The notes under the pieces were generated by a model. It had not been told where the DNA came from, made no database searches, and worked only from the letters and a program-made list of their open reading frames with translations. From Octopus sinensis (lineage: Eukaryota): a DNA stretch of 64,000 nt. Position 1 is the first letter of the stretch; the number at the start of each line of letters is the position of its first letter. The DNA lies in the NCBI RefSeq assembly GCF_006345805.1, contig NC_043001.1:77314001-77378000 (forward strand). The letters run 5' to 3'. This document shows positions 1 to 64,000 of this stretch, piece by piece. The position numbers and the translations under genes were made by a program.

Positions 1-264
1 GGGGCAAACAGAGACGCACAAACATACACACACACACACGCACACGCATACACACATGCACGCACACACACACACACACACACATACACACACACATATA
101 TATATACGACGAGCTTCTTTCAAGTTTCCGTCTACCAAATCCAATCACAAGGCTTTGGTCGGCCCGAAGCCATTATAGAAGACACTTACACAAGGCCCTG
201 CACACTGGGACTGAACCCGTAACCATGTAGTTGGTAAGGAAGCTACTTACCACACAGCCGCTCC
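1..264 (-). mobile_element. tRNA-derived SINE family A (runs off window start)
   Basis: The minus strand reads GGAGCGGCTGTGTGGTAAG (A box) ... GGTTCAGTCCC (B box), followed by an internal (TG)n/(TA)n tract. It matches copies at 18.4, 51.5 and 55.9 kb. Confidence 0.85.
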
Positions 265-332
265 ATATTTATATGATGAAGGTGAATTCTCTTGTGAACT
301 ATAAAAGAGGGTTCAGTAAGATAAAGCGTTAA

Positions 333-600
333 TCATGTTCTATAGACACAAATGTGTCTCTTGAGGCCTACCGGTGCCTTGCAAACCTTTTGGCAAATGG
401 AACAAGTTGAGGACTCGGTTTGCTTGAGCGCTTGTGAATAATTCACTTTGTGTTTTCTGGAGTGGATGGGCAAGGCCTGCTTTGCTTCGTGCCACAAGAC
501 CACAACTACAGGTAATGTTTCCATTTTGAGGAGCAGCGTTTTTCCAGCGTACCTTCATGCTTGCACGAAGATGATCCCGATGCTGGAGTCAAATTTGCTG
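333..600 (-). mobile_element. RTE-type LINE 3' end with C2H2 zinc-finger remnants
   Basis: Frameshifted ITCSCGLVARSKAGL and TCSICQKVCKAPVGLKRHI. A similar remnant lies at 40.9 kb. Confidence 0.55.
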
Positions 601-719
601 AAATATTTGAACTGAGGAGCAGCAGAACTGTAACTAGTTCCTGCGTTCTGATGCTTTGTTTTTCCCAGGAAGAACAGGGAATGTTGCATCGCTTCACATT
701 GTTTTTTAGTTTGTCTTTT

Positions 720-920
<201 letters not shown>

Positions 921-1794
921 AATTCTTCTTGTTTCATATCACTCAGCACAGACACTGCTTTCTCCTTCTACTTTTGTAAAATGTGAAAAAGAGAGAATCA
1001 AAGAAAAAAGTGTCTTGGTATCTTATACTCTCTCTCTCTGTGGTCCCTCTGTGTGTGTGTGTGTATATATGTAATACTAGAGAATTTGAGAATTACACAT
1101 CTGCACATGTGTATCCTGTATCTGTAGATGTAGGTCACCAAGTCATTCGGACAATTAATATTATTTGATAAGTTTTGGAAACGCAATTTTTATAGTGCTA
1201 TTTCAAATTAGCGGCTTTCAGCTGTCAGCGATTTGTTGATGAACATTTGATGAAGAATAAACACAAGTCATAGTAAAAAATATACAGAAACGTAGCGTGT
1301 AAAGAATATTTGAAAAAATGTAAATACAAAAAGAAATGTTATTAATAATAAGCGAAAGATGAATTAAAGACAAATTAGATAATATAACAAAGTAACGTGT
1401 ATTGTTTGAAAAAAAAGTGTAAAATGAAATGGCTGCCGAAATGAAAGTAAACATGCGTTTTGGATTATAGATGCACATGTGTTTCATATTATGCCGTCTA
1501 AAGAAAACATCGTTTTTATATCATTAACGTAGACCACCCATATCAGGCATACATATACTGGTGTATGTTTAAATGATATACTTAAAAGATAAATGAGTAT
1601 ATCTTGTTTAATTTTTGTATATATTTTGTACGGAAGAGAAATTACATCAACTTCCATCTCACTTTAATACTAGAGAGAAAGAAAAAACAAAAATGAAATA
1701 AATATTTCGGAGGTGTATTTGGCAGGAAAGTGATGTGATCTGAAACTGTATGTTGTAACTAAGACTAAAACTTTCTGAAATTTAGGCTGTGCAA

Positions 1795-2030
1795 ATAATT
1801 TGCCACCGAAGAGAAAGAGAAACGTGAGGCCCTCAATAGAGTGAAGAAACAACTTACAGGCCACGAAATGGAATATTTCAAACACGTATTCCGACAGGAA
1901 TGTAACTTTTTGGAACAGATGCATACAACACGTTTAGAAAAAGCTAACATGGGCTATACAACTACCAAACAATCAACTTGGAGGACTTGATACGATTGGT
2001 GCGGTTTCGTTGAAATCATGGATGAGAACT
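1795..2030 (+). mobile_element. Degenerate RTE-like LINE C-terminal fragment
   Basis: One frame reads EALNRVKKQLTGHEMEYFKHVFRQECNFLEQM, resembling the RTE post-RT 'YFGHxxR' region. Confidence 0.35.
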
Positions 2031-2249
2031 AACAGAAAATATGAGTGTGCGATGGAGTACATCTAAACTTGTAGCACTAGAACTTCCCTCTGGTTTGCTG
2101 TCCTCTCCACGCAATTTTTAATAAATAAAGTATATGAAATATAATTAATTTCAATCCATCGTGACATGCCTAAGTTGATCTGCACTGATTTCAAGGCTTA
2201 CCCCGTAAATGCATAATGCACGGCATATGATGTAACACACTGAATTTAA

Positions 2250-2480
2250 GGCGGCGATCTGGCAGAAACATTAGCACGCCGGGCGAAAGGCTTAGCGGTA
2301 TTTCGTCCGCCGCTGCTTTCTGAGTTCAAATTCCGCCGTGGTCGACTTTGCCTTTCATCCTTTCGGGGTCGATTAAATAAGTACCAGTTACGCACTGGGG
2401 TCGATGTAATTTACTTAATCCGTTTGTTTGTCCTTGTTTGTCCCCTCTATGTTTAGCTCCTCGTGGGCAATAAAGAAATA
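2250..2480 (+). mobile_element. SINE family B, full-length
   Basis: GGCGGCGA.CTGGCAGAA head, GAGTTCAAATTCC B box, GCCTTTCATCCTTTCGGGGTCGA core and AAAGAAATA end. Many copies are present in the window. Confidence 0.9.
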
Positions 2481-2643
2481 AGACTGAATAAGTGAATAGC
2501 AGAAGGCATGAGGTGTAATTTCAGTGATTCACTCATACTCCAGCGTTCCTTTTCAACATATTATAGAGAAAACCATAAGATTCATTGCAAGAAACCTTTT
2601 GCTATGAGCTCTTCCGTTTATTACATACATGCACAAACAGGGT

Positions 2644-2874
2644 TATTTCTTTACTACCCAGAAGGGGCTAAACACAGAGGGGACGAACAAGGACAGCCAA
2701 AGGGATTAAGTCGATTATATCGACTCCAGGGCATAACTGGTACTTATTTAATCGACCCCGAAAGGATGAAAGGCAAAGTCGACCTCGGCGGAATTTGAAC
2801 TCAGAACGTAGCGGCAGACGAAATACGGCTAAGCATTTCGCCCGGCGTGCTAACGTTTCTGCCAGCTCGCCGCC
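2644..2874 (-). mobile_element. SINE family B, full-length
   Basis: Reverse complement of the 2250 copy. Confidence 0.9.
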
Positions 2875-2934
2875 TTTATTGCACAATACCACCTTACTAA
2901 TACTTCAAAACAAGTATCGTTCATCTTCGTAGCA

Positions 2935-3075
2935 GTACGGTTTAGAAATTCGCTTTGCAACCACGTTGCATCGGGTTCAGTCCCACTGCACGGCACCTTG
3001 GGCGAGACTCTCCTATTATAGCGCCGGACGGTCGAGTGCTTTGTGAGTGAATTTGATAGACGACAACAGAGAGCC
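2935..3075 (+). mobile_element. SINE A head, degenerate
   Basis: GGGTTCAGTCCCACTGCACGGCACCTTGGGC ... GTGAGTGAATTTGATAGACG. Confidence 0.7.
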
Positions 3076-3123
3076 AGGCTTTGACGTGACGTATATAATA
3101 AAAGTCTGTTTAAAATTTGACAA

Positions 3124-3226
3124 GTTTAAAACTTTACCTGGTGATGGTGGATTGTATATAACGATGCAATCTTTTTATGACGGCATAAAATAAAACTTAC
3201 CGAAACAGGTGTCGTAAATTTTAAAC
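3124..3226 (+). ncRNA. Type I hammerhead ribozyme motif (A6G variant) with branched stem II
   Basis: Stem I GTTTAAAAcTTTAC/GTAAATTTTAAAC; core CTGGTGA at 3138-3144; stem II GGTGG/TTACC; GAAA at 3202-3205; stem III AC-aggt-GT; GUC triplet at 3211-3213. Confidence 0.75.
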
Positions 3227-3254
3227 GCCATTTGTGGTTTATTTTATACATACA

Positions 3255-3360
<106 letters not shown>

Positions 3361-3405
3361 TATATATATATATAAAATGATATGTTACATTTTACTCAAT
3401 AGTCA

Positions 3406-3468
3406 AGATAAAACTCTGAGTTTCAGAAGCCGAAGTAGAAATCCACAACACCATCTCTTCGGTTATCT
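3406..3468 (-). ncRNA. Hammerhead-like motif (CCGAAGA core) in inverted PLE terminal repeat
   Basis: Minus strand AGATAA-CCGAAGA-[decayed stem II]-GAAA-CTCAGAG-TT-TTATCT, with a perfect 6-bp stem I. Confidence 0.6.
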
Positions 3469-3780
3469 GGCCATCCGAAAATCGCTATGAAAAAATACCG
3501 TTATATAAAGGGAAATTACTGTGTTATAATTCTGCTCGCGAACCCACGTGCGTACTTATACTTCACTATGAAAACGTACACATCTTCACTCGCATTTTTC
3601 GCCAAATATATACGCATATATATACAAACTCATACACACACATGCGTACCGTAAAAGTTCATACATACGTCTATATACGCACAAGCACATACGGCTAATC
3701 ATTTCGCCCGGCGTGCTAACGTTTCTGCCAGCTCGCCGCCTTTATTGCACAATACCACCGTACTAATACTTCAAAACCGC

Positions 3781-4233
3781 TAATACAAATGGACCAGCAC
3801 ACGATCGTTTTAGGAAGGATATTATCCAATTAATGAAATACTTCGGACTTAGTATAACTATAGATACTAACCTGACGGTTGTCAATTTCCTAGACGTTTC
3901 CTTACATCTAAATAAGAATATTTATAAGCCTTATTGGAAGCCCAATGATAAACTTAGTTATATTAATGTAGGTTCATACTATCCCCCTATAGTATCCAAA
4001 AATTTTGTTAAAAATATTAGTAAGAGAATTTCTAGCCTCTCCTCCGATAAGGATATTTTTAATAGCGTTGCCCCAGTTTATAATAAGGCTTTAAAAGATA
4101 GTGGTTTTAGCGAAAAAATAAAATATACACCTGTTACTAGCCCAACAGTAAAGAAGAGGAAAAATAGAAATAGGAAGATCATCTGGTTTACACCCCCTTA
4201 CTCACCTGAGGTGACCTTCAATATAGGTAAATC
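3781..4233 (+). mobile_element. Penelope-like element RT C-terminal/linker fragment
   Basis: ORF 3833-4255: VVNFLDVSL, YKPYWKPNDKLSYINVGSYYPP, RKIIWFTPPYS are typical PLE motifs. Confidence 0.85.
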
Positions 4234-6074
4234 TTTTATCTTGACTATTGAGTAAATGTAACATATTTTATAGATAAACTTCCTCTATTTACATAATATT
4301 GAGGTCTTTTTCTTTCTTTTGTTATCTTACCGTTTTTACCAATATATATATATATATTATATATATATATATATATATAATATATATATATATAGATATA
4401 TATATATATATATATATATATACGGATAAAAGAAATAGTAAAATATGATTAATGAATAAAGACTAATATGAACAATGACGAAAAGTTATCAAATATAATT
4501 AACAAGCTGAGAATAACAAGGAGAATAATAAAATGATTAATGAATGGAAACTAATGCAACTATTGATTAGAGAACATAACGGAAAATTGCAAAGTAAGAG
4601 AGATATTAATTTCTTCAATATATAGGAACAACAAACAAAAATGACGAAATTGTGATTAACGAATTAAGATTAACTTGAATAAAGATTAATGAATAATAAA
4701 GTGACAATAGCTGTAAAGGTGTTTTCAAGAGTGTTTTAAACATTAAAAAAATATATAAAAAAATGAATATAGAATAATGTATAACGGGAATGAAATTAGG
4801 AGTAAAGACTAATAAAGCAGGAACAATAAAAGTCTTTGAAGAATATTGAAATCTCAAAGATTCCATTGTTCTGTGAACGGAATGGTCGTTCACTAGAATT
4901 GGATTTTCCCTTTGATGTATCAATATTCTATTGGAAGCAATGTTATTGATAAGCTAAATGCGTACACTCTCATTCCCACACATATATGTACATGCATATA
5001 CACACACTTATATAGAATTTATTACATATACTTACATACATACAAACATAAACCAGATGAAGCCTTCTCGTAGCTGATACATGTGCTAGAAACAGCAACC
5101 AAATCTCACTAAATTTATTTACTACCATCTTACGTATGGAAATAATACATCCAATAATACATCAGGTGGCCAGGATTAAAAAGCATCTAATCATGGGTAT
5201 AATCAATCAGGACTGACCTGGGGCTGAACAACAACAATATTAACGAACTCATACAGAGTTGATTCGTATTATTTCAGTTAATAAGAGCCTCATTGAACTG
5301 TTAATAGATAACCAGGTTTTGAAAACGGATGATCAGGTCCCTCTGTTTTTCTGGTCGAGAGAGCACTATGCTAGGTTGGTTCAATCGTGATTCTTACCCC
5401 CCCCCCCAAAAAAACCATGTTACATATTAAGTATTATAATAAAGATTTTATTATTTTTTTTGTTGCCGAGCTCGTATCATCATCCGGTGTGTGTTTGTGT
5501 TTATCTTACAATATGTGAGGTTTAAGTAGATGAGGAACAAACCTACTTCACTCCTGAATAAGTTTCTAGGTTATTGTAAGTGGGTTTTGTCTTTGTAAAT
5601 CAAGAATGGTACTTTACTTCAACAAAATACTTGCACGTGCTGTTGCTGCAATTGGCGCAACATTAGATCATGATGTCATTTTGTAAATGAAGTTCCCCTT
5701 ACAAATGAAAGAAAAAGCAAAACAACTGTACTGTTTAGAAAATGTTGTTTGATAACGGTAAGAGTGCTTCTCTCTGCCCTGATTTTAAGTTGGTCATTTC
5801 TTGTTATTGATGAGTGCTGGTTGCAGGAAGCCATTAGATATGGATTAGTAGCTATAGTTATTACAAACACATACAATAGATCCTATATTCTTTAAGCAAA
5901 AGAGTGTACTGGGCATTTTTGATGTGTTTGTGCAACATAACGATATACTATCGTTGCTATTCTCAGTTGAGAGCTATCAATGGATATAAATATTAAATAT
6001 AAACGCGGATTACAAACAAGAAGAAAGAACAAAACAGAAAGAATAAAACAAAGAATAAAACAGAAAGAATAAAA

Positions 6075-6590
6075 CAGAACTACTTGATAAAGATATTCCT
6101 ATTCCACTTCTGAAAGTCTATTTACTCTTCGAGCAAATGGAAAGTTTGATAAAGCGTATGCGATGGAAGGCTTACGACAACGATAAAGGCATGAAGAAGA
6201 GGACCAGGCACGGGGAACACGACCTTAGATTCAAATGCCGGAAATGTTCATCTGAAAACAAAGACTCAGATGCCTTTGAAAATGTCCACATTTATTTAAT
6301 CAAGAATAAAATATTCAGAAGCAGAATCAATAATTTTTAACATAAGCTAAGCTAGAATATAAACACAATAAAATTCCCTAAAAACGTGTTCGTATTTGCT
6401 GAGAAAACAAGGAAATCTGTGAGTTAAGTAAAGATTCCTACAACAACAACTTATACAATGACGCCATAGTTTCCTACAAAACATCTAAGAGTGGCTTATC
6501 GAAAGAAATCAAGTGAAAAGCACAACACACAGCTACAAACATAAAATCTCAGTAATACTAGAATGACATAATAAAATACAAGACTTCATT
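6075..6590 (+). mobile_element. Penelope-like element N-terminal fragment
   Basis: KDIPIP ... ESLIKRMRWKAY ... VFVFAEKT (PLE 'ADK' region), with stops and frameshifts. Confidence 0.7.
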
Positions 6591-6825
6591 GATCCATAAA
6601 ACTGTAGATGGTTATTTGATCTATTAGAAATGGCTGCCAAATCTGCATCGAATCACATACTAACGTCTCAAAATAAAAGGACGCTTTAGAAATGCAATCC
6701 TAGAAACTCTGCGTTTGCAAAAAAAAAAGAGAAAAAAAAAGGAAAAAAGGGACTCTATAGTCGTAACTGAGAAGTGTAGTCATAGAACCAACTGATCACC
6801 GTTGACCTGTAGTTAAATAACAACT

Positions 6826-7232
6826 CCACCAGCAGCAGCAGTAGCAGCAGCAGTGGCTGCAGCAGCAGCACCACCACCACCAGCACCGCCGCCATCACTG
6901 CCGCCGCCACCACTGCCACCGCCACCACTGCCGTCGCCACCGCCGCTGCCGCTTCTGCCGCCGCTTCCGCCGCTGCCGCTTCTTCTGCCGCTGCCGCTTC
7001 TTCTGCCGCCGCTGCCGCTGTTGCTGCCGCTGTTGCTGCCGCTGTTGCTGCCGCTGTTGCTGCCGCTGTTGCTGCCGCTGTTGCTGCCGCTGTTGCTGTC
7101 GCTGTTGCTGCCGCTGTTGCTGCCGCTGTTGCTGCCTCTGTTGCTGCTGCTGCTGCCGCTGCTGCCGCCGCTTTTGCTGCTGCTGCAGCTCCTGCCACTG
7201 CTGTCACAACTGCCGCTGCTGCTGCTTTGCCG
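6826..7232. repeat. GC-rich trinucleotide/12-mer repeat (GCTGCCGCTGTT)n
   Basis: CAG/CAC/GCC triplets grade into a regular 12-bp unit around 7010-7150. Confidence 0.9.
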
Positions 7233-7654
7233 TCACCAAGACACTTCAGTCAGGGAGGATGGGGCATTGCCTGTGAATATTACCAGATTGGTAAATCGAG
7301 CGTGCGATATCAGTAGTCAGGGGATCTGTTCCAAAGTTTGATTAGTAACCCTATGAAGATCCTTCTGTACCAGAGCCTTGTGGTATAAACAGTAGAAGAA
7401 ACGAAGAAATCGAATGGCAAGATCACCGAGAGGTTGAATGTATTCCACTAATGGTGTTTATGCAGAATGCTCAAGATCACTTCCAGAGATAAAATCACAA
7501 ACTCTGAAGCTCTGAGAAGATCCAACTTGTGCTGCTTGCTGGAGACTGTGGCGGAAAGAAACGGGAAACGTAGTGGTCATGTTTTCGGACTGTGAGAAGA
7601 ACAAATAACCATGACGGCTAAACAATGAGTACCAACCAAAGAAAGACAAAAGAG

Positions 7655-7720
<66 letters not shown>

Positions 7721-7760
7721 CCAAAGAAGATCAGGTGCACCACCTTCAGAGGAGATCTGA

Positions 7761-7820
7761 TGCGACGATACAGACGACAATGCGACGATACAGACGACAA
7801 TGTTACGATACAGACGTCAA
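7761..7820. repeat. 20-bp tandem repeat x3
   Basis: TGCGACGATACAGACGACAA twice plus one variant copy. Confidence 0.9.
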
Positions 7821-8575
7821 TGCTCAAAGCCGGGATTATTGGAGACATCTTGTATCCCGGATTACAGGAAAACTGTACAGGAGGAAATAAGACTGAAACT
7901 TAGATTGGTGCCATTGATTTGGTGCCATTTATTGTTGGTATAAGTCTGTACTGATGTTAAAATGAAATTTATTGTGAAGGTCAAATTGATTTGGATTTCA
8001 AGTTTCGCCTATCTGCCTGTTCTACCAGTTAAATAAACTTTGCTTGCTCATGTGCATGTATTAGGACGATAGGCTCATTTAAAAAAAAAAACAAAAGAAA
8101 ACGAAACCCCGAAGTTCTTGGTGTCGTTGAATTAACATAATTAATACAAACATATGCTACTTTGTTATCGGTAGTCTCGCAGGCCAAGGAAAATAGATCA
8201 TGGGTGATACCCTTCCACTTAATCAGACATACAATAACCAATACTATTTAGAAGCAACATAAACCCAAAATAACTTCCGATATTTAATCAATAGAATACA
8301 GAAGTGGTTACCGAATAGTTTAATGGCGTCGAAAAAACACAGATCAATATGCATCCAACTCTAATCAGTGACTGTCAAAAATCATTAAAATATTTCTAAT
8401 TTGATTAAACAATAAAAAATAAAAGGCAACACAAGATGGCCTGAATATTATTACATAATGAAGGTCGTCTTTTTATTCTGTAAATGGAGACAGTTAAGGT
8501 GGAGTAAAAAGTTGTAATGTTATGAGGGAAGGCTTTGGTGGGACAAATACTCGGTACAAGTACTCTAAGCTTAAA

Positions 8576-8716
8576 GGCACGTGGCCTTGTGGTTTAGAGC
8601 ATTACACTTACGATTGTATGGTCGTAGTTTCGATTTTTAAACCGGGTGGTATCCTGTGTTCTTGAGCAAAACACTTCATTTCACGTTGCTCCAGTTTACC
8701 CAGCTGTAAATGAGCT
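8576..8716 (+). mobile_element. tRNA-derived SINE family C, 5' part
   Basis: GGCACGTGGCCTTGTGG A box, TTCGATT B box, TTGAGCAAAACACTTCATTTCACGTTGCTCCAG core. Confidence 0.7.
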
Positions 8717-8924
8717 CCCGAACAATTGACATTACGACTGACCGCCGTAAAAAAAAGTTCCTTGATGTATCAGGCTACGAGTCACATAGAATGTGTGGTC
8801 CGATACAATAGAAAAACATTGGGAGTGTATAAATTATAAATAATTTCCAGATGTATCTTCAGTAATACGATCAGTTTTCGTTGTAAAACTGTGTCTGGTA
8901 GCCGATATTGTAGACGCACTTTAC

Positions 8925-9523
8925 AAAGCAAAATCAAACATCCAATCAGCATCATGGTGTTTGGAGTGATTGGTAGCGATGGCGACGTTATGCCTCCATT
9001 CATCTTCCCACACGGCCTCAAAATCAACACGAGACCTACATAAAGGGTCTGGAGCAAGTAGTACTGCCCTGGGTGAAGAGGGTTGCTGCTGGAAAAAATG
9101 TATGTCTAGCAACAGGACCCTGCATCATACCACACGAGCAGCAGAACTCAGTTATAGCTGTTGTCAGACAATTTCTGTACCACATCACCCCTAACATCTG
9201 GCCACCTAACTCCCCAGACTGCAACCCCCTTTATTACGTGTGGGGTGCATTTGTGCGAGAGACCAACAAAACTCCTTGTAACACCAAAGATGAACTGAAG
9301 GCAAAGATTATGGCAGCATTCACCAACTTAAAAAGGGAAACCACCCAGAAGAGTTGTAGGAGATTCTGAAGTCATCTGGAGATCGTGGTTGAAGCCATTG
9401 GCAATTTCATTGGATAAATTTACTCTTTAGTATGTAATTTTGCTTGGTATATCTATTAAAATAAGATGTCAGTGTTATTTTTATTTTTGCGTAATTTAGA
9501 CAATTTAATCATCGTTCACTGTG
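8925..9523 (+). mobile_element. Tc1/mariner DD37D (maT-like) 3' half
   Basis: KHPISIMVFGVI, PFIFPHGL, QQD ... WPPNSPDCNPL. Same family as 61822-63187. Confidence 0.85.
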
Positions 9524-9529
9524 TATCTT

Positions 9530-9741
9530 TTATCTTTTATCTGTTTCAGTCATTAGACTGCAATTCTCATGAGGCACCTCCTTGAAGAAATTTCAGTTTG
9601 GCGATTCGACCAAACTATCTAATTTTTTCAAAGCCTGACACTTATTCTATCGACTTTTTGTCGAACCGCTATGTTATCGGTATGTAAACTCAAACACCAG
9701 TAGTCAATTGGTATTGGTGGTAGCGGGGGACGAAGGGACAA

Positions 9742-9788
<47 letters not shown>

Positions 9789-9925
9789 ACACACACACAT
9801 AACGGGCGTCTTTCATTTTCCGTCTACCAAATCTACTCAAGGATTTGGTCGGCCCGAGGCTACAGTAGAAGACACGTTCCCAAAGTGCCACGCAGTGGAA
9901 CCGAACCCAAAACCATGTGAATGGG
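9530..9925 (-). mobile_element. SINE A with internal (CA)n
   Basis: TTTCAGTCATTAGACTGC 3' part and TTTCCGTCTACCAAAT ... GAACCC head. Confidence 0.8.
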
Positions 9926-10061
9926 AAGCATGGAGTGGGCTTGCAAGCAAAACACAAATCACACCCGCAAACATACATGCACACATACGTGTGTGCAGAT
10001 ATCGTATATGAATGCCTGACTTGTTGAGGAATGCAAGAAAATGCGGGTGTGTGTGTGTGAT

Positions 10062-10096
<35 letters not shown>

Positions 10097-10734
10097 CAAA
10101 GAGGTAAAAGACAAAGAGAGAGAGAGAGAGAGCGCGTGAAAAACAGGGCGGGGAAGAGAAGGAGAGAGAGGGAAAGAGATAGATTATGTTCCCAGTTGCA
10201 AATTCCAAGAGAACAGACATCTTTCTTCACTAATTTTCATAATTTATGTAGATGCTGACATTATTCTGTCTGCGCATGCAGTAACGTTCAGTCACACGCA
10301 AACTGGAAAATACACGTAAAAACGCAAAACACACACACACGTACATACACGCACAAACACACACACACACACGCACAGAAGCACACACACACATACACAA
10401 ACAAACACGCAAGCATGCATTTACATACAGGCAAACGCACCCATCATGTAAACTGGTATATATTCAGAGAAAATAAAGGAAACATCAGCTGCAGGCACCG
10501 ACTTATACGCGTCTCTGCAGGCATAAATTAGGAAAAACATACAGAGACCAGCGCTTGTGTGTGTGTGTGTGTGTGTGTTGGTGTGTGTGTGTGTGTGTGT
10601 GAGTGTGTGTCTGTGCGTGCGTGTGTATGTACACATACATATACGTTATCATATATATATATGTTTACACATACACACACACACATATATCTATATCAAC
10701 ATATATCAATATATATATATATATATATATATTC

Positions 10735-10886
10735 TTTTATTCTTTTATTTGTTTCCATTATTTGACTGCTGCTATGCTGCAGCACCGACTTTTGAAGGGC
10801 AATTCGACCCCAGGACTTATTCTTTGTAAGCCAAGTACTTATTCTGTCGGTCTGTTTTGTTCAACCGCTAGGTTACAGTGACGTAA
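10735..10886 (-). mobile_element. SINE A 3' part abutting truncated mariner
   Basis: GACCCCAGGACTTATTCTTTGTAAGCC matches the 18.4 kb copy. Confidence 0.75.
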
Positions 10887-11731
10887 TCGACAAGGGAAGT
10901 GGCAGAGAAAATGGAATGCTCTCACACTGCTATAGAGAAGCATCTTCACTCGATAGGAGAGGTTCAGAAGTATACAGTATGGGTTCCGCATGCTTTAAGT
11001 GACAACAACAAAAATCAATGAGCCACAATCTCCGCTGGTTTGCTTGCTCGTCACCGCTCAACTCATGGTCACAAGCAACGATTTCTTTACCGAATTGTTA
11101 CTGGCGACGAAAAATGATGCCTGTACATCAATATGAAGCAGCGTAAGGAATGGCTTAGCCCCGGTAAACAAGCGACACCGCGAGTGAAACATGATCTTCA
11201 TCCACGTAAAACGATGTTGCGCGTATAGTGAGACTGGGAAGGAATTATCCATTACGAATTGCTTCAACGGAACCAAACGGTCAACGCGGAAGTCCATGTT
11301 CGACAGATGGAACGACTCAACACGGCTATTCAAGAGAAAAGACTTAACTCTCAGCATGGGGTTCTTCTGCTGCACGACAACGCCCGCCCTTATATCGCCA
11401 ATATGATCAAGGAAGCCATTGAAACGCATGGCTGGGAAGTGCTGCCACGCCCGCCGTACTCTCCTGATATAGCACCAACGGATTTCCACCTCTTACGATC
11501 TCTTTCAAATGATATGCGTGGAGTTTCGTTCATTACTGATGCAGAATTGAGAGCTTGGTTGGATCAATTTTTCGAGTGAAAATCGAGGAATTGAAAATTT
11601 TGTTAAACGTTAGGAAGAAGTTATAAACAAGAGTGAATACATTATTGATTAATTAATTGTTAGTTTTTATTAAACCTTTTAAAAAATTGAAATAAAAAAA
11701 AAACGGCGGTAACTTAGTTGCCAACTCAATA
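10887..11731 (+). mobile_element. mariner (DD34D) element, 5'-truncated pseudogene
   Basis: WVPHAL, IVTGDEK, HDNARP, YSPDIAPTDFHL motifs and right TIR AAAACGGCGGTAACTTAGTTGCCAACTCAATA. Confidence 0.92.
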
Positions 11732-11751
11732 ACATATATACATATACATAC

Positions 11752-11827
<76 letters not shown>

Positions 11828-11983
11828 TATGTATATACATATATATATTCATATATATTAATATATATATATATATATATAAATATACATATATTTATAC
11901 ATTATATATATATAATATATATTATATATAATATATATATATAGTATACATATATACATATATATACCGATATAACCAATATA

Positions 11984-12158
11984 TATTTCTTTACTACCCA
12001 CAAGGGGCTAAACAAAGAGGAGACCAACAAGGACAGACAGACGGATTAAGTCGATTATATCGACCCCAGAGCGTAACTGGTACTTAATTTATCGACCCCG
12101 AAAGGATGAAAGGCAAAGTCGACCTCGGCGGAATTTGAACTCAGAACGTATCGGCAGA
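11984..12158 (-). mobile_element. SINE B, 5'-truncated, in (TA)n
   Basis: Matches the 3' portion of family B. Confidence 0.85.
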
Positions 12159-12238
12159 ACGTACGTATATATACATATATATACGTACATACATATATAT
12201 ATACATCATATGTACATATACACATATATTTATATATA

Positions 12239-12295
<57 letters not shown>

Positions 12296-12749
12296 AAATC
12301 TCTGAGCGAGGTATAAACAGTAGCTGTAAGACATCGTGAAGTATATTTACTACTTAATGTGGATAACCCTTAAGGGTTGATGCTAATGTAGCTTGTAGCC
12401 CCAAGAAGACACCTCCTCCAGCTGGCTATTGACACACAGAAAATGTTAAACTGGTACTATTTCACTGACCCCGAAAATACAGAAGGAAAAGTAGATTTCA
12501 GCGGAATTTGAACTCAGAGCATTAAGATAGACTAAGTGCCGCTGAGCATTCTGCTCGGCGTGCTAACGATCCTGCTTTCATTTGCACCAATATTATAAAT
12601 TTCCCCAATCTGACCATGAATACATCTATCATAACCACTATAGTGGGATTGACGTCTATACTCCTCCTGTTCCTCTTGCACTTCCTCCTATTCATTCTCG
12701 TCATTATTGTCGCCAATGTCAGGACCATAACGAGGCTGATAATGACAAA

Positions 12750-13170
12750 GATGATGATGCCAATGATGATGATGATGATGGCGATGATTGCGATAATGAT
12801 GTTGATGCTGATGAATTGTAGGGAGGGTGCAGAAGAAGACGAGGAGGGGGCGGAGGATAACAACGGCGTTGACGACGACTTCATCATCGCCGTCATCAAA
12901 AGTAACATCTTTTCCTCCTCCTTCCCCTTCTCCTCCTCCTCCTCCTGCTCCCCTTCCTCCTCCTCCTCCTCTCCTCCTCCTCTTCCTTATCATCACCGTC
13001 ATCATCATCAACATCATCATTCACTTCATCTTCACCATGATCATCTCATTCATCAAGATTACAACGATGATGATGTTGTGACTGTGGTGGGTATTGTCCA
13101 TAATGATGACGATGATGATGATGATGATGATTCTGATGATGATGATGATGATCATTATCATCATCATCAT
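12750..13170. repeat. Mixed trinucleotide low-complexity (GAT/CCT/CAT)
   Basis: Directly visible. Confidence 0.9.
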
Positions 13171-13448
13171 TTACAAGAATAATGGCTGCAGGCTTTAAAA
13201 ACAGTGAAGAAAATATAGACTAGCCAGATTTTTGACAAAGTGATTTGTAGTTTCATTCGCTTGTATTTACACTTTCTGCCGACCATCAGAACATTTAGTT
13301 TTTTGTGTATATTAGTATATAGGTTTAGGCGTTTCTTTACGAGTGTATGCACACAGACACACATACTTACTTGCGTGCGCGCGCACAATCACACGTGCTT
13401 AGACACATATATGTATTTGCATTTATGTGTGTTCCCGCTGTATGTGAA

Positions 13449-13483
<35 letters not shown>

Positions 13484-13544
13484 AATATATGTTGTGTGTG
13501 TTGTTTCATATATGTCAATATATTATATATATATATTATATATC

Positions 13545-13580
<36 letters not shown>

Positions 13581-14734
13581 ATATATATATATATTATATA
13601 TATATAATATATATATGTATATATATATATATATATATAATATACATAATATATATATGCATATATACATGCATACATACATACATACATATATATATAA
13701 GTGCATGGATGCAGCACACACACACACATAATTTTTTTTTTTCACCCCTTTTTTTCGACACTTATTTCTTGTAGAATATATTTGTATTTCTCATGATCGA
13801 TGCCAATGTAACAGACAACGCTATGCTTTGAATTCAGAAAGCAGTTAATTTATTTCAGTTGAGTCGCTAGTAGTAGTGTTTCCACTTATTAAAAATGGCA
13901 GCCAAACTATGGAATCCTGTCTTGAATGAATTCACTCTTAAAGGAAGAAAGAGATAGCGAAAAAAAAAAAAGAGAACACGAAAAAAAACAGTGTTATTGC
14001 TTCTGCTGAAGCTGATGATGATAATGATGCTGATAAGAATGCTGATGATGAATTACAACTACATACATAAAAAGTACAAAACGATGTGTGCTAAATTATA
14101 CCTGTTTTCTATTCATTTGACTGGTAGCCATTTTACTGAAGCGTCATTTGCTTCTGTTCGGTCTTAACGGTTAAACAAACATCTGCCTACTCAGCCATTT
14201 TGGCTTTCTGTTTTCATTTCTGGTTAATTTGTTGTTTTGATGGATATTTAGGCTCAACTTTAACAAATCAAATTCTATAAACTGTGTCTATTTAATCAAC
14301 ATCTACAGACTGCGCCTAATTATGCAGTTACAAACTACTGGCTATATCTTGTCTTGTCTTCTCTCGTCTGTCTGTGTGTCTAGTCGATATCTTTTAGACT
14401 TTGTCGATTCTCTCTACATCAATAGCATGTATCTATCTGTACAGTTAATATTGTTTGAGTATGTCTACCCATCTAATTTTATTTATTAAATTAACGTAAA
14501 AAAAACAAATAATAATCTTTGCTTGTTCAAACAACATCCATAAACATTGTCTAGCTCATCAATATGAAATAACCCTACTAAACAACATTCGTAGCAATAA
14601 TCTTTGTCTAGGATCACAATCTCTCCAATATAAATCTCAATAAATTTCAAAGAACACAAAAACAAAGCACTTCGTATCATTCCAGGAGGAACAAAAACCA
14701 CCATAGATACTGGCCAACTGCATAGCTTATCTTT

Positions 14735-15385
14735 TAAGCTTTTACATGTTTCAATCATTAGACTGCAGCCATGTTAAGCCACCACTTTCAATCGCGTTCG
14801 TTGAGCGAATAAACCCAGTATATATAGGGAGAATTCACGAAAAAAAACAAAAGTCGAAGACAGGTGGTTTTGGAAACAAACAGATGTATTAGTATAACGC
14901 TCGGGAATTGAAAAAGTCTTTTATGTTTCGAGCTTACGCTCTTCCACAGAAATGAAGGAACACAGAAAGAAACAAGGAGAAAAACAAGGAGAGAAAAAAA
15001 TGCGTGTAGTGGCTACCGATCTATCATGGCGATTCTATATATTGAAAGCAAGGTACTTATTTTATCGGTCACTTAAACTGAACCTCTAACTTAAGGGGAC
15101 GTAAACATACCGACACAGGTTGTCGTGTGGTGATGAGGGGCAAATACAAAAACCAGAAAGACACTCACAGATATACACATACATACACACATGCGTGCGT
15201 GCATGCACACACTCGCACACGCACGCACATATGTATAAAAGGGCTTCTTTCAGTTACCATCTATCAAATCTACTTACAAGTCTTTGGCATGACGGGTGCT
15301 ATAATAGAAGACACATTGCCAAGGTAACTCGCAGTCTGACTGAACCCGGTGTCATATGGTATGGAAGCAAACCTCTTACCACACA
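14735..15385 (-). mobile_element. Old SINE A interrupted by a ~210-bp insertion
   Basis: The 3' part at 14735-14820 resumes at about 15035 through the head. Confidence 0.65.
14825..15031 (-). mobile_element. PLE-type non-autonomous unit with minimal HHR-like motif (14917-14953)
   Basis: Minus strand TTT-CTGTGGA-A-GAGC(gtaa)GCTC-GAAA-CAT-A-AAAG. Confidence 0.55.
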
Positions 15386-15545
15386 TCCAACAAAGATAGC
15401 TAAGCTAATGTACTTTAAATGAAAGGCCAGTTAGATATTTGAGGAACACTGCAACAAGTCCTTGCACTAAACTAGATTATTCACGTGTGTTCTCATGTAC
15501 TCAAGTACTCATGCTCTTTGTGTATTTACATGTACTCACATGCAT

Positions 15546-15710
15546 GCGTGGCTGTGTGGTAAAAAAAACTTGCTGTCGACCACATGGTTCCGGGGTCAAT
15601 CCTACTGCGTGGTACCTTGAGCAAGTGTCTTCTACTATAGCATCAGGACGACCAAAGCCTTGTGAGTGGATTTCGGAAACGGAAACTGAGAGAAACCCGT
15701 CGTATATACG

Positions 15711-15712
<2 letters not shown>
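15546..15712 (+). mobile_element. SINE A 5' half
   Basis: GCGTGGCTGTGTGGTAA ... CCTTGAGCAAGTGTCTTCT ... GGAAACTGA. Confidence 0.8.
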
Positions 15713-15770
<58 letters not shown>

Positions 15771-15824
15771 CTGTATTTGTCGTGCAGTTACTGTTTATAC
15801 CTCGTTCAGAGATTTATTATTGCC

Positions 15825-15861
<37 letters not shown>

Positions 15862-15916
15862 ATATATATATGTATATATATGTGTTTATATATATATATG
15901 TGTCACCCCCCCCCCC

Positions 15917-15948
<32 letters not shown>

Positions 15949-16069
15949 CAAGGGTTGTTCGATTAGGACTGAAGTGGGATTAATAAGAGTAGCCACCACA
16001 TCTGCCGACTCCATCGCGAACACAAACCTCGCCACCACTAACACCAATAGCAACTCAGAACTGTCATGA

Positions 16070-16119
16070 CGCAGCGACGACGATCACCATCGCCACCACT
16101 ACTGCCGCCGCCGCCACAT

Positions 16120-16150
<31 letters not shown>

Positions 16151-16559
16151 GCCACCATTAGCACCACCAATAGCACTGCCACAACCAATCCAATAGCATC
16201 ACGGGAACTATTTCAAATAGCGCAACCAGAAACCATCATTACCACAACACACTAGGAATACTTGTATTAGAACTACCATCACCACCAAATTCACCACCAC
16301 CACCCCTCTAACCATCGCCACCACGACAACCCCCGACACCATCACGAAGGCCTACCATCACCACTGTTACCATCAATCCCCTATTCGCAACCAACCCCAC
16401 ACTTCCCATCATCACAACCGTCACAAGCACAACCATCACTACTACACCCACCAGCCCCACCACAACCAAAACACAGAACCATCACCAACACCGCCGCCGC
16501 CGCCACCGCCACCGCCGCCACCACCACCACCACCACCACCACCACCACCACCACCACTG

Positions 16560-16615
<56 letters not shown>

Positions 16616-16910
16616 ACTACTACTACTACTACTACTACCAAAATACCGTCACTTCAACTGTCTACCCTCCCACTTCTGCCGCCGCCGCCGCCACTAACGG
16701 TACCGCCACCACCGGCCTCACCACCACCGGCTTCACCACCACCGGCCTCCCCACCACCGGCCTCACCACCACCGGCTTCACCACCACCGGCCTCACCACC
16801 ACCGGTCTCACCACCACTGGCCTCACCACCACCGGCTCTACCACCGCCCCTCTCCCCACCGCCGCCCCCTCCCCACCGCCGCCACCACGCCAACCACTAT
16901 CACCACCATT
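16070..16910. repeat. CCA/GCC/CTA low-complexity with 15-bp unit (CCACCACCGGCCTCA)
   Basis: About nine 15-mer units at roughly 16705-16845. Confidence 0.9.
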
Positions 16911-17685
16911 AATATATAGTGAACCGCTACTTGAAACCACTCGTTTCCTTCCGTTCCAAACATACTTCAGTTTTTCCCATATGTTACAGGCCGTGTTTTT
17001 CCCGTCATTACACGTTCTGCATTTTAACGTTAAAAGACCCACTTGAAAATACTGTAGTAGTTGTGTGCAAATGTGCACATGACATGCATTTATGCACTTT
17101 TATGTCTGTTGCTTTGCTGCCTTTTATGTTTTGCTTATTTTGTGCGTTATGTGCATCCCTGCATTTCAACGTACTATCATTTTCTGCATTTGTGCATTTC
17201 TGCAAAATTCTGAAATTTTCTCCTCGCTTAAATATACGTGTCTTACTGCAACCGAGAGATAATATTGTTGAGATATTGAACTAACGCTGTTGTTCTTCTT
17301 GCTGATGTTGCTGCTCTTGTACATGTTAGTTTACATGCATATATGCACGTATGCATGTTTGTAAATAAATGAATAAACATACGCGGGAGCACCTACACGT
17401 GGATGCGCACCTAAATATACACGTACTTGAACAAATACAAGCATATATGTATAGGTATTAATTTATTTAGATATATGTACATAATGTTAAATGAATGTGT
17501 GTTTGTTTGCGTGTTTGTCTTGTGTATTTGTTTGTTTATTTATGTGTGTGCGTGTGTATTTTTGTGTCCATGTAGCATTCTAAATATGTATATCTGTGTT
17601 TGTGTGAGTGCGTATATATATATATACTCACATTTATTTAAATAAGTCTGTGTGTTTATACATACATAAATACATACATACATAC

Positions 17686-17727
<42 letters not shown>

Positions 17728-17734
17728 TATATGA

Positions 17735-17794
<60 letters not shown>

Positions 17795-18357
17795 TATATA
17801 TAATATATATATATATAGTGAGTTTGTGTAACGTAATTAATATTTGATGATATATGCAATGTACGCCCCCCACACATATCTATATATATTGTGAGTGTGT
17901 GTGTAATATAATTTATATATATTTGTAATATTTTTTCATATATGTAATGTATATGTACGAACCAAGCATTTTATCGATCTTATTGGTATTTGAACCTAGA
18001 ACATAAAGAACTAAGAAATATCGCTAACGTATCTGCCAGCTCACCGGCTTCTAACAACAACAACAACAACATCAACAACAATAATAATAATAATAATAAT
18101 AATAATTGCTTATTTTGGGCAATCTCTACAGGTTTCAAGAGAATAAAACACAGATATATCAGAAATATTTTCAATCAGTTCCAACAAGTTTCAGTCCGTA
18201 CGTTATATATCAAATATGTTTAATTTGCTACGATGTCTAAAATCTAATGTGATCCCAGTTTGAGTCGAAGTTGTTTGTGAAGTTTTCTCTGGATGAAGCA
18301 ACATTATTTATAATTTGTTCGAACTTCGCTTTGTTTATCCTGAATCGGTATATGCTT

Positions 18358-18835
18358 TACTCTTTACTCTTTTACTTGTTTCAGTCATTTGACTGCGGCC
18401 ATGCTGGAGCACCGCCTTTAGTCGAGAAAATCGACCCCAGGACTTATTCTTTGTAAGCCTAGTACTAATTCTATCGGGCTGTTTTGCCGAACCGCTAAGT
18501 TACGGGGACGTAAACACACCAGCATCGGTTGTCAAGCAATGTTTGGGGGATAAACATAGACACACAAACACACACACTACACACACACACACACACGACA
18601 CCACACCACCCACACACCACCCACACACACACACACACACACACACCCATATATATATTACATATACATATGTACGACGGGCTTCTTTTAGTTTCCGTCT
18701 ACCAAATCCACTCACAAGGCTTTGGTCGGCCGGAAGCTATAATAGAAGACACTTACCCAAGGTGCCACGCAGTGGGACTGAACTCGGATCCATGTGGTTG
18801 GTAAGCAAGCTACTTACCACACATCCACTCCTGCG
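18358..18835 (-). mobile_element. SINE A, full-length
   Basis: Complete 3' tail, internal (CA)n and A/B-box head. Confidence 0.9.
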
Positions 18836-20381
18836 GTATGTTGACGTTACAACTAAGTCGAACTGTTGAGAAACATGTTTCAAATGTTGTCACAGATATT
18901 AATCAAGAACAAGGATCACTTTACACCAATGAAGTTCTGACAACTGACTCAACACTACAGTAAACTACCACACATGTGCAGTCTTCCTGAGATTCATAAG
19001 GACGGTATTCCATTAAGACCTATAGTGAGCTGTAGAGATTCAGCATGTCATCCACGAGTCGCTTCCCTTGTGGATATAATCAGTTCATTAGCAGGAAACT
19101 CTACATCGTACGTGAAGAATTCCACCCACAGAATTGCGCAAGGATACCACCATTGAATGCAACCAGATGGTGAGTCTAGATGTAATAAGTCTGTTCACCG
19201 AAGTCCCAACTGTTGAAGCACTATCGGTGATTCAAGAAAAACTAGTGACAGACACCCATCTAAAAGAACGCACTAGTATACCAATAAGAAACTCGATGGA
19301 AATGTGACCTTCTGTGTAGAAACTATCTACTTCAGTATGGACACTGATATATTATATATCGACAAGAAAAGGGTTCGCCATTATCACCGATAATAGCGAA
19401 TATATACATGGAATACTTTGAGAATTTGTCTTTAGGATCAACACCACTAAAACCAACCCTATGGCTGCGATATGTTGATGACACCTTCATACTCTGGCCC
19501 CTCTAGGAAGATGTCCAAGTGCTGTTAGATCATGTGAACTCAATAAAGCCATCTATACAGTTCACAATGAAAAAAGAAAAAGAAAATCAGCTAGCGTTCC
19601 TGGACGTATTAATAACACGCACCAAGTATGGATTCAGGTCATCCGTATACCGCAAGCCGACTTTCACTGGACGATACCTCAACTTCAACTCCCACCATCC
19701 ATACAGTGTAAAGAGAGGGATTGCTCAGAGCAATGAATATAAGTAGCGATCGTGATACCCACCACGAAGAAATGATCAAGCTCAGTAACAATCTATTAAG
19801 CAACAAGTACCTCAAAAGCATACTCTCCGCTCCAGTTATGAAGGAAAGAGGGGATGAAACCGATAAATTGTCCACAGGCTGTCTAACCTAATTGAAAGGG
19901 ATCTCCGAAAAGATACAAAAGACATGCGGCCCATATGACATCAGGACAGTATTCAAAAGTAATACAACACTTCGCAAATATCTCCTTCGAGTAAAACCAC
20001 CAATAGAAGAGAGCATGACCAAGAACTGCGCGTACTCCATGCCATGCAATTGTGGTAAATTATACAAAGGCGAAACATGCCGCCCTCTCAAAATAAGGGT
20101 AGACAAACATCGCAAAGCTGTGATATAGGGAGATATTGTTTAAATCGGGTATAGCTGATCATGTATGGAAAAATAGAGACCACCTCCCCCTGTAGGATGA
20201 AGTTAAATAATAGACAGAGAACACCACTGGAAAATACGAAAACTAAAAGAAGCAGGACATATGCTAGGACTCAACAACCTCCTAACCAGACCAAGTGCAG
20301 ATATGAACAGCATATAAGAACCAGTATTAGGGAAGGATAGGAGAATATTAGCTTTATAAGCCCTAAAATTCACCAATAGTT

Positions 20382-20450
20382 GCCCACGGGCGTATGGCGG
20401 AGAGGTTAAGAGCGCGGGCTACTAACCCCAGTTCGATTACAGGCAGTGAG
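20382..20450 (+). other. tRNA-like sequence in PLE 3' UTR
   Basis: TGGCGGAGAGGTTAAGAGCG (A box/D arm), GGG-CTACTAA-CCC anticodon arm, GTTCGATT B box. Confidence 0.7.
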
Positions 20451-20525
20451 CTTAATAATAATAATAACAACAACAACATCAAAAATACCTTAGGAATGAG
20501 AACACAGGTTCAAAATTTCCCAAAG

Positions 20526-20569
20526 ACACCTGATGAAGACTGGAGTGTATATCAGCCGAAATGTTGTGT
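20526..20569 (+). ncRNA. Minimal type I hammerhead ribozyme
   Basis: ACAC-CTGATGA-A-GACTG...CAGCC-GAAA-TG-TT-GTGT; the 28.8 kb copy has a fully paired GGCTG/CAGCC stem II. Confidence 0.75.
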
Positions 20570-21532
20570 TAACAACAAACAAGATGAGGACAAATATTCG
20601 TCAAATATAAATAATGTATATTTTTCAACCGATTCAGTCAAGTTACGTCTTGTTTCCATAGGTATTCACTTCGCCTATTTACCTGAGTTTATTCATATTT
20701 CTAGCACCATACTAGTTTTTTGTGGTTCTGTTGTTTAAATCGGGTTTGAACCAGTTTAAACTAGTCGCGTGGAATAGTTCAATCCCCATTACATACTCCC
20801 ATAAACATATACCGCTCCTCACCTCTTTCACTATGAACATATATACGTAGACACACATATATATATATTGTATACATCCATACATATATTTGTATCTATC
20901 TATCATTTATCTATCTGTACATCCTACTGTCTGTCTGTTTGTCTGTCTGTCTCTATTATATTTTACAAACACACTCACACATTCACTTACTCTCACAGTC
21001 ACGCACACACACACCCATATACATACATACATACATGCATACATACATACATACATACATACATACATACATACATACATACATACATACAAATATATGT
21101 GTATACACAAATACATACATATATGTATTATACATAAATGCATACCTATATCTATCTACTTTAGAAATACGCACACACATACACACATATACACTCGCAA
21201 AGGCAAACATAGAGTATGTATGCAACAAGCCCAAATTCATATGTTTAGTGAAATATAATGTGAAAGATGGAAGATATTATTTTAGAAACGCGTTTTATTA
21301 TCAAAATATCTAATAGTAAGATATGGTGATAGCCAGTTTGAAAACCTCTAAGACACTACATATAGACGCATTCCTATAATATACACACCCGCAGTCATTC
21401 AAAATGTCGTCTCTACATACATACACAGGAATACAGAACAGCAGACACAAGACACACGCACACTCTACAACAATTAAAGATGTAAGAACAGATTTTTATT
21501 GGAGTGTATGTCTACATATGTATGTATGTATG

Positions 21533-21595
<63 letters not shown>

Positions 21596-21645
21596 GTAAT
21601 GTATAAATATACGCATGCTTATATATATATATATGTTAGTGTGTG

Positions 21646-21676
<31 letters not shown>

Positions 21677-22158
21677 ATATATATATATATTATATATATA
21701 TGTATGTATATCACACACATGCATACACAAGTACTCAACACGCACCTAAATACACACAGATATACACACACGCATAGATATATTAATGGATACGCATATG
21801 AATATAATGATATATATGTTTGTAGGTTGGTGTGTGGGTCCATATGTCTGTAAGCCTGTATGTGTATCTATGTATGAATATGTATAAGCATGTACATTGA
21901 ATCGATTTGGGCGTTTTCTAGAAGATGAAGCCTGCGCCTGTTGATCAATATTACATACATACATACATACATACATACAATATACATACATAACATACAT
22001 ACATACATACATACATACATACATACATACATACATACATGCATACATACATATATAAATATATATATATATGTGTGTGTATATATACATAATTATATAT
22101 ATGCATATACATATAAATATGTATATTCATATAGATATATATATGTATGTATGTATGC

Positions 22159-22230
<72 letters not shown>

Positions 22231-22381
22231 CATAAAATCTCTCATTGAACTTCCATCACGTGACTTTTATTGGCAATCAGAATTCTTGAGTGTAAGTCGT
22301 ATGACAGAAACTGGAAAACGTAGGTGTAGGTTCGCGTTTGTGCTCTTATATTCCTTTTCTGTTGTACAACACACACACACA

Positions 22382-22419
<38 letters not shown>

Positions 22420-22451
22420 ACACACACACGCACACACACAGAGAGAAAGAC

Positions 22452-22690
22452 TACAATCGCGAATACACTTGGCCGAAATAGGATTCCTCCGAACGATCTC
22501 AGGAATAACGTTACTCGGCATGGTGGGTGACTCGGAGATCAAGGAGACTCTCCAAGCCCAGTGGCTACTTCTCCGCACCGACAGGGTACAGCTCTGCAAT
22601 CATAGACGTAGGATAAGAATGTTGCAGGAGAAAACCGTAAGGTGGATTCTTCAAAGCCGAGCCAACAGATATTTAGATAATACTCATAAT
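22452..22690 (+). mobile_element. RTE-clade LINE C-terminal fragment
   Basis: AEIGFLRTISGITLLGMVGDSEIKETLQ...LLLRTDRVQL...IRMLQEKTVRWIL. Confidence 0.7.
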
Positions 22691-22970
22691 CTTCGTTGGT
22701 AATGCTTCGGAATCCAGACGGCAAGTGCAATGATGATGATTTCTTATAGAGCAAAAAACGAGAAGATAGATGGAAAAAGTGGAAGGCTGTAGAAACGGAA
22801 AAAGAAAACTAAAGAAGATTAGCCATGCCGCTTTTGACTGAATAACCTTAAGTAACTAGTGGTAGAATAATTTAACGAGGTGAGGTCCAAAGCCTGCGAG
22901 ATAGCTTCTCAATCCGGAGAGAGTGATGTCTAATTTCGAACTCCAAAATTGAAACAAAAACACATCAAAG

Positions 22971-24281
22971 GAACAAACAGAAAATTCACATACGCGGCTC
23001 ATTCCTCGTCAGTTATCGTCCAAAAGATCCTTTAACAATAATAATGTTCTTTTTTTGGTAGCGTCAGCAGTGAGAAGTTGCAGGGAAGAGCGAGCGAACG
23101 TTTGGGATAATTACGAAAACAAACAGGACATAAATGTAAATATACAAACAAACTATAATATACAATATATACGCAAAATAAGGCCGTGCGTCTCAAAGGC
23201 GAGGCCTTATTTTGCGAGTATATGGGTATGCATACATACACATACATAAGTACGTATAAATCTGGTATCAGATAAAATTATAATATTTATATATTAAACA
23301 TAAGGCCAGAATTATTACTGGATCACAGTAGGTCGATGAAAGATCAGTTGAAGAATCCTCATAATGGTTACGGTATATGTAAGTATTCTCCTGGAACAGT
23401 TATACGGTAAGCTCAAATTTCTGGTTTTGAGTAAAGCTGCTCATTGTAAGTAGAATCCAAAGCTGTCATGGGTAACTCTCATAACAGCGAATTGTCATAG
23501 AAATGAATAAATTATATGAACATCTAGTTTATTTGCATTCAATAATATATCATAATCAAGCATCGCATCATGGCTATATGTATATACACACATTGTCCAC
23601 AACAATTCAATACAGTCGTGTTTTAAAGATACGAGTATGTATATAAATGGTACTCCTACCATACACACACACGTACACATATACACATTCACACACAAAC
23701 AAACACACAGACATCGATACACACATATGCACACATACTCCCTGCACATATACACAATACGTTACCTAAATTTAAGCAGAAGCACAAGAGAACAAACGGA
23801 AAATTGACACACGGGTCGGGACATTGCTCATTCGACGTCAGTTATCATCCAAAAGATCCTCACAATTACACACCTTTAACGATATTATTGTTCTCTTTTG
23901 GTGCGATGGTGCGAAGCTACTGGGAATACTGAGCGAACGTTTGGACTGTAACGAAAACAAACAGGACACAAATGTTAATATACAAACAAAATAAAATATA
24001 CAGTATACGCACGCAAAATAAGGCCGTGCGTCTCAAAGACGAGATGAATATATTGGTATACATACACATACATAAGTACGTATAAATCTGGTATCAGATC
24101 AAAGAGTAGAATTGTTTCTTGAACATAGATCATAAAAAGTCGATAAAAGATCAGTAGGAAAATCCTCATAATGGTTACGATATATGCAAGTATTCTCCAG
24201 GAACGTTAAGTCCAAATTATTGAGATTGAGTAAAGCTGATCATCATAAATAAAACCCAAAGCTGCCAGAGGTAACTCTCAT
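22971..24281. repeat. Diverged ~500-bp direct duplication (22971-23482 / 23790-24281)
   Basis: Shared blocks GCAAAATAAGGCCGTGCGTCTCAAAG, CATAAGTACGTATAAATCTGGTATCAGAT, AATCCTCATAATGGTTACG, GGTAACTCTCAT. Confidence 0.9.
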
Positions 24282-24515
24282 TACTAAAGCCAGTAAACGT
24301 TTGTAACCAAAGCCAAATAACTGAAGCAGGGTACTCATAGCTTACATGTATCCCTTTTCCAGTCATGAAATGATAAAATGCGTTCAATGATATATCTTAG
24401 TCATGCATTGCATTGTATCTATATCTCCATATATGTGTATATATATATATATATATATAATACATATACATGCATACATACATATATACTTATATATATG
24501 TGTGTGTGTGTGTGT

Positions 24516-25757
24516 GTTCCTGCCGGTTTTTAAATCTAAATCTTAAAAGGTTTAATAAAAAATAACAACTAATTAATCAATAATGTATTCACCCTTGTTG
24601 TTTCCAACGTTCAACGAAATTTTTTCCACTCGAAAAATTGATCCAACCAAGCTCTCAATTCTGCATCAGTATTGAAGGAAACTTCGCACATAGCAATTGA
24701 AAGAGATCGAAAGAGGCGGAAATCCGCTGGTGCTAAATCAGGAGAGTACGGCGGGTGTGGCAACACTTTCCAGCCATGCGTTTGGATGACTTCCTTGGTC
24801 ATATTAGCGATAGGAGGGCGGGCATTGTCGTGCAGCAGGACTCCATGTTGACGATTAGGTCTTTTCGCTTTAAAATCCGTGTTGAGTCGTTCCATCTGTT
24901 GAATCTAGAGTTCCGCGTTGACTGTTTGGTTACGTTCAAGCAATTCGTAATGGATAATCCCTTCTCAGTCAGTCCCACCATACGCACAACACCATTGTAC
25001 GCGGATGAAGATCTTGTTTCACGCGCGGTGTCGCTTGTTTACCGGAGCTAAGCCATTTCTTACGCTGCTTCATATTGATGTACAGGCATCATTTTTTGTC
25101 GTCTGTAATGATTCAGTGAAGAAATCGTTGCTTGTGTCCATGAGTTGAGCGGTGACGAGAAAGCTAGCCAGTGGAGATTGTAGCTCATATATTTTTGTTG
25201 TTGACACTTAAAGCATGCGGAACTCATGCTTCGTACTTCTGAACCTTTCCCATAGAGTGAAGATACTTCTTTATAGCTGTGTGAGAGCATTCCATTTTCT
25301 CTGACAATTCCCTTGTCGTTTGACGAGAAATTTCGTGCAAAAGTTGGTTTAATCGCTTTTTATCGAACTCAAAAGGACGGCCAGAACGAGGTGCGTTTGA
25401 GGTCAAAATTTCCATTTTTGAACTTTGCATACCAACCACGAGCAGTTCTTTCAGCTATGGCATCCTCTCCATACACAGCACAAATGTCGGGAGCAGCTTT
25501 TGCGGCCTTAGAACCTTGATTAAAAGCAATAAGGAGGAGGTGTTGAAAATGCTCTTTTTCTTACCTTGACAATCCGTTTTAATGACCTGAAAATAAACAA
25601 AAATTAACTAAAATTAACTAGAAGAAAAAACAAAACGAAATAGATTCCAAAATCATTCAAAAATAGAATTCTCGAAAAACATAGATTCCCAAATTTAAAA
25701 ACACAATAAATTTCTAACTTAAAAAAAAACGGCAGGAACTTAGTTGTCAACCCAATA
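24516..25757 (-). mobile_element. mariner (DD34D), near full-length pseudogene, same family as 10887-11731
   Basis: HDNARP and HPPYSPDLAPADF motifs plus an N-terminal HTH (ICAVYGEDAIAERTARGWYAKFK). TIR at 25721-25757, with a partial TIR at 24516. Confidence 0.92.
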
Positions 25758-26039
25758 TATATGTAAATAATATATATATATACTTATATAAACAAGTATA
25801 TAATGTATATATATAGATATATAATATATATATATATATACACACGTATATGTAATGTTTCACACTGTCGTATTAGTTCAATATAGCCGTGTTTTAAAGA
25901 CACGTATGTGTATAAAAGTGGTACTTCTATCGAGCCGCGCGCACACACGCACACATAAACATAGATATGTGCAAGTTTTTTAGAAATCTGTTTATTGTTT
26001 AAGATAAAATTTTGGATATATACTCATAAATATATATAT

Positions 26040-26102
<63 letters not shown>

Positions 26103-26424
26103 GATATGATATGTTATTATATATATATATTATTTATAACTATATATGTATGTATATTTACGTATCTCTGTATATATGAATGAAATAAACTGGCGAAATT
26201 AGCGATTTTGAATAAACATATTAAAAAATAAACACACAAGATTCTTCAATATAAATGTTATGTCCTTTATCGTTGGAATAGTTGTTCATGTTAGGGCTTA
26301 TGTGCTTATAAAGAGAGAAAGAGAGAGAGAGAGAGAGAGCCTGTGTGTATTTTTGTATATATGTGTATATATATATATATATATATGTATGTATATATAC
26401 ATATATCCATATATATGTACACAC

Positions 26425-26459
<35 letters not shown>

Positions 26460-26512
26460 TATATGCATTTATATATGTATATAAATGTATATATCATATG
26501 TGTATATATATC

Positions 26513-26549
<37 letters not shown>

Positions 26550-27571
26550 ATATATTTACAGATACACAAAGAGTGTATATACGAGCAGAAGAACACTCGC
26601 GAATAGCTACATACATATATACATATATGGTACAGTTGTACAGATACCATATACTGTGAAACAAACACGCACGCACACACGCACAGACACAAAGTCACAC
26701 ACACACACTTATTCACAAAGATACTAATACTCATATTCAACCACACACACACACACACACAACACACACATTCACTCGCACAAACACAAACAAACTGAAA
26801 GTAATACATTTTGATTTAATGAGATAAATATAGCGAAGTAGAAAACGACAGTGAAAGCACATTATAACAATATTTATCTCCCCTGAACATCTTTTAAATT
26901 GCCCAATATTTTCCCTTTATTTGCAGTAAACTGCAGAATTTAGCGATTTTATAGAAAGAAATGAATATATAAATTTATAAACAAATAACTATATAAACAT
27001 TTTTCAATATATATTTGTGTTGTTTTATTGTCTTAGTGTTGTTGTTGTTGTTATTGTTAGAGGATATGTGTTTGTTGTTGTTATGTTTGATATTAATGTT
27101 AAGATGTCGTTGGGAATATTGGTGATGAGGTCGGTGGTACTGGTGGTGGTGGTGGCGGTGGTGGTGGTGATAGTGGTTTTTGATGATATTAGTGGTGGTA
27201 GTAGTGGCGGTGGTGGTGGTGCTGATTCCAAAGCTATGTGTGTTGGTGGCGGTAAGGACGGGCATAGCGATCTCAGTGGTACTGCTGAATATATATGTGG
27301 TGACAGTGATGGCGGCGATGGTGATGCTGATGATAATGATGATGGGGTGATGACAATGCTGGTGATGATGGTGGTGACGGTAGTGATGGCCATGAGGGTG
27401 GTGATGACGGCAAAAGCGGTGACGCTTCTGAGAATGTTATTGGTGATAGCAATGTCGTTGTCTATGATTCTTTTAATGTTTAACCACCGCCCAGCTCTAA
27501 ACAAGCAGATCCGTGATAAATGATCTCAAGCATTGCACTGTCCATCCTATCATTCTTCATAGGAGAAGCTA

Positions 27572-27775
27572 GGGCTGTGTGGTAGGAATTTTACTTCCCA
27601 ATCATATGGTCCTGTGTTCAGTCCCACAGCATAGCACCTTGGGCATGTGTCCTCCACTATAGCTTCCACGCCGAACAAAGCCTTGTGAGTGGATTTGGCA
27701 GACAGAAACTGAAAGAAGCCCTCGAATACACACACACACACACACACACACACAACACCACACACACACATATAT

Positions 27776-27825
<50 letters not shown>

Positions 27826-27890
27826 GGTATATATACATTCTTGTGGTGCCCCAGCATAGCCGCAGTCCAGTGACTGAAACAAGTGAAAGA
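27572..27890 (+). mobile_element. SINE A with internal microsatellite
   Basis: GGCTGTGTGGTAGG ... GTTCAGTCCC ... CAGCATAGCCGCAGTCCAGTGACTGAAAC. Confidence 0.8.
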
Positions 27891-27959
27891 AAGGTGAAAT
27901 AATGTTCAAAGATACTTAGCAGCAAGCAGAAAATGTTGGAGCATCTTAAAGATATTGCA

Positions 27960-28400
27960 AGCTCTTTCTCTTGATGGGGCCACTAAAGCTCTCCAATTGT
28001 CTGAAACCCTTCTATGTCTTCAGAAAGTATCTCAAGGTGACGAGCTCTTCTTCCCGTAGCTGTACGCTTCGCTTGAGTGGGGCGACAAAGACCGAATTTC
28101 CTTTCACCTACAGAAGAATCCCATGTATTGTTTCTTGTCAATCACAACCCTCTGTAGCGGCTTTCTTTAGTTGTTCGGGTTCCCAAACTAATCTTTCTGC
28201 AAGAAACATCTCAGCCATCTTGCTGGAAAGCCACGGCATCCGACTTCAATAGGGAATGAAATCGTGTCGTCTGTTGGCAAGCAACTCATCAATCAAGTGC
28301 TGATATTTGGCTTTTTTAAGTTGGTAAGAAATATTTGTGCTCCCAAGGCACTGTGAGGTCAGCTACGATGACCATTTTTGTGCTCCTACCCAATGTAATT
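27960..28400 (-). mobile_element. HERO-like RLE LINE C-terminal fragment
   Basis: Minus strand VIVADLTVPWE ... KKAKYQHL ... FPIEVGCRGF. Confidence 0.7.
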
Positions 28401-28770
28401 TACCATTCTTAATGAATAGTATAGGATTAGGAGGAGCATTGGCTGCCATTTCAAGCAAACCGGCTGACATTATAGAATCTCTTTCGCTGGCTCATCATTG
28501 TTGCTGTTGTTGTTGTTGTTGGTAATGGTGGCTATATTTCTGATTATAATAGGTTTATTCTTGTTGAGTTTGCCCATTATTAAAAGCCTCCCATCCATGA
28601 CCATTCTATCGTTTTATATGTTTACGAGAGACTACAAGAGAAGACTTCCTCATTTCAGATAGTGGGGTGTGGTTTTGCATAGTTTGACTGTTGTTTCTAG
28701 CAGATTGAGTAACTACTTTGTGGATTCTCCGTTGGCTTTTACTATTGTCGTAAAGTCTAAAGCTAAATGT

Positions 28771-28911
28771 TACATTATTTACATTCGACGGATACTTGTC
28801 CTCATCTTGCTTGTTGTTAACACAAAGTTTTGGCTGATATACCCTCCAGCCTTCTTCAGGTGTCTTGGGGAAATTTCGAACCTGGGTTCTCATTCCTAAG
28901 GTATTTTTTGA

Positions 28912-28992
<81 letters not shown>

Positions 28993-29113
28993 CATTATTA
29001 TTATCATTATTATTATTGTTTTTGTTATTGTTCATGTCCCTGCTTGGAATCGAACTTGGAATCTTGGGGTTAGTAGCCCGCGCTCTTAAACAATACGCTA
29101 TATGCCCGTGGGC
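28771..29113 (-). mobile_element. Stand-alone tRNA-head + (AAT)n + HHR unit homologous to 20382-20618
   Basis: Same order and sequence. HHR at 28820-28863 has a CTGAAGA core with GAAA decayed to AAAA. Confidence 0.85.
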
Positions 29114-29153
29114 TCATTGTATATATATTCAAAAACCACGTATATATATATAT

Positions 29154-29185
<32 letters not shown>

Positions 29186-29271
29186 ATACATACATACATA
29201 CATACATACATACATACATGCATATATGTACATGTATATAGACGTATGTGTGTGTGTGTGATCCATGTATC

Positions 29272-29465
29272 CATTACTTCTTAAACTATGGGTCCTACCC
29301 CTAAATGGGGCCGCGAAGCGAAATGCTGGGGTCGTGAAAACTAAATTCAAACGCATAAATTTCAGCTTATATGTTATTTCACAAACGCATATTAAATACC
29401 TGAGGCTGCGAAAAATCTCGAGATGATAAATGGGGTCATGAATGGAAAACGTTTAAGAAGCACTG
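29272..29465. mobile_element. hAT-type MITE
   Basis: Imperfect TIRs CATTACTTCTTAAAC / GTTTAAGAAGCACTG, with internal TGGGGTC/G subterminal repeats. No TSD was found. Confidence 0.6.
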
Positions 29466-29949
29466 CTTTAGATAAACCATATCCCAGCATTGTTGGCCTG
29501 GTTGTGTTGGGAGAGTTAGTTCCGATCAAGCAGATATTTATACTCAGTTGAATATCAAGCTGCTATACAAATATTCACTTCTGCATGCAAAGGCGTTCCC
29601 AAACCGAAACTTTTATTTACCTGGTGCACATTCTAGAATGAATGAAATTATTTTGTCTCACATTGTACACATATAGTGAAATATATATTAAAACATGAAG
29701 TAATATACATTTTTTGCTTATAGATATAATTGGAACCAGAAAAACTGATTAAATTTTTACTTTTTTACTCTAGAAATAGAACATAGTTACCAATTACATC
29801 ATAATTTGGTTGTTTCTTTCAAACGATTTTTTTTTTGTATTTGGCTATACTCGAGATAAACAATTTCATTGCCACACAGACTATATATATATCATATCAA
29901 CATAGACACTCTTTATATTTTCATGTTTTTCAATTAAAATTTTATTACT

Positions 29950-31457
29950 TTCAAGGTGGTGGTTCTGGTAGAATCATTAGAGCGCCGGAAATAAAACCTA
30001 CTTAAATGGATTTTGTCTGTTTTTACCTTTACCTTTAGTGTTCAAATTCTGCCAAAGTCGACTATGCTTTTTCATATTTCCGGTCGAGAAAATAAGATCC
30101 CTCTGAACATTAGGGGCAATGTAATCGACTAGCCTCACCCACCAAATTTCAGGCCTTGTGTCTATGGGAGAAAAAATTGTTATTATAATGGCGGCGAGCT
30201 TGTAGTATCGCTAGTATGCAGGACAAAATGCTTAGAGTTATTTTCTGTGTCTTTATGTTCTGTGTTCTAATTCCGCCGAGGTTGACATTGCCCTACATTT
30301 TTCGAGATCGATAAAATAAGTTGCTGAGACCCGCTTCGGTCATGACTGACTATGAGATTGCACCTAGAAAGTTACTCTCCCAGGCACATATCTGGGCAAG
30401 GTTTTTTATGGAAGACCAGCAGTCGCCCATGCATATCGACTTCCCCTCTCCACGCCACTAATGTTTATATAAGGAAAAGGCAAAGGCCGATACACCTTGG
30501 CACCTGTGATGTCGCAACTAATTTCTACAGCTGAGTGAACTGGAGCAACGTGAAATAAAGTGTCTTGCTCAAGAATACAACACGCAGACCGGTCCTGGAT
30601 TCGAACTCACAACCTCGTAAGCTCGACGCTCTAACCAGTTGAGCATTTGGGGTCAATGCGATCAACTAGCCCCCTTCCAACAAAAATTTCAAGACTTGTG
30701 CCTATAATAGAATTACTACTATTTTCAGTGACAATTAGCCGCCCGGTGGTGTCAGTGAATTGTTGGCAAGTTGGCAGAATCGTTTGCATGCCGAGCAAAA
30801 TGCTTAGCGGCATTTCATCCGTCTTCATGTTCTGAATTCAAGTTCCACCGTGGTCGACTTTACTTTTCATCCTTTCGAGGTCGATAAATTAAGTATCAGT
30901 GAAACACCGGGGCCGATGTAATCGACTAGCCCCCTTCCTCCCTCCAAATTTCAGGTCGTGTGCCTTTAGTAGAAATGATTATTTAGTTGTGACCCCTTCG
31001 GTCATGAATGACTATGGGATTGCACCTAGAAAGTTACCCTCCGAGGCACAAGTCTGTGCAAGGTTGTTTATGGAAGACCAGCGGTCGCCCACGCATACCT
31101 CTCTCCACGCGACCGATGTTATCCAAGGGAAAGGCAAAGGCCGATACAACTTGGTACCACTGACGTCGCAGCTCATCTATTAAGGTGCAAGTGGCTGAGA
31201 ATTCCACAGACACGTGTACACTTAACGTTGTTCTCGGGTAGGTTCAGCGTGACACAGAGTGTGACAAGGCTGGCCCTTTGAAATACAGGAACAACAGAAA
31301 GAGGAAGAAAGAGTGAGAGAAAGTTGTGATGAAAGAGTACAGAAGTTCACTCCTGCTGGAGCCCCACGGAGCTTTAGGTGTTTTTACTCAATAAACACTC
31401 ACAATGCCCGGTCTGGGAATCGAAACTGCCTAACCACTGGGCCATTGCACCTCCACA
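29950..31457. mobile_element. Dense cluster of old SINEs (B-like plus at 29950, 30190, 30760; family C minus at 30325-30638 and 30988-31180; family D minus at 31183-31457)
   Basis: Recognisable A/B boxes and shared cores. The two family-C 3' parts align with each other. Confidence 0.75.
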
Positions 31458-31807
31458 GAAATGATTATTTAGTAATGTTTTACATTCCACCAAAATCAAG
31501 TTTGCTTTTCAACTTCTCGAGATTGAGAAAATACAGTTCCAATCAAGCATTAGCATCGATTTAATTGACTAACACTCTTTCTTAAATTTACTGGGCTAGA
31601 TGAGTAAAACTAATGTTATTGGATTGAGTTGCCATCCTGCTACTGTCACGTTTGTTTTCCATTTGTAAACAGTTGACTGAGTATAGTAACATTCATGTAC
31701 TAGGCATGATAGGATCGACTACAATACATCCCTACAGATCCGAAACCGTGTACCTCTCTAACAAATCATTCTTGCTACATTAATTTCGCATCTATTAGAA
31801 ATAAATA

Positions 31808-31991
31808 TTGGTTTCAAATTTTGGCACAAGGAAGAACTTAGTCGATTTCATCGACTTCCAATGCTCAACTGGTACTTATTTTATCGACCCCGAAAGTCGA
31901 TCCCGGTGGTAGTTGATCCCAGAACGTAAAGATGGACGAAATGCCGCTAAACATTTTTCCCGGTCTGCTTACGCTTCTGCCTGCTCGCCGC
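31808..31991 (-). mobile_element. Old SINE B-like copy
   Basis: GGTACTTATTTTATCGACCCCGAAAG ... CTCGCCGC. Confidence 0.75.
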
Positions 31992-32110
31992 TTTATATTA
32001 TATTTCCTGCATTTAGACTGAGCTGACGTATTTTTGTCCCCAAACATTAGTTAACTTGAGCGATACATTTTCTTTTGTTCGATAGAGTTTTCATTGGATA
32101 TATTAACACC

Positions 32111-32340
32111 TATTTCTTTACTACCCATAAGGGGCTAAACACAGAAAGGAAAAACAAGGACAGACAAACGGATTAAGTCGATTATATAGACCCCAGTGCT
32201 TAACTGGTACTTATGTAATCGACCCTGAAAGGATGAAAGGCAAAGTCGACCTCGGCGAAATTTGAACTCAGAACTTAACGGCAGACGAAATACGGCTACG
32301 CATTTCGCCCGGCGTGCTAACGCTTCTGCCAGCTCGCCGC
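32111..32340 (-). mobile_element. Young SINE B flanked by a 120-bp direct duplication
   Basis: 31992-32111 is nearly identical to 32341-32460. Confidence 0.9.
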
Positions 32341-33689
32341 TTTATATTATATTTCATGTATTTAGACTGAGCAGACGTATTTTTGTCCCCAAACATTAGT
32401 TAACTTGTGTGATACCTTTTCTTTGGTTCGATAGAGTTTTCAATGGATATATTAACATCTAACGTGTTAGATATTTCCACCTGTTTTGCAAGAAATTAAA
32501 TTAATCTATGTATATTTGTATATGCTTTAGTCGCTTAGAATGTAAGCAACATTTATTTGATTTTTATATAAAGAAAATATGTAAATTTTATTCCAAATTT
32601 TCGTTAATAATGCCGTCGCATATGCAAACCAACAAACACCAAAGCAAAAAAAAAAAAAAATCAAAATAATAATTAGAAATTTGATCATTGAGAGGCAGAG
32701 TATTCTTTTATGCGTTTCAATCCAGGGGCCGAAACACAAATGTTTCAGAAATATATTTTGCATTTTCAGAATATTCAATTTCCAGAATAGTGTCATTTCC
32801 AAACTTTTTCAACAATTCTTTGATGTTTCTCTCCGACAACACAAAACTGGCACCACACACACGTCGATGGACAAGATGCATGCGTTACTCTGGACTGAGC
32901 AGGCGTGATTTGATTCAATATTTTCCTAAAGACTTTCAACATTTTATATTCCATGTGTGCTAAGTTTGTATTTCAGGTAATTTTGTTCTTGGATTGTAAA
33001 AAGAAGAAAAATATCGTAATTCTACTGAATATGTTAGTTTTTCTTTGGTTCAACGTGACTTTCATTTGATATATTAACACCTAACGTGTTGGATAATTTC
33101 ACCTGTTTTACAAGAATTTAGATTCATATTTTTACTTGTTTTCGTCTCATTCCGAGAAGGTGACTTTATTTTACATTAGAAAATATTACGTCAGTTTTAT
33201 GCTAACATTTTGATATATTTACCCTTGGACAGCAATAAGTTGTTGACTATGTTAACTAACAAATATCAAGCTAAAGGAATTTAGTAAGAAGTGGGAATTT
33301 AGTTATTGCAAAGCAGAGCAGTCTATGAAAGTCTTTTGAAACTTCACATTTCCCGAATATTATCTTTTTCAAAATATATATTGCAGTAATTCTGTGATAT
33401 TTCACATCGATAGCAACAAGAGTCACGCACAGGTACGTATACACAAATGTCGATGAACAACAGTTGGGCTGAGCTGATATGTTTGTGTTCACTATTTTAC
33501 CAAGAACTTTCTGAATTTTATTATACTCCACGCGTGTATGCTTGTATTTCAATCAAGTCAGCTATATTTATTTTTATTTAAAAAAAAGCTAAAAAGACGT
33601 AATTATATCAAATATTTTATTTTTCGTTTATGAATTTGTTTTGCAAGATTCCTGATGTGAAATCGTGTGTTGAAACGGATATTGTTATA

Positions 33690-33927
33690 TTTCGAGATGG
33701 TCACTTTTTTTTTTCTTGCAAAATAAACATACGCACTAAATATTCATTCTTCACCAGTTTATTGTAGTTCTTATTTTATCTTATGGGCTGGAAAAATCAT
33801 TGAAGAGGTCACCGATGTGTGACGAAAGATTTCGAGAAAATGGACATACACTAAGAACTACAATAAATTAGTGCGAATATATAGTGCGTGTGTTCATTTG
33901 GCAAAAAAAAAAATGACCATTCCGAAA
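33690..33927. repeat. Inverted repeat (~80-bp arms) with degenerate HHR-like loop
   Basis: Arms 33690-33773 / 33852-33927. The loop contains TTGAAGA-G-GTCAC..GTGAC-GAAA. Confidence 0.6.
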
Positions 33928-34709
33928 AATAATATTTTATTTTTCATTTTGTCTCTAGTTCGACTTGATATATAAAATTAATTTTGGGAAACTTAATTTC
34001 AAACGTGAAACTGATTTTCTCAGAATTTGTTCACTATTGAAACCGTGAACACGAAGAATTCGCAGTCTGAAACCGAGCAGAAGCAGAATTGAACTCCTCT
34101 GTGCTCGAAGAATACATCCAGAATCAAACAACGAGAAAAGATCCCTCGTTTCACAAATGGTGTCTCTTTATTTACTTTCAACCAGCCACTCAAGCGAGGC
34201 ACTGTTCGCTATCTGGACGGGCATAATAAATATACAGAAAGGTAAAGTCTACCGTTCTGTTTGCCTGACATTCAGCACTGAGAACACAGTAAGAGGCTCA
34301 ACACAATAGAAATGTACCAATGAAGAGTAGAACAAGTGTTATTTATTTCTGGCTCATTGTCGTAAAGCAATACGATCGAGTGTCACGCAGATATGTAGCT
34401 TGATAGTCAATGTTGTCACTGGGTGTTAAGATGGGCTTGCATGTCTTTACGACCCTTCAAGTCCACAACACATTTTCGGAACTGTGTTCCGTTTTAGACT
34501 CCATTTATAACCAAATGCGATGGACTGCTCAAAGCAGGAAGTCAATTGTTAAGCTCGTGCAGTATAAGCCACTTGGGAGTGCTCTCTGTTATGTGCTAAT
34601 GGTAAAACTCGAAAATATTGGCCAGGATCAGGTCAATATTATTGTTCGAGTAGGAGCAGCAGGCGTACGCCAATTGTAGATCCGTGAATAATGGAAAAAT
34701 TCCATATAT

Positions 34710-34764
<55 letters not shown>

Positions 34765-34809
34765 TGATTCTAGTTTCAGCTCACGCGCTGTGGCCATGGT
34801 GGGGCACCG

Positions 34810-34854
<45 letters not shown>

Positions 34855-35067
34855 CTTTCTTTTCTACTACTCTCCGTATCTATCAATCTATTCATAGACA
34901 CTCAAACAGTTATACACACATTTAGTAATTATAAAAAACGTTTGCGTATTCATATATATATATGCACATATTGAATGCGAGCATTTTTGTTCCTAGGTGT
35001 ACATATGTTGTGTATGTATATGCTCGTATACAGACACAAACATGTATGCATGCAAGCATATATATAT

Positions 35068-35100
<33 letters not shown>

Positions 35101-35260
35101 CACCGTGATCACCGTAACCGACCAGGCTATCAGATGTTGCTACACATCGCTGGTGACAATGCGTTCGCATTGTTTTAGCCCTCGAATGACGCCACCCCGC
35201 TGGCTAAGCGAGCAGGCCAATATATATATATATATATATGTGTGTGTGCGCGTGCGTGCG

Positions 35261-35510
35261 TTATAATTTAGAAGAAACAGTAAGAGGTTGTCATTATAGT
35301 ACTCAGAGTTTCGAATGTCGGATCGAAGGGCTACAATGCATTCTTGTCGGCCATTAATGGTAAGAGACGCTATGAAAAACCTTTCAGTAAAAGGGAAGTT
35401 ACTCCGAGTACTATGACGACAACTTTTTACTGTTTGTTCTAAATTATAACTTATATAAATACTCCTCTATTTATCTAACATCGGAGTCTCATTCTTTTGT
35501 TATTACTTAC
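35261..35510. mobile_element. PLE terminal-repeat unit with inverted arms and minus-strand HHR motif
   Basis: IR at about 35261-35304 / 35406-35449. Minus strand CCGACAA-GAATG...CATTC-GAAA-CTCTGAG-TA. The tail resembles 4275-4330. Confidence 0.65.
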
Positions 35511-35541
<31 letters not shown>

Positions 35542-35542
35542 G

Positions 35543-36175
35543 TTCAGTAGTTTTATTTTTTATAGCGTGCTTTCACTTCACTACCTTGGGTATGTGCTGT
35601 GGTTTGTTGTGATGCTCTGATGGTTATTGTATTGAAAGTGTTCTGCGTACGATGTGTGCAGTGGCCAGTAGTGCAATTTTCTGTATGTTATATGTGTTTG
35701 TAAGTCCTGGTGTTTTTGTTATGTATTTGTCTGAATATTTTTATTTATTTATTTTTATTTTTATTTTTTAAATTTTTTAAATTTTTTAAAATTTATTTAT
35801 TTATTTATTTTATTATTATATTATTATTATTATTATTCGGTAGTTTTATTTTTATAGCGTGCTTTCACTTCACTACCGAGCACAGCTCTGTGTGCCTTGG
35901 GTATGTGCTGTGATTTGTTGTGATGCTCTGATGGTTATTGTATGGAAAGTGTTCTGCGTAGGATGTGTGCAGTGCCTAGTAGTACAATTTTCTGTATGTT
36001 ATATGTGTTTGTAAGTCCTGGTGTTTTTGTTATGTATTTGTCTGAATATTTTTTTATCATGCCTAATGCACCTACTATGATAGGAATTGTTTCTGTTTTC
36101 AGATTCCACATTCTAGTTACCTCTATTTCCAGGTCTTTGTATTTTGAGAGTTTCTCCATTTCTTTTAGAGACACG
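35543..36175 (-). mobile_element. Two tandem 5'-truncated R4/Dong LINE 3' ends in (TAA)n
   Basis: KEMEKLSKYKDLEIEVTRMW...IPIIVGALG...QKIVLLGTAHILRRTL. Copies at 35543-35742 and 35836-36175. Confidence 0.88.
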
Positions 36176-36193
36176 TTATTATTATTATTATTA

Positions 36194-36224
<31 letters not shown>

Positions 36225-36442
36225 GTTATTATTATCATTATTATTATCATTATATATACGCACATATACATACTCTCAAAGCACACACACATAAATATTC
36301 ATGTTATGTGAAATGCCACGATAGCACATTATGGCATTTTTGTTTTTAAATCTGAATATAACCAAGTACAACACGAGAAGCTAAGAAATATTGTTAGTCT
36401 GCGTGTAAATGTCTAGTTATGGGAAATTATCAGGTGATTAAT

Positions 36443-36497
<55 letters not shown>

Positions 36498-36792
36498 ATG
36501 TATGTATATATATGTGTGTATGTGTGCGTGTGTGTGAGTGTACACGCGCGTCTGTGTGTACATACCTTAGAACTTATAAAATTTTTTTGAAGAGTGAAGA
36601 GAAAAGAGGAGTAGAAGGATTGGTGTGAAGTGGTAGAATGATGCTGATTGATAAAAGGAAGTGGGTGGAGGTTCCATGTGAAGTGTAACTAAGTGAAGTG
36701 GTAGAGGGTTGGTGACATGGCAACAGATATCATTCTGAGTGATGCGCTCAAATGTCCAAGACTCACACACACGTATTCTCTCACCCCACAAA

Positions 36793-37229
36793 GGCGGCGA
36801 GCTGCTAGAAAACCCTGGCACGCCGGGCGAAATGCTTAGCGTCGGGGTCGATTAAATAAGTACCAGTTTATTTGTCATTGTTTGTCCTTTCTGTGTTTAG
36901 CCCCTTGTGGGTAATAAAGAAATAGGTATTTCGTCTGCCGTTACGTTCTGCGTTCAAATTCCGCCTAGGTCGATTAAATAAGTACCAGTTACGCACTAGG
37001 GTTGAGATAAATAGACTTAATCCGTTTGTCTGTCCTTGCTCGTTCCCTCTGTGTTTACCCCTTGTGGGTAGTAAAGAAACAGGCATTTCGTCTGTTGCTA
37101 CGTTCTGAGTTCAAATTCAATCGAGGTCGACTTTGCCTTTCATCCTTTCAGGATCGATAAATTAAGTACCAGTAATCGACTGGCTCCTTCCCCAAATATT
37201 TCGGGCATTGTGCGTAGAGTAGGAAAGAA
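36793..37229 (+). mobile_element. Nested SINE B copies
   Basis: A head followed by two AAAGAAA(T/C)A 3' ends, each followed by GG(T/C)ATTTCGTCTG. Confidence 0.8.
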
Positions 37230-37357
37230 AGCATTGTCTCCTCCCACACGCGCTCACAAAATTTCACTGTATTTCACTAAGCCTTACTGTATCTCCAGAA
37301 TCGCTCTTCTTCTCTCCCTTTCTCTCTGAAGATAGACATATGGCTGTGTGGATAGGC

Positions 37358-37517
37358 TCAGGAGCGGTTGTGTGGTAAGAAGCTTGCTTCCCAATCACAT
37401 GGTTCCGAGTTCAGTACCACTGTGTGGCACCTTGAGCAAGTGTCTTCTGCTATAGCTTCGCGCCGACCGAAGCCTCGTGAGTGGATTTGATAGACAGAAA
37501 CTGAAAGAAGCCCGTCG

Positions 37518-37557
<40 letters not shown>

Positions 37558-37567
37558 ATATATATAC

Positions 37568-37600
<33 letters not shown>

Positions 37601-37795
37601 TGTATGTTTGTATGTATGTATGTATGTATGTATGTATGTATTTGTGTGTCTGTGCTTGTGCCCCCACCATCGCTTGATAACCGATGTTGGTGTGTTTACG
37701 TCCTCGTAAAGAATAAGTCCTGTAATCGATTTGTTCGACTGAAGGTGGTGCTCCAGCATGGCCACAGTCAAATGACTGAAACAAGTAATAGAATT
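37358..37795 (+). mobile_element. SINE A
   Basis: A/B boxes, internal (TA)/(TATG)n and CAGCATGGCCACAGTCAAATGACTGAAAC tail. Confidence 0.85.
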
Positions 37796-37844
37796 AAAAG
37801 ACAGACAAGGTATTAGAGCACTGAAGGCTGGATATAGTAACCTT

Positions 37845-38232
37845 TAGGAGGGACAAACAATGAATGTGGCAGTGCCAGGAGATCAACTTTTTATCATGAA
37901 AGAAAGAGAAAAGGTTGATAAATATGGAGACCTGAGAATTGAGATTGCTAAGATGTGGCTGCTATGAGAGTCAAACATAAAGGTTATCCCTATTGTTATC
38001 GGAGCATTGGGTTCAACACCACCCAATCTAAAAAGACATCTGAAAACTTTAGGAATGCCCTACAATCTAGGTGTATTGCAAAAGTCGGCCTTACTTGGAA
38101 CTGCACACATATTGCATAAAGTACTGTCAGAGGTCCTTGTTGTGACTTGACAAACAGTGCAAATCCCCGGTAGACACAATATCTTCAATCAATAACGATA
38201 ATGTATACTGTGTGATGTCTACTATAATAATT
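37845..38232 (+). mobile_element. R4/Dong LINE 3' fragment
   Basis: VAVPGD...KEREKVDKYGDLRIEIAKMW...IPIVIGALG...LQKSALLGTAHILHKVL. Confidence 0.85.
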
Positions 38233-38251
38233 ATTAAATGATTATTATTAC

Positions 38252-39347
38252 TATTTCTACTCTAGGTACAATGCCTTGAAACTTCTTGGGGATGGGGGTA
38301 GTCGATTACATCGACCCCAGTGAGTAACTGGTACTTATTTCGTCGACCCCGAAAGGATGAAAGGCAAAGTCGACCTGAATGGAATTTGATCTCAGAAAGT
38401 AGCGACAGGTGAAATACCGCTTAGCATGCCGCACGGCGTGCTAACGATTCTGCCAGCTCGTCAAAAGTTTCTACTATAGGCACAAGGAGTGAAATTTTGA
38501 GAGAGTGGGTTAGTAAATTCCATAGACCAATGTACTCAACTGGTAGTTATTTTATCGACTCTGAAAGGATGAACGGTAGAGTCGACCTCAGCAGAATTTG
38601 AACTCAGAACATAAAGACGGATGAAATGCCGCTAACCGTTAAGCTCGGCATGTTAACGATTCTACCATCTTGCTGCCTTAATGATAACGATTTCAAATTT
38701 TGGCACAAGGCCAGTAAAATTTGCAGAAGGGTTAATTCGATTATATCGACTCCCAGTGCTCAACTAGTGCTTATTTTATCGACTTCAAAAGGATAAAAAG
38801 TAAAATCGACCTCGGCAGAATTTGAACATAGAACTTAAAGACGGACGAAATGCCGGTAAATATTTTTCTCGCAAGTCTATAGATTCTTATTTCTTTAATG
38901 CCCACAAGGGGCTACACACAGAGGGGACAAACAAGGACAGACCAACGGATTGAGTCGATTATATCGACCCCAGGGCGTAACTGGTACTTATTTAATCGAC
39001 CCCGAAAGGATGAAAGGCAAAGTCGACCTCGACGGAATTTGAACTCAGAACGTAGCGGCAGACGAAATACCGCTTAGCATTTCACCCGGCGTGCTAACGA
39101 TTCTGCTAGCTCCCCGTTTTAAAGGTTTCACATTTTGGCACAAAGCCATCGACTTCGGGGCGTGGGTAAGTCAATTACATCGACTCCAGTACTCAAGTGG
39201 TATTTGTTTTATCGCCTCCGAAATGATTACCGAAATGATAAAAATGTAAGTCTTCCTCGGGGGAATTTGAACTCAGAACAAAGAGACATACGAAATACTG
39301 CCAAGCATTTGCCCGCCGTTCTAACAATTCTACCGACTCGCCACCTT
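38252..39347 (-). mobile_element. Head-to-tail array of five SINE B-related copies
   Basis: Repeated GGTAC/GTTATTTTATCGAC ... GAATTTGAACTCAGAAC units at about 38.25, 38.47, 38.69, 38.89 and 39.12 kb. Confidence 0.85.
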
Positions 39348-40861
39348 AATAGCAACTATGATTGTGGTAACAAGAAAGGGTTTATTGTTTTCGTGTATTG
39401 GAGGAAATCTGCTAATCTTCTTTGAAATGGTAAACATCTTGAATTCTGGTAAGCGTGGAAAGATTTCGATATTTCGGATTACAATACAATGTCAAATATT
39501 TATTAATCAAAACATACACAATTTTCAGGCTTGTAACTGTTTTCTAACGGAAATTATAGATTTTTTTTATTTCTTTACAGCTAGCATTATTCTAGTATTT
39601 TGAATTCATTGTCGAAATACACGCACATACACCACATAGTTATGCATGTATGTATGCATGTATGTATGTATGCATAAATATTTCTTATATACACGTAAAG
39701 AAAAATTTGTGTACAAGCGCTACAAACAGAAATTTACGTACAAATATACATACATATATTTGCATCGGTATGTGCACGTGTCTATCTATTTCTTGTATAC
39801 GTGTGCTCATTTTCTTTACATGTGTGTATGCAAGAATATATGTGTATGTATGTATGTATGTGTATGTATGTATGTATGTATGTATGTATGTATGTATATA
39901 TATGTGTGTGAGTGTGTGGGTGTAAATGGTGTGTTTTTGCCATGAAGTAGGCAAATAAACATTCCCAGAGACACAGGAAGATAGCTACTTGGAAAGAATT
40001 TGTGAGTGTGCATATATATATGTATATATATATATGATGTATATATATGCATATATACATATGTATATATATGCATATATACATATGTATATATATGCAT
40101 ATATATGTATGTATATATATATATGCATATGTATGTATATATAAATATGTATATATATATGTATATATATATGTATATATGTATGTATACATACATACAT
40201 ACACACACATATATACATGTATATATATATATATATATAATGTTTTTCCATCTAGTGGTCTTTCTGTGACTCTTTCGGTGTCTCTGCTTGTTCGTGGTAA
40301 AAAAGACACTCCACTAACATATATATAACTGTACATAAATACACATATCTAGCCGCATCAACACACACATCACAGATTTTCATAATTGAAAATTCTTGTT
40401 ATTGTTTGTCCAAATCCCAGCCTTCCTCCTCCTCCTCCTCCTCCTCCTCCTCCTCCTCCTCCTCCTCCCCCTCCTCCTCCCCCTCGTCGTCGTCATCATC
40501 ATCATCATCATCGTTAGTAGAGTTTTGAAGAGGACTCAGCCCTCCACTATCAACTGCCAATGTATCAAGGAAAACCTATTCGTCATGCGATGCGAGTACA
40601 TCGCAGAAATAGTAGTTAGTAAATTTTAGCTGAGATGAGGCATTGCTCCATTTGGATTAAGTCAATGCTTTCGACAGCGGCACAATACCGACCATCTCTA
40701 CTTACTGGCATGCGTTTCTGTGGTATGGGTTTCTTTCGGTTCATTTTCAGTAAGTCAAGATTGTCCTCTCACATTGCTATGTCTTGGAAAGACACCCACA
40801 TAGTTTGCATATCCGATCTGGACCACTAAGAGCTGCAGTTAAGTTCTGATCTTTTTAGATC

Positions 40862-41090
40862 TTAAAATGCATTTTCCAACCTCCGTAAGATTTGCAGACC
40901 TAATGGGCGTACATGGCATTGAAAGGTGTGCACAGATATATAGGCTGAATAGTTGGTAGAAGTCCGTTTTTCATAGGTCCGCAAATGAAATCTGAGCCTA
41001 GCAAAAGAAAGGCATGATCTGTCACAAACTGTGCACACAAAAAGGTCAATGTGATTCACCTTATCAATCGTAACAATTCTTCTTTGAACG
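40862..41090 (-). mobile_element. RTE-type LINE 3' zinc-finger remnant
   Basis: FVCTVCDRSCLSFARLRFHLRTY ... FQCHV. Confidence 0.55.
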
Positions 41091-41579
41091 CAAACACACA
41101 TACACACACACTCACACATACACACATGTAGGGGCAACCGTTACTGTGTGGTAAGAAGCTTGCTTCCCAACCACATTGTTCTAGGTTCATCACTCAGTGA
41201 GAGAATATGAAAATGGATTTGAAATGCGAGAGTATGTGGTTGAGATGAAATGTAGTTAGGAGGTGAATGAAAATCAAAAGATTAATAGTATAAGAGGCTG
41301 AAAAGATGGATGTTATCGATAGTGATGTAAATGTCCAAAAAGACGAAGCGTTGGAGATAATACCGGAAATAAAATTCAATGGGATTCGACAAATGTTACT
41401 GCATAAGATGAAACGTTTTGTTATATCTGGTATCTGTAGTGGAGCTGTCACAACCATAAATAGAGCGATTTTGTAACTCTGGGGTAGGACCTAGTGAATT
41501 GCCTCAATATAGCACACAAAGGTTTGCACAGTAAATCCAATTGGAGGACGCATAACTACGCCATATACTGCTAATAATA

Positions 41580-41790
41580 CACGTGATCACCTAACCGATC
41601 AGGCTATCAGATGTTACACACCGCTGGTCACAATGTGCATTTGCATCGTTTTAGCTTTCAGATGACTCTACCTTGCTGGCTGGGGGAACTGGAGCAATGT
41701 GAAATGAAGTGCTTTGCTCAAGCAAGCAACAGGCCCCCGATCTAACAATCGTGAGTACAACGGCCTAAACACTAGGCCACATGCCTTCAT
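41580..41790 (-). mobile_element. SINE (family C-type head; 3' end shared with 35100-35220)
   Basis: CGTGATCACC..ACCGA.CAGGCTATCAGATGTT 3' end and GAACTGGAGCAATGTGAAATGAAGTG core. Confidence 0.7.
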
Positions 41791-41808
41791 TGTTAATACA
41801 TTATCTAG

Positions 41809-41871
<63 letters not shown>

Positions 41872-41873
<2 letters not shown>

Positions 41874-42463
41874 CGTATGGCATATTACCAGCCAATGTAC
41901 GCCACTAGCCCAGAATTAATATAAGAGACGCAACCACAATAAAGCCAGGCTTGTCCATTGGACACTTTGCAACAATTATGGATTTGACAGAGCAAAAAAT
42001 TGGTACCTGAAGGCATCGTCGAAAATAGAAATGCAAAGATCCTATGGGATATTATGATTCAGTGCAACTATGAGATAGAGAATAGGAAGCCGGCCAAAGT
42101 CTTAAGTGAGAAAGAAAACAAACTACACTGGATCATGGATATAGCATGCCCAGCTGACAACAAGGTATGCGAGAAGGAAGAAAGAAAAGTCGACAGGTAC
42201 GACAGGTTAGCTTGGGAAGTTAAGTAGTTGTGGTCGATGAAAAAGGTAGCAGTAGTAACAATAATTGTCGGAGCCCTGGGTGAGAAGTACGTGAAACAAA
42301 TAGGGGCTGCAATAAAAGTGGAGTACTTGCAGAAAACAGCACTGCTTGGAACCGCTCGAATACTCCGGAAGCTGCTCGAAAAATAAGAGGTGTTACCTTA
42401 GTTCACTGGTAGTGAACAGCTGACACTGTAGTACATCTCCAGCGTTAGAAGCTGTGCAAAGGC
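41872..42463 (+). mobile_element. R4/Dong LINE 3' fragment flanked by (AAT)n on both sides
   Basis: KILWDIMIQ, NRKP, IMDIACPAD, KEERKVDRY (RLE), LQKTALLGTARILRK. Confidence 0.88.
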
Positions 42464-42485
42464 AATAATAATAATAATAATAATA

Positions 42486-42538
<53 letters not shown>

Positions 42539-42926
42539 GCCAAAACAAAACTACATCGAGTATGAGGGGAAATTCAGAAGTGAAGTGGAGCGACGTAGTT
42601 CTAAGTTCTGAATATAAGGATATCATCTTCCAAGTAGCCTGAAGCTGAAAACTCAAGTTGTACCGGGCGGCGGGGTCGAACCCAGCAACACACTTCTTAT
42701 ACCCGGAACCAGACCAGTCTGCGCACAATCAGAAATGTATGTGTGCATTTGTGTATGTTTATATATGTATAGAAATACATATATACGTATACACCTATAT
42801 AAATGTATGCAAATGTATATTTATATATGTATATGTGTGTATGTGAATGCGTATATCTATACTGTATATATATGTGTGTGTTTGTGTGTGTGGGGGGGTT
42901 TGTATGTGTGTGTGTGTGTGTGTGTG

Positions 42927-43269
42927 CATACAATAAACGGACACGAACATACAACACACACGTACACATGCATTATTATATAAATATACGTATAGCTATT
43001 TAGGTAGTTAATATACTAGGATAACTATAGATAACTGCTAGTTCTATAGCAAAGCGCATTTCTAACAAAGAGCCTGGTTCCTTGCTAACGGTAGAAACAC
43101 GTTGTGAGCGCTAGCTTTATGTGCTTCACACAACTAAATTTAGACATCAATGGAAGATTGAGAAATAAAATTGAAAAGATGGATAATAGGCGGTTTGATG
43201 TGTGTGTAAGTCGCTATCCCAAATTGTGAATAATGAGATTTTTGCTTTATACCTATGCATGCCTATGTG

Positions 43270-43303
<34 letters not shown>

Positions 43304-43305
43304 AT

Positions 43306-43349
<44 letters not shown>

Positions 43350-43352
43350 CTG

Positions 43353-43440
<88 letters not shown>

Positions 43441-43786
43441 CATACAATAAACGGACACGAACATACAACACACACGTACACATGCATTATTATATAAATA
43501 TACGTATAGCTATTTAGGTAGTTAATATACTAGGATAACTATAGATAACTGCTAGTTCTATAGCAAAGCGCATTTCTAACAAAGAGCCTGGTTCCTTGCT
43601 AACGGTAGAAACACGTTGTGAGCGCTAGCTTTATGTGCTTCACACAACTAAATTTAGACATCAATGGAAGATTGAGAAATAAAATTGAAAAGATGGATAA
43701 TAGGCGGTTTGATGTGTGTGTAAGTCGCTATCCAAATTGTGAATAATGAGATTTTTGCTTTATACCTATGCATGCCTATGTGTATT
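42927..43786. repeat. Near-perfect ~347-bp direct duplication (42927-43273 / 43441-43786)
   Basis: I see only one 1-bp homopolymer indel (ATCCC vs ATCC). The copies are separated by (TA)n(TG)n. Confidence 0.95.
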
Positions 43787-43821
43787 TATATATAATATAT
43801 ATAGATATATATATATATATA

Positions 43822-43855
<34 letters not shown>

Positions 43856-43893
43856 GTATATATATATGTATATATATATGTATATATATATAT

Positions 43894-43979
<86 letters not shown>

Positions 43980-44108
43980 ACACACACACTAATATAATAT
44001 ATCTATAAATGTATATATATATGTTGGTACTATATTCAAAGACTCACATATAGGTATGTATTCATGTGTGTCGATTTCTATGCTTTCGTGTTTATGCATA
44101 TATGTATG

Positions 44109-44175
<67 letters not shown>

Positions 44176-44432
44176 GTATGTATGTATATGAGTGTGTGTA
44201 CGAATATTTGTGTACGTATATATGCGTATGTATACACACACACATATATATAAAGTGTGAATATATATATATGAGTGTATATATGTATTTATATATGAAT
44301 ATCTATATATATATATGCGTGTATATATATGTTTATATACATTTGTATATCTATATATTTGTGTATATATGTTTATGTATATCTGAATGAGTATATATAT
44401 GTATATATATGTATATATATGTATATATATAT

Positions 44433-44493
<61 letters not shown>

Positions 44494-44713
44494 GAATCTG
44501 TATATATGTGCGTGTATAACTTTATCTGTATGTATATATATATAATATATCTATATATATATATATTATATATATATATATCTATATATATATATATCTA
44601 TATATATATATATCTATATATATGTATATATATATGTATATATCTATATATATATATATCTATATATATATATATTATATATATATGTATATATATATAT
44701 ATATTATATATAC

Positions 44714-44745
<32 letters not shown>

Positions 44746-44894
44746 TAATTTACATATATACAGTTATTTTTCATTACATAAGTTCTTATAGAACATACAT
44801 GCATAGATAGCAACAAAGAGACCACGCATATACATACAAACACACACCCAACACTCTCTCTCACACACACAAACATATATTTACATATACACAC

Positions 44895-44927
<33 letters not shown>

Positions 44928-45482
44928 CACGCACACGCATATATATATATATACACATACATGTATACATATATCTATACGCATACACACATATATATGT
45001 ATACGTATATACACATACACACTCAGTCACACACACCTATACACACACACATATATATATATATGTATATATCTATATATATGTATATATTCACATATAT
45101 ATTCATAAATATTTACATACGCACACACATATAAATATAAGATAAACCCAGAGCGAGAGGTAAGTTAGTTGAACCCTCAAATAATATCCTTTCAAATATA
45201 CTTATCACTCCCTACTTCTCCCTTCTCTCCCCTTCACTCTCTCCCACTCTGCGCCTGTTTTGTTTCTCCATTCTGGCTGTCTCTTTCTTTATACAAATAT
45301 ATGTATGTATATATATAATGTGAATGTGTATATGTCGATAAAGAGTTTTTAATACAGATAGATGCGAAAATAAAGATACATAGTTTCGTAGCCTACATCT
45401 CCTTAGAAGTAATACAATAGACATTATGAATGCAGTCCAAGTCATTAGCCGATAATTAACTCTATATGTTGTGTTGTATATA

Positions 45483-45540
<58 letters not shown>

Positions 45541-45552
45541 ATATATATATAT

Positions 45553-45583
<31 letters not shown>

Positions 45584-46869
45584 GTATATATATGTGTGTG
45601 TGTGTGTGTGTGTATATGTATATACGTCTATAATATATAAATATATATATATATATATGTTCTAATCACTGTTAATAGGAATAAAACGAAGGAGACATTT
45701 TCCACGGTTGTGTCAAATATATATTAGATTAAGAAAATGTTGATTCACTATATATTTATTTATATAAATGATCCCACTTCAGCCGTTTCTAGCGAAGGTC
45801 TTGTTATGTGTAGTATTATATCATATCATGTATTTCACTGTGTTATTCTCATATCTATAAAGCTATATATCTCTCAATTGTTATGTCGCAATATTGTACA
45901 GAAGAGCAAAAGAAAAATATAATTATAGAAAATAAAGTGAAGTTTTGGACAACAAAGTTACTCCAGAATATATGGGAATTACAATGAAATATTGAACGCA
46001 ATAATATATTCGAGATGTCTTTTAATTTGTGTATCATATATCCGCGTGACATTGTTGAAATAGGGAGACCTTGTACCAAATATTATTATAGGTACGCGTA
46101 TAATTCAGAGAAATATGCATTATACACTTGTGTGATACAGAGAAATATATATTATATATTTGACAAATCCTTCGTTCCAAACGCCTTTAGAGAGATCGTT
46201 TACATAAATACGTATATGCGTACATAGGTAAATGAGTATGCAGTAATGCTTCGAAATACGAGTTAATGCGGTGACTGCTCGTAAAACAGAGCAATATTTT
46301 CTCATCTTAGCAATGTTATTGTTGTGTGGACACACACAGATGATGAAGTAGGCTAGCCCAATACGTAGATATAGAGGGAGAAGCCTAGACGTCAAGAACA
46401 CAGCTGAGAATAGAGTAGAGTAGAGAGCAGAGTCAAGTTGAGTAGAAGGCATCCGAACGTGCGACATAACAGTTATAAATCGTAATTCCTTCCCAGAAAA
46501 TATTTTACTAATAAAATTTATAATACTCATAAATGAGCGGCAATAAATCAACAGTAGAATGTAAAGAATATTTTATGTAAAATTAAAAGAATGTTAAGAT
46601 CATTTATAATAAAAATATATTATTATTATTATTATAATCGTTTTCTAAACCACTTTCACTCTCAATAGACTCGCACACGCCATCACTTGTAGACGCGATC
46701 ACCGATTCACAAGCACTCGTACGCGGACTTGTAGATTTCTTTTTAAAAAACAAGTCTCGACTTGTTGCTTAAAAGAAGCTTTATTTCGCTCTGTATAAAT
46801 TTCTCGGTAACACGCAGAAACATTTGTTATGGTTATAGAAACTTTTGCACTTCGTTCAAAATTTGGATC

Positions 46870-48090
46870 TTGTACTTGAAAAATAAAACTTGTAAAACCG
46901 GTGTCTCTTAAAGCGGTGTCTCTTAAGTTATTACACTTCTAATTTTTCAGAAGTTGTTTTCTTACAGGGATCAAATGCTCTTTCATTGGTGTTTGGATAA
47001 CAACAAAGACAGTTGTTACATATCGAACTTTAAAAAGTCTTGCATATTTTTACAGTTCAATTTACAGATTATCTGTAAGCTTCGTGTCAGGCGATCTCCT
47101 TTTTTGTTTGAAAATCGTAGCTTCTTCAGATTGTAGCTTAGGCATTTACTTATACAACGAATGGTACTAATGATTATTGGGATAAATGTACATTTATAAT
47201 CAGAGCAGAGGATTGAAAGTTTTGCGTCGCTGATTTTGGAACAGATAATCATATCTTCAGGGAAACATACCTCAATGAATGTATATATCTTTTTTTCTGA
47301 CTCAACTAATATAAAACTCCGTTATGTTTACACTTAGTATGTTTTGATGGGAATGTTCTTTGTGCTGATATGTGTGCATGTATTCCATAGCATGGGTGGT
47401 GATTTTATTTATTCCAGTGCAGTATTTTCTGCAGACGGTATTGTACATTGTTTTAGCAACATTATGTCGCAACGGGAAGTAGTAACTCGATTAAATTTTT
47501 GAATAGTTACTGATTGCATGAGATAGAGAAATCATTGACGCAAAGATCTAAGGTTTGACGGATAGTTTTTCTACACTTAGTTGTTAAATATGAACATTTC
47601 TTTTGGCCAAACTCAATACCTATGTCAGTAGAAAATATGATTGAATCCAGTTGATTTTCGACGTGACAAATATTTTCGGGCGTAGATATTTAGATATTTA
47701 GAAATTATGAATTTTGTAAGTGTATTTTTCTGTTGCAGACTTTAGGAAATAGCCAGTGGATTTTTTGTAGAAGAAAGAACAGATTAAGGACAAAAATAAA
47801 CAGAAGTACTGGAATATTTCCGTTTATATAACAACACCGGAGACAATTATGCTGCTTTCAGCAACAAATGTGATGATTATGGACCAAATCTTTGTATATT
47901 TTTCGATGGCAGCAATTAAGGTAGCAGGTACTTTTACCTGCTGTAATAACTTCAGTTGCTATGAATGAGAAATGGAATCATAAACCTTTCTATAATCTTG
48001 CCAGACTGTCAAATACTTCTGCAGTAGAGCTTAGTTGTTCAGCACAACCCCGCTCCTCTTTCTTTTCCACCTGTACGCTCGTCAGTAACT
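46870..48090 (-). mobile_element. Highly decayed R4-clade LINE RT region
   Basis: Minus strand RGCAEQL, WQDYRKVYDSISHS, FSTDIGIEFGQKKC. Confidence 0.75.
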
Positions 48091-48227
48091 ATGATTAACA
48101 ATGGTCATGGAGGAATTGGTTCAGACAGCTGATGTGCAATTTGTGCCTGATATCAAGGCAGTGAAAAAGACGGCAAGCTGTCTGAAGCATTAGCACGTCA
48201 GACAAACTCCTTATCGATATTTCTTTT

Positions 48228-48458
48228 GGCGGCGAGCTGGCAGAAACGTTAGCATGCCGGGCGAAATGCGTAGCCGTATTTCGTCTGCCGTTACATTCTG
48301 AGTTCAAATTCCGCCGAGGTCGACTTTGCCTTTCATCCTTTCGGAGTCGATTACATAAGTACCAGTTACGTACTGGGGTCGATCTAATCGACTTAATCCG
48401 TTTGTCTGTCCTTGTTTGTCCCCTCTGTGTGTAGCCCCTTGTGGGCAGTACAGAAATT
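48228..48458 (+). mobile_element. Young SINE B inserted in older SINE B-like copy, with TSD
   Basis: TATTTCTTTTGGC at 48218-48230 and 48461-48473. Confidence 0.9.
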
Positions 48459-48725
48459 GGTATTTCTTTTGGCTTTACGTTCCGAACTGAAATTCTGTCG
48501 AGATCGACTTTGGTTTTCCTCCGATCGATGTTGATAAAATAAATGTCAATTGAGCACTGATGCTGATGTAATCGACTACTACCCTTGTCCAAAATTACAC
48601 GCCTGTACCCATTGTAGAAAGAATGATAAGGTAGGCAATTGGCTTATAGTTCTGTGTTCAAGCAATGTTTTCGGTCTTGGCTACAAGGTTTGCGCTTGAT
48701 ATGAACAGCCAGTTCAGTATGTCAA

Positions 48726-49641
48726 CGAGGTACATTCAAAAAGTATACAGCTTTATTTTTTCCCGCCAAAACTAATGCCGCATAGACAAAATCATTTGGG
48801 TGGGAAGTGACACTACCCTTCCTGCGTATGCGTTAAAATGTCCGCGCCGGTTGACCGCGTCAGTTCTCGACTGTTACACCGAGAGTACAGACGTGGTGCG
48901 CGCTTGTCGGATTTTCGTTTTCACGCAAGATGAACGAACGCATCGAGCAGGGACCATAAACCTACGTGTCATCATTAGTGATAGTGGTCGTCATTAAGTC
49001 TGGGTCGTAGTTTGCACAGTCCAGCATGTCTTGAGCGATTTCCATGCGGAGTTGCTTTTGCTGCTCCGCCAGCACCTTGGGAGCGAATTTCGCCGACACT
49101 TTCCGCGCGTGCGCAAATCCTCCATTTAAATGGAAAACACTGATTCTGTACTTACTCCCGCTTCGTAAACAATTTCCTGGAATGTTACACGGCGGTCTTC
49201 CATTATTATTTGCCGAACCGTCTCAATCGGCTTCTCGTTTCGACTTGTGAAGTGCCTGCCTGAGCATTGGCTCGCTCTCCTTTGAAGACTAGCCATGTTT
49301 GAAGCGGTTGTGCCGCACTTGACCTAAGTTTTGCCTATGACTTCATCGCTAAAGGCCTGCCTAAACTTTTTCATTGAGTTTGAGAATCATCAAGTATTTA
49401 GCATAACTTGGTGCTATATCTCTGCTCGATGCATTCAGTGAAAACGAAAATCCGACGAGTGCGCACTATACGTCTATAGTCTAAGCCCCACAGCCGCAAA
49501 AACTGATTCAGCTGAGTGGCACAAAATTTTAACGCATTCGCAAGAAAAATAGCGTCAACTCCCACCCTAAGGATTTTGCCAACGCGGCATTAGTTTTGGA
49601 GGGAAAAAAAACAAAGTCAGATACCTTCTGAACTCACCTCA
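48726..49641 (-). mobile_element. irritans-like mariner derivative with ~200-bp inverted ends
   Basis: TIR CGAGGTACATTCAAAAAGTAT / ATACCTTCTGAACTCACCTCA. Minus strand IEQRY ... RKVSAKFAPKVL ... ITNDDT*VYG; the catalytic C-terminal half is absent. Confidence 0.8.
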
Positions 49642-49919
49642 TATCTGGGCTACTATAATTTTTTGAAACATATATATATATATATGAATGACTTCCCGTA
49701 CGCCTTGTACCAGTAACAGGTTGTGAGATCTCACTGGGGAAGGTTCTGACGTCAATTGTTTAAGTTTTACTGCCGGCGATACAGTATTCTCGATTTATTG
49801 CGTCTAGCCATGTAGCTAGACACAATAAATAGTGATAAATCGGAAGATACGATTCATTTGCCGCTTCAGACATGACAAAGTTTGATTTTTTATGAATTTG
49901 AGGTACAAATCAGTAGAGA

Positions 49920-50130
<211 letters not shown>

Positions 50131-50514
50131 AAGTAGAGAGAAAGGGAGAGTGTGAGAAGGAGATATTTAGAGAGGAGTATTGACCTCGTACTTTATTCGT
50201 ACTATACAGGGTGTCCCAGAATATTTTTTTAAAAATCGGACAAATTAAAAAAAAAAAGACTGACAGAGTATATAATTGCGACACCGAAACAAATAGATTT
50301 ATAAAGCATACGGGAAAAATCTTTAGAAAATGTTCAGCATGTGCTCCATCTGTATCCCTGCAATTTTCAAATCTATCTTTAGCGTTGCGAAACACACTTT
50401 GAAGCATTTCGGAAGCTATTCCCTGCACTGCTAACAGAATGCATTCTTTGAGTTCATTTAAACTATTCCTCCATCCCCCGGATGGAGGTAGAGAAAATAA
50501 TTACAGCCAAATTG

Positions 50515-50632
50515 AAAATAGTAGCGGGATCCAAAAGGAATAAAAATAGTAGCTGGATCCAAAAGGAATAAAAATAGTAGCTGGATCCAAAAGGAATAAA
50601 AATAGTAGCTGGATCCAAAAGGAATAAAAATA
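50515..50632. repeat. 28-bp minisatellite x4
   Basis: AAAATAGTAGCTGGATCCAAAAGGAATA. Confidence 0.95.
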
Positions 50633-50809
50633 AAATTATAAAAAATGTATAAAAATTATAAAAATTATAAACAAAATAAAAAATTTATACACTTTTAAAC
50701 ATGATAAACATAAATAAAAGTAAACAATTGCAGCGTGGAAGGTGTTTATAAGCCATTTAAGAAACACACAAACAAAAGCTGTTCGATTCACTTCAACATT
50801 TAAGTTTAA

Positions 50810-50859
50810 TTTGTCAAAATATTTTCGTCGCTAAGATCCGCGACCTGTTCACTGACAAA
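50810..50859 (-). ncRNA. Minimal type I hammerhead, G3:C8 variant
   Basis: Reverse-complement copy of the 50898 motif. Confidence 0.7.
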
Positions 50860-50897
50860 AATCCGTACTGCATCTGAGCTCAGATGCTGCACGGATT

Positions 50898-50947
50898 TTT
50901 GTCAGTGAACAGGTCGCAGATTTTAGCGACGAAAATATTTTGACAAA
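50898..50947 (+). ncRNA. Minimal type I hammerhead, G3:C8 variant
   Basis: TTTGTCA-GTGAACA-G-GTCGC(agatttta)GCGAC-GAAA-ATAT-TT-TGACAAA. Confidence 0.7.
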
Positions 50948-51520
50948 TTAAACTTAAATGTTGAAGTGAATCGAACGGCTTTTGTGTGTTTCTTAAATGG
51001 CTTACAAACACCTTCCACGCTGCAATTGTTTTCGTTTCAGCACACGATCTCAGATCAAGTCACTTGCTATGCGAGTACATCTCCGTAATAAATAAAAGTG
51101 AGTCTTTAAAAAAAATTGTCCGAAATAGATAGTTAATTTTGGGACACTGTATTTATCGACTTCGGTAGCGTAAAGGGTAAAGTATACTTTGGCGAGATTT
51201 TCAGTCGAGTGTAGGGAGTACAAAGGAACGTAGTAAGCCATTTAATCCGAAACATACGATTCTTGCAACTTGTTTCATACACAAACATGAGCGAACACTC
51301 TCATATGCATATATATCACATATGTACATACATTCATGTGTGTATGTATGTATATTTATATATATATATACATATACATGCATATATGTATATATGTGTA
51401 TGTTTATGTGCCTATGTACATTGATACCTATATGTGCATATATTTATATGTGTGTGTATCTATGTGTATATGCATTTATGCGTATGTGCATTTATGTGTA
51501 TTTGCATTTATGTATATATA

Positions 51521-51915
51521 CAGGAGTGGCTGTGTGGTAAGTAGCTTGCTAACCAACCACATGGTTCCGGGTTCAGTCCCACTGCGTGGCATCTTGGGCA
51601 AGTGTCTTCTGCTATAGCTCCGGGCCGACCAATGCCTTGTAAGTGGATTTGGTAGACGGAAACTGAAAGAGCCTGTCGTATATATGTATATATATATGTA
51701 TGTGTGTGTGTTTGTGTGTCTGTGTTTGTCCCTCTAGCATTGCTTGACAACCGATGCTGGTGTTTTTACGTCCCCGTCACCTAGCGGTTCGGAAAAAAGA
51801 GACCGATAGAATAACTACTGGGCTTACAAAGAATAAGTCCCGGGGTTGATTTGCTCGACTAAAGACGATGTTCCAGCATGACCGCAGTCAAATTACTGAA
51901 ACAAGTAAAATAAAA
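51521..51915 (+). mobile_element. SINE A, full-length
   Basis: GGAGTGGCTGTGTGGTAAG, GGTTCAGTCCC, internal microsatellite and A-rich tail. Confidence 0.92.
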
Positions 51916-52450
51916 AAAATAAAAGAAAACAAATATGTAGGTATACATGTATGTGTACGTATGTATATACATGTATGTATATGTATGTATATACATGTAT
52001 ATATATATGCATATGCATGTACTTTTATGTATGTATGTATACATGTACGTACATGTATCTATATACATGTATGTACATGTATTATGTGTATGCTTGCGTG
52101 TATGTATATGCGTGTGTAGATATGTAAATATATGCGTGTGCGTATATATGTGTACTTTGAACACATGTATTATGTATATGTGTATGCAATTATATATATA
52201 TATGTATATGTATGTGTGTGTCTATGTAAATATGTATGTATGAATGTGTACATATGTATGCATTTGTATGTGCATGTATGTGCATGTACATACATGCACA
52301 CACACACACACATATAACAGACAAGGAAGTGAAACAGAGAGAAACGAAAAAAGAAAGTGAGAAGGAAAATGAAGCAAAGTATAGGCTTGAGGGGTACGTA
52401 AGTCCAGGTCTTAAACTGTGTGTATGTGACAGAGAGAGGGGGAGAGAGGC

Positions 52451-52491
<41 letters not shown>

Positions 52492-52930
52492 CGAGAAACA
52501 AAGAGTTGGGAGAGACGGAGGGAGGCGTGTGTATTGTTAAGCTATAGCAAAATGTGCGAACTTGAAGCATCAGTTGTAGAATTGGCAAATTGGATTATTA
52601 GAGGCCTAAACCTAATAGAATATGAAGAGATTGACTATTAGATTAACGTCTCCCCTCTACATAAACACACACAGCACACTTACATACATATATCTATATC
52701 TATATATGTATCTATATATGTATGTATACATATTGTGTTTCTACACACAAATGAGCGTGCGCCTATAAATGTACACGCGTGACGAATTTTGTGTTAATGT
52801 ACGCGTTCCTATACATATACACTCATACATACATACATACATACATGCTTGTATGTATCTCTATACATATAGACATACATTCAAATACACATGCAATTAT
52901 ACATACATACACACACACATACATATATAT

Positions 52931-52962
<32 letters not shown>

Positions 52963-53195
52963 GTACATGTATATATGTGTATTTAATGCGTGTATTAACC
53001 TAATATAGAATGATGTGACTGGGAAATAAATTAATTATTCCTATCATACAGTTGCATTCATACATAAATACGTATATGCCCGAACATATACATACAAAAC
53101 AAAAACATACATGAATCTCATATGAATATATGATATATATATATATATATTTATATATATATTTATAATGACATATAAGGACGTACATACATGCA

Positions 53196-53420
<225 letters not shown>

Positions 53421-53539
53421 TATATATTTATCTCTCTTTCTGTGTGTATATATATATATCTATATATATATGTATAGATATACATACAAGTATGTATGCA
53501 TGTATGTATGTAGATATATATGTTTATATAGGTATGTAT

Positions 53540-53575
<36 letters not shown>

Positions 53576-53810
53576 AATACACACACACATAGATGTACGT
53601 ATAACTTTGATTCTTGGAAATCTTTGCAAGCACATGTATATATGAATGTTTACGTGTATGTGTGTGTGTATGTATTTAGATACATCGAAATGATTGTAGC
53701 ACAGGTATACATCTAGAAGTAAATCTATAAAGGAAGAAAAAAAACGTGTGTGTACATTTACACACACACAGACACACACATATGTATATATATATATATA
53801 CACACATATG

Positions 53811-53853
<43 letters not shown>

Positions 53854-55189
53854 AAATGCATATATACATATATATGTATATACATATATGCGTGTATATA
53901 TATTTATGTATGTATGTGTAGATATGGGTATGCATGAGTATATACCCATGCATACAAGAATGGGATCACTTGTTGAACCATAAATGCAGTGCACATTGAA
54001 TCATACGTACCGAGTATTTCAGCAAAAAGCGGTCAATAGTATTACTACTACGCTTAAAAATGAATCCTGGAGTCGAGATTTTGTTTTTTTTAATTAAAAC
54101 CCTTCAAGGTGGTACTCCAGCATGGCTGCATTCCATACTGGGGCACCAACTGAAACATAACAAAAAGATACAAGCATTCACAGACACACACACACACACA
54201 CATACAGACGCACAATATATATGTGCCTGCACATCCGCACCGACGCGAATATCAACTTTTAGATGGAAAAGGTTGGCAGTGACGTCGAAGTTTTTGCTTA
54301 CTTGTCCTCGTAAGACTGTAACTTTTCGACATGTTTGGAACCATATATATATATATATATATATGATGATGAATGGGCGTATGGAGAATGAGTCGTCGAT
54401 TTGGTGGGTGGAGCTATGTCAACGAAAATTTGGTTTGGTATAAATCACCTTCCAGGAAGACAGAAATGTTTACATAGAAAATGCACCGGGAGAAAACGTA
54501 TGTTTATAGGGTTTGGGCAGAGAGGAGGAGTGGAAGTTAAATTTTCTGGGTTATCAAAAGAAGCTTGTGTTCATTTAGAGCAGCTATTAATTGATTAACT
54601 ATGAAGGAATTTTTTTATAACGAAGTTCGTGAGATGTTTGTGATCTGTAAACAGTTTTCAGTAGGAACCAGTAAAAGAAGAATGAACACGTGATGTGCAT
54701 GTGCATCCTGAATTCATAAAACGGAAGAGAAGAATAGACAATTAATGCGCATGTCATAATAAAACGGAAGAGAAGAAGAAAAACATATTGTCTGCATGCG
54801 ACGTCAGACACCACCATCACCCAGCTTTGCTGCAATTTTCTTGTTTGCTCATATGTGAATAATACCCGGTCAGCATTTTTGATGCCAGAAATAAATGAAA
54901 TTGTTCACAATAATACACATGCTACAGTTTTCAATCATCAGAAGAGGAGAGATTAGTAAAAAAACAAACAAACAAAAAACAAACAATCAAAATACAAACT
55001 CGCTATCTTCAATTTAGTTTACGTACCTATCCTTACCAATGATCATGAATGTGGGTAATAACCGAAAGAGCACGATCGCGAATACAAGAGTTCAAAATGG
55101 CGTTCCTACGAAAGACGAAAGATTTCTGGAGTAATGTTACTTGACAAGGACCGTGTCTCAGAGATCAGGGAATTTCTCACCAGGCCGTG

Positions 55190-55450
55190 CTGCTACTGCT
55201 CTGCAGTGTGAGGTTACAGCCCCGGTGCTATGGAGATTTGATTAAAATGTGGCAGGAAGACGGATTCTTCAAACCTAGTCAATTGACAGGTGATTTTCTT
55301 AATAGATTAAGAACGAGATGGTTGGATGATTGCCATTGTTTCAGCTGGTCATGCATGGAAATACAACTGGAAAATGTAATGACAGCTGTCCCTGATAGGG
55401 TTCTTAGGAGGAGGTGCCTGAGGACTCTGCATCCATTCCAAGAGTAGTGG
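55190..55450 (+). mobile_element. RTE-like LINE 3' remnant
   Basis: RTRWLDD ... LENVMTAVPDRV resembles the RTE terminal 'RWxD...DRxxWR' region. Confidence 0.4.
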
Positions 55451-55921
55451 GAGGATAAATGAATGGGTAGATGGATGGGTGAGTTATAGGTATATATAAT
55501 ACAGAAAGAAATTAAATGTAAATGAATATTTGTATAAAAGTAAAATCTAATAGAGAAAGATCATTTAGGGTTTAATGGACTTGTCTCTATGACATATTCA
55601 GTATTCCATATAACCTTATAGATACAGCCTTATAGATACAACTCTAAAATCGTTAGTTCGCCTGACAAAATGCACAACCACATTTCTTGCATCTCTTTAC
55701 CTCCTAACTTCGAATTGCACCAAGGTCGACATTGCTTTTCATCCTTTCAAGATAAATAAATTAATGAGTACCACGTAACCACTGGGATCAATGTAATCGA
55801 TTAGTCCCCGCCCAACAAAAATGTTAGGCCTTGTCTATAATTGGAAGAATTATATATATATATTCTATACACACAGCCTTATGTATGCAACGTTATATAT
55901 ATATATTTTTTTTTTTCTCAC

Positions 55922-56152
55922 TTTCTCTTTCTCTTTTACTTGTTTCAGTCATTTGACTGCGGCCATACTGAAGCACCGCCTTTAGTCGAACAAATCGACC
56001 CCGGGACTTATTCTTTGTAAGCTCAGTACTTATTCTATCGGTCTCTTTTGCCGAACCGCTAAGTAACGGGGACGTAAACACACCAGCATCGGTTGTCAAG
56101 GGGGACAAACACAGACTCACAAACATATACACACACATACATACATACATAC

Positions 56153-56185
<33 letters not shown>

Positions 56186-56401
56186 ATATATATATATTAT
56201 ATATATATAATATATATATATATATATACACACACATATATACGACGGCTTCTTTCAGTTTCCGTCTCACAAATCCACTCATAAGGCTTTGCTCGGCTCG
56301 AGGCTATAGCAGAAGACACTCGCCCAAAATGCACGCAGTTGGACTGAACCCGGAACCATGTGGTCGGTAAGCAAGCTACTTACGACACAGCCACTCCTGC
56401 G

Positions 56402-56403
<2 letters not shown>
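55922..56403 (-). mobile_element. SINE A, full-length
   Basis: Closely matches the 18358 copy. Confidence 0.92.
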
Positions 56404-56460
<57 letters not shown>

Positions 56461-56921
56461 ATAATAATTCTTGGATGGAACTTATAAATATTTTAATGCA
56501 TTGCTACGCGCGTTTCCACTAATCACATGTTTCTTAAGCTCATAGCCCGTATTCCTGATATCGCCAGTTGGTATCATTAGGCTGTAGTCGGAATAATGGA
56601 ATAGGAGCTTTTATTTGCATATTCAAAACTTTTCCCGTAAACGAACTTAGAGGATATATATATATACAAAGTGCCAACGAACGAAAGTATCGGCCCTTGA
56701 GTCATTCACTAAATTCTGCCAATTATTAAAAATATGTATATACTCATGTTATAAGTTCTATTTTTCTATTTGCACCACCAATCATATAATCACACACACA
56801 CATATATATTTAAACATAGTATAAAACATATAACATATATACAACATTATGTCTGCAACATATATATACACGCACACACACAACACTATGTACAACATTA
56901 CCCAAAAGGAAATTTTAACGC

Positions 56922-57340
56922 TTAAACAATGAATGTGTAGGCAACATTTTTCATGAATTTAACATTCTCAAACTTGGGACGTTTATTACATTTTCTTGGT
57001 GTAACAAACAAACTTTGATTAGCAAAACTCTTTATGTGCAAAGCATCCCCAATTCTGCTGAGAGCAACATACGACTGATCATGTGTGAACATAGTAGCAG
57101 GGAAATAAAGGATATTTTTTCCTACACACATCTCTTTGAGTTTTGATATTGAAATGGCGATGTAGGCTTGAAAAAGAATTAATGTCATTTCAAAGTGAAG
57201 GACAACTTTGTATAGTATGGTTGCAGGCTGATACGGGCAATCAACAAAATACGTCTTGTAATATAATTTCACAGTAATTTTACTTGATTTTTTGTAAATG
57301 TCAAGAGCAGATTTCTTGAAAATGTCTGTAAGAAATATAA
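56922..57340 (-). mobile_element. Helitron Pif1-type helicase C-terminal remnant
   Basis: AYIAISISK ... MFTHDQSYVALSRI ... KNVAY resembles the 'FSHGQLYVALSRV...KNIVY' motif. Confidence 0.75.
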
Positions 57341-57589
57341 CATTCAACTATTTTTCTGAAATGAAGGAAGGAAAATATCTAAGGAGGACAAACAGTGCTT
57401 GCGAAAAAAAGTACAAAAAGTAAAAGAGTGAAAGAAGGGAAAGAAAGCTATAGAAGGAATATGAAAAAATAGTAAAAGAAAGAGAGGCAGAGTAAAAGCT
57501 GGAAAGTCTGAAAAAATGAAAGAAAGGGGAGTATGGAAGAAAGAAAGAAAGAGGATATAAGAAAAAAGAGATCGAAAAGCCCTGTTATC

Positions 57590-58040
57590 AACAAGCGTCA
57601 ACCATGATAAATACTTCAGAAGGGAAAAACTCTCTTCGGAAAATAGCCCATAATTTTCTGTCAAAGTTGTAAAGATAGTAGATGTTGGATATACAGAAAA
57701 GAATATTCCAACCATTTTAAAAATTGCCTCTGAGTAAAATCCAAAAATGGGCAACCCTTCAAGATAAACGAGGGACAAAACAAGAATCCTTATATATTAC
57801 ATAATCTGCACTGGTTTTAAGGAAAATTACATCGGCTTGACCAGAAACTCCCTATTTGAAAGAGTAGGGATATATAAACAACAAATACTCTTCATGAATT
57901 ATGAAAAATCCATCTCAGTGACCATTTCCCAATTTGCGGAAATAACAAATTAAAAATTTTCCATTTAACTAATGCTTAAGAGATAATCTGATATATCGTT
58001 TAGAAATGGAGAGACGTTTTATATATAAAAAATTCTGCCC
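57590..58040 (+). mobile_element. PLE GIY-YIG region remnant
   Basis: LIYYIICTGFKENYIGLT ... KQQI. Confidence 0.6.
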
Positions 58041-59055
58041 AAATAAAGAATAACGAACAAAAGAACATTTCTATTTCATGAAAAATTCCACTAGAAAGCG
58101 ATGAACGTGTTAAACTTATATATTTTCTGTTTATGCATTCTCTTCACCTTTTTACCAATTTTCTCTCTATAAAAATTCGTGAGAAAGGAATTCCACATAA
58201 AATACTTTCCTCTAAATTTTCGTTGTTACTATTCTTGCATTGGGAAGCGTGCAGCCTAGTCGGTGGTGGGGTTAGTGCAATTTGAAAGAGATTTGGCTGC
58301 TATTTTTAGCACTTCGAGTGACCACGTAGAAACCATCTCCGCCGTTGGCTTCTCTTGTTGTCGTCTATATCGCCATCATCATTGCCATTGTTGTTTTCAC
58401 TGACGTTTCTGGTGTTGTTATTGTTGGTAGTTGCGGTAGCGGTGCTAACGTGTCGCATTGAGTTAAGCAGGAAGTGTAGAAATATAATAGAGGACAGCTG
58501 ATTAAAAGTATGTCTGTTGTAGAATTGAATTTGAATATTGGAATTTCAATGGTGTACAATTCAAGAAGAATGGTGGCATTTATCGGCAGAAGACTCTAAT
58601 TATTGAAAGCGTGTCAACATTACAGAAATATAATGGTGTATCGTAATGGTTGTGGTGGTGACGCTGGTAGTGATGTGTATGCATATGAGTGGTTTTCAAG
58701 GGGAGTTTTAATGGTTGCAGTAGGATAGTAATAATGAAGGTAGGTGGGAGGATAATAATGGCGTTGTTGGTGGTTATAATGGTGATGATCGTGATGATAG
58801 TTGTTGAGGCTCTGGCGATAGTAGCATTGGTTGTGATGTTGGTTGAGAAATGTTGATGAAAACAATGAAAAGGTAAAATTAAAATGAGTTAGTGGCGGGT
58901 AATGACGTTTGTTATGCCGATTGTGATGTTATTAAATGGTATGACGATGGTGGCATTGATTGTGGTGACGTTTATTGAAATGTTTATGTATGTATGGTTA
59001 CATAACACACATATATGCACATATATACATGTATGTATGTATGTGTATGCAGGTA

Positions 59056-59339
59056 GAGGCACATGGCCTTGTGGTTAGAGCAGCGGACCCGCAGTCGAGG
59101 GATCGCGGGTTCGAATCTCAGACCGGGCGATGTGTGTGTCTATCAGCGAAACACCTAAGCTCCACGCGGCTCCGGCAGAAGGTAATGGTGAACTTCTGCT
59201 GACTCTTTCGCCCCAACTTTCTCTCACTCTTTCTTCCTGCATCTTGCAGCTCACCTGCGACGGACCGGCGTCCCGTCCAGGTGGGGAACCTATACGCCAA
59301 GGAATCTGATCCAGGCGTGGCTCGAGAAGGAACAAACAA
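59056..59339 (+). mobile_element. tRNA-derived SINE family D
   Basis: TGGCCTTGTGGTTAGAGC A box, GGTTCGAATC B box, CTGCGACGGACCGGCGTCCCGTCCAGG domain. Confidence 0.85.
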
Positions 59340-59516
59340 TGTATGTAAGTATGTATATGTACACACGCGCGCGCGCAAACACATATACTCACATACACAT
59401 GAAATGTCATGTATATACAGGGATTAGGGAGGTCATATAAACAATGAATAACTCGATACTTTTAATTTGGGGCGTATGTAGATACGAGTACATACATATA
59501 TACATACATAATATAT

Positions 59517-59912
59517 AGGCGTAGCTGTGTGGTAAAAATCTTGCTTCCCAACAACATTCTCCGGGTTCAGTCCCACTGAGTAGTACCCTGAGAAAGTGCT
59601 TTATAGTATAGCTTTGGGTCGACCAGATCCTTGTGAACTGATTTGGTAGACGGAAACTGAAAGAAGCCCGTGGTATATATATATATCCATACACTTATGT
59701 GTGTGTGTGTTTTTGTGTCTATGTTCCCCCCCCCACATCGATTGACAACCGATGTTGGTGTGTTTATGTTCCCGTAGCTTATCGTTCGGCAAAGGACACC
59801 TATAGAATTAGTACCAGGCTTGCAAAGAATAAGACCTGGGATCGCTTTCGTCGACTAAAAGGCATGGCCGCAGTGACATGACTGAAATAAGTAAAAAATG
59901 AAAAGAATAAAA
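59517..59912 (+). mobile_element. SINE A
   Basis: A/B boxes, internal microsatellite and tail. Confidence 0.85.
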
Positions 59913-59926
59913 GAATATATATATGT

Positions 59927-59960
59927 ACTAGCCTTGAAGCCCTACTTCGGGCGGCACTCG
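59927..59960 (-). mobile_element. Candidate Helitron 3' terminus
   Basis: Minus strand GCCCGAAGTAGGGC hairpin followed closely by CTAG|T. Confidence 0.45.
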
Positions 59961-60539
59961 GACTAGCACCAGCGGAGGGCACCTTTGAGGTCCTCGGGAT
60001 GCATTTTCCATGTTTCATTTTTTAAAAATTTTATTCTAAAGATGAAAATTTGCGACACTTTCACCGAGTTATATATGCTTCCAAGCTCACTGTAGTAATT
60101 AATTTACTTCATATTTTTAGACTTGAACCACCATTCGTACTAAGCAAGTAAAATGTATGACTATTATAACTATTTTTCCATCACTTCACCATTTCTAAAG
60201 AAATATTAAAATGAGATTGAGATAAAATGAATAGGATCCATTTCATCTCAATGTCATTCTATCTTCTATTACAAGTCTTTAGAGGGATACTATAACCGGA
60301 ACAGGAAGATTAGTTTACCACCTAGACATAAGTTTCATAAACTACAAAATATAAATATTCAAACTACCACACTTGAAACTTACCTGTTATAACACTTTAT
60401 CTCGATTTGAATGTACGCGAAGGCATTTAGAATGCATAAACTTACTTCTGAAAATGTGCTAAGCACTGATACTGATCATAGTTTAATTAATAAGCGTAGG
60501 AGCAAGGTAAATGCAGTAAAAATAGGGGAGTCAGTGGGG

Positions 60540-61610
60540 CCCCATTTAAGCGGTCTTTCCGAAATTGAGCCTCCTTACGATACTCCCTGGGAAGTTTCGT
60601 GGTGTAGTTTCAGGCGGAGACGATAGGGCGTCGGGAACGTTATATTTGCGAAGTTTGGGAACGAAATATATAGTAGAGGTTCGGGGTGTGGTTACGATGA
60701 GACTAGTGGAAGTGTCTGGAAGTGAACTAGAAGAGATAAGTTCATGAACCGTGGTGGACATTTGTTTCTGGTAATGGTTGGTAAAATCGTTCAGTACCTC
60801 CACATAAATCAAGGGTCGTTCAGTTGGTGGTGTGCTTCTCTGTACAGGTTAGATCTCCAACCTACGACGGTGCTCTCTTTGTTAGCTGGATTGATAACGA
60901 GGCCTCAGCTTTTATGGAACTTTTAGAGAGCATCTACTTCCGATGGAAGAACGTTCGATTTTCTTAGCTTCTTGAAACAGAAGAGGCCGAAAATAAAATG
61001 GCGTTTATTGACAAATAAATCGGTGTCCAATTAGTGATGTGATTTTTGAGGGATATGAGCTTCTTTTGTGGTAAAATGCCTTGAGTTGGATCCAGTGCAG
61101 GGAAATCTCAGTGTTAGCGCGTTAGCCGAATTCTTTGGGTTTGTCATGGAGGTGTATACAATTTAGGCCCCTGATAAGTAGAGGTGATTCAACGTTTGTG
61201 AGAGGTAGATCCCTGGGGATGGTGTAAACCATGTTTGTTGTGAGCAGTTTGGGAGACGTGCTTTGTGTGAGACAAAAAAGTAGTAAAGCTTGATTTTCAA
61301 GTGCCGTATCTCAAAATGTATCGATTGAAATTGTGCGCAAGAGCAAAAGATAGAATGGAGAGACCGGTAGAGATTGAGGTCCCATATCAGATGGTCGCGT
61401 TTGACGCATATGGAACGAATGTCAGCTCGCGTAAGTTGATTTGAAGAAGCAGGGAGGCTGTTAAGAATGTTTTGAGGATATTCCGTTGAGAAATAGATGG
61501 ATGAAAATTCGGTTTGAAATCACTTGGAATGATGCTGAGTCAATGACATCGTCCAAGGAAGATTAAATATCTGCCGAAACAGGTTTGTTTTTATATTAGA
61601 TTGTAATATC
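60540..61610 (-). mobile_element. PLE N-terminal/RT-start fragment
   Basis: PANKESTVV (ADKG region), PRTSTIYFVPKLRK, RPIVSA. Confidence 0.7.
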
Positions 61611-61682
61611 GCAAATCGATAATATGTATATCGGTCATATTAGAGTGTATTCCATGTGCATATATATATATATATATATATC

Positions 61683-61722
<40 letters not shown>

Positions 61723-61821
61723 AGATATATATATATATAATATATATATAATATTATTTATATATATATATATCTATATATAATATATATATATTCTATA
61801 TATATATTGTATGTATATATA

Positions 61822-63187
61822 TAAGGTGCGACAGGTAAATTGTTGCCATTTTGAATTTTTTACTTTACGCATTGCTTATTTTTAATTTTATCGACAACAC
61901 AAACGCCGTCTGTGAGAAAAACAGTACCATGTCGCAATTCAGTCTGCCAGAAATTTGAAAATTACATGCTGTACTGCTTGGCATTCGCGACAGACATTTC
62001 AGTGTGTTTGGGTGTTAATCTGAGGACAGTGCAAAGGATTCGGTGAGAGCTGAATAAGTCTAATGGTGATTACGATGGTACGGCAGCTCGGAAATCTCAC
62101 TCTGATCATTCCAATGAGAAAAGATCTCCTGAATTTCTTGGTGAGATGTGAAAGGGTCAATTTTTATCCCAAGCCATCAAGGACAAGAAGAAAGACCGCG
62201 CTACGAAGCATTTGAACAAATTCAAGCATCTCTTCCAACCGAATATGCTTTCGTTTTTCTGAGACAAGAAAAATTTCTGCCAGGATCAGATAGTGAACAC
62301 ACAGAGCAACCGCTGGCTTGCCGTGTCGCCAATAACATGTACCGAGACTGATAAAAGTCAAACATCCAGTCACCATCATGGTGTTTGGAGTGATCACTAG
62401 TGATGGCAATGCTATGCATCCATTCATCTTCCCACACGGCCTCAGACTCAACACGGAGGCCTACATCAAGTGCCTGGAGGAAGCAGTGCTGCCCTGGGTC
62501 AAGAGGGTGATTGCTGACGAACCTGTGTCTGACAACATAACTCTGCACTATTTCTTTATTACCCACAAGGGGCTAAACACAGAGGGGACAAACAAGGACA
62601 GACATAGGTATTAAGTCGATTACATCGACCCCAGTGCGTAACTGGTACTTAATTTATCGACCCCGAAAGGATGAAAGGCAAAGTCGACCTCGGCGGAATT
62701 TGAACTCACAAGGTAACGACAGACGAAATACGGCTACGCATTTCGCCCGGCGTGCTAACGTTTCTGCCAGCTCGCCGCCTGCACTATGCCACACAAGTAG
62801 GAGAACCCAGTCATAGCTGTCAGACAATTTTTGCGACCACATCACCCCTAACATCTGGCCACCCAACTCCCCAGACTGCAACCGCATTGATTATTATGTG
62901 TGGGGCGTAGTTGAGCGGGAGCCTAACAAAACTCCTTGTAACACAAGGCAAGGACTATAGCAGCATTCACCAACTTAAACAAGGAGACTGTCCAGAAGGG
63001 TTGCAGGAGATTCCGAAGTCGTCTTGAGGCCGTGGTTGAAGCCAACGGCGATTTCATCGAATAAATTTACTGTTTAATATTTCAAGATATTTTAATGTAA
63101 TTTTGGTAAATATATCTGTTAAAATGTGATGTCAGTATTATTTTTATTTTTACGTTATTTAGACGACAGTTTATTCATTGCACCCTA
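61822..63187 (+). mobile_element. maT-like DD37D element with both TIRs, interrupted by SINE B
   Basis: TA-TAAGGTGCGACAGGTAAATTGT / ACAGTTTATTCATTGCACCCTA-TA; KHPVTIMVFGVITSDG, WPPNSPDCN. Confidence 0.9.
62549..62779 (-). mobile_element. Young SINE B with TSD
   Basis: CTGCACTAT at 62543-62551 and 62779-62787. Confidence 0.92.
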
Positions 63188-63708
63188 TATATGTATACAC
63201 TCCCCCCACACACACACAATGCAAGCTTAAATAATGGTCATTAGTATTATTCTTGCCTTGTATATCACTTTGTGCAAAAACCAGTATTACTGGAGCATAA
63301 CTGTGGATTTACAATATTGAATGGTGATGAACTATAACCTCGTACGTTGCCACCAGGATGCTCACAGTTCTTTACTAATATAAACAATGCTATCTGCATT
63401 TAGTTTGGTGTAGTACTAAGAAAGAGCTTATAAAGTATTATATTTTGCCCGGATGTAATACCTTACTAATAACTCCTTTATATATATATATATATACACA
63501 CACACATATACGTGTGTGTATTTGTGTGTACGTGCATATATATATTATACGTATATATGTGTGTTTGTGTGCGAGATGTGTATGTGTGTAGGATAATATT
63601 TAACACGTTTCTATACGCTCAGGAGTGAAAAGACATTTCATTGCAAAAATAGTCTCACAAGAACTATGTGCAAAAACAAATCATTGGACTATGACTGACA
63701 TCATTGTA

Positions 63709-63753
63709 ACGCAGAACGCATGTTTCGTTGTTGTTACGCCTCATCAGCTACGC
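63709..63753 (-). ncRNA. Type I hammerhead motif, canonical core, weak stem II
   Basis: Minus strand GCGTAG-CTGATGA-GGCGTAACAACAAC-GAAA-C(atgc)G-TT-CTGCGT. Confidence 0.6.
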
Positions 63754-64000
63754 GCACTGAATCACTCGTTCACAGCCTTGTAACAGATGTGCGCATAGCA
63801 TGGTCAATCTGGAAGTAATTAATAGGAAGGGCAAATCAGCTTCCTTCGATGCGATGACGTTATTCATAGCCCAATGATGATGTATTTCCTCACATATTGT
63901 CTATAAGCAGAACTTTCTCTCGAGACTATTTCAGCAGAAATGGTTTTACTGCGTCCGAATGGAGCGAACGTTGTAAATATGGTCGTACACGCATATAAAT

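Follow-up and report, generated by a model that had tools for sequence, protein, structure and literature searches.

A four-part Hydra-clade Penelope-like insertion in Octopus sinensis with an internal junction that overlaps a predicted hammerhead cleavage site

Introduction

Penelope-like elements (PLEs) of the Hydra clade are marked by the RWK, DKT and CxCX5C motifs and by a C-terminal GIY-YIG without CCHH; nearly all Hydra families are listed with (TA)n as their target (file S1 of Craig et al. 2021, PMC8557442), and inverted truncated copies with tails at a single end are standard for PLEs according to the same source. The function of the PLE hammerhead ribozyme is called unclear in that report. 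Minimal PLE hammerheads have been studied by Cervera and de la Pena (2014, PMC4209133); they are of type I, carry a short palindromic stem III and are presumed to act as dimers. Opposite-strand pairs of such motifs are common, and the metazoan representatives cleave weakly in vitro.

Two further systems are relevant to the question of how a ribozyme might leave its mark on an insertion. For PAc, the Poseidon element of Anolis, in vitro work revealed that both strands of the target are cut and extended, and that reverse transcription (RT) begins at two internal start sites (Frangieh et al. 2024, PMC11167929). An element with a dead ribozyme inserts equally well, RNA-seq ends at the cut site were not found, and no cut-site junction is reported in the available part of the study. 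In R2, an HDV-like ribozyme sets the 5' end of the RNA and influences the 5' junctions seen in the genome, in which chance microhomology also plays a part; it thereby provides a precedent for a cleavage-defined junction (Eickbush et al. 2013, PMC3774820).

Here we describe a PLE insertion within a stretch of 64,000 nucleotides of Octopus sinensis (NC_043001.1, positions 77,314,001 to 77,378,000), referred to below as the window. An initial annotation had proposed that a junction within this insertion falls at the predicted ribozyme cleavage site and that self-cleavage had defined the RNA end used in reverse transcription or in a template jump.

Anatomy and Identity of the Insertion

The insertion is a 971-bp copy of a Hydra-clade PLE that sits in (TA)n and is built of four parts. 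From left to right, these are a 3' arm in inverted orientation, 89 bp copied from host DNA, an ORF fragment comprising the RT end and thumb, and a 107-nt tail (Table 1). The (TA)n flanks on both sides are as expected for a Hydra-clade insertion, and the canonical PLE layout of an inverted 5'-truncated copy with a one-sided tail is found both here and in E2, a second copy in the window. The hammerhead lies near the 3' end and on the ORF strand, as its downstream tail is joined to the ORF in sense orientation.

The frame at 3776-4234 is open over 153 codons, and its translation is 43-54% identical to whole proteins with RT and GIY-YIG (best match: Apostichopus japonicus, E 8e-41). RWK, DKT and CxCX5C are present in all four of the whole relatives; these motifs and the GIY-YIG fall outside the fragment present in the window. 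An 11-residue stretch of the fragment occurs, within the available supplement of PMC8557442, only in Hydra-1_Obim. Judged from its sequence, the fragment belongs to a Hydra-clade PLE whose closest named family is Hydra-1_Obim. Pfam matched no family on the fragment, a 22-nt pattern of the family gave 0 matches in metagenome contigs, and no relatives of the element were found in viral contigs.

Hydra-1_Obim and other Hydra families likewise have a (TA)n target, a 3' hammerhead with a palindromic stem III, an inverted 5'-truncated copy and a one-ended tail (Craig et al. 2021, PMC8557442). The window element nevertheless represents a different family than Hydra-1_Obim, as the flanks of the ribozyme and the tail differ by eye. 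The Hydra cores listed in that work are all CUGA, whereas that of the window element is CCGA; the long tail is extended by 70 nt, compared with 30-40 in Hydra families; and, in contrast to Hydra-1_Obim as described in the available text, the window element possesses an internal ORF-to-tail junction and a captured piece of host DNA.

Table 1. Positions of the features discussed in this study; numbers following a sign are relative to the predicted cut.
Feature	Position	Strand	Basis
Source of the captured piece, some 460 bp to the left of the insertion	2823..2911	+	sequence comparison
Microsatellite on the left, (TACA)n followed by (TA)n; target run	3245..3371	.	sequence
Short tail of the inverted left arm, 3' of the predicted cut; end about +36 to +40	3372..3411	-	alignment with right arm
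Type I hammerhead motif, predicted cut between 3412 and 3411	3406..3468	-	motif scan, covariance model, fold energies
Likely 3' untranslated region of the element, 5' of the ribozyme	3469..3688	-	homology to E2 as far as about 3520; contig depth about that of ORF bins
Captured copy of nearby host DNA: end of a SINE and 36 nt of unique flank, orientation as donor	3689..3777	+	87/89 identical to 2823-2911
Piece of a Hydra-clade PLE ORF with RT end and thumb	3775..4236	+	protein identity; sibling contigs
Three-T microhomology at the ORF-to-tail junction	4234..4236	+	alignment, sibling contigs
Right arm, the long tail, -2 to +107	4234..4342	+	alignment with left arm
CCTC...GAGG hairpin at +47	4282..4304	+	fold
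Right (TA)n run	4343..4423	.	sequence
E2, diverged second copy of the same inverted design, without ORF	35260..35511	.	arms 44/50 identical

The 89-bp host copy in the spacer between the two arms is absent from the initial annotation. This copy is located at the inversion point of the element, and the inner boundary of the likely 3' untranslated region is set by the place at which it begins. The 36-nt unique part of the captured piece is absent from the five other SINE copies that were compared; because the unique flank was carried along, the piece represents a local capture, and template switching happened at this locus. The captured piece ends at 3777 and two sibling contigs begin to match the ORF piece at 3775, so that 3775-3777 is common to both. 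The region of the donor contains two inverted SINE-type repeats (2241-2486 and 2638-2883; 246 nt, 88% complementary, 151 nt apart), of which the right-hand one is the source of the captured piece.

Other traces of PLEs were encountered as well. Positions 6089-6412 hold a decayed N-terminal piece of another Hydra-clade ORF with an RWK motif and in-frame stops (E 3.5e-13 to the relative P0002), and 19591-19731 matches the RT thumb of another PLE type weakly (E 0.005-0.3). Among the relatives collected from public contigs, L080-L084 are filed as bacterial MAGs and carry Hydra-clade PLEs with hammerheads; they are likely contamination from an animal host.

The Hammerhead Motif

The hammerhead at 3406-3468, the only match of the hammerhead motif scan in the 64 kb, has a stem I of 6 bp, the core CCGAAGA, a long imperfect stem II, GAAA and a stem III that is palindromic (dimer-type); GUU stands at the cut. 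A covariance model derived from 38 related ribozymes (93.9% of cells paired; covariation 0.72 versus 0.21 when shuffled) also ranks this segment first in the window, albeit weakly (16.8 bits, E 0.07, stem II unaligned). Rfam yielded no match at gathering level in the window and, up to E 10, no ribozyme in 3200-4500. The motif scan and the weak covariance-model match thus agree on the minus-strand hammerhead that the initial annotation had placed here.

The 6-bp stem I and the palindromic stem III surround the core. In helix II, 9 of the 13 positions pair in the window copy and 10 of 13 when two majority letters are used, with one U left unpaired before G12. By these letters, which make up about 99% of depth at 3428 and 3437, two pairs of stem II are restored, including a change from G-U to G-C; the structure of the ribozyme thus looks maintained in the family. 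Contig depth is highest over the ribozyme and the tail extension and exceeds that of the ORF bins several times, which hints at an abundant non-autonomous derivative.

The core CCGAAGA (U4C) departs from the type I consensus CUGANGA ... GAAA ... UH. CTGA is found in 77 of the 79 motifs of relatives and CCGA in none of them; the core of E2 is also CCGA. Among the majority-letter changes listed (40 of 139), none affects position 3461. In addition to U4C, the window motif differs from the minimal PLE hammerheads described in PMC4209133 in that the unpaired base of stem II is on its 3' side, whereas theirs is on the 5' side. The U4C change lowers hammerhead activity, yet it sufficed for a viroid in vivo (PMC3088659).

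The active-like fold of the window copy is predicted to lie 8 kcal/mol above the minimum (-6.5 versus -14.5), in which the core is paired with stem II. CCGAAG in the core (3457-3462) is perfectly complementary to CUUCGG within stem II (3430-3435, minus strand). The fold that pairs these two segments would hide the catalytic core, and it may relate to the U4C change.

Tail Hairpin and Candidate Start Sites

A GCTC-N8-20-GAGC hairpin, frequently in two copies, follows the predicted cut at +41 to +61 in relatives (L003-L081). Among 59 distinct motifs, 45 had a tail that could be used, and the hairpin was detected at this place in 38 of these 45 distinct relatives, compared with 13 of 4500 shuffles; no description of it was found in the available portion of PMC8557442. 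This hairpin 3' of Hydra ribozymes is a candidate RT start or protein-binding site. In the window, the arms of the insert end at about +36-40 (left) and +107 (right) and thereby flank the CCTC...GAGG hairpin, which is the counterpart of the GCTC...GAGC hairpin in the window family, while the short ends of relatives lie at +32 to +56 in 12 of the 18 motif copies that have (TA)n within 200 nt downstream. These short insertion ends are situated just before the hairpin. By analogy, the two arm ends would fit the two internal RT start sites of PAc (PMC11167929). In PAc, short and long ends stem from starts downstream of the ribozyme, as would be the case here, and the target is AT-rich in both systems; PAc, however, belongs to another clade, its ribozyme overlaps the ORF start, and cleavage is dispensable in vitro (PMC11167929).

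In relatives, the sequence that follows the ribozyme recurs ahead of the ORF start. Three near-whole Hydra elements (L022:965, L035:3022 and L045:675) have 5' ends after (TA)n at +68 to +103. These ends fall in the zone in which long tails end, and the three copies are possibly unit-length, permuted insertions.

The ORF-to-Tail Junction

When 3372-3413 (minus strand) is aligned with 4234-4271 (plus strand), 38 of the 42 columns are identical, with two gaps (1 and 3 nt) and zero substitutions; the inverted repeat has a blastn E of 3.7e-10 within the window. The repeat, which the initial annotation had delimited as 3371-3413 and 4234-4272, is thus real, with the slightly different limits given above and with a right arm that continues to 4342, 70 nt farther. 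As had also been stated, the right copy is fused to the PLE ORF fragment, whose frame is open. The right-arm equivalent of the predicted cut is the bond between 4235 and 4236. The proposal that the junction coincides with the cut site stands insofar as this bond lies within the breakpoint interval; homology, however, begins at 4234, 2 nt 5' of the cut, whereas a cleavage product would begin at 4236.

The breakpoint interval was delimited with contigs from 4 public runs (of 24 listed), which were aligned to 3372-4345 at 80% likeness. Three sibling ORF contigs (X1 record 8; X6 records 27 and 32) match through 4236 and then diverge from the window; hence, the TTT at 4234-4236 fits both sides, and the breakpoint may be at -2, -1, 0 or +1. 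Phe is the commonest residue at the codon formed by these three T's (27 of the 38 relative proteins with the motif). The ORF piece therefore has a 3-nt overlap at each of its ends, 3775-3777 and 4234-4236, and nothing of the ribozyme is present at the first. As an overlap of this kind exists at an end of the ORF piece that is free of the ribozyme, such overlaps appear to be the way in which the insert was stitched. What the DNA itself shows is the set of four pieces and the order in which they stand, a 3-nt overlap at either end of the ORF piece, and the captured host DNA.

Simulated junctions that join the real ORF to the real 3' region have a homology interval spanning the cut in 0.6-1.9%, and in 2.0-6.2% when a 3-nt overlap is required. 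A coincidence of 0.6-6% is unusual for a single locus, but it is not unusual across a scan of many windows. Among the pieces listed from the four public runs, none spans the whole insert, and none of those listed from X6, which is guessed to be RNA, bridges the junction. Splicing was considered as a source of the junction and set aside: the ORF holds a GT 7 nt upstream and stem III an upstream AG, yet a join between the two would give other letters. One ambiguous junction does not settle the question of ribozyme cleavage.

Second Copy, Sibling Contigs and Relatives

E2 is a foldback copy with a ribozyme arm and a long tail. Its minus-strand ribozyme motif has a predicted cut between 35300 and 35299, and the letters of its stem I differ from those of the first copy yet still pair (by eye); the covariance model did not recover E2. 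Its tail is about 71% identical to the right arm of the first copy. The right arm of E2 begins at 35401, 10 nt before the equivalent of the cut (interval -10 to -7), and thus contains the uncut site, so that both E2 arms hold it. The left arm of the first insert likewise reads through an intact predicted cut site.

One sibling contig from X2, with 20 letters on its short side, passes from 3471 in the left arm to 4234 across two intervening letters, which puts the start of its right arm at -2/-1. Of 65 contig joints, 15 were listed, and among these five link the left arm to the right tail; four of the five (at 4280-4284, with letters of unassigned origin in between) were set aside because they likely represent a variable linker of diverged subfamilies. 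Among the informative right arms in Octopus sinensis, two of three start at -2 to +1, one of the two having been selected for that property.

The relatives comprise 84 loci from public contigs (limited, for metagenomes, to the best 80 of 335 matches), with 79 motifs in 65 loci. Most of the 68 partial matches touch the edge of a contig or of the query, or are short cross-family matches. Usable arm starts are at +6 (L054), about -37 (L013, by eye), +66, +68, +91, +93, +103 and -203; none of these eight lies within 2 nt of the cut, a weak test as the loci were chosen for long ORFs. The starts in L005 (+2), L007 (+7) and L052 (-5) coincide with assembly edges and were not counted. The aligned data, which consist of contigs only and are thus weak in this respect, list no site at which many molecules begin or end. 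Arm starts seem loosely drawn to the edge of the ribozyme and not to one bond.

Discussion

The explanation that we favour, although we give it slightly less than an even chance, is that the junction arose from a microhomology-guided template jump at the edge of the ribozyme, for which cutting of the RNA is not needed. Two cDNAs would have been primed on opposite target strands at a near (+36-40) and a far (+107) start site, in the manner of PAc. The left cDNA would have started at the near site and read straight through the intact ribozyme, while the right one would have started at the far site, paused at helices I and III, and then jumped into the ORF over the three T's, thereby skipping about 0.9 kb of the element (a size taken from relatives). 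A second jump over three bases would have led it onto host DNA 0.46 kb upstream, and the right cDNA would finally have been joined to the left one. The captured host piece (87/89) testifies to template switching at the locus and thereby provides independent support for a jump during insertion; on this reading, the ORF-to-tail junction would date from the insertion event as well. The scatter of arm starts (-2 to +1 here, -2/-1 in X2, -10 to -7 in E2, +6 in L054, about -37 in L013) also speaks for a template jump; so do the uncut site held by the left arm, the in vitro insertion of PAc with a dead ribozyme (PMC11167929) and the unfavourable predicted energy of the active-like fold. Against a reading that invokes nothing but a jump, chance spans the predicted bond in just 0.6-6%, a second contig starts within 1-2 nt, and the ribozyme looks maintained.

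A rather less probable, though quite conceivable, explanation departs from the template jump outlined above in one step, namely that the right cDNA came off the end of a cut RNA. The tail would then be the 5' start of a ribozyme-cut, unit-length RNA, and reverse transcription from about 107 nt inside would run off the cut end. The product, a strong-stop-like cDNA, would be obliged to jump, here into the ORF, aided by a single templated A to which one or two more may have been added. The inclusion of the cut site in the breakpoint interval, which chance accounts for in 0.6-6%, and the start of the X2 right arm are in line with this run-off; moreover, strong-stop geometry exists in relatives, given the post-ribozyme sequence that recurs ahead of the ORF and the hairpin at +41 to +61. 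U4C reduces, but need not abolish, activity (PMC3088659), and in Drosophila the R2 ribozyme cuts at the precise 5' junction, with junctions then varying via chance microhomologies (PMC3774820). The R2 case differs, however, in that cleavage was assayed, sets of junctions were compared, RT proceeds from the RNA 3' end and the junction is with the target, whereas the window junction is with the element's own ORF (PMC3774820). The run-off further demands a match of both T's that precede the cut, whether through luck or through non-templated addition. The CCGA core, found in none of the 79 motifs of relatives, counts against it, as do the poor cleavage of metazoan PLE hammerheads in vitro (PMC4209133), the role of uncut RNA as the main template for PAc (PMC11167929) and, as weak evidence from contigs only, the lack of a listed pile-up of molecule ends. 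Also against the idea that self-cleavage defined the end are the intact site in the left arm and in both E2 arms, the E2 start 7-10 nt upstream and the absence of starts within 2 nt among the eight non-edge starts in relatives, whose loci are biased to long copies. What stands of the initial annotation is the template jump, backed by the captured host piece, and the position of the cut inside the junction; the role of cleavage is weakened by the four-position ambiguity and by the 3-nt overlap that is free of the ribozyme.

The junction might also have been formed after the insertion, an explanation that we regard as unlikely. Together with the left arm, a continuous 5'-truncated right arm (ORF, 3' untranslated region, ribozyme and tail) would originally have made up a long inverted repeat, and slippage or end-joining would have removed about 0.9 kb between two TTT runs, the position of the ribozyme being incidental. 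An ORF piece followed by the tail is the natural order of the element, deletions by slippage or end-joining leave 3-nt microhomology, and long inverted repeats are prone to deletion; coincidences of 1-6% are, furthermore, expected to surface when many windows are scanned. Such a deletion, however, leaves the X2 sibling (-2/-1) and the E2 start within 10 nt of the site unexplained, and the insert looks fairly young (2/89 differences between donor and copy; 153-codon open frame), so that a second event would have had less time to occur.

A broader conjecture, which we consider doubtful, is that the RNA on which Hydra-clade PLEs rely in vivo is of unit length and cut by the ribozyme. RT would start at the GCTC...GAGC hairpin, some 40-110 nt inward from the cut 5' end, and the strong-stop cDNA would normally jump to the RNA 3' end or round a circle; the insert and X2 would then be mis-jumps that preserve a trace of the cut, and the U4C ribozyme would work.

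Conclusions

The overlap of the junction with the cut site is a suggestive coincidence and likely records an ordinary template jump. In the literature searched, with partial coverage, we found no report of PLE junctions at a hammerhead cut site; should junctions be found to pile up at the cut bond, this would be the first in vivo record of PLE hammerhead action, and the very high copy number of this family makes it a good place for counting them. The solid part of our analysis is a worked example of a PLE insertion that was stitched by template switches, including the capture of nearby host DNA, and, equally solid, a conserved hairpin 3' of Hydra ribozymes.

Follow-up and report, generated by a model that had tools for sequence, protein, structure and literature searches.

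The locus raises the question of whether a tRNA-like segment located between a GIY-YIG open reading frame (ORF) and a hammerhead ribozyme is a regular part of a Penelope-type element (PLE), where it could act as a promoter, or an accidental neighbor of a single copy. In the window, i.e., the whole 64,000-nt stretch of Octopus sinensis DNA analyzed in this study, the initial annotation had placed a tRNA-like head, an AAT/AAC tract, and a minimal hammerhead behind the GIY-YIG ORF, and all three parts are indeed located there, in what we call copy 1. Together these parts form the 3' terminal repeat (pLTR) of a Penelope/Poseidon-like family, abundant and of Octopus type, that has a second copy (copy 2) in the window as well. 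The features are as follows.

18887..20359, plus strand: decayed, 5'-truncated Penelope/Poseidon-type ORF, RT then C-terminal GIY-YIG (Pfam RVT_1, tblastn)
20360..20381, plus strand: spacer of 22 nt from the last stop to the head (from the sequence; bin covered in four of four runs)
20382..20453, plus strand: tRNA-type head with A box, hairpin, and B box (60 of its 71 aligned letters agree with copy 2)
20395-20405, plus strand: A box within the head of copy 1
20416-20428, plus strand: anticodon-like hairpin within the head of copy 1, 3 bp and a 7-nt loop
20431-20440, plus strand: B box with one mismatch, at the conserved C61
20454-20477, plus strand: (AAT)4(AAC)4 tract, 3' of which the read depth increases
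20496..20618, plus strand: pLTR tail, equal to the first 41 codons of the ORF (ATG at 20496; the family 3' end lies 123 nt from it, at 20618)
20526..20569, plus strand: minimal type I hammerhead from a structure-constrained scan, predicted cut after 20565
28771..29113, minus strand: copy 2, ORF-less and SINE-like, with the first base of the head, a long (AAT)n, the tail, and the same 3' end

The RT of the copy 1 ORF is recognized by Pfam (RVT_1, E 3.7e-7), and 723 relatives at E<=1e-20 were found among the 1543 candidates compared. Alignment with full-length relatives by tblastn is continuous over 18887-20341, including the GIY-YIG-type C-terminal region; the EN piece of copy 1 on its own has no Pfam match, and no extra Cys linker upstream of the GIY-YIG motif was seen in the copy 1 sequence. 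An RT followed by a C-terminal GIY-YIG in one ORF is the arrangement of EN+ PLEs, and it is broken in copy 1 by several stops and frameshifts, with the last in-frame stop at 20357-20359. As judged from domain order, hammerhead, and tail, the element is a member of the EN+ PLEs, and its placement with Poseidon is likely; the tree of 29 rows contains no labelled clade references. The amino acid identity of copy 1 to the Anolis protein P0118, presumably the PAc protein, is 56-58% (57.6%) over the RT core. Because its ORF is not intact, copy 1 is not autonomous; the term "autonomous PLE" used in the initial annotation is therefore not appropriate for this copy, which is a decayed, 5'-truncated relic. 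The ORF is abutted on its 5' side by a SINE ending near 18833. Just upstream of the ORF fragment, the segment at 18837-18885 (plus strand) weakly resembles the tail; one of six comparisons gave P 0.01. The other PLE fragment of the window is only 23-26% alike to the copy 1 family: it is a piece of a second, distant PLE RT at 3767-4255 (plus strand, 23-26% identity), just behind a SINE piece. We take the segment at 6059-6340 (plus strand), near this distant RT, to be a possible PLE N-terminal fragment.

The head of copy 1 lacks 9 nt at 20430/20431 that are present in copy 2 and in the reads. When these missing nucleotides are put back, the box spacing becomes tRNA-like, and in heads of the copy 2 type the A and B boxes stand at tRNA spacing, as in SINEs. 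The A-box and B-box pair occurs once in the window, in the head, versus 0 to 2 times (mean 0.5) in 10 shuffles; the pair alone is thus within chance for 64 kb, and its weight lies in its place 23 nt behind the ORF and in its recurrence in other copies. With default settings, ARAGORN calls no tRNA at the head, which it reports only at a relaxed threshold where the window yields an uninformative 221 calls. Rfam calls neither tRNA nor hammerhead in either copy, with only chance-type matches up to E 10, and the head and hammerhead segments fold no better than shuffles (z 0.07 and -0.05 to 0.23). Given the missing tRNA calls and the folding z near 0, the designation "tRNA-like" of the initial annotation rests on the promoter boxes, their spacing, and the anticodon-type hairpin with its 7-nt loop, not on a cloverleaf. 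The exact head motif had no match in the viral and metagenome contigs.

A frame beginning at an ATG of the A box (20394-20618, plus strand) is open for 75 codons through the head, the AAT tract, and the hammerhead to the 3' end. It is also open in the predicted peptide P0276, and one extra A breaks it in copy 2. This frame could be chance or an N-terminal extension, and no longer protein with head plus tail peptide was found among 23 candidates. The head might accordingly not be derived from a tRNA at all, but be plain UTR or coding sequence extending the N-terminus, with a chance resemblance to the A and B boxes. This agrees with the lack of Rfam and ARAGORN calls, with the 0.5 A and B pairs per shuffled window, and with the frame shared by copy 1 and P0276. 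We nevertheless consider it hardly probable, since the A box, the 7-nt-loop hairpin, and the B box follow one another in tRNA order and, with the 9 nt counted, at tRNA spacing, whereas the frame is interrupted in copy 2 and its peptide matched no longer protein.

The hammerhead of copy 1 has four of four pairs in stem I, four of five in stem II, intact CTGATGA and GAAA boxes, and a broken stem III palindrome. In copy 2, stem II is perfect and the GAAA box is broken; both hammerheads of the window are thus damaged, and their lesions differ. The minimal hammerhead scan gave two matches in the window (20526 and 24844), whereas 30 locally shuffled windows averaged 0.1; the match at 24844 has a non-canonical core. 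In PLE ribozymes, a base is described as bulging before stem II, the closing pair as G-C, and stem III as palindromic (PMC4209133, in the part available). The same three traits are found in the present sequence, the palindrome being damaged in copy 1. A subfamily without 3 nt in stem III at 20562 accounts for 483 of 4272 RNA reads and has contigs in all three DNA-type runs. A hammerhead motif in the metagenome contig L001 turned out to be an unrelated coding stretch, and the viral contigs gave no match.

The 41-codon frame from the ATG at 20496 runs through the hammerhead to 20618 and is open in copy 1 and copy 2. In a tblastn-type comparison, the tail peptide matches residues 18-48 of the full-length relative P0075, and tail peptides of a sister family extend into a motif located near the N-terminus of full-length P0236 and P0075. 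The pLTR therefore overlaps the ORF start in the manner of PLEs, in which the 3' end lies about 110 to 120 nt into the ORF (here +123). A UniRef entry of 51 residues from Octopus bimaculoides shares 78% identity with the tail peptide, so the tail is present in that species as well. Because the tail is the N-terminus of the ORF, the head would occupy the usual PLE promoter position in a tandem array, with about 110 nt from the head to the start codon of the downstream copy. The promoters of Penelope and Chlamys-3, which are described as of Pol II type, are located at the corresponding site upstream of the start codon and overlap an intron (PMC8557442, sections available).

Copy 2, located 8 kb from copy 1, has its first base at the equivalent of 20382, which leaves 13 nt ahead of the A box, and its last base at the equivalent of 20618. 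Its head and tail are identical to those of copy 1 at 60 of 71 and 127 of 141 positions, respectively, while the flanks are unrelated (14/42 and 22/47). No target-site duplication was found at copy 2, the flanks of which align no better than shuffles (P 0.77); such duplications are described as often hard to discern in PLE insertions (PMC8557442, sections available). Copy 2 is the only head-initiated dispersed copy in the 64-kb window (n=1). Both copies are monomers and differ in this respect from retrozymes, which consist of tandem hammerhead units. The flanks of copy 1 seemed to hold an inverted repeat, which was rejected (P 0.35). A third, independent copy is represented by P0276, in which an Asn tract joins the 3' half of the head to the tail, and its score was reached by none of 500 shuffles. 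For the comparison of tail peptides, 18 of 19 matches were used, P0271 (a repeat-rich protein) being excluded as unrelated. The head is visible in one of these 18 (P0276); P0272, P0283, and P0286 carry other sequence upstream in frame, and many tail peptides cannot reveal the head because they begin at the Met of the tail.

The head was further assessed by mapping read depth over 18830-20800 at 80% likeness in 4 of 24 listed public runs (X1, X2, X9, and X24), namely one contig set from each of the organisms A, B, and D plus a raw RNA run from D. The depth increases from 5' to 3' along the ORF fragment, as 5' truncation gives. The ratio of the bin holding spacer and head to the mean of the four preceding ORF bins is 0.88, 0.93, 0.73, and 1.05 (X1, X2, X9, and X24), and the ratio to the single preceding bin is 1.83, 1.55, 1.12, and 1.21, which leaves room for many solo heads. 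Only past the AAT tract does the depth increase 6- to 30-fold (hammerhead bin to head bin, 22.8, 30.4, 17.1, and 6.1). It drops steeply at 20618, and loose ends pile up at 20615-20618 in all four runs. Among the 24 loose ends listed, beside 2284 others, none is located at the ORF/head junction, 4 fall at the 9-nt gap, and 9 lie around the 3' end, with diverse, AT-rich flanks beyond 20618. Since the 3' flank of copy 1 is covered in X1 only and has zero depth in the other runs, the signal in three of the four runs comes from other copies.

As no contig piece across the ORF/head junction is among the matches listed (24 of approximately 60,500 pieces), we infer the linkage of ORF and head from the continuous depth and from the fact that no listed loose end falls at the junction in the four runs, i.e., ORF-bearing copies normally run on into the head. 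The initial annotation had taken a head missing from most PLE copies to mean a one-off SINE insertion; for ORF-bearing copies, the continuous depth in four of four runs points the other way. Under such a one-off juxtaposition, an independent SINE family composed of head, AAT tract, and PLE-derived tail would have landed behind the ORF fragment, and ORF copies would end differently. The ORF-less copy 2 in the same window, the homing of PAc to its own ORF-pLTR junction (PMC11167929, in the part available), the lack of a junction-crossing record among the matches listed, and the head bin at 1.12 to 1.83 times the preceding bin are in keeping with it. We judge it very improbable, because no large depth step and no listed loose ends occur at the junction in any of the four runs, three of which lack the copy 1 flank.

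Summed contig depth is not copy number; read with this limit, the ratios give an estimate for solo heads of none to about 60% of head-bearing copies, and the flank depth of 52 in X1 suggests, as a rough order-of-magnitude figure only, that head-bearing copies number in the thousands and bare tails in the tens of thousands. Most members of the family are just the 60 to 140 nt located 3' of the AAT tract. Just 5' of the predicted cut, at 20562, the depth has already reached 72 to 96% of its bin mean; most copies thus do not start at the cut, and it does not seem that hammerhead cleavage determines where genomic copies begin. Inverted hammerhead tails in RNA loose ends, together with opposite-strand joints, form a PLE-type insertion structure. 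No tandem junction of the copy 1 family was seen in the depth data or in the window.

The 3' region of the sister family bears on the origin of the head. Ten of 229 relatives reach the C-terminal motif, and six of these read on for 11 to 36 residues beyond the stop. By the C-terminal motif, the six group with P0004, i.e., with the branch nearest copy 1 (73-78% identity over the RT core in a tree of 29 rows). They have no head likeness in any frame (local scores of 8 to 24, without a null distribution), over a read-through that covers only 30 to 110 nt of the sister family 3' region. Because the nearest sister has another 3' region, the head was either gained in the copy 1 lineage or lost in the sister. 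The simplest history, as inferred from the sequences, would be a fusion of a tRNA-SINE bearing an (AAT)n tail with the pLTR of the PLE, in which the AAT tract may have been a favored nicking site. Two to three tandem copies of an approximately 41-codon hammerhead tail were observed in P0273, P0284, and P0285, which belong to the sister or a related family; these could form a retrozyme-like array that would permit dimeric hammerheads.

Whether the promoter is used was considered from RNA reads and from sequence composition. The RNA run of D, which consists of fragmented cDNA reads, shows no start peak at the head and equal depth in both mate directions. On the sense strand of the element, no run of four T is found in 1732 to 1789 nt, as compared with 5, 1, 4, and 3 such runs in four other coding fragments of the window (489 to 618 nt). 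The P value of this absence is 0.016 to 0.05 with composition nulls and 0.09, 0.22, and 0.33 with dinucleotide, synonymous-codon, and trinucleotide nulls, respectively, and it is weak evidence of Pol III read-through. The captured promoter proposed in the initial annotation is thus borne out as to the family-wide presence of the head, by depth, and its position about 110 nt upstream of a tandem ATG, whereas the RNA start peak is absent.

Part of these data would be accounted for equally well by a passive passenger, i.e., a tRNA-SINE with an (AAT)n tail that inserted once in the 3' UTR of a master PLE before its expansion and does no promoter work. Copy 2 would then be a chance truncation, and the head would be the family consensus all the same. 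Depth continuity and the absence of the head from the sister family fit this explanation just as well, no RNA start is seen in the RNA run, and the T-run signal is gone under the stricter nulls. The reads are mostly 80 to 95% alike to copy 1, and neutral decay of the boxes might not show yet in a family that is perhaps this young. It accounts less readily for the start of copy 2 at the first base of the head when most truncations lie 3' of the AAT tract, and for the head occupying the promoter position of a tandem unit. We regard it as unlikely, although it is the main rival of the reading we favor.

On balance, we lean toward the reading that the head would be a SINE-type Pol III promoter that became fixed in the pLTR, works there, and spawns hammerhead-bearing SINE-like copies. 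In this proposal, a SINE-type head of tRNA origin, together with its (AAT)n tail, entered an ancestor of the family at a site between the ORF stop and the hammerhead tail. In a tandem array, Pol III would start at approximately 20382 and transcribe the head, the (AAT)n, the hammerhead, and the next ORF. The RT-endonuclease would bind the ORF-start region, nick AT-rich DNA, and start cDNA approximately 123 nt into the ORF, as in PAc. A stand-alone, head-initiated copy such as copy 2 is the expected product of full-length cDNA from head-initiated RNA and would be a hammerhead SINE mobilized by the PLE. ORF-bearing copies such as copy 1 would derive from multimeric RNAs of greater length. The (AAT)n tract probably has two roles, as a favored nicking or landing site (PAc prefers ATT) and as the main truncation point. 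The stronger version, in which the element would be an autonomous retrotransposon with an uncapped Pol III mRNA as well as the direct parent of a hammerhead SINE, seems improbable to us. Against the favored reading stands the argument of Kojima that the processivity of Pol III restricts such elements to short RNAs, so that their autonomous partners have to be transcribed by Pol II (PMC10886601, sections available).

The element was compared with known systems as far as the available parts of the sources describe them. The Penelope/Poseidon-clade PLEs PAc (Anolis carolinensis, PMC11167929) and Pen2a_Av (Adineta vaga, PMC3846280) and the octopus element have in common an RT followed by a C-terminal GIY-YIG and a pLTR with a minimal type I hammerhead and the ORF start inside it. 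In addition, their 3' end lies approximately 120 nt inside the ORF, copies are truncated at the 5' end, pieces of the pLTR occur inverted, and the flanks are AT-rich. The ORF of PAc begins in the hammerhead, its cDNA starts 111 to 118 nt into the ORF at an AC-rich site, its endonuclease prefers ATT, and insertion does not depend on hammerhead cleavage (PMC11167929). Rotifer pLTRs contain the first 12 to 22 codons, and their promoters are of the Pol II type with TATA/Inr-like motifs (PMC3846280). The ATG of the octopus element is located 34 nt upstream of the hammerhead core, whereas it is at stem II in PAc-type PLEs. The described PLE pLTRs contain no mention of a tRNA-type head in the sections available (PMC11167929, PMC3846280, and PMC8557442).

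Copy 2 has the same build as Schistosoma Sm-alpha/Sj-alpha, short non-coding repeats in which a type I hammerhead comes after a promoter of the Pol III type (PMC6765202 and PMC8490949). Sm-alpha is non-coding and often tandem, with no autonomous parent bearing the same head named in the available text of these sources. The octopus head and tail, unlike Sm-alpha, are the terminal repeat of an ORF-bearing PLE with a minimal PLE-type ribozyme, and the resemblance of copy 2 to Sm-alpha appears to be one of architecture only. Animal non-LTR retrozymes, like copies of the copy 2 type, are non-autonomous hammerhead sequences from PLE pLTRs (PMC7229834 and bioRxiv 10.64898/2026.07.22.740005); they are tandem repeats giving circular RNA, and no tRNA head or Pol III promoter is mentioned in the parts available (PMC7229834, PMC7761336, and bioRxiv 10.64898/2026.07.22.740005). 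The TRIMp3 elements Cassandra, Helenus, and Ajax have a small-RNA-derived Pol III promoter in the terminal repeat, as the octopus PLE appears to, and this promoter has been proposed to stem from insertion of a SINE into the terminal repeat (PMC10886601). They are non-autonomous LTR elements with PBS and PPT, unlike the octopus PLE, and their autonomous partners are expected to lack the Pol III repeat, whereas the ORF-bearing octopus element carries the head (PMC10886601). This non-autonomous TRIMp3 group comes closest as a precedent for a terminal repeat with a Pol III head. The octopus SINEs OK, OR1, and OR2 (Ohshima and Okada 1994, cited in PMC4758252 and PMC3531059) likewise have a tRNA-type head; their likeness to the present head is by description only, and a hammerhead or PLE tail is unmentioned in the available text of the two citing papers.

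The remainder of the window consists of features of other kinds. No host gene was detected by Pfam on 90 of 152 filtered open frames, which gave one transposase fragment only (Transposase_1 at 11232-11576). Mariner-like transposase fragments occur in two pairs (8977-9512, 10882-11849, 24386-25325, and 62778-63178). An abundant SINE-like family of approximately 235 nt has full copies, 86 to 93% alike, at 2243-2480, 2643-2876, 32108-32348, 38885-39123, 48228-48457, and 62548-62780, in addition to fragments. A second SINE-like family with a CA/TA microsatellite middle is found at 18349-18833, 51513-51945, 55894-56406, 59508-59927, and other sites, and one of its copies adjoins the 5' end of the PLE fragment. 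These other SINE families presumably resemble octopus SINEs. The segment 42738-43941 is a direct tandem duplication with a period of approximately 516 nt and 90% identity.

SINEs are parasites of LINEs. In the full-text literature covered, mostly by title and abstract, a tRNA head in a PLE pLTR is undescribed; Repbase, Dfam, and Ohshima and Okada 1994 may already contain the family. The available parts of the octopus repeat papers make no mention of such a head (PMC13282606, PMC8967140, PMC9115989, PMC4758252, and PMC3531059), and three short motifs of the element are absent from the full texts of the papers searched. Because the family is abundant in octopus-type genomes, automatic annotation may list its pieces separately as "Penelope," "SINE," and "simple repeat." Pol III promoters in terminal repeats have so far been described for non-autonomous LTR elements only, in the available parts of the literature covered. 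If the favored reading is true, the octopus family would provide a concrete route from a PLE to a hammerhead SINE of the Sm-alpha build, the mobilizer of which was only proposed, and it would offer a testable system for PLE transcription, which has so far been mapped in very few elements.

Follow-up and report, generated by a model that had tools for sequence, protein, structure and literature searches.

The tRNA-headed, hammerhead-bearing unit on the minus strand of the 64,000-nucleotide stretch of Octopus sinensis DNA analyzed here (the window) is almost certainly a solo pseudo-LTR (pLTR) of a Poseidon-type Penelope-like element (PLE). The element is a variant of its kind in which the pLTR opens with a tRNA-derived, probably promoter-like head. 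The original prediction had the unit depending on Penelope RT rather than on a LINE, which was supported. Its further proposal of a separate SINE or retrozyme lineage was not supported, as the whole unit is PLE pLTR and shares subfamilies and ages with the ORF-linked copies. The family is real and abundant in the 2.72-Gb host genome and is now mostly decayed.

Read on the minus strand, the solo unit (29113-28771) consists of a GCCCAC leader, a tRNA-like head, an (AAT)n run of about 119 nt, and a 143-nt tail. It starts with GCCCACGGGC (29113-29104) and ends with AAATAATGTA (28780-28771). The leader and the first head bases (29104..29113) form the near-palindrome GCCC-AC-GGGC, at which 5' boundaries and fold-backs of the family are most frequent. 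The head spans 29033..29107, with +1 at 29107, the A box at 29100-29090, and the B box at 29057-29047. The (AAT)n/(AAC)n spacer inside the pLTR (28914..29032) varies in length and has a family median of 31-40 nt. An ATG at 28884..28893 would open the PLE frame if the repeat were a 5' pLTR, and this frame, which has a similar N-terminal counterpart in the relative P0003, crosses the ribozyme. The candidate minimal type I hammerhead (28819..28864) comprises stem I, CUGANGA, a bulged A, stem II, GAAA, and a palindromic ACGU, and is followed by a 3' part (28771..28818) ending at the shorter ("tail-less") of the main 3' ends. Beside this end (28771-28790), family tails differ in how many times they repeat a 9-nt unit, GTAAATAAT, and changes in that number preserve the ORF frame when the pLTR is the 5' copy.

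On the plus strand of the window, a decayed and 5'-truncated ORF of the same family, encoding an RT with a C-terminal endonuclease (EN) of Poseidon type (18884..20360), is followed by a 3' pLTR at 20382..20618, with its head at 20388-20452, a short AAT run, a hammerhead at 20525-20570, and the tail-less end. In a BLAST of the window against itself, this pLTR matched the solo tail at 89% over 167 nt (E 1e-56) and the solo head at 75% over 104 columns (E 9e-14). These matches and the boundaries confirmed the earlier description of an ORF-less second copy that is homologous to the PLE and starts a few nucleotides before the tRNA-like head. The fuller T-arm region and longer AAT run ascribed to the solo copy were likewise found, in that 9 nt directly before the B box are kept there and deleted in the ORF-linked copy, and the AAT/AAC spacer is about 119 nt versus about 24 nt. 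The end AAATAATGTA is indeed common to both window copies but in the family is simply the shorter of two main 3' ends. The two window copies carry different subfamily haplotypes. The solo copy is predicted to be dead, with both G12 of the ribozyme and the A box mutated: the A box departs from the family form by three changes, and the hammerhead has changed from CCGAAACGTT to CCAAAACTTT (G12 to A, ACGT to ACTT), so that its ribozyme is predicted to be inactive. No target-site duplications were evident at the window solo copy, the one copy examined for them.

Examination of the window revealed further repeats. A repeat of about 235 bp, with copies 87-93% alike at 2248-2481, 2644-2875, 32105-32345, 38887-39121, 48228-48464, and 62549-62780, is probably another SINE. 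A 930-bp pair in opposite orientation and 83% alike lies at 10885-11819 and 24416-25321, both repeats having been found by the self-BLAST. A fragment of a different Penelope-like RT (IIWFTPPYS) at 3767-4255 on the plus strand gave no Pfam match, lies in a region rich in T4 runs, and resembles Naiad in its motif. A tRNA-headed repeat of about 480 bp with an internal microsatellite occurs at 18357-18835, 37352-37792, 55922-56401, and elsewhere; one copy lies about 50 nt ahead of the decayed PLE, and its head shows a faint likeness to that of the PLE (score 31).

Copies of the family with long open frames matched Pfam RVT_1 (E 3.5e-10). Pfam gave no match to an EN domain in family copies; their C-terminal region aligned with P0086 (E 2e-40), the CSCG..Y.G motif included. 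P0086 is an 836-aa Anolis protein, which we infer to be PAc of Anolis carolinensis, and is 44% identical over the RT part and 32% identical over the thumb and EN. Identities of the family copies to the best 120 of 878 database proteins, P0086 among them, ranged from 71 to 35%. Judged by protein similarity, the family is a Penelope/Poseidon PLE with a single ORF encoding RT and then a GIY-YIG-type EN.

The start codon of the ORF, an ATG, lies about 35 nt ahead of the hammerhead core, through which the frame then runs. The N-terminus of P0003 matches this ORF start, and a passage of PMC11167929 describes the ORF of Anolis PAc as likewise beginning ahead of the cleavage site. Behind the stop codon, the head was present at least partly in 28 of 29 copies selected by the ORF 3' end, L079 having no head and L090 the 3' half of the head alone. 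A direct repeat of the unit stood before the ORF start in 3 of 30 copies obtained with a mid-ORF query (L193, L205, and L208), and the 5' pLTR of L205 begins at the head. Among 30 copies selected at the ORF-start junction, six had a forward head upstream, four beginning at -7..+4, one at +29 with an inverted partner at -6, and one at -182. Because the direct repeat stands before the ORF start in full-length copies, the unit is a pseudo-LTR: head, (AAT)n, hammerhead, and tail together make up the pLTR of an autonomous element.

The hammerhead of the family reads GACAC-CUGA(U/A)GA-A-GGCUG...CAGCC-GAAACGUU-GUGUU. Minimal Penelope hammerheads are characterized, in part of PMC4209133, by a bulged base and a palindromic 15.2-16.2. 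The same core was present in 9 of 79 related loci. One motif from each of eight relatives (L322, a near-duplicate of L260, was omitted) was aligned with four family copies, and CUGANGA-N-stem II-GAAACGU(U/C) proved common to all. Over the six pairs, 98.6% of cells were paired and five pairs changed on both sides; stem II had been a criterion of the search for relatives, and the two stem I pairs alone are the independent test. The monomer folded just partly into the expected form by minimum-energy folding. The shared core and its pairing point to a minimal hammerhead in the family pLTR. The 3' ends of 90 copies fell at AAATAATGTA in 22, at ...TAGAACTG 30-40 nt further in 41, between the two in 23, and earlier in four. 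The longer end corresponds to the Penelope "tail", an optional extension of 30-40 nt, and the PAc tail is likewise bounded by two RT start sites, as described in part of PMC11167929. In L054, L059, and L060, as well as in L016 and L047, a pLTR tail was fused to the (AAT)n 3' end of a foreign repeat family, suggesting priming or insertion at pre-existing AAT tails.

We compared the family head, as represented by L023, with 27 distinct tRNA genes of this genome, covering six amino-acid types. The original description of a tRNA-headed unit was upheld by a score of 42 against tRNA-Arg(TCT), where shuffled sequences reached at most 23-27 (z about 11). The next-best matches were to tRNA-Thr and tRNA-Lys. 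Placed by the box consensus, the two promoter-like boxes of the family head begin at +8 (A) and about +51 (B), which is the spacing of a tRNA. A tRNA origin of the head is thus well supported by its sequence, and Arg is a tentative assignment of the isoacceptor source. Derivation of the head from another repeat in the window was rejected, the best score being 31 against 42 for tRNA-Arg. ARAGORN called no tRNA in the window, in 20 family loci, or in 18 loci of relatives. Rfam gave no match at gathering score over the whole window and, at E up to 10, neither a tRNA nor a hammerhead family on four loci and one 331-nt unit. The minimum-energy fold of the head contained no cloverleaf. Divergence was lower in the B box (2.7% versus 5.3%), which we set aside as evidence.

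Octopus tRNA SINEs, namely OK, OR1, and OR2, were reportedly described by Ohshima and Okada in 1994, with a tRNA-Arg origin for OR1 and OR2. OR1 is classed as a CORE-SINE in passages of the SINE literature. Likened by description rather than by sequence, these SINEs and the present family have a tRNA-derived head in common, but the body behind the head is here a Penelope pLTR.

Exact 20-mers at -195, -38, +1, +29, and in the tail occurred 903, 989, 4164, 4938, and 8409 times in the genome, respectively, and all controls gave 0. Correction for match rate yielded about 2100, 1700, 12900, 15000, and 19400 arms, which are rough numbers because ORF-selected loci favour well-kept copies. With some 13-15 thousand head-bearing arms versus about 2 thousand ORF-linked arms, ORF-less heads are in 6-7-fold excess, and the large excess over ORF-linked copies that had been put forward as a sign of SINE status was therefore found. 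The two classes of copies were alike in sequence. When 43 ORF-linked arms were compared with 76 ORF-less ones at 27 variable sites, no site differed (lowest p 0.09). Divergence outside CpG was 4.8% in ORF-linked and 4.4-4.6% in ORF-less arms, and the linked haplotypes G-T/A-T/A-A occurred 24/7/6 times in the former and 47/9/15 times in the latter. Since haplotypes, sites, and divergence are shared, ORF-linked and ORF-less copies were made by the same source elements.

Other forms of an independent lineage were considered. A SINE lineage sharing just its 3' end with a partner was rejected, as the entire unit is shared and carries no diagnostic variants. A free SINE made of the head and (AAT)n was also rejected: among 30 head-anchored loci, 25 had the tail downstream, four had it on the inverted arm, and one (L108) was ORF-linked, leaving no free head family in this sample. 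The tandem units of a non-LTR retrozyme were not seen as a rule either, the sampled copies being single or head-to-head, although a few two-unit direct cases occur (e.g., L031).

A hammerhead 23-mer has 5626 matches, and the first 92 of these, which all lie on contig C1, are covered by the 90 loci in which we placed the 5' ends of forward arms. Six loci that are probably duplicates of two insertions (L134/135/138/139 and L059/060) were retained in the count. Eight arms started in the ORF, 24 at the head start, 17 inside the head, 28 in the AAT run, and 13 in the tail. The last two classes run counter to a simple reading of the 5' peak; because 28 of 90 arms start in the AAT run and 13 of 90 in the tail, ordinary truncation is common. 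An inverted partner was present in 53 of the 90 insertions, and 25 of these 53 partners end at the head start. We then pooled 89 de-duplicated head-bearing arms from 150 loci, comprising 59 plain arms and 30 fold-backs. In the plot of 5' ends that had been proposed as a test, the plain arms formed a peak at the tRNA head, with 34 at -8..+6, two at -40..-9, 15 beyond -41 into the ORF, and eight at +7..+20. This peak spans about 15 nt rather than a single base and has an upstream wall at -8/-9. Fold-backs peaked at -8..-4 (11 of 30), and the exact fold-back junction occurred 320 times in the genome (control 0). In seven chimeras (L338, L343, L344, L346, L348, L353, and L354), as from template jumps, a head-started unit lies directly behind a 5' piece of the ORF, and four of these join at -7, -6, -6, and -5. 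A short A-rich linker is common to L343 and L354. The 5' ends at -7/-6 imply that RT went through the hairpin. The 5'-end peak likely marks the start of the element's RNA at the head. The peak alone is no proof of SINE status, because in other Penelopes, according to passages of PMC3846280, pLTRs also have a defined 5' boundary, carry palindromes there, and occur as solo copies.

The best joint explanation, towards which we lean with some reserve, combines a solo pLTR, an RNA started at the head, and a predicted internal promoter of Pol III type. The RNA would likely start 6-7 nt ahead of the head, the pile-up at -8..+6 would represent its 5' end, and the solo unit likely arose by reverse transcription of the 5' part of the RNA that the element itself makes. 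The Anolis Poseidon protein, according to in vitro work in part of PMC11167929, nicks AT-rich DNA and begins reverse transcription within the RNA, some 125 or 155 nt past the ATG. By analogy, if the RNA starts at the head, priming close to its 5' end would give an ORF-less unit with no separate SINE transcript. ORF-bearing copies would be rarer because they would need priming at the downstream repeat. On reaching the end of the RNA, the cDNA could fold back on GCCC/GGGC or jump to another RNA, giving head-to-head pairs and chimeras. The head itself may go back to the capture, just behind the stop codon, of a fragment of a tRNA or SINE that carried an (AAT)n tail. The least certain step is the use of Pol III rather than Pol II at the promoter.

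That Pol III reads the promoter is, on balance, somewhat probable. The likely RNA start falls on a purine, 13-14 nt ahead of the A box, which, with the A/B-box geometry, is compatible with Pol III. No sense-strand T4 run occurs in a 2.56-kb column-majority yardstick or in the 1.74-kb window copy. Synonymous shuffles gave a mean of 2.9 T4 runs with P(0)=0.026, dinucleotide shuffles P(0)=0.057, and run extension P 0.05-0.08, and G4 runs are equally absent from the element. The lack of T4 runs is in line with Pol III, though the support it gives is modest (p 0.03-0.08). T4 runs numbered 0.43 per kb in 29 single-copy segments (one counted twice) versus 2.0 in 26 relatives of at least 1.5 kb and with a T content of about 0.19-0.235. 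When all 53 long relatives were taken together, the median rose to 3.7 per kb, and one of the 53 had none. The hammerhead regions of relatives carried T4 runs in 10 of 10 cases, with 1-8 each. Weakening the case, T4 runs are missing too from the 2.0-kb ORF (2619-4617) of L251, the closest metagenome relative, although its pLTR (4680-4990) is T-rich and without a tRNA head. When three sets of raw RNA reads and a set of contigs were mapped on L084, the family was present in RNA on both strands equally, depth followed copy number, and neither a start nor an end stood out, a pattern that is uninformative on the start site.

In a fuller scheme, a captured tRNA promoter would have replaced the Pol II promoter, and Pol III would read all 2.9 kb of an element that lacks terminators. 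Its uncapped RNA would serve for translation, and internal priming on it would also yield SINE-like solo copies in their ten thousands, so that one transcript would be both SINE and mobiliser. This scheme is tentative, and we regard it as possible though hardly probable as a whole. Two further points tell against Pol III as such: an uncapped RNA would require cap-independent translation, and part of Kojima 2024 (PMC10886601) considers Pol III too weakly processive for autonomous elements.

Pol II may instead start at the same place, from a TATA-type promoter that overlaps the stop codon in tandem copies, with the head as a passenger, a captured SINE or tRNA fragment that plays no part in the promoter. 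A TATA-like TATAAG does lie at -34..-29, about 28 nt ahead of a start at -6, which suits Pol II. Passages of PMC8557442 and PMC3846280 place Pol II promoters in the pLTRs of other Penelopes, the former describing known Penelope promoters as Pol II-type, with a pLTR intron, and the latter pLTRs with fixed 5' palindromes and no tRNA heads. Transcription by Pol II would also supply a capped, translatable RNA, and the T4 evidence is weak. We nonetheless consider this unlikely, since the start would then match the tRNA +1 and the A/B-box geometry by chance, and since the pLTR is without the T runs present in all 10 hammerhead regions of relatives. Most 5' pLTRs preceding an ORF begin at the head and are therefore without the TATA, although these are not necessarily source copies.

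Short RNAs of solo master copies, transcribed by Pol III and moved in trans by Penelope RT, would make the unit an independent SINE. The 6-7-fold excess of head arms over ORF-linked arms and the 5' peak are in keeping with this, any intact solo copy could be transcribed in the absence of an internal T4, and schistosome Pol III hammerhead SINEs are a precedent. The 119 arms compared above, with no diagnostic variants, shared haplotypes, and equal age, make such a lineage quite improbable, as does the inclusion of the head in the autonomous element. The Anolis RNA moreover needs ORF sequence past the RT starts, which solo copies lack, if that need also holds here. Least probable is a peak produced by an RT stop or fold-back hot spot at the GC-rich hairpin or a tRNA-like structure in longer RNAs, which the inverted partners (53 of 90, 25 of these arms ending at the head), the 320 exact fold-back junctions, and the palindromes at inverted junctions noted as a general Penelope trait in a passage of PMC3846280 would suit, but which is at odds with the persistence of the peak in non-fold-back arms (34 of 59) with its wall at -8/-9, with the stall that a structure should cause on the 3' side of the hairpin, and with the joins of four chimeras at -7, -6, -6, and -5, which are what template jumps from end to end would leave.

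Penelopes are already known to have solo and inverted pLTRs, tails, and minimal hammerheads. PAc of Anolis carolinensis, as described in part of PMC11167929, shares with the octopus family an RT with a C-terminal EN, pLTRs, two 3' ends 30-40 nt apart, a minimal hammerhead overlapping the ORF start, and inverted 5' partners, and differs from it in that the octopus pLTR opens with an A/B-box head of tRNA origin, to which an (AAT)n run is joined. No A box and B box within 500 nt before a hammerhead were found in 79 related loci, nine of which have a detectable hammerhead. The schistosome elements SMalpha and Sjalpha, in portions of PMC6765202 and PMC8490949, also combine a promoter of Pol III type with a type I hammerhead behind it, but they are non-coding, often tandem, and released by cleavage, whereas the octopus copies are dispersed or inverted and belong, as terminal repeats, to an element with an ORF. 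The TRIMp3 elements Helenus, Ajax, and Cassandra carry a tRNA- or 5S-derived promoter in their terminal repeat, possibly acquired by SINE insertion; they are described in part of PMC10886601 as non-autonomous LTR elements with autonomous partners assumed to use Pol II, whereas in octopus the autonomous element itself, a Penelope, carries the head. Animal non-LTR retrozymes (passages of bioRxiv 10.64898/2026.07.22.740005 and PMC7761336) are likewise pLTR-derived, hammerhead-bearing, and without an ORF, but consist of tandem units, each with a hammerhead, and are said to have no promoters, in contrast to the monomeric or head-to-head octopus copies with their tRNA-like head. A literature search retrieved, in the titles, abstract openings, and passages that it covered, no description of a tRNA-headed Penelope pLTR, and none is mentioned in passages of the cephalopod and SINE literature and of Kojima 2018; Dfam and Repbase, which lay outside the search, could hold the family.

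Pol III promoters have been taken as a mark of non-coding, non-autonomous elements such as SINEs and TRIMp3. If Pol III does read the head, the octopus family would be a protein-coding retroelement driven by Pol III, open to testing as such, and would show in passing how Penelopes could give rise to SINE-like families. Even with Pol II, some 13 thousand 5' ends would map a Penelope RNA start in vivo, and they would fit the internal-priming model derived from the Anolis element. The roughly 20 thousand arms in this genome, though pLTRs, are likely annotated as SINE or tRNA repeats.

What the first reader, a model, noticed from the sequence alone, without database searches (positions are those of the whole stretch)
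50722..51090. Spacerless 310-bp palindrome carrying a G3:C8-swapped hammerhead on each strand
Seen: a near-perfect palindrome with a ~55-nt unpaired tail on the right. Each arm holds a 7-bp stem I (TTTGTCA/TGACAAA), core GUGAACA, a 5-bp stem II, GAAA and a palindromic AAUAUU stem-III stub. Established: the hammerhead core CUGANGA needs a tertiary C3-G8 pair that tolerates a compensatory swap, and PLE minimal HHRs use palindromic stem III to act as dimers. Here positions 3 and 8 are both swapped, which argues for selection rather than decay, and a CUGANGA search would miss it. Inference: transcription from either strand gives a rod-like RNA with one sense ribozyme masked by its antisense copy, which could act as a self-inhibiting ribozyme or a dsRNA/siRNA source.
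Basis: partly seen in the sequence, partly recalled or inferred. Interest (0 to 1): 0.85.

Follow-up and report, generated by a model that had tools for sequence, protein, structure and literature searches.

The report
Penelope footprint with swapped-core hammerhead
The palindrome is one of thousands of ordinary two-armed insertion scars left by a Penelope-like jumping gene, but the hammerhead RNA it carries has a fixed G3:C8 swap in its core, and related elements use all four base pairs at that spot, so it is likely a real, probably weak, natural ribozyme variant whose cutting is untested.

Summary
The palindrome is the standard inverted-plus-tail insertion of a Penelope-like element (PLE). 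It sits between 12-bp target duplications, and empty sites exist in paralogs. The family has at least 7,751 arms and autonomous RT+GIY-YIG copies, and the tail is the start of the ORF. All 32 tight palindromes examined pair one tail-less arm with one tailed arm.

The hammerhead fold is real. G3:C8 is fixed across subfamilies while loop II changes. The sister family has C3:G8 with compensatory stem changes. Metagenome relatives add U3:A8 and A3:U8, so all four pairs occur in one clade. I found no natural G3:C8 in print, but key papers were unavailable.

Cleavage is unproven. Copy 5' ends cluster upstream of the ribozyme, not at the cut site, and a G3·U17 wobble is predicted to trap the core. 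A selected self-inhibiting or siRNA role for this locus is unsupported. New variant of a known kind; interest 0.45.

The parts
50710..50721 (+). Left target-site duplication (12 bp)
   Evidence: Same 12-mer at 51088-51099; present once, with no insertion, in 8 of 9 paralogous host-element ends and in variant form in the ninth (L249-L257)
50722..50878 (-). Inverted, tail-less arm: PLE pLTR positions ~1-153, ending at the first of two fixed 3' ends
50810..50859 (-). Minus-strand hammerhead copy (G3 at 50852, U17 at 50817)
50879..51031 (+). Sense arm, PLE pLTR positions 1-153
50898..50947 (+). Minimal type I hammerhead: stem I 50898-904/50941-947, G3 50905, C8 50910, A9 50911, extra G 50912, stem II 50913-17/50926-30, stem III stub 50934-39, predicted cut after U17 50940
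50997..51089 (+). First 31 codons of the PLE ORF (ATG 56 nt after the predicted cut); continues in frame into the RT ORF in 5'-intact copies
   Evidence: L321, L326, L337
51032..51089 (+). PLE 'tail': ORF sequence between the two fixed 3' ends (likely two internal RT start sites)
   Evidence: Bimodal 3' ends, 40 vs 57 of 97 arms; model from PMC11167929
51088..51099 (+). Right target-site duplication
50204..51152 (-). Older host repeat into which the PLE inserted; likely a Tc1/mariner-type remnant (TIR-like ends, transposase-like C-terminal frame 50261-50500, internal 28-bp tandem repeat 50515-50632)
   Evidence: the mariner label is recalled from motifs, Pfam gave no hit

Best explanation
This is a 5'-truncated, two-armed insertion of a young, high-copy Penelope-like retrotransposon, likely made when both nicked target strands primed reverse transcription at two internal sites of the element RNA, and each arm carries the element's minimal hammerhead, whose G3:C8 core is fixed in the family and is predicted to cut only weakly, as a dimer or with protein help. 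SHOWN: family membership, ORF link, target duplication, two fixed 3' ends, one tailed plus one tail-less arm per palindrome, G3:C8 fixation, covariation across relatives. INFERRED: staggered nicks about 12 bp apart; both cDNAs run to an RNA 5' end about 5-25 nt upstream of the core and join head to head; the ribozyme fold, including the tertiary 3:8 pair, is under selection in source elements; cleavage occurs but in a minority of transcripts (about 0.6). This copy itself is likely inert.
For: Family: 7,751 exact hits to a 28-mer and 1,588 to the young-subfamily ribozyme pattern, control 0. Autonomous copies: 793-1042 aa open frames ending in GIY-YIG (Pfam E 4.6e-5, over the cut-off), followed about 1 kb later by this sequence; 5'-intact L321 runs from the ATG through the tail into the ORF. 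Geometry: 3' ends 146-158 in 40 and 197-206 in 57 of 97 arms; 32 of 32 tight inverted pairs have one of each; 13 of 32 show a clear 9-16 bp duplication, 17 lie in (TA)n-type flanks, 2 show none. This matches the published PLE form (PMC8557442) and in vitro extension of both strands from two internal sites (PMC11167929). Ribozyme: G3 in 100 of 100 and C8 in 97 of 100 listed hits; no C3:G8 copy among 19 non-G3 hits. Subfamily-diagnostic changes hit 0 of 42 stem/core positions versus 4 of 8 loop II positions (p 0.0003). Sister family B (55% aa identity, SH-aLRT 97) has C3:G8 with compensatory changes in stems I, II and III. With positions 3 and 8 free, 9 of 15 PLE 3' regions gave a sense hit, 0 antisense, and 8 of 9 are Watson-Crick: CG x3, UA x3, AU x1, GC x1. 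The 3:8 pair holds in 9 of 9 aligned rows with 4 pair types. The C3G/G8C double mutant partly rescues a PLE hammerhead in vitro.
Against: No cleavage data. 71 of 97 family A arms keep the uncut core; only 2 start at the cut site, against 2.2 expected by chance, and both have stem-I microhomology. Family B is similar (2 of 47 within 5 nt of the cut). A G3·U17 wobble extending stem I is predicted at p about 0.6 and competes with G3:C8. Family B thrives with A9C in 86 of 100 listed copies, so the core tolerates departures. Against flanking non-ribozyme sequence the conservation test is weak (0/42 vs 10/136, p 0.12). The descriptor was written after seeing families A and B and two relaxed scans; only 13 of 78 metagenome loci reached the ORF end, 6 of those 13 gave no hit, A3:U8 rests on one sequence, and one remote hit is A3·G8. 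The tree is a quick tree. Arm 5' ends near positions 18-21 are blurred by a polymorphic site.
Confidence: 0.85

Rival explanations
1. The hammerhead fold is kept by selection as a structure (for example a protein-binding or RNA 5'-end element) but no longer cleaves in this family. The insertion mechanism is as in the best explanation.
For: No enrichment of copy 5' ends at the cut site; predicted G3·U17 trap; A9C fixed in most of family B; ribozyme mutants did not affect PLE insertion in vitro and no reads ended at the cut site in the anole element (PMC11167929); G3·G8 copies include 3 of 4 ORF-linked copies that keep upstream UTR.
Against: The 3:8 pair belongs to the active fold (established knowledge) and is kept through all four pairings. 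U4, G5, A6, G12-A14, A15.1-U16.1, H17 and the palindromic stem III are also kept.
Confidence: 0.3
2. One reading: this palindrome is maintained as a functional self-inhibiting ribozyme or dsRNA/siRNA source.
For: Either strand folds into a rod of about 150 bp that masks both ribozymes. The insertion is shared by 3 other runs under three organism codes. Thousands of such palindromes could feed small-RNA silencing in bulk.
Against: The palindrome form is a by-product seen at 30 of 63 sampled sites and is published for PLEs. The arms have diverged by 3.9% in substitutions plus an indel, within the family range (0.7-14%). The centre position varies from site to site. No gene was identified around it among 59 window frames scanned.
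Confidence: 0.07
3. A fold-back DNA element or MITE, or a hairpin made by later rearrangement of one copy.
For: It lies inside a repeat with TIR-like ends.
Against: The host repeat has empty sites. The arms end at two fixed, different points in 32 of 32 pairs. The sequence is the pLTR and ORF start of an RT element.
Confidence: 0.02
4. Assembly or fold-back read artefact, or a chance hammerhead look-alike.
For: Palindromes are artefact-prone; no listed contig bridged the centre.
Against: The arms differ; there is a target duplication; the right junction is in 3 runs; shuffles give 0.005 hits per set.
Confidence: 0.01

Closest known systems
Minimal type I hammerheads of Penelope-like elements (Cervera & De la Pena 2014, PMC4209133)
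   Same: In the pLTR on the sense strand; extra nucleotide between 9 and 10.1; G10.1-C11.1; short palindromic stem III needing a dimer; hundreds to thousands of truncated genomic copies, some on opposite strands; natural U3-A8 covariation.
   Different: Core pair is G3:C8. None of the 56 representatives in their Fig. S3 has G3 or A3 (53 C3, 3 U3). The extra base is G (their consensus is H; 1 of 56 has G). All four 3:8 pairs occur in this one clade.
Inverted 5'-truncated plus tail insertions of EN+ PLEs (Craig 2021, PMC8557442; Frangieh 2024, PMC11167929)
   Same: Inverted copy at the 5' end, tail at one end only, tail equals ORF sequence between two RT start sites, AT-rich/(TA)n targets, uncut RNA as template.
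   Different: Tail about 58 nt (published 30-40). ATG is 56 nt downstream of the cut, whereas in the anole element the cut is 26 nt inside the ORF. Most copies stop within about 25 nt upstream of the core, giving short palindromes.
C3G/G8C laboratory double mutant (PMC11167929; PMC3884650)
   Same: Same swap; partly active in a PLE hammerhead in vitro.
   Different: Here it is natural and fixed. Position 17 is U in 84 of 84 arms; PMC3884650 notes G3-C8 works better with G17 than C17 (data not shown there).
Non-LTR retrozymes (PMC7229834; bioRxiv 10.64898/2026.07.22.740005)
   Same: Short, non-coding, type I hammerhead, PLE-related, high copy.
   Different: Retrozymes are head-to-tail tandems with canonical ribozymes and circular RNAs. 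These copies are dispersed head-to-head fragments of an autonomous element.

Membership tests
Penelope-like element (C-terminal EN+) | Single ORF with RT and C-terminal GIY-YIG endonuclease linked to this sequence | tested here: met
   GIY-YIG over the Pfam cut-off; RVT_1 only weak (6 of 32 homologs), YVDD motif seen
Penelope-like element (C-terminal EN+) | pLTR present both after the ORF and, in tandem, before it | tested here: met
   after the ORF: L036-L058; before it: L321, L326, L337
Penelope-like element (C-terminal EN+) | Inverted 5'-truncated copy and tail at one end | tested here: met
   32 of 32 pairs
Penelope-like element (C-terminal EN+) | Clade (Neptune, Nematis or Hydra) | tested here: inconclusive
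   RWR and DKS motifs resemble Hydra's RWK/DKT, while the CX3CxxC linker and apparent CCHH resemble Neptune (motif placing recalled); no reference sequences on hand, supplement unreadable
Minimal type I hammerhead | Stems I and II around the core, G10.1-C11.1, GAAA, A15.1-U16.1, H17 | tested here: met
Minimal type I hammerhead | CUGANGA sequence (C3, G8) | tested here: not met
   G3 and C8; no Rfam hammerhead hit
Minimal type I hammerhead | Watson-Crick pair between positions 3 and 8 | tested here: met
   8 of 9 relatives, 4 pair types; 9 of 9 aligned rows
Minimal type I hammerhead | Extra nucleotide between 9 and 10.1; palindromic stem III | tested here: met
   hallmark per PMC4209133
Minimal type I hammerhead | Site-specific self-cleavage after H17 | not testable with these tools
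   only contigs, no raw RNA reads, were offered; genomic 5' ends show no peak at the site
Non-LTR retrozyme | Head-to-tail tandem units, each with a ribozyme | tested here: not met
   dispersed single arms and head-to-head pairs; a few short partial tandems exist (L337, L339)
Hairpin-RNA / endo-siRNA locus | Transcription through both arms and small-RNA production | not testable with these tools
   no stranded or small-RNA reads available

The most novel reading that the evidence does not exclude
A marine PLE clade with a G inserted after A9 has freed the hammerhead 3:8 pair to take all four Watson-Crick states. In this family G3:C8 plus a competing G3·U17 pair tunes cleavage down, so transcripts split into a cut pool (5' end 56 nt before the ATG, translated) and an uncut pool (template). 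The thousands of palindromes are then a genome-scale record of twin internal priming on one uncut RNA and of its 5' end.
Probability: 0.2. Interest if true: 0.72.

Novelty: new variant of a known kind. Interest (0 to 1): 0.45.

Why it matters
If it cuts, this is a natural, fixed, multi-thousand-copy instance of a hammerhead core known to me only as a laboratory double mutant. With A3:U8 and U3:A8 in relatives, it completes natural four-way covariation of the tertiary 3:8 pair and shows that CUGANGA- and Rfam-based surveys undercount genomic hammerheads. The sister pair of families (G3:C8 versus C3:G8, with and without A9C) is a ready test set for the open question of what PLE hammerheads do. 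The 32-of-32 pairing of tailed and tail-less arms with ~12-bp duplications supports, in vivo, the internal-initiation model shown in vitro for one element. The palindrome itself is ordinary.

Tried and rejected
Rfam scans: no hammerhead hit on the motif. The whole-window scan listed only its best 150 of 441 rows, mostly microRNA models on microsatellites. An RF00163 search of G000 gave 7 hits whose sequences I could not inspect.

First idea, that the palindrome was part of the surrounding mariner-like element: rejected by empty paralogous sites. The 50698-to-51088 joint is read as such a paralog, not an empty allele, because the flank contig does not branch.

Idea that G3·G8 copies are an ancestral intermediate lineage: not supported. 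They lie on several subfamily backgrounds and mostly in one arm of a pair (output partly cut); enrichment among long copies was borderline (p 0.05).

Peak of 5' ends at the cut site: none in either family. A refined 5'-end map was not obtained.

Run X5 (RNA by guess only) covers the repeat body but not the unique flanks; an uncovered part is no evidence, and contigs show neither strand nor ends.

Search for further octopus families of this clade with a distant homolog: by coordinates the top hits were mostly copies already found as families A and B; the loci were not inspected. PDB search gave only weak bacterial RT hits. Pfam on 59 of 187 window frames found two DDE remnants and one sub-threshold hit, no clear host gene.

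Not seen: Lunse 2017 and Przybilski & Hammann 2007 (not held), the Craig 2021 supplement with its list of PLE hammerheads, and Arkhipova 2017 (not among the search results). Any of these could already hold a natural G3:C8.

Full report
OBSERVATION. The palindrome is real: arms 50722-50878 and 50879-~51031, no spacer, 92.6% identical including a 4-nt indel, then a ~58-nt tail. Stems I and II are the predicted fold of each arm alone (z -2.9, -2.5). Rfam does not call it a hammerhead.

IT IS A PLE INSERTION. The right arm plus tail has 1,507 candidate matches in G000 (40 scored, 97-100% identical). An exact 28-mer occurs 7,751 times and the young-subfamily ribozyme pattern 1,588 times, control 0. 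[quoted passage not shown] In such copies the ORF is followed by about 1 kb of UTR and then this sequence. In 5'-intact copies the ATG at window 50997 runs in frame through the tail into the ORF (L321, L326, L337). A close homolog of the sister family is a named Octopus vulgaris protein (P0001), so the genome is likely an octopus. The insertion is flanked by a 12-bp duplication (50710-21, 51088-99); paralogs of the host repeat carry that site once, empty. The tail-to-flank junction lies in single contigs of runs X2, X4 and X6.

GEOMETRY. I fetched the first 63 sites on contig C1 from the 100 hits listed (97 arms, a few from duplicated loci). 3' ends are bimodal: 146-158 in 40 arms and 197-206 in 57. 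All 32 tight inverted pairs (31 in the sample plus this one) join a tail-less and a tailed arm; 13 show a clear 9-16 bp duplication, 17 lie in (TA)n-type flanks and 2 show none. The two arms nearly always share subfamily markers. Craig 2021 describes the inverted-plus-tail form as typical of PLEs (PMC8557442; passages and section 11 seen). Frangieh 2024 showed that a PLE protein cleaves and extends both target strands and starts at two internal ORF sites that bound the tail (PMC11167929; parts 1-2 of 4 read). My inference is twin priming: nicks ~12 bp apart, one cDNA from each start site, both running to the RNA 5' end and joining head to head.

THE RIBOZYME IS A REAL HOMOLOG UNDER STRUCTURAL SELECTION. 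G3 is in 100 of 100 and C8 in 97 of 100 listed hits. Genome-wide, among copies fitting the patterns, 19 lack G3 (all keep C8, none is C3:G8) and 54 lack C8. G3:C8 holds in old and young subfamilies. Positions with a common second allele number 0 of 42 in stems and core, 4 of 8 in loop II (p 0.0003) and 10 of 136 downstream (p 0.12). A sister family B (55% aa identity; SH-aLRT 97 in a quick tree; 2,866 hits) has at the same place C3:G8, the same extra G, and compensatory changes in stems I, II and III. Of 78 metagenome loci, 13 reached the ORF end. With families A and B that makes 15 regions. A descriptor free at 3, 7, 8, 9 and the extra base hit 9 on the sense strand, 0 antisense, 0.005 per shuffled set: C-G in L071, L075 and family B, U-A in L070, L078 and L079, A-U in L073, G-C in family A, and one unpaired A·G in remote L128. 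All eight paired cases have the extra G. On a 9-row alignment (L128 left out, two family A rows, L070 misaligned by one column in its 3' half) 82.9% of cells pair against 52% shuffled and 26-47% slid; the 3:8 pair holds in 9 of 9 rows with four types. The descriptor was not blind and these shuffles ignore relatedness.

DOES IT CUT? Unknown. For: every other catalytic nucleotide is kept, and the double swap partly rescues a PLE hammerhead in vitro. Against: 61 of 97 arms end at positions 0-21, upstream of the core, 10 extend further, and only 2 of the other 26 start at the cut site (2.2 expected). Family B shows the same pattern (12 of 47 ends 36-62 nt upstream of C3, 2 within 5 nt of the cut). 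Copies that run from there into the ORF also begin just upstream of an uncut core, which suggests an RNA 5' end there. A G3·U17 wobble is predicted at about 0.6. Family B carries A9C in 86 of 100 listed copies. These facts show that templates are uncut; they do not show the ribozyme is dead, since cut RNA may be used otherwise or not be integrated. I put weak, dimer- or protein-assisted cleavage at about 0.6.

A read-through RNA would be a rod of -250 to -256 kcal/mol masking both ribozymes. But the form is a by-product found at about half of the sites, its centre varies, the arms drift, and no data tie transcription to this locus. A selected role here is unlikely (0.07); bulk small-RNA production from the family's palindromes is untested.

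COMPARISON WITH PRINT. Cervera & De la Pena 2014 (PMC4209133; parts 1-2 of 4 and supplement parts 1-2 of 3 read) report the extra nucleotide, the palindromic stem III, low dimer activity and natural U3-A8; none of their 56 representatives has G3 or A3. Perreault 2011 (PMC3088659; passages and section 8) reports U3-A8 only. PMC3884650 (passages) mentions G3-C8 as a laboratory variant. Passages or first parts of PMC2920678, PMC10085705, PMC6765202, PMC7229834, PMC13725137 and the 2026 retrozyme preprint held no natural G3:C8. Searches found none. Lunse 2017, Przybilski 2007, Arkhipova 2017 and the Craig supplement were not seen and may bear on novelty. Unchecked notes of this scan report G3-C8 plus an extra base in PLEs of other genomes, so the swap may recur; I did not test them.

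UNEXPLAINED. Among copies lacking C8, G is in excess: G28, T19, A7, and G42, T44, A14 in the first 100 of 158 older-loop hits, against G14, T36, A10 and G0, T13, A4 at two control cytidines (hand counts; p 0.002 and 6e-5). These copies are not one lineage. A local mutation bias is the plain reading.

VERDICT. An ordinary PLE insertion footprint carrying a well-supported natural G3:C8 hammerhead variant, within a clade that shows all four 3:8 pairs. New variant of a known kind; interest 0.45.

Noticed in passing
G000 family A copies; L326, L328-L331, L337, L345, L354, L365: C8-to-G changes exceed expectation, recur on several subfamily backgrounds, and occur in 3 of 4 independent ORF-linked copies that keep upstream UTR. 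Mutation hot spot or template bias, unexplained.
   Followed up: partly
Family B, e.g. L062, L310-L319: Sister PLE family (2,866 hits) whose major subfamily has C9 in place of the conserved A9, whose stem III stub has internal A·A mismatches, and whose position 17 is C or U.
   Followed up: partly
L073:2810-2845: Hammerhead with an A3:U8 pair behind a PLE ORF in a metagenome contig; single sequence, weak stem I.
   Followed up: partly
L159, L162, L166: A few palindromes have arms from different loop II subfamilies, suggesting two source RNAs or two pLTR copies in one insertion.
   Followed up: no
L211, L225: Inversion junctions that use the 7-nt self-complementarity of stem I as microhomology, with one arm starting exactly at the predicted cut site.
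   Followed up: partly
L335, L336, L337, L339 (contigs C30, C12295): Arrays of ~400-bp partial tandems and multiple inversions of the pLTR plus ORF start, retrozyme-like in layout.
   Followed up: no
window 50204-51152: Older mariner-like host repeat with a 28-bp tandem repeat (50515-50632, 4.2 copies); 31 paralogous ends at 76-89% identity.
   Followed up: partly
window 8977-9366 and 11232-11576: DDE transposase remnants (Pfam DDE_3, Transposase_1).
   Followed up: no
window ~51520-51910: SINE-like repeat also seen in flanks of other loci such as L037 (label recalled).
   Followed up: no
L052 and L395-L401: Canonical CUGAUGA hammerhead-like motif near a family A copy and 7 Rfam Hammerhead_1 hits elsewhere in G000.
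   Followed up: no
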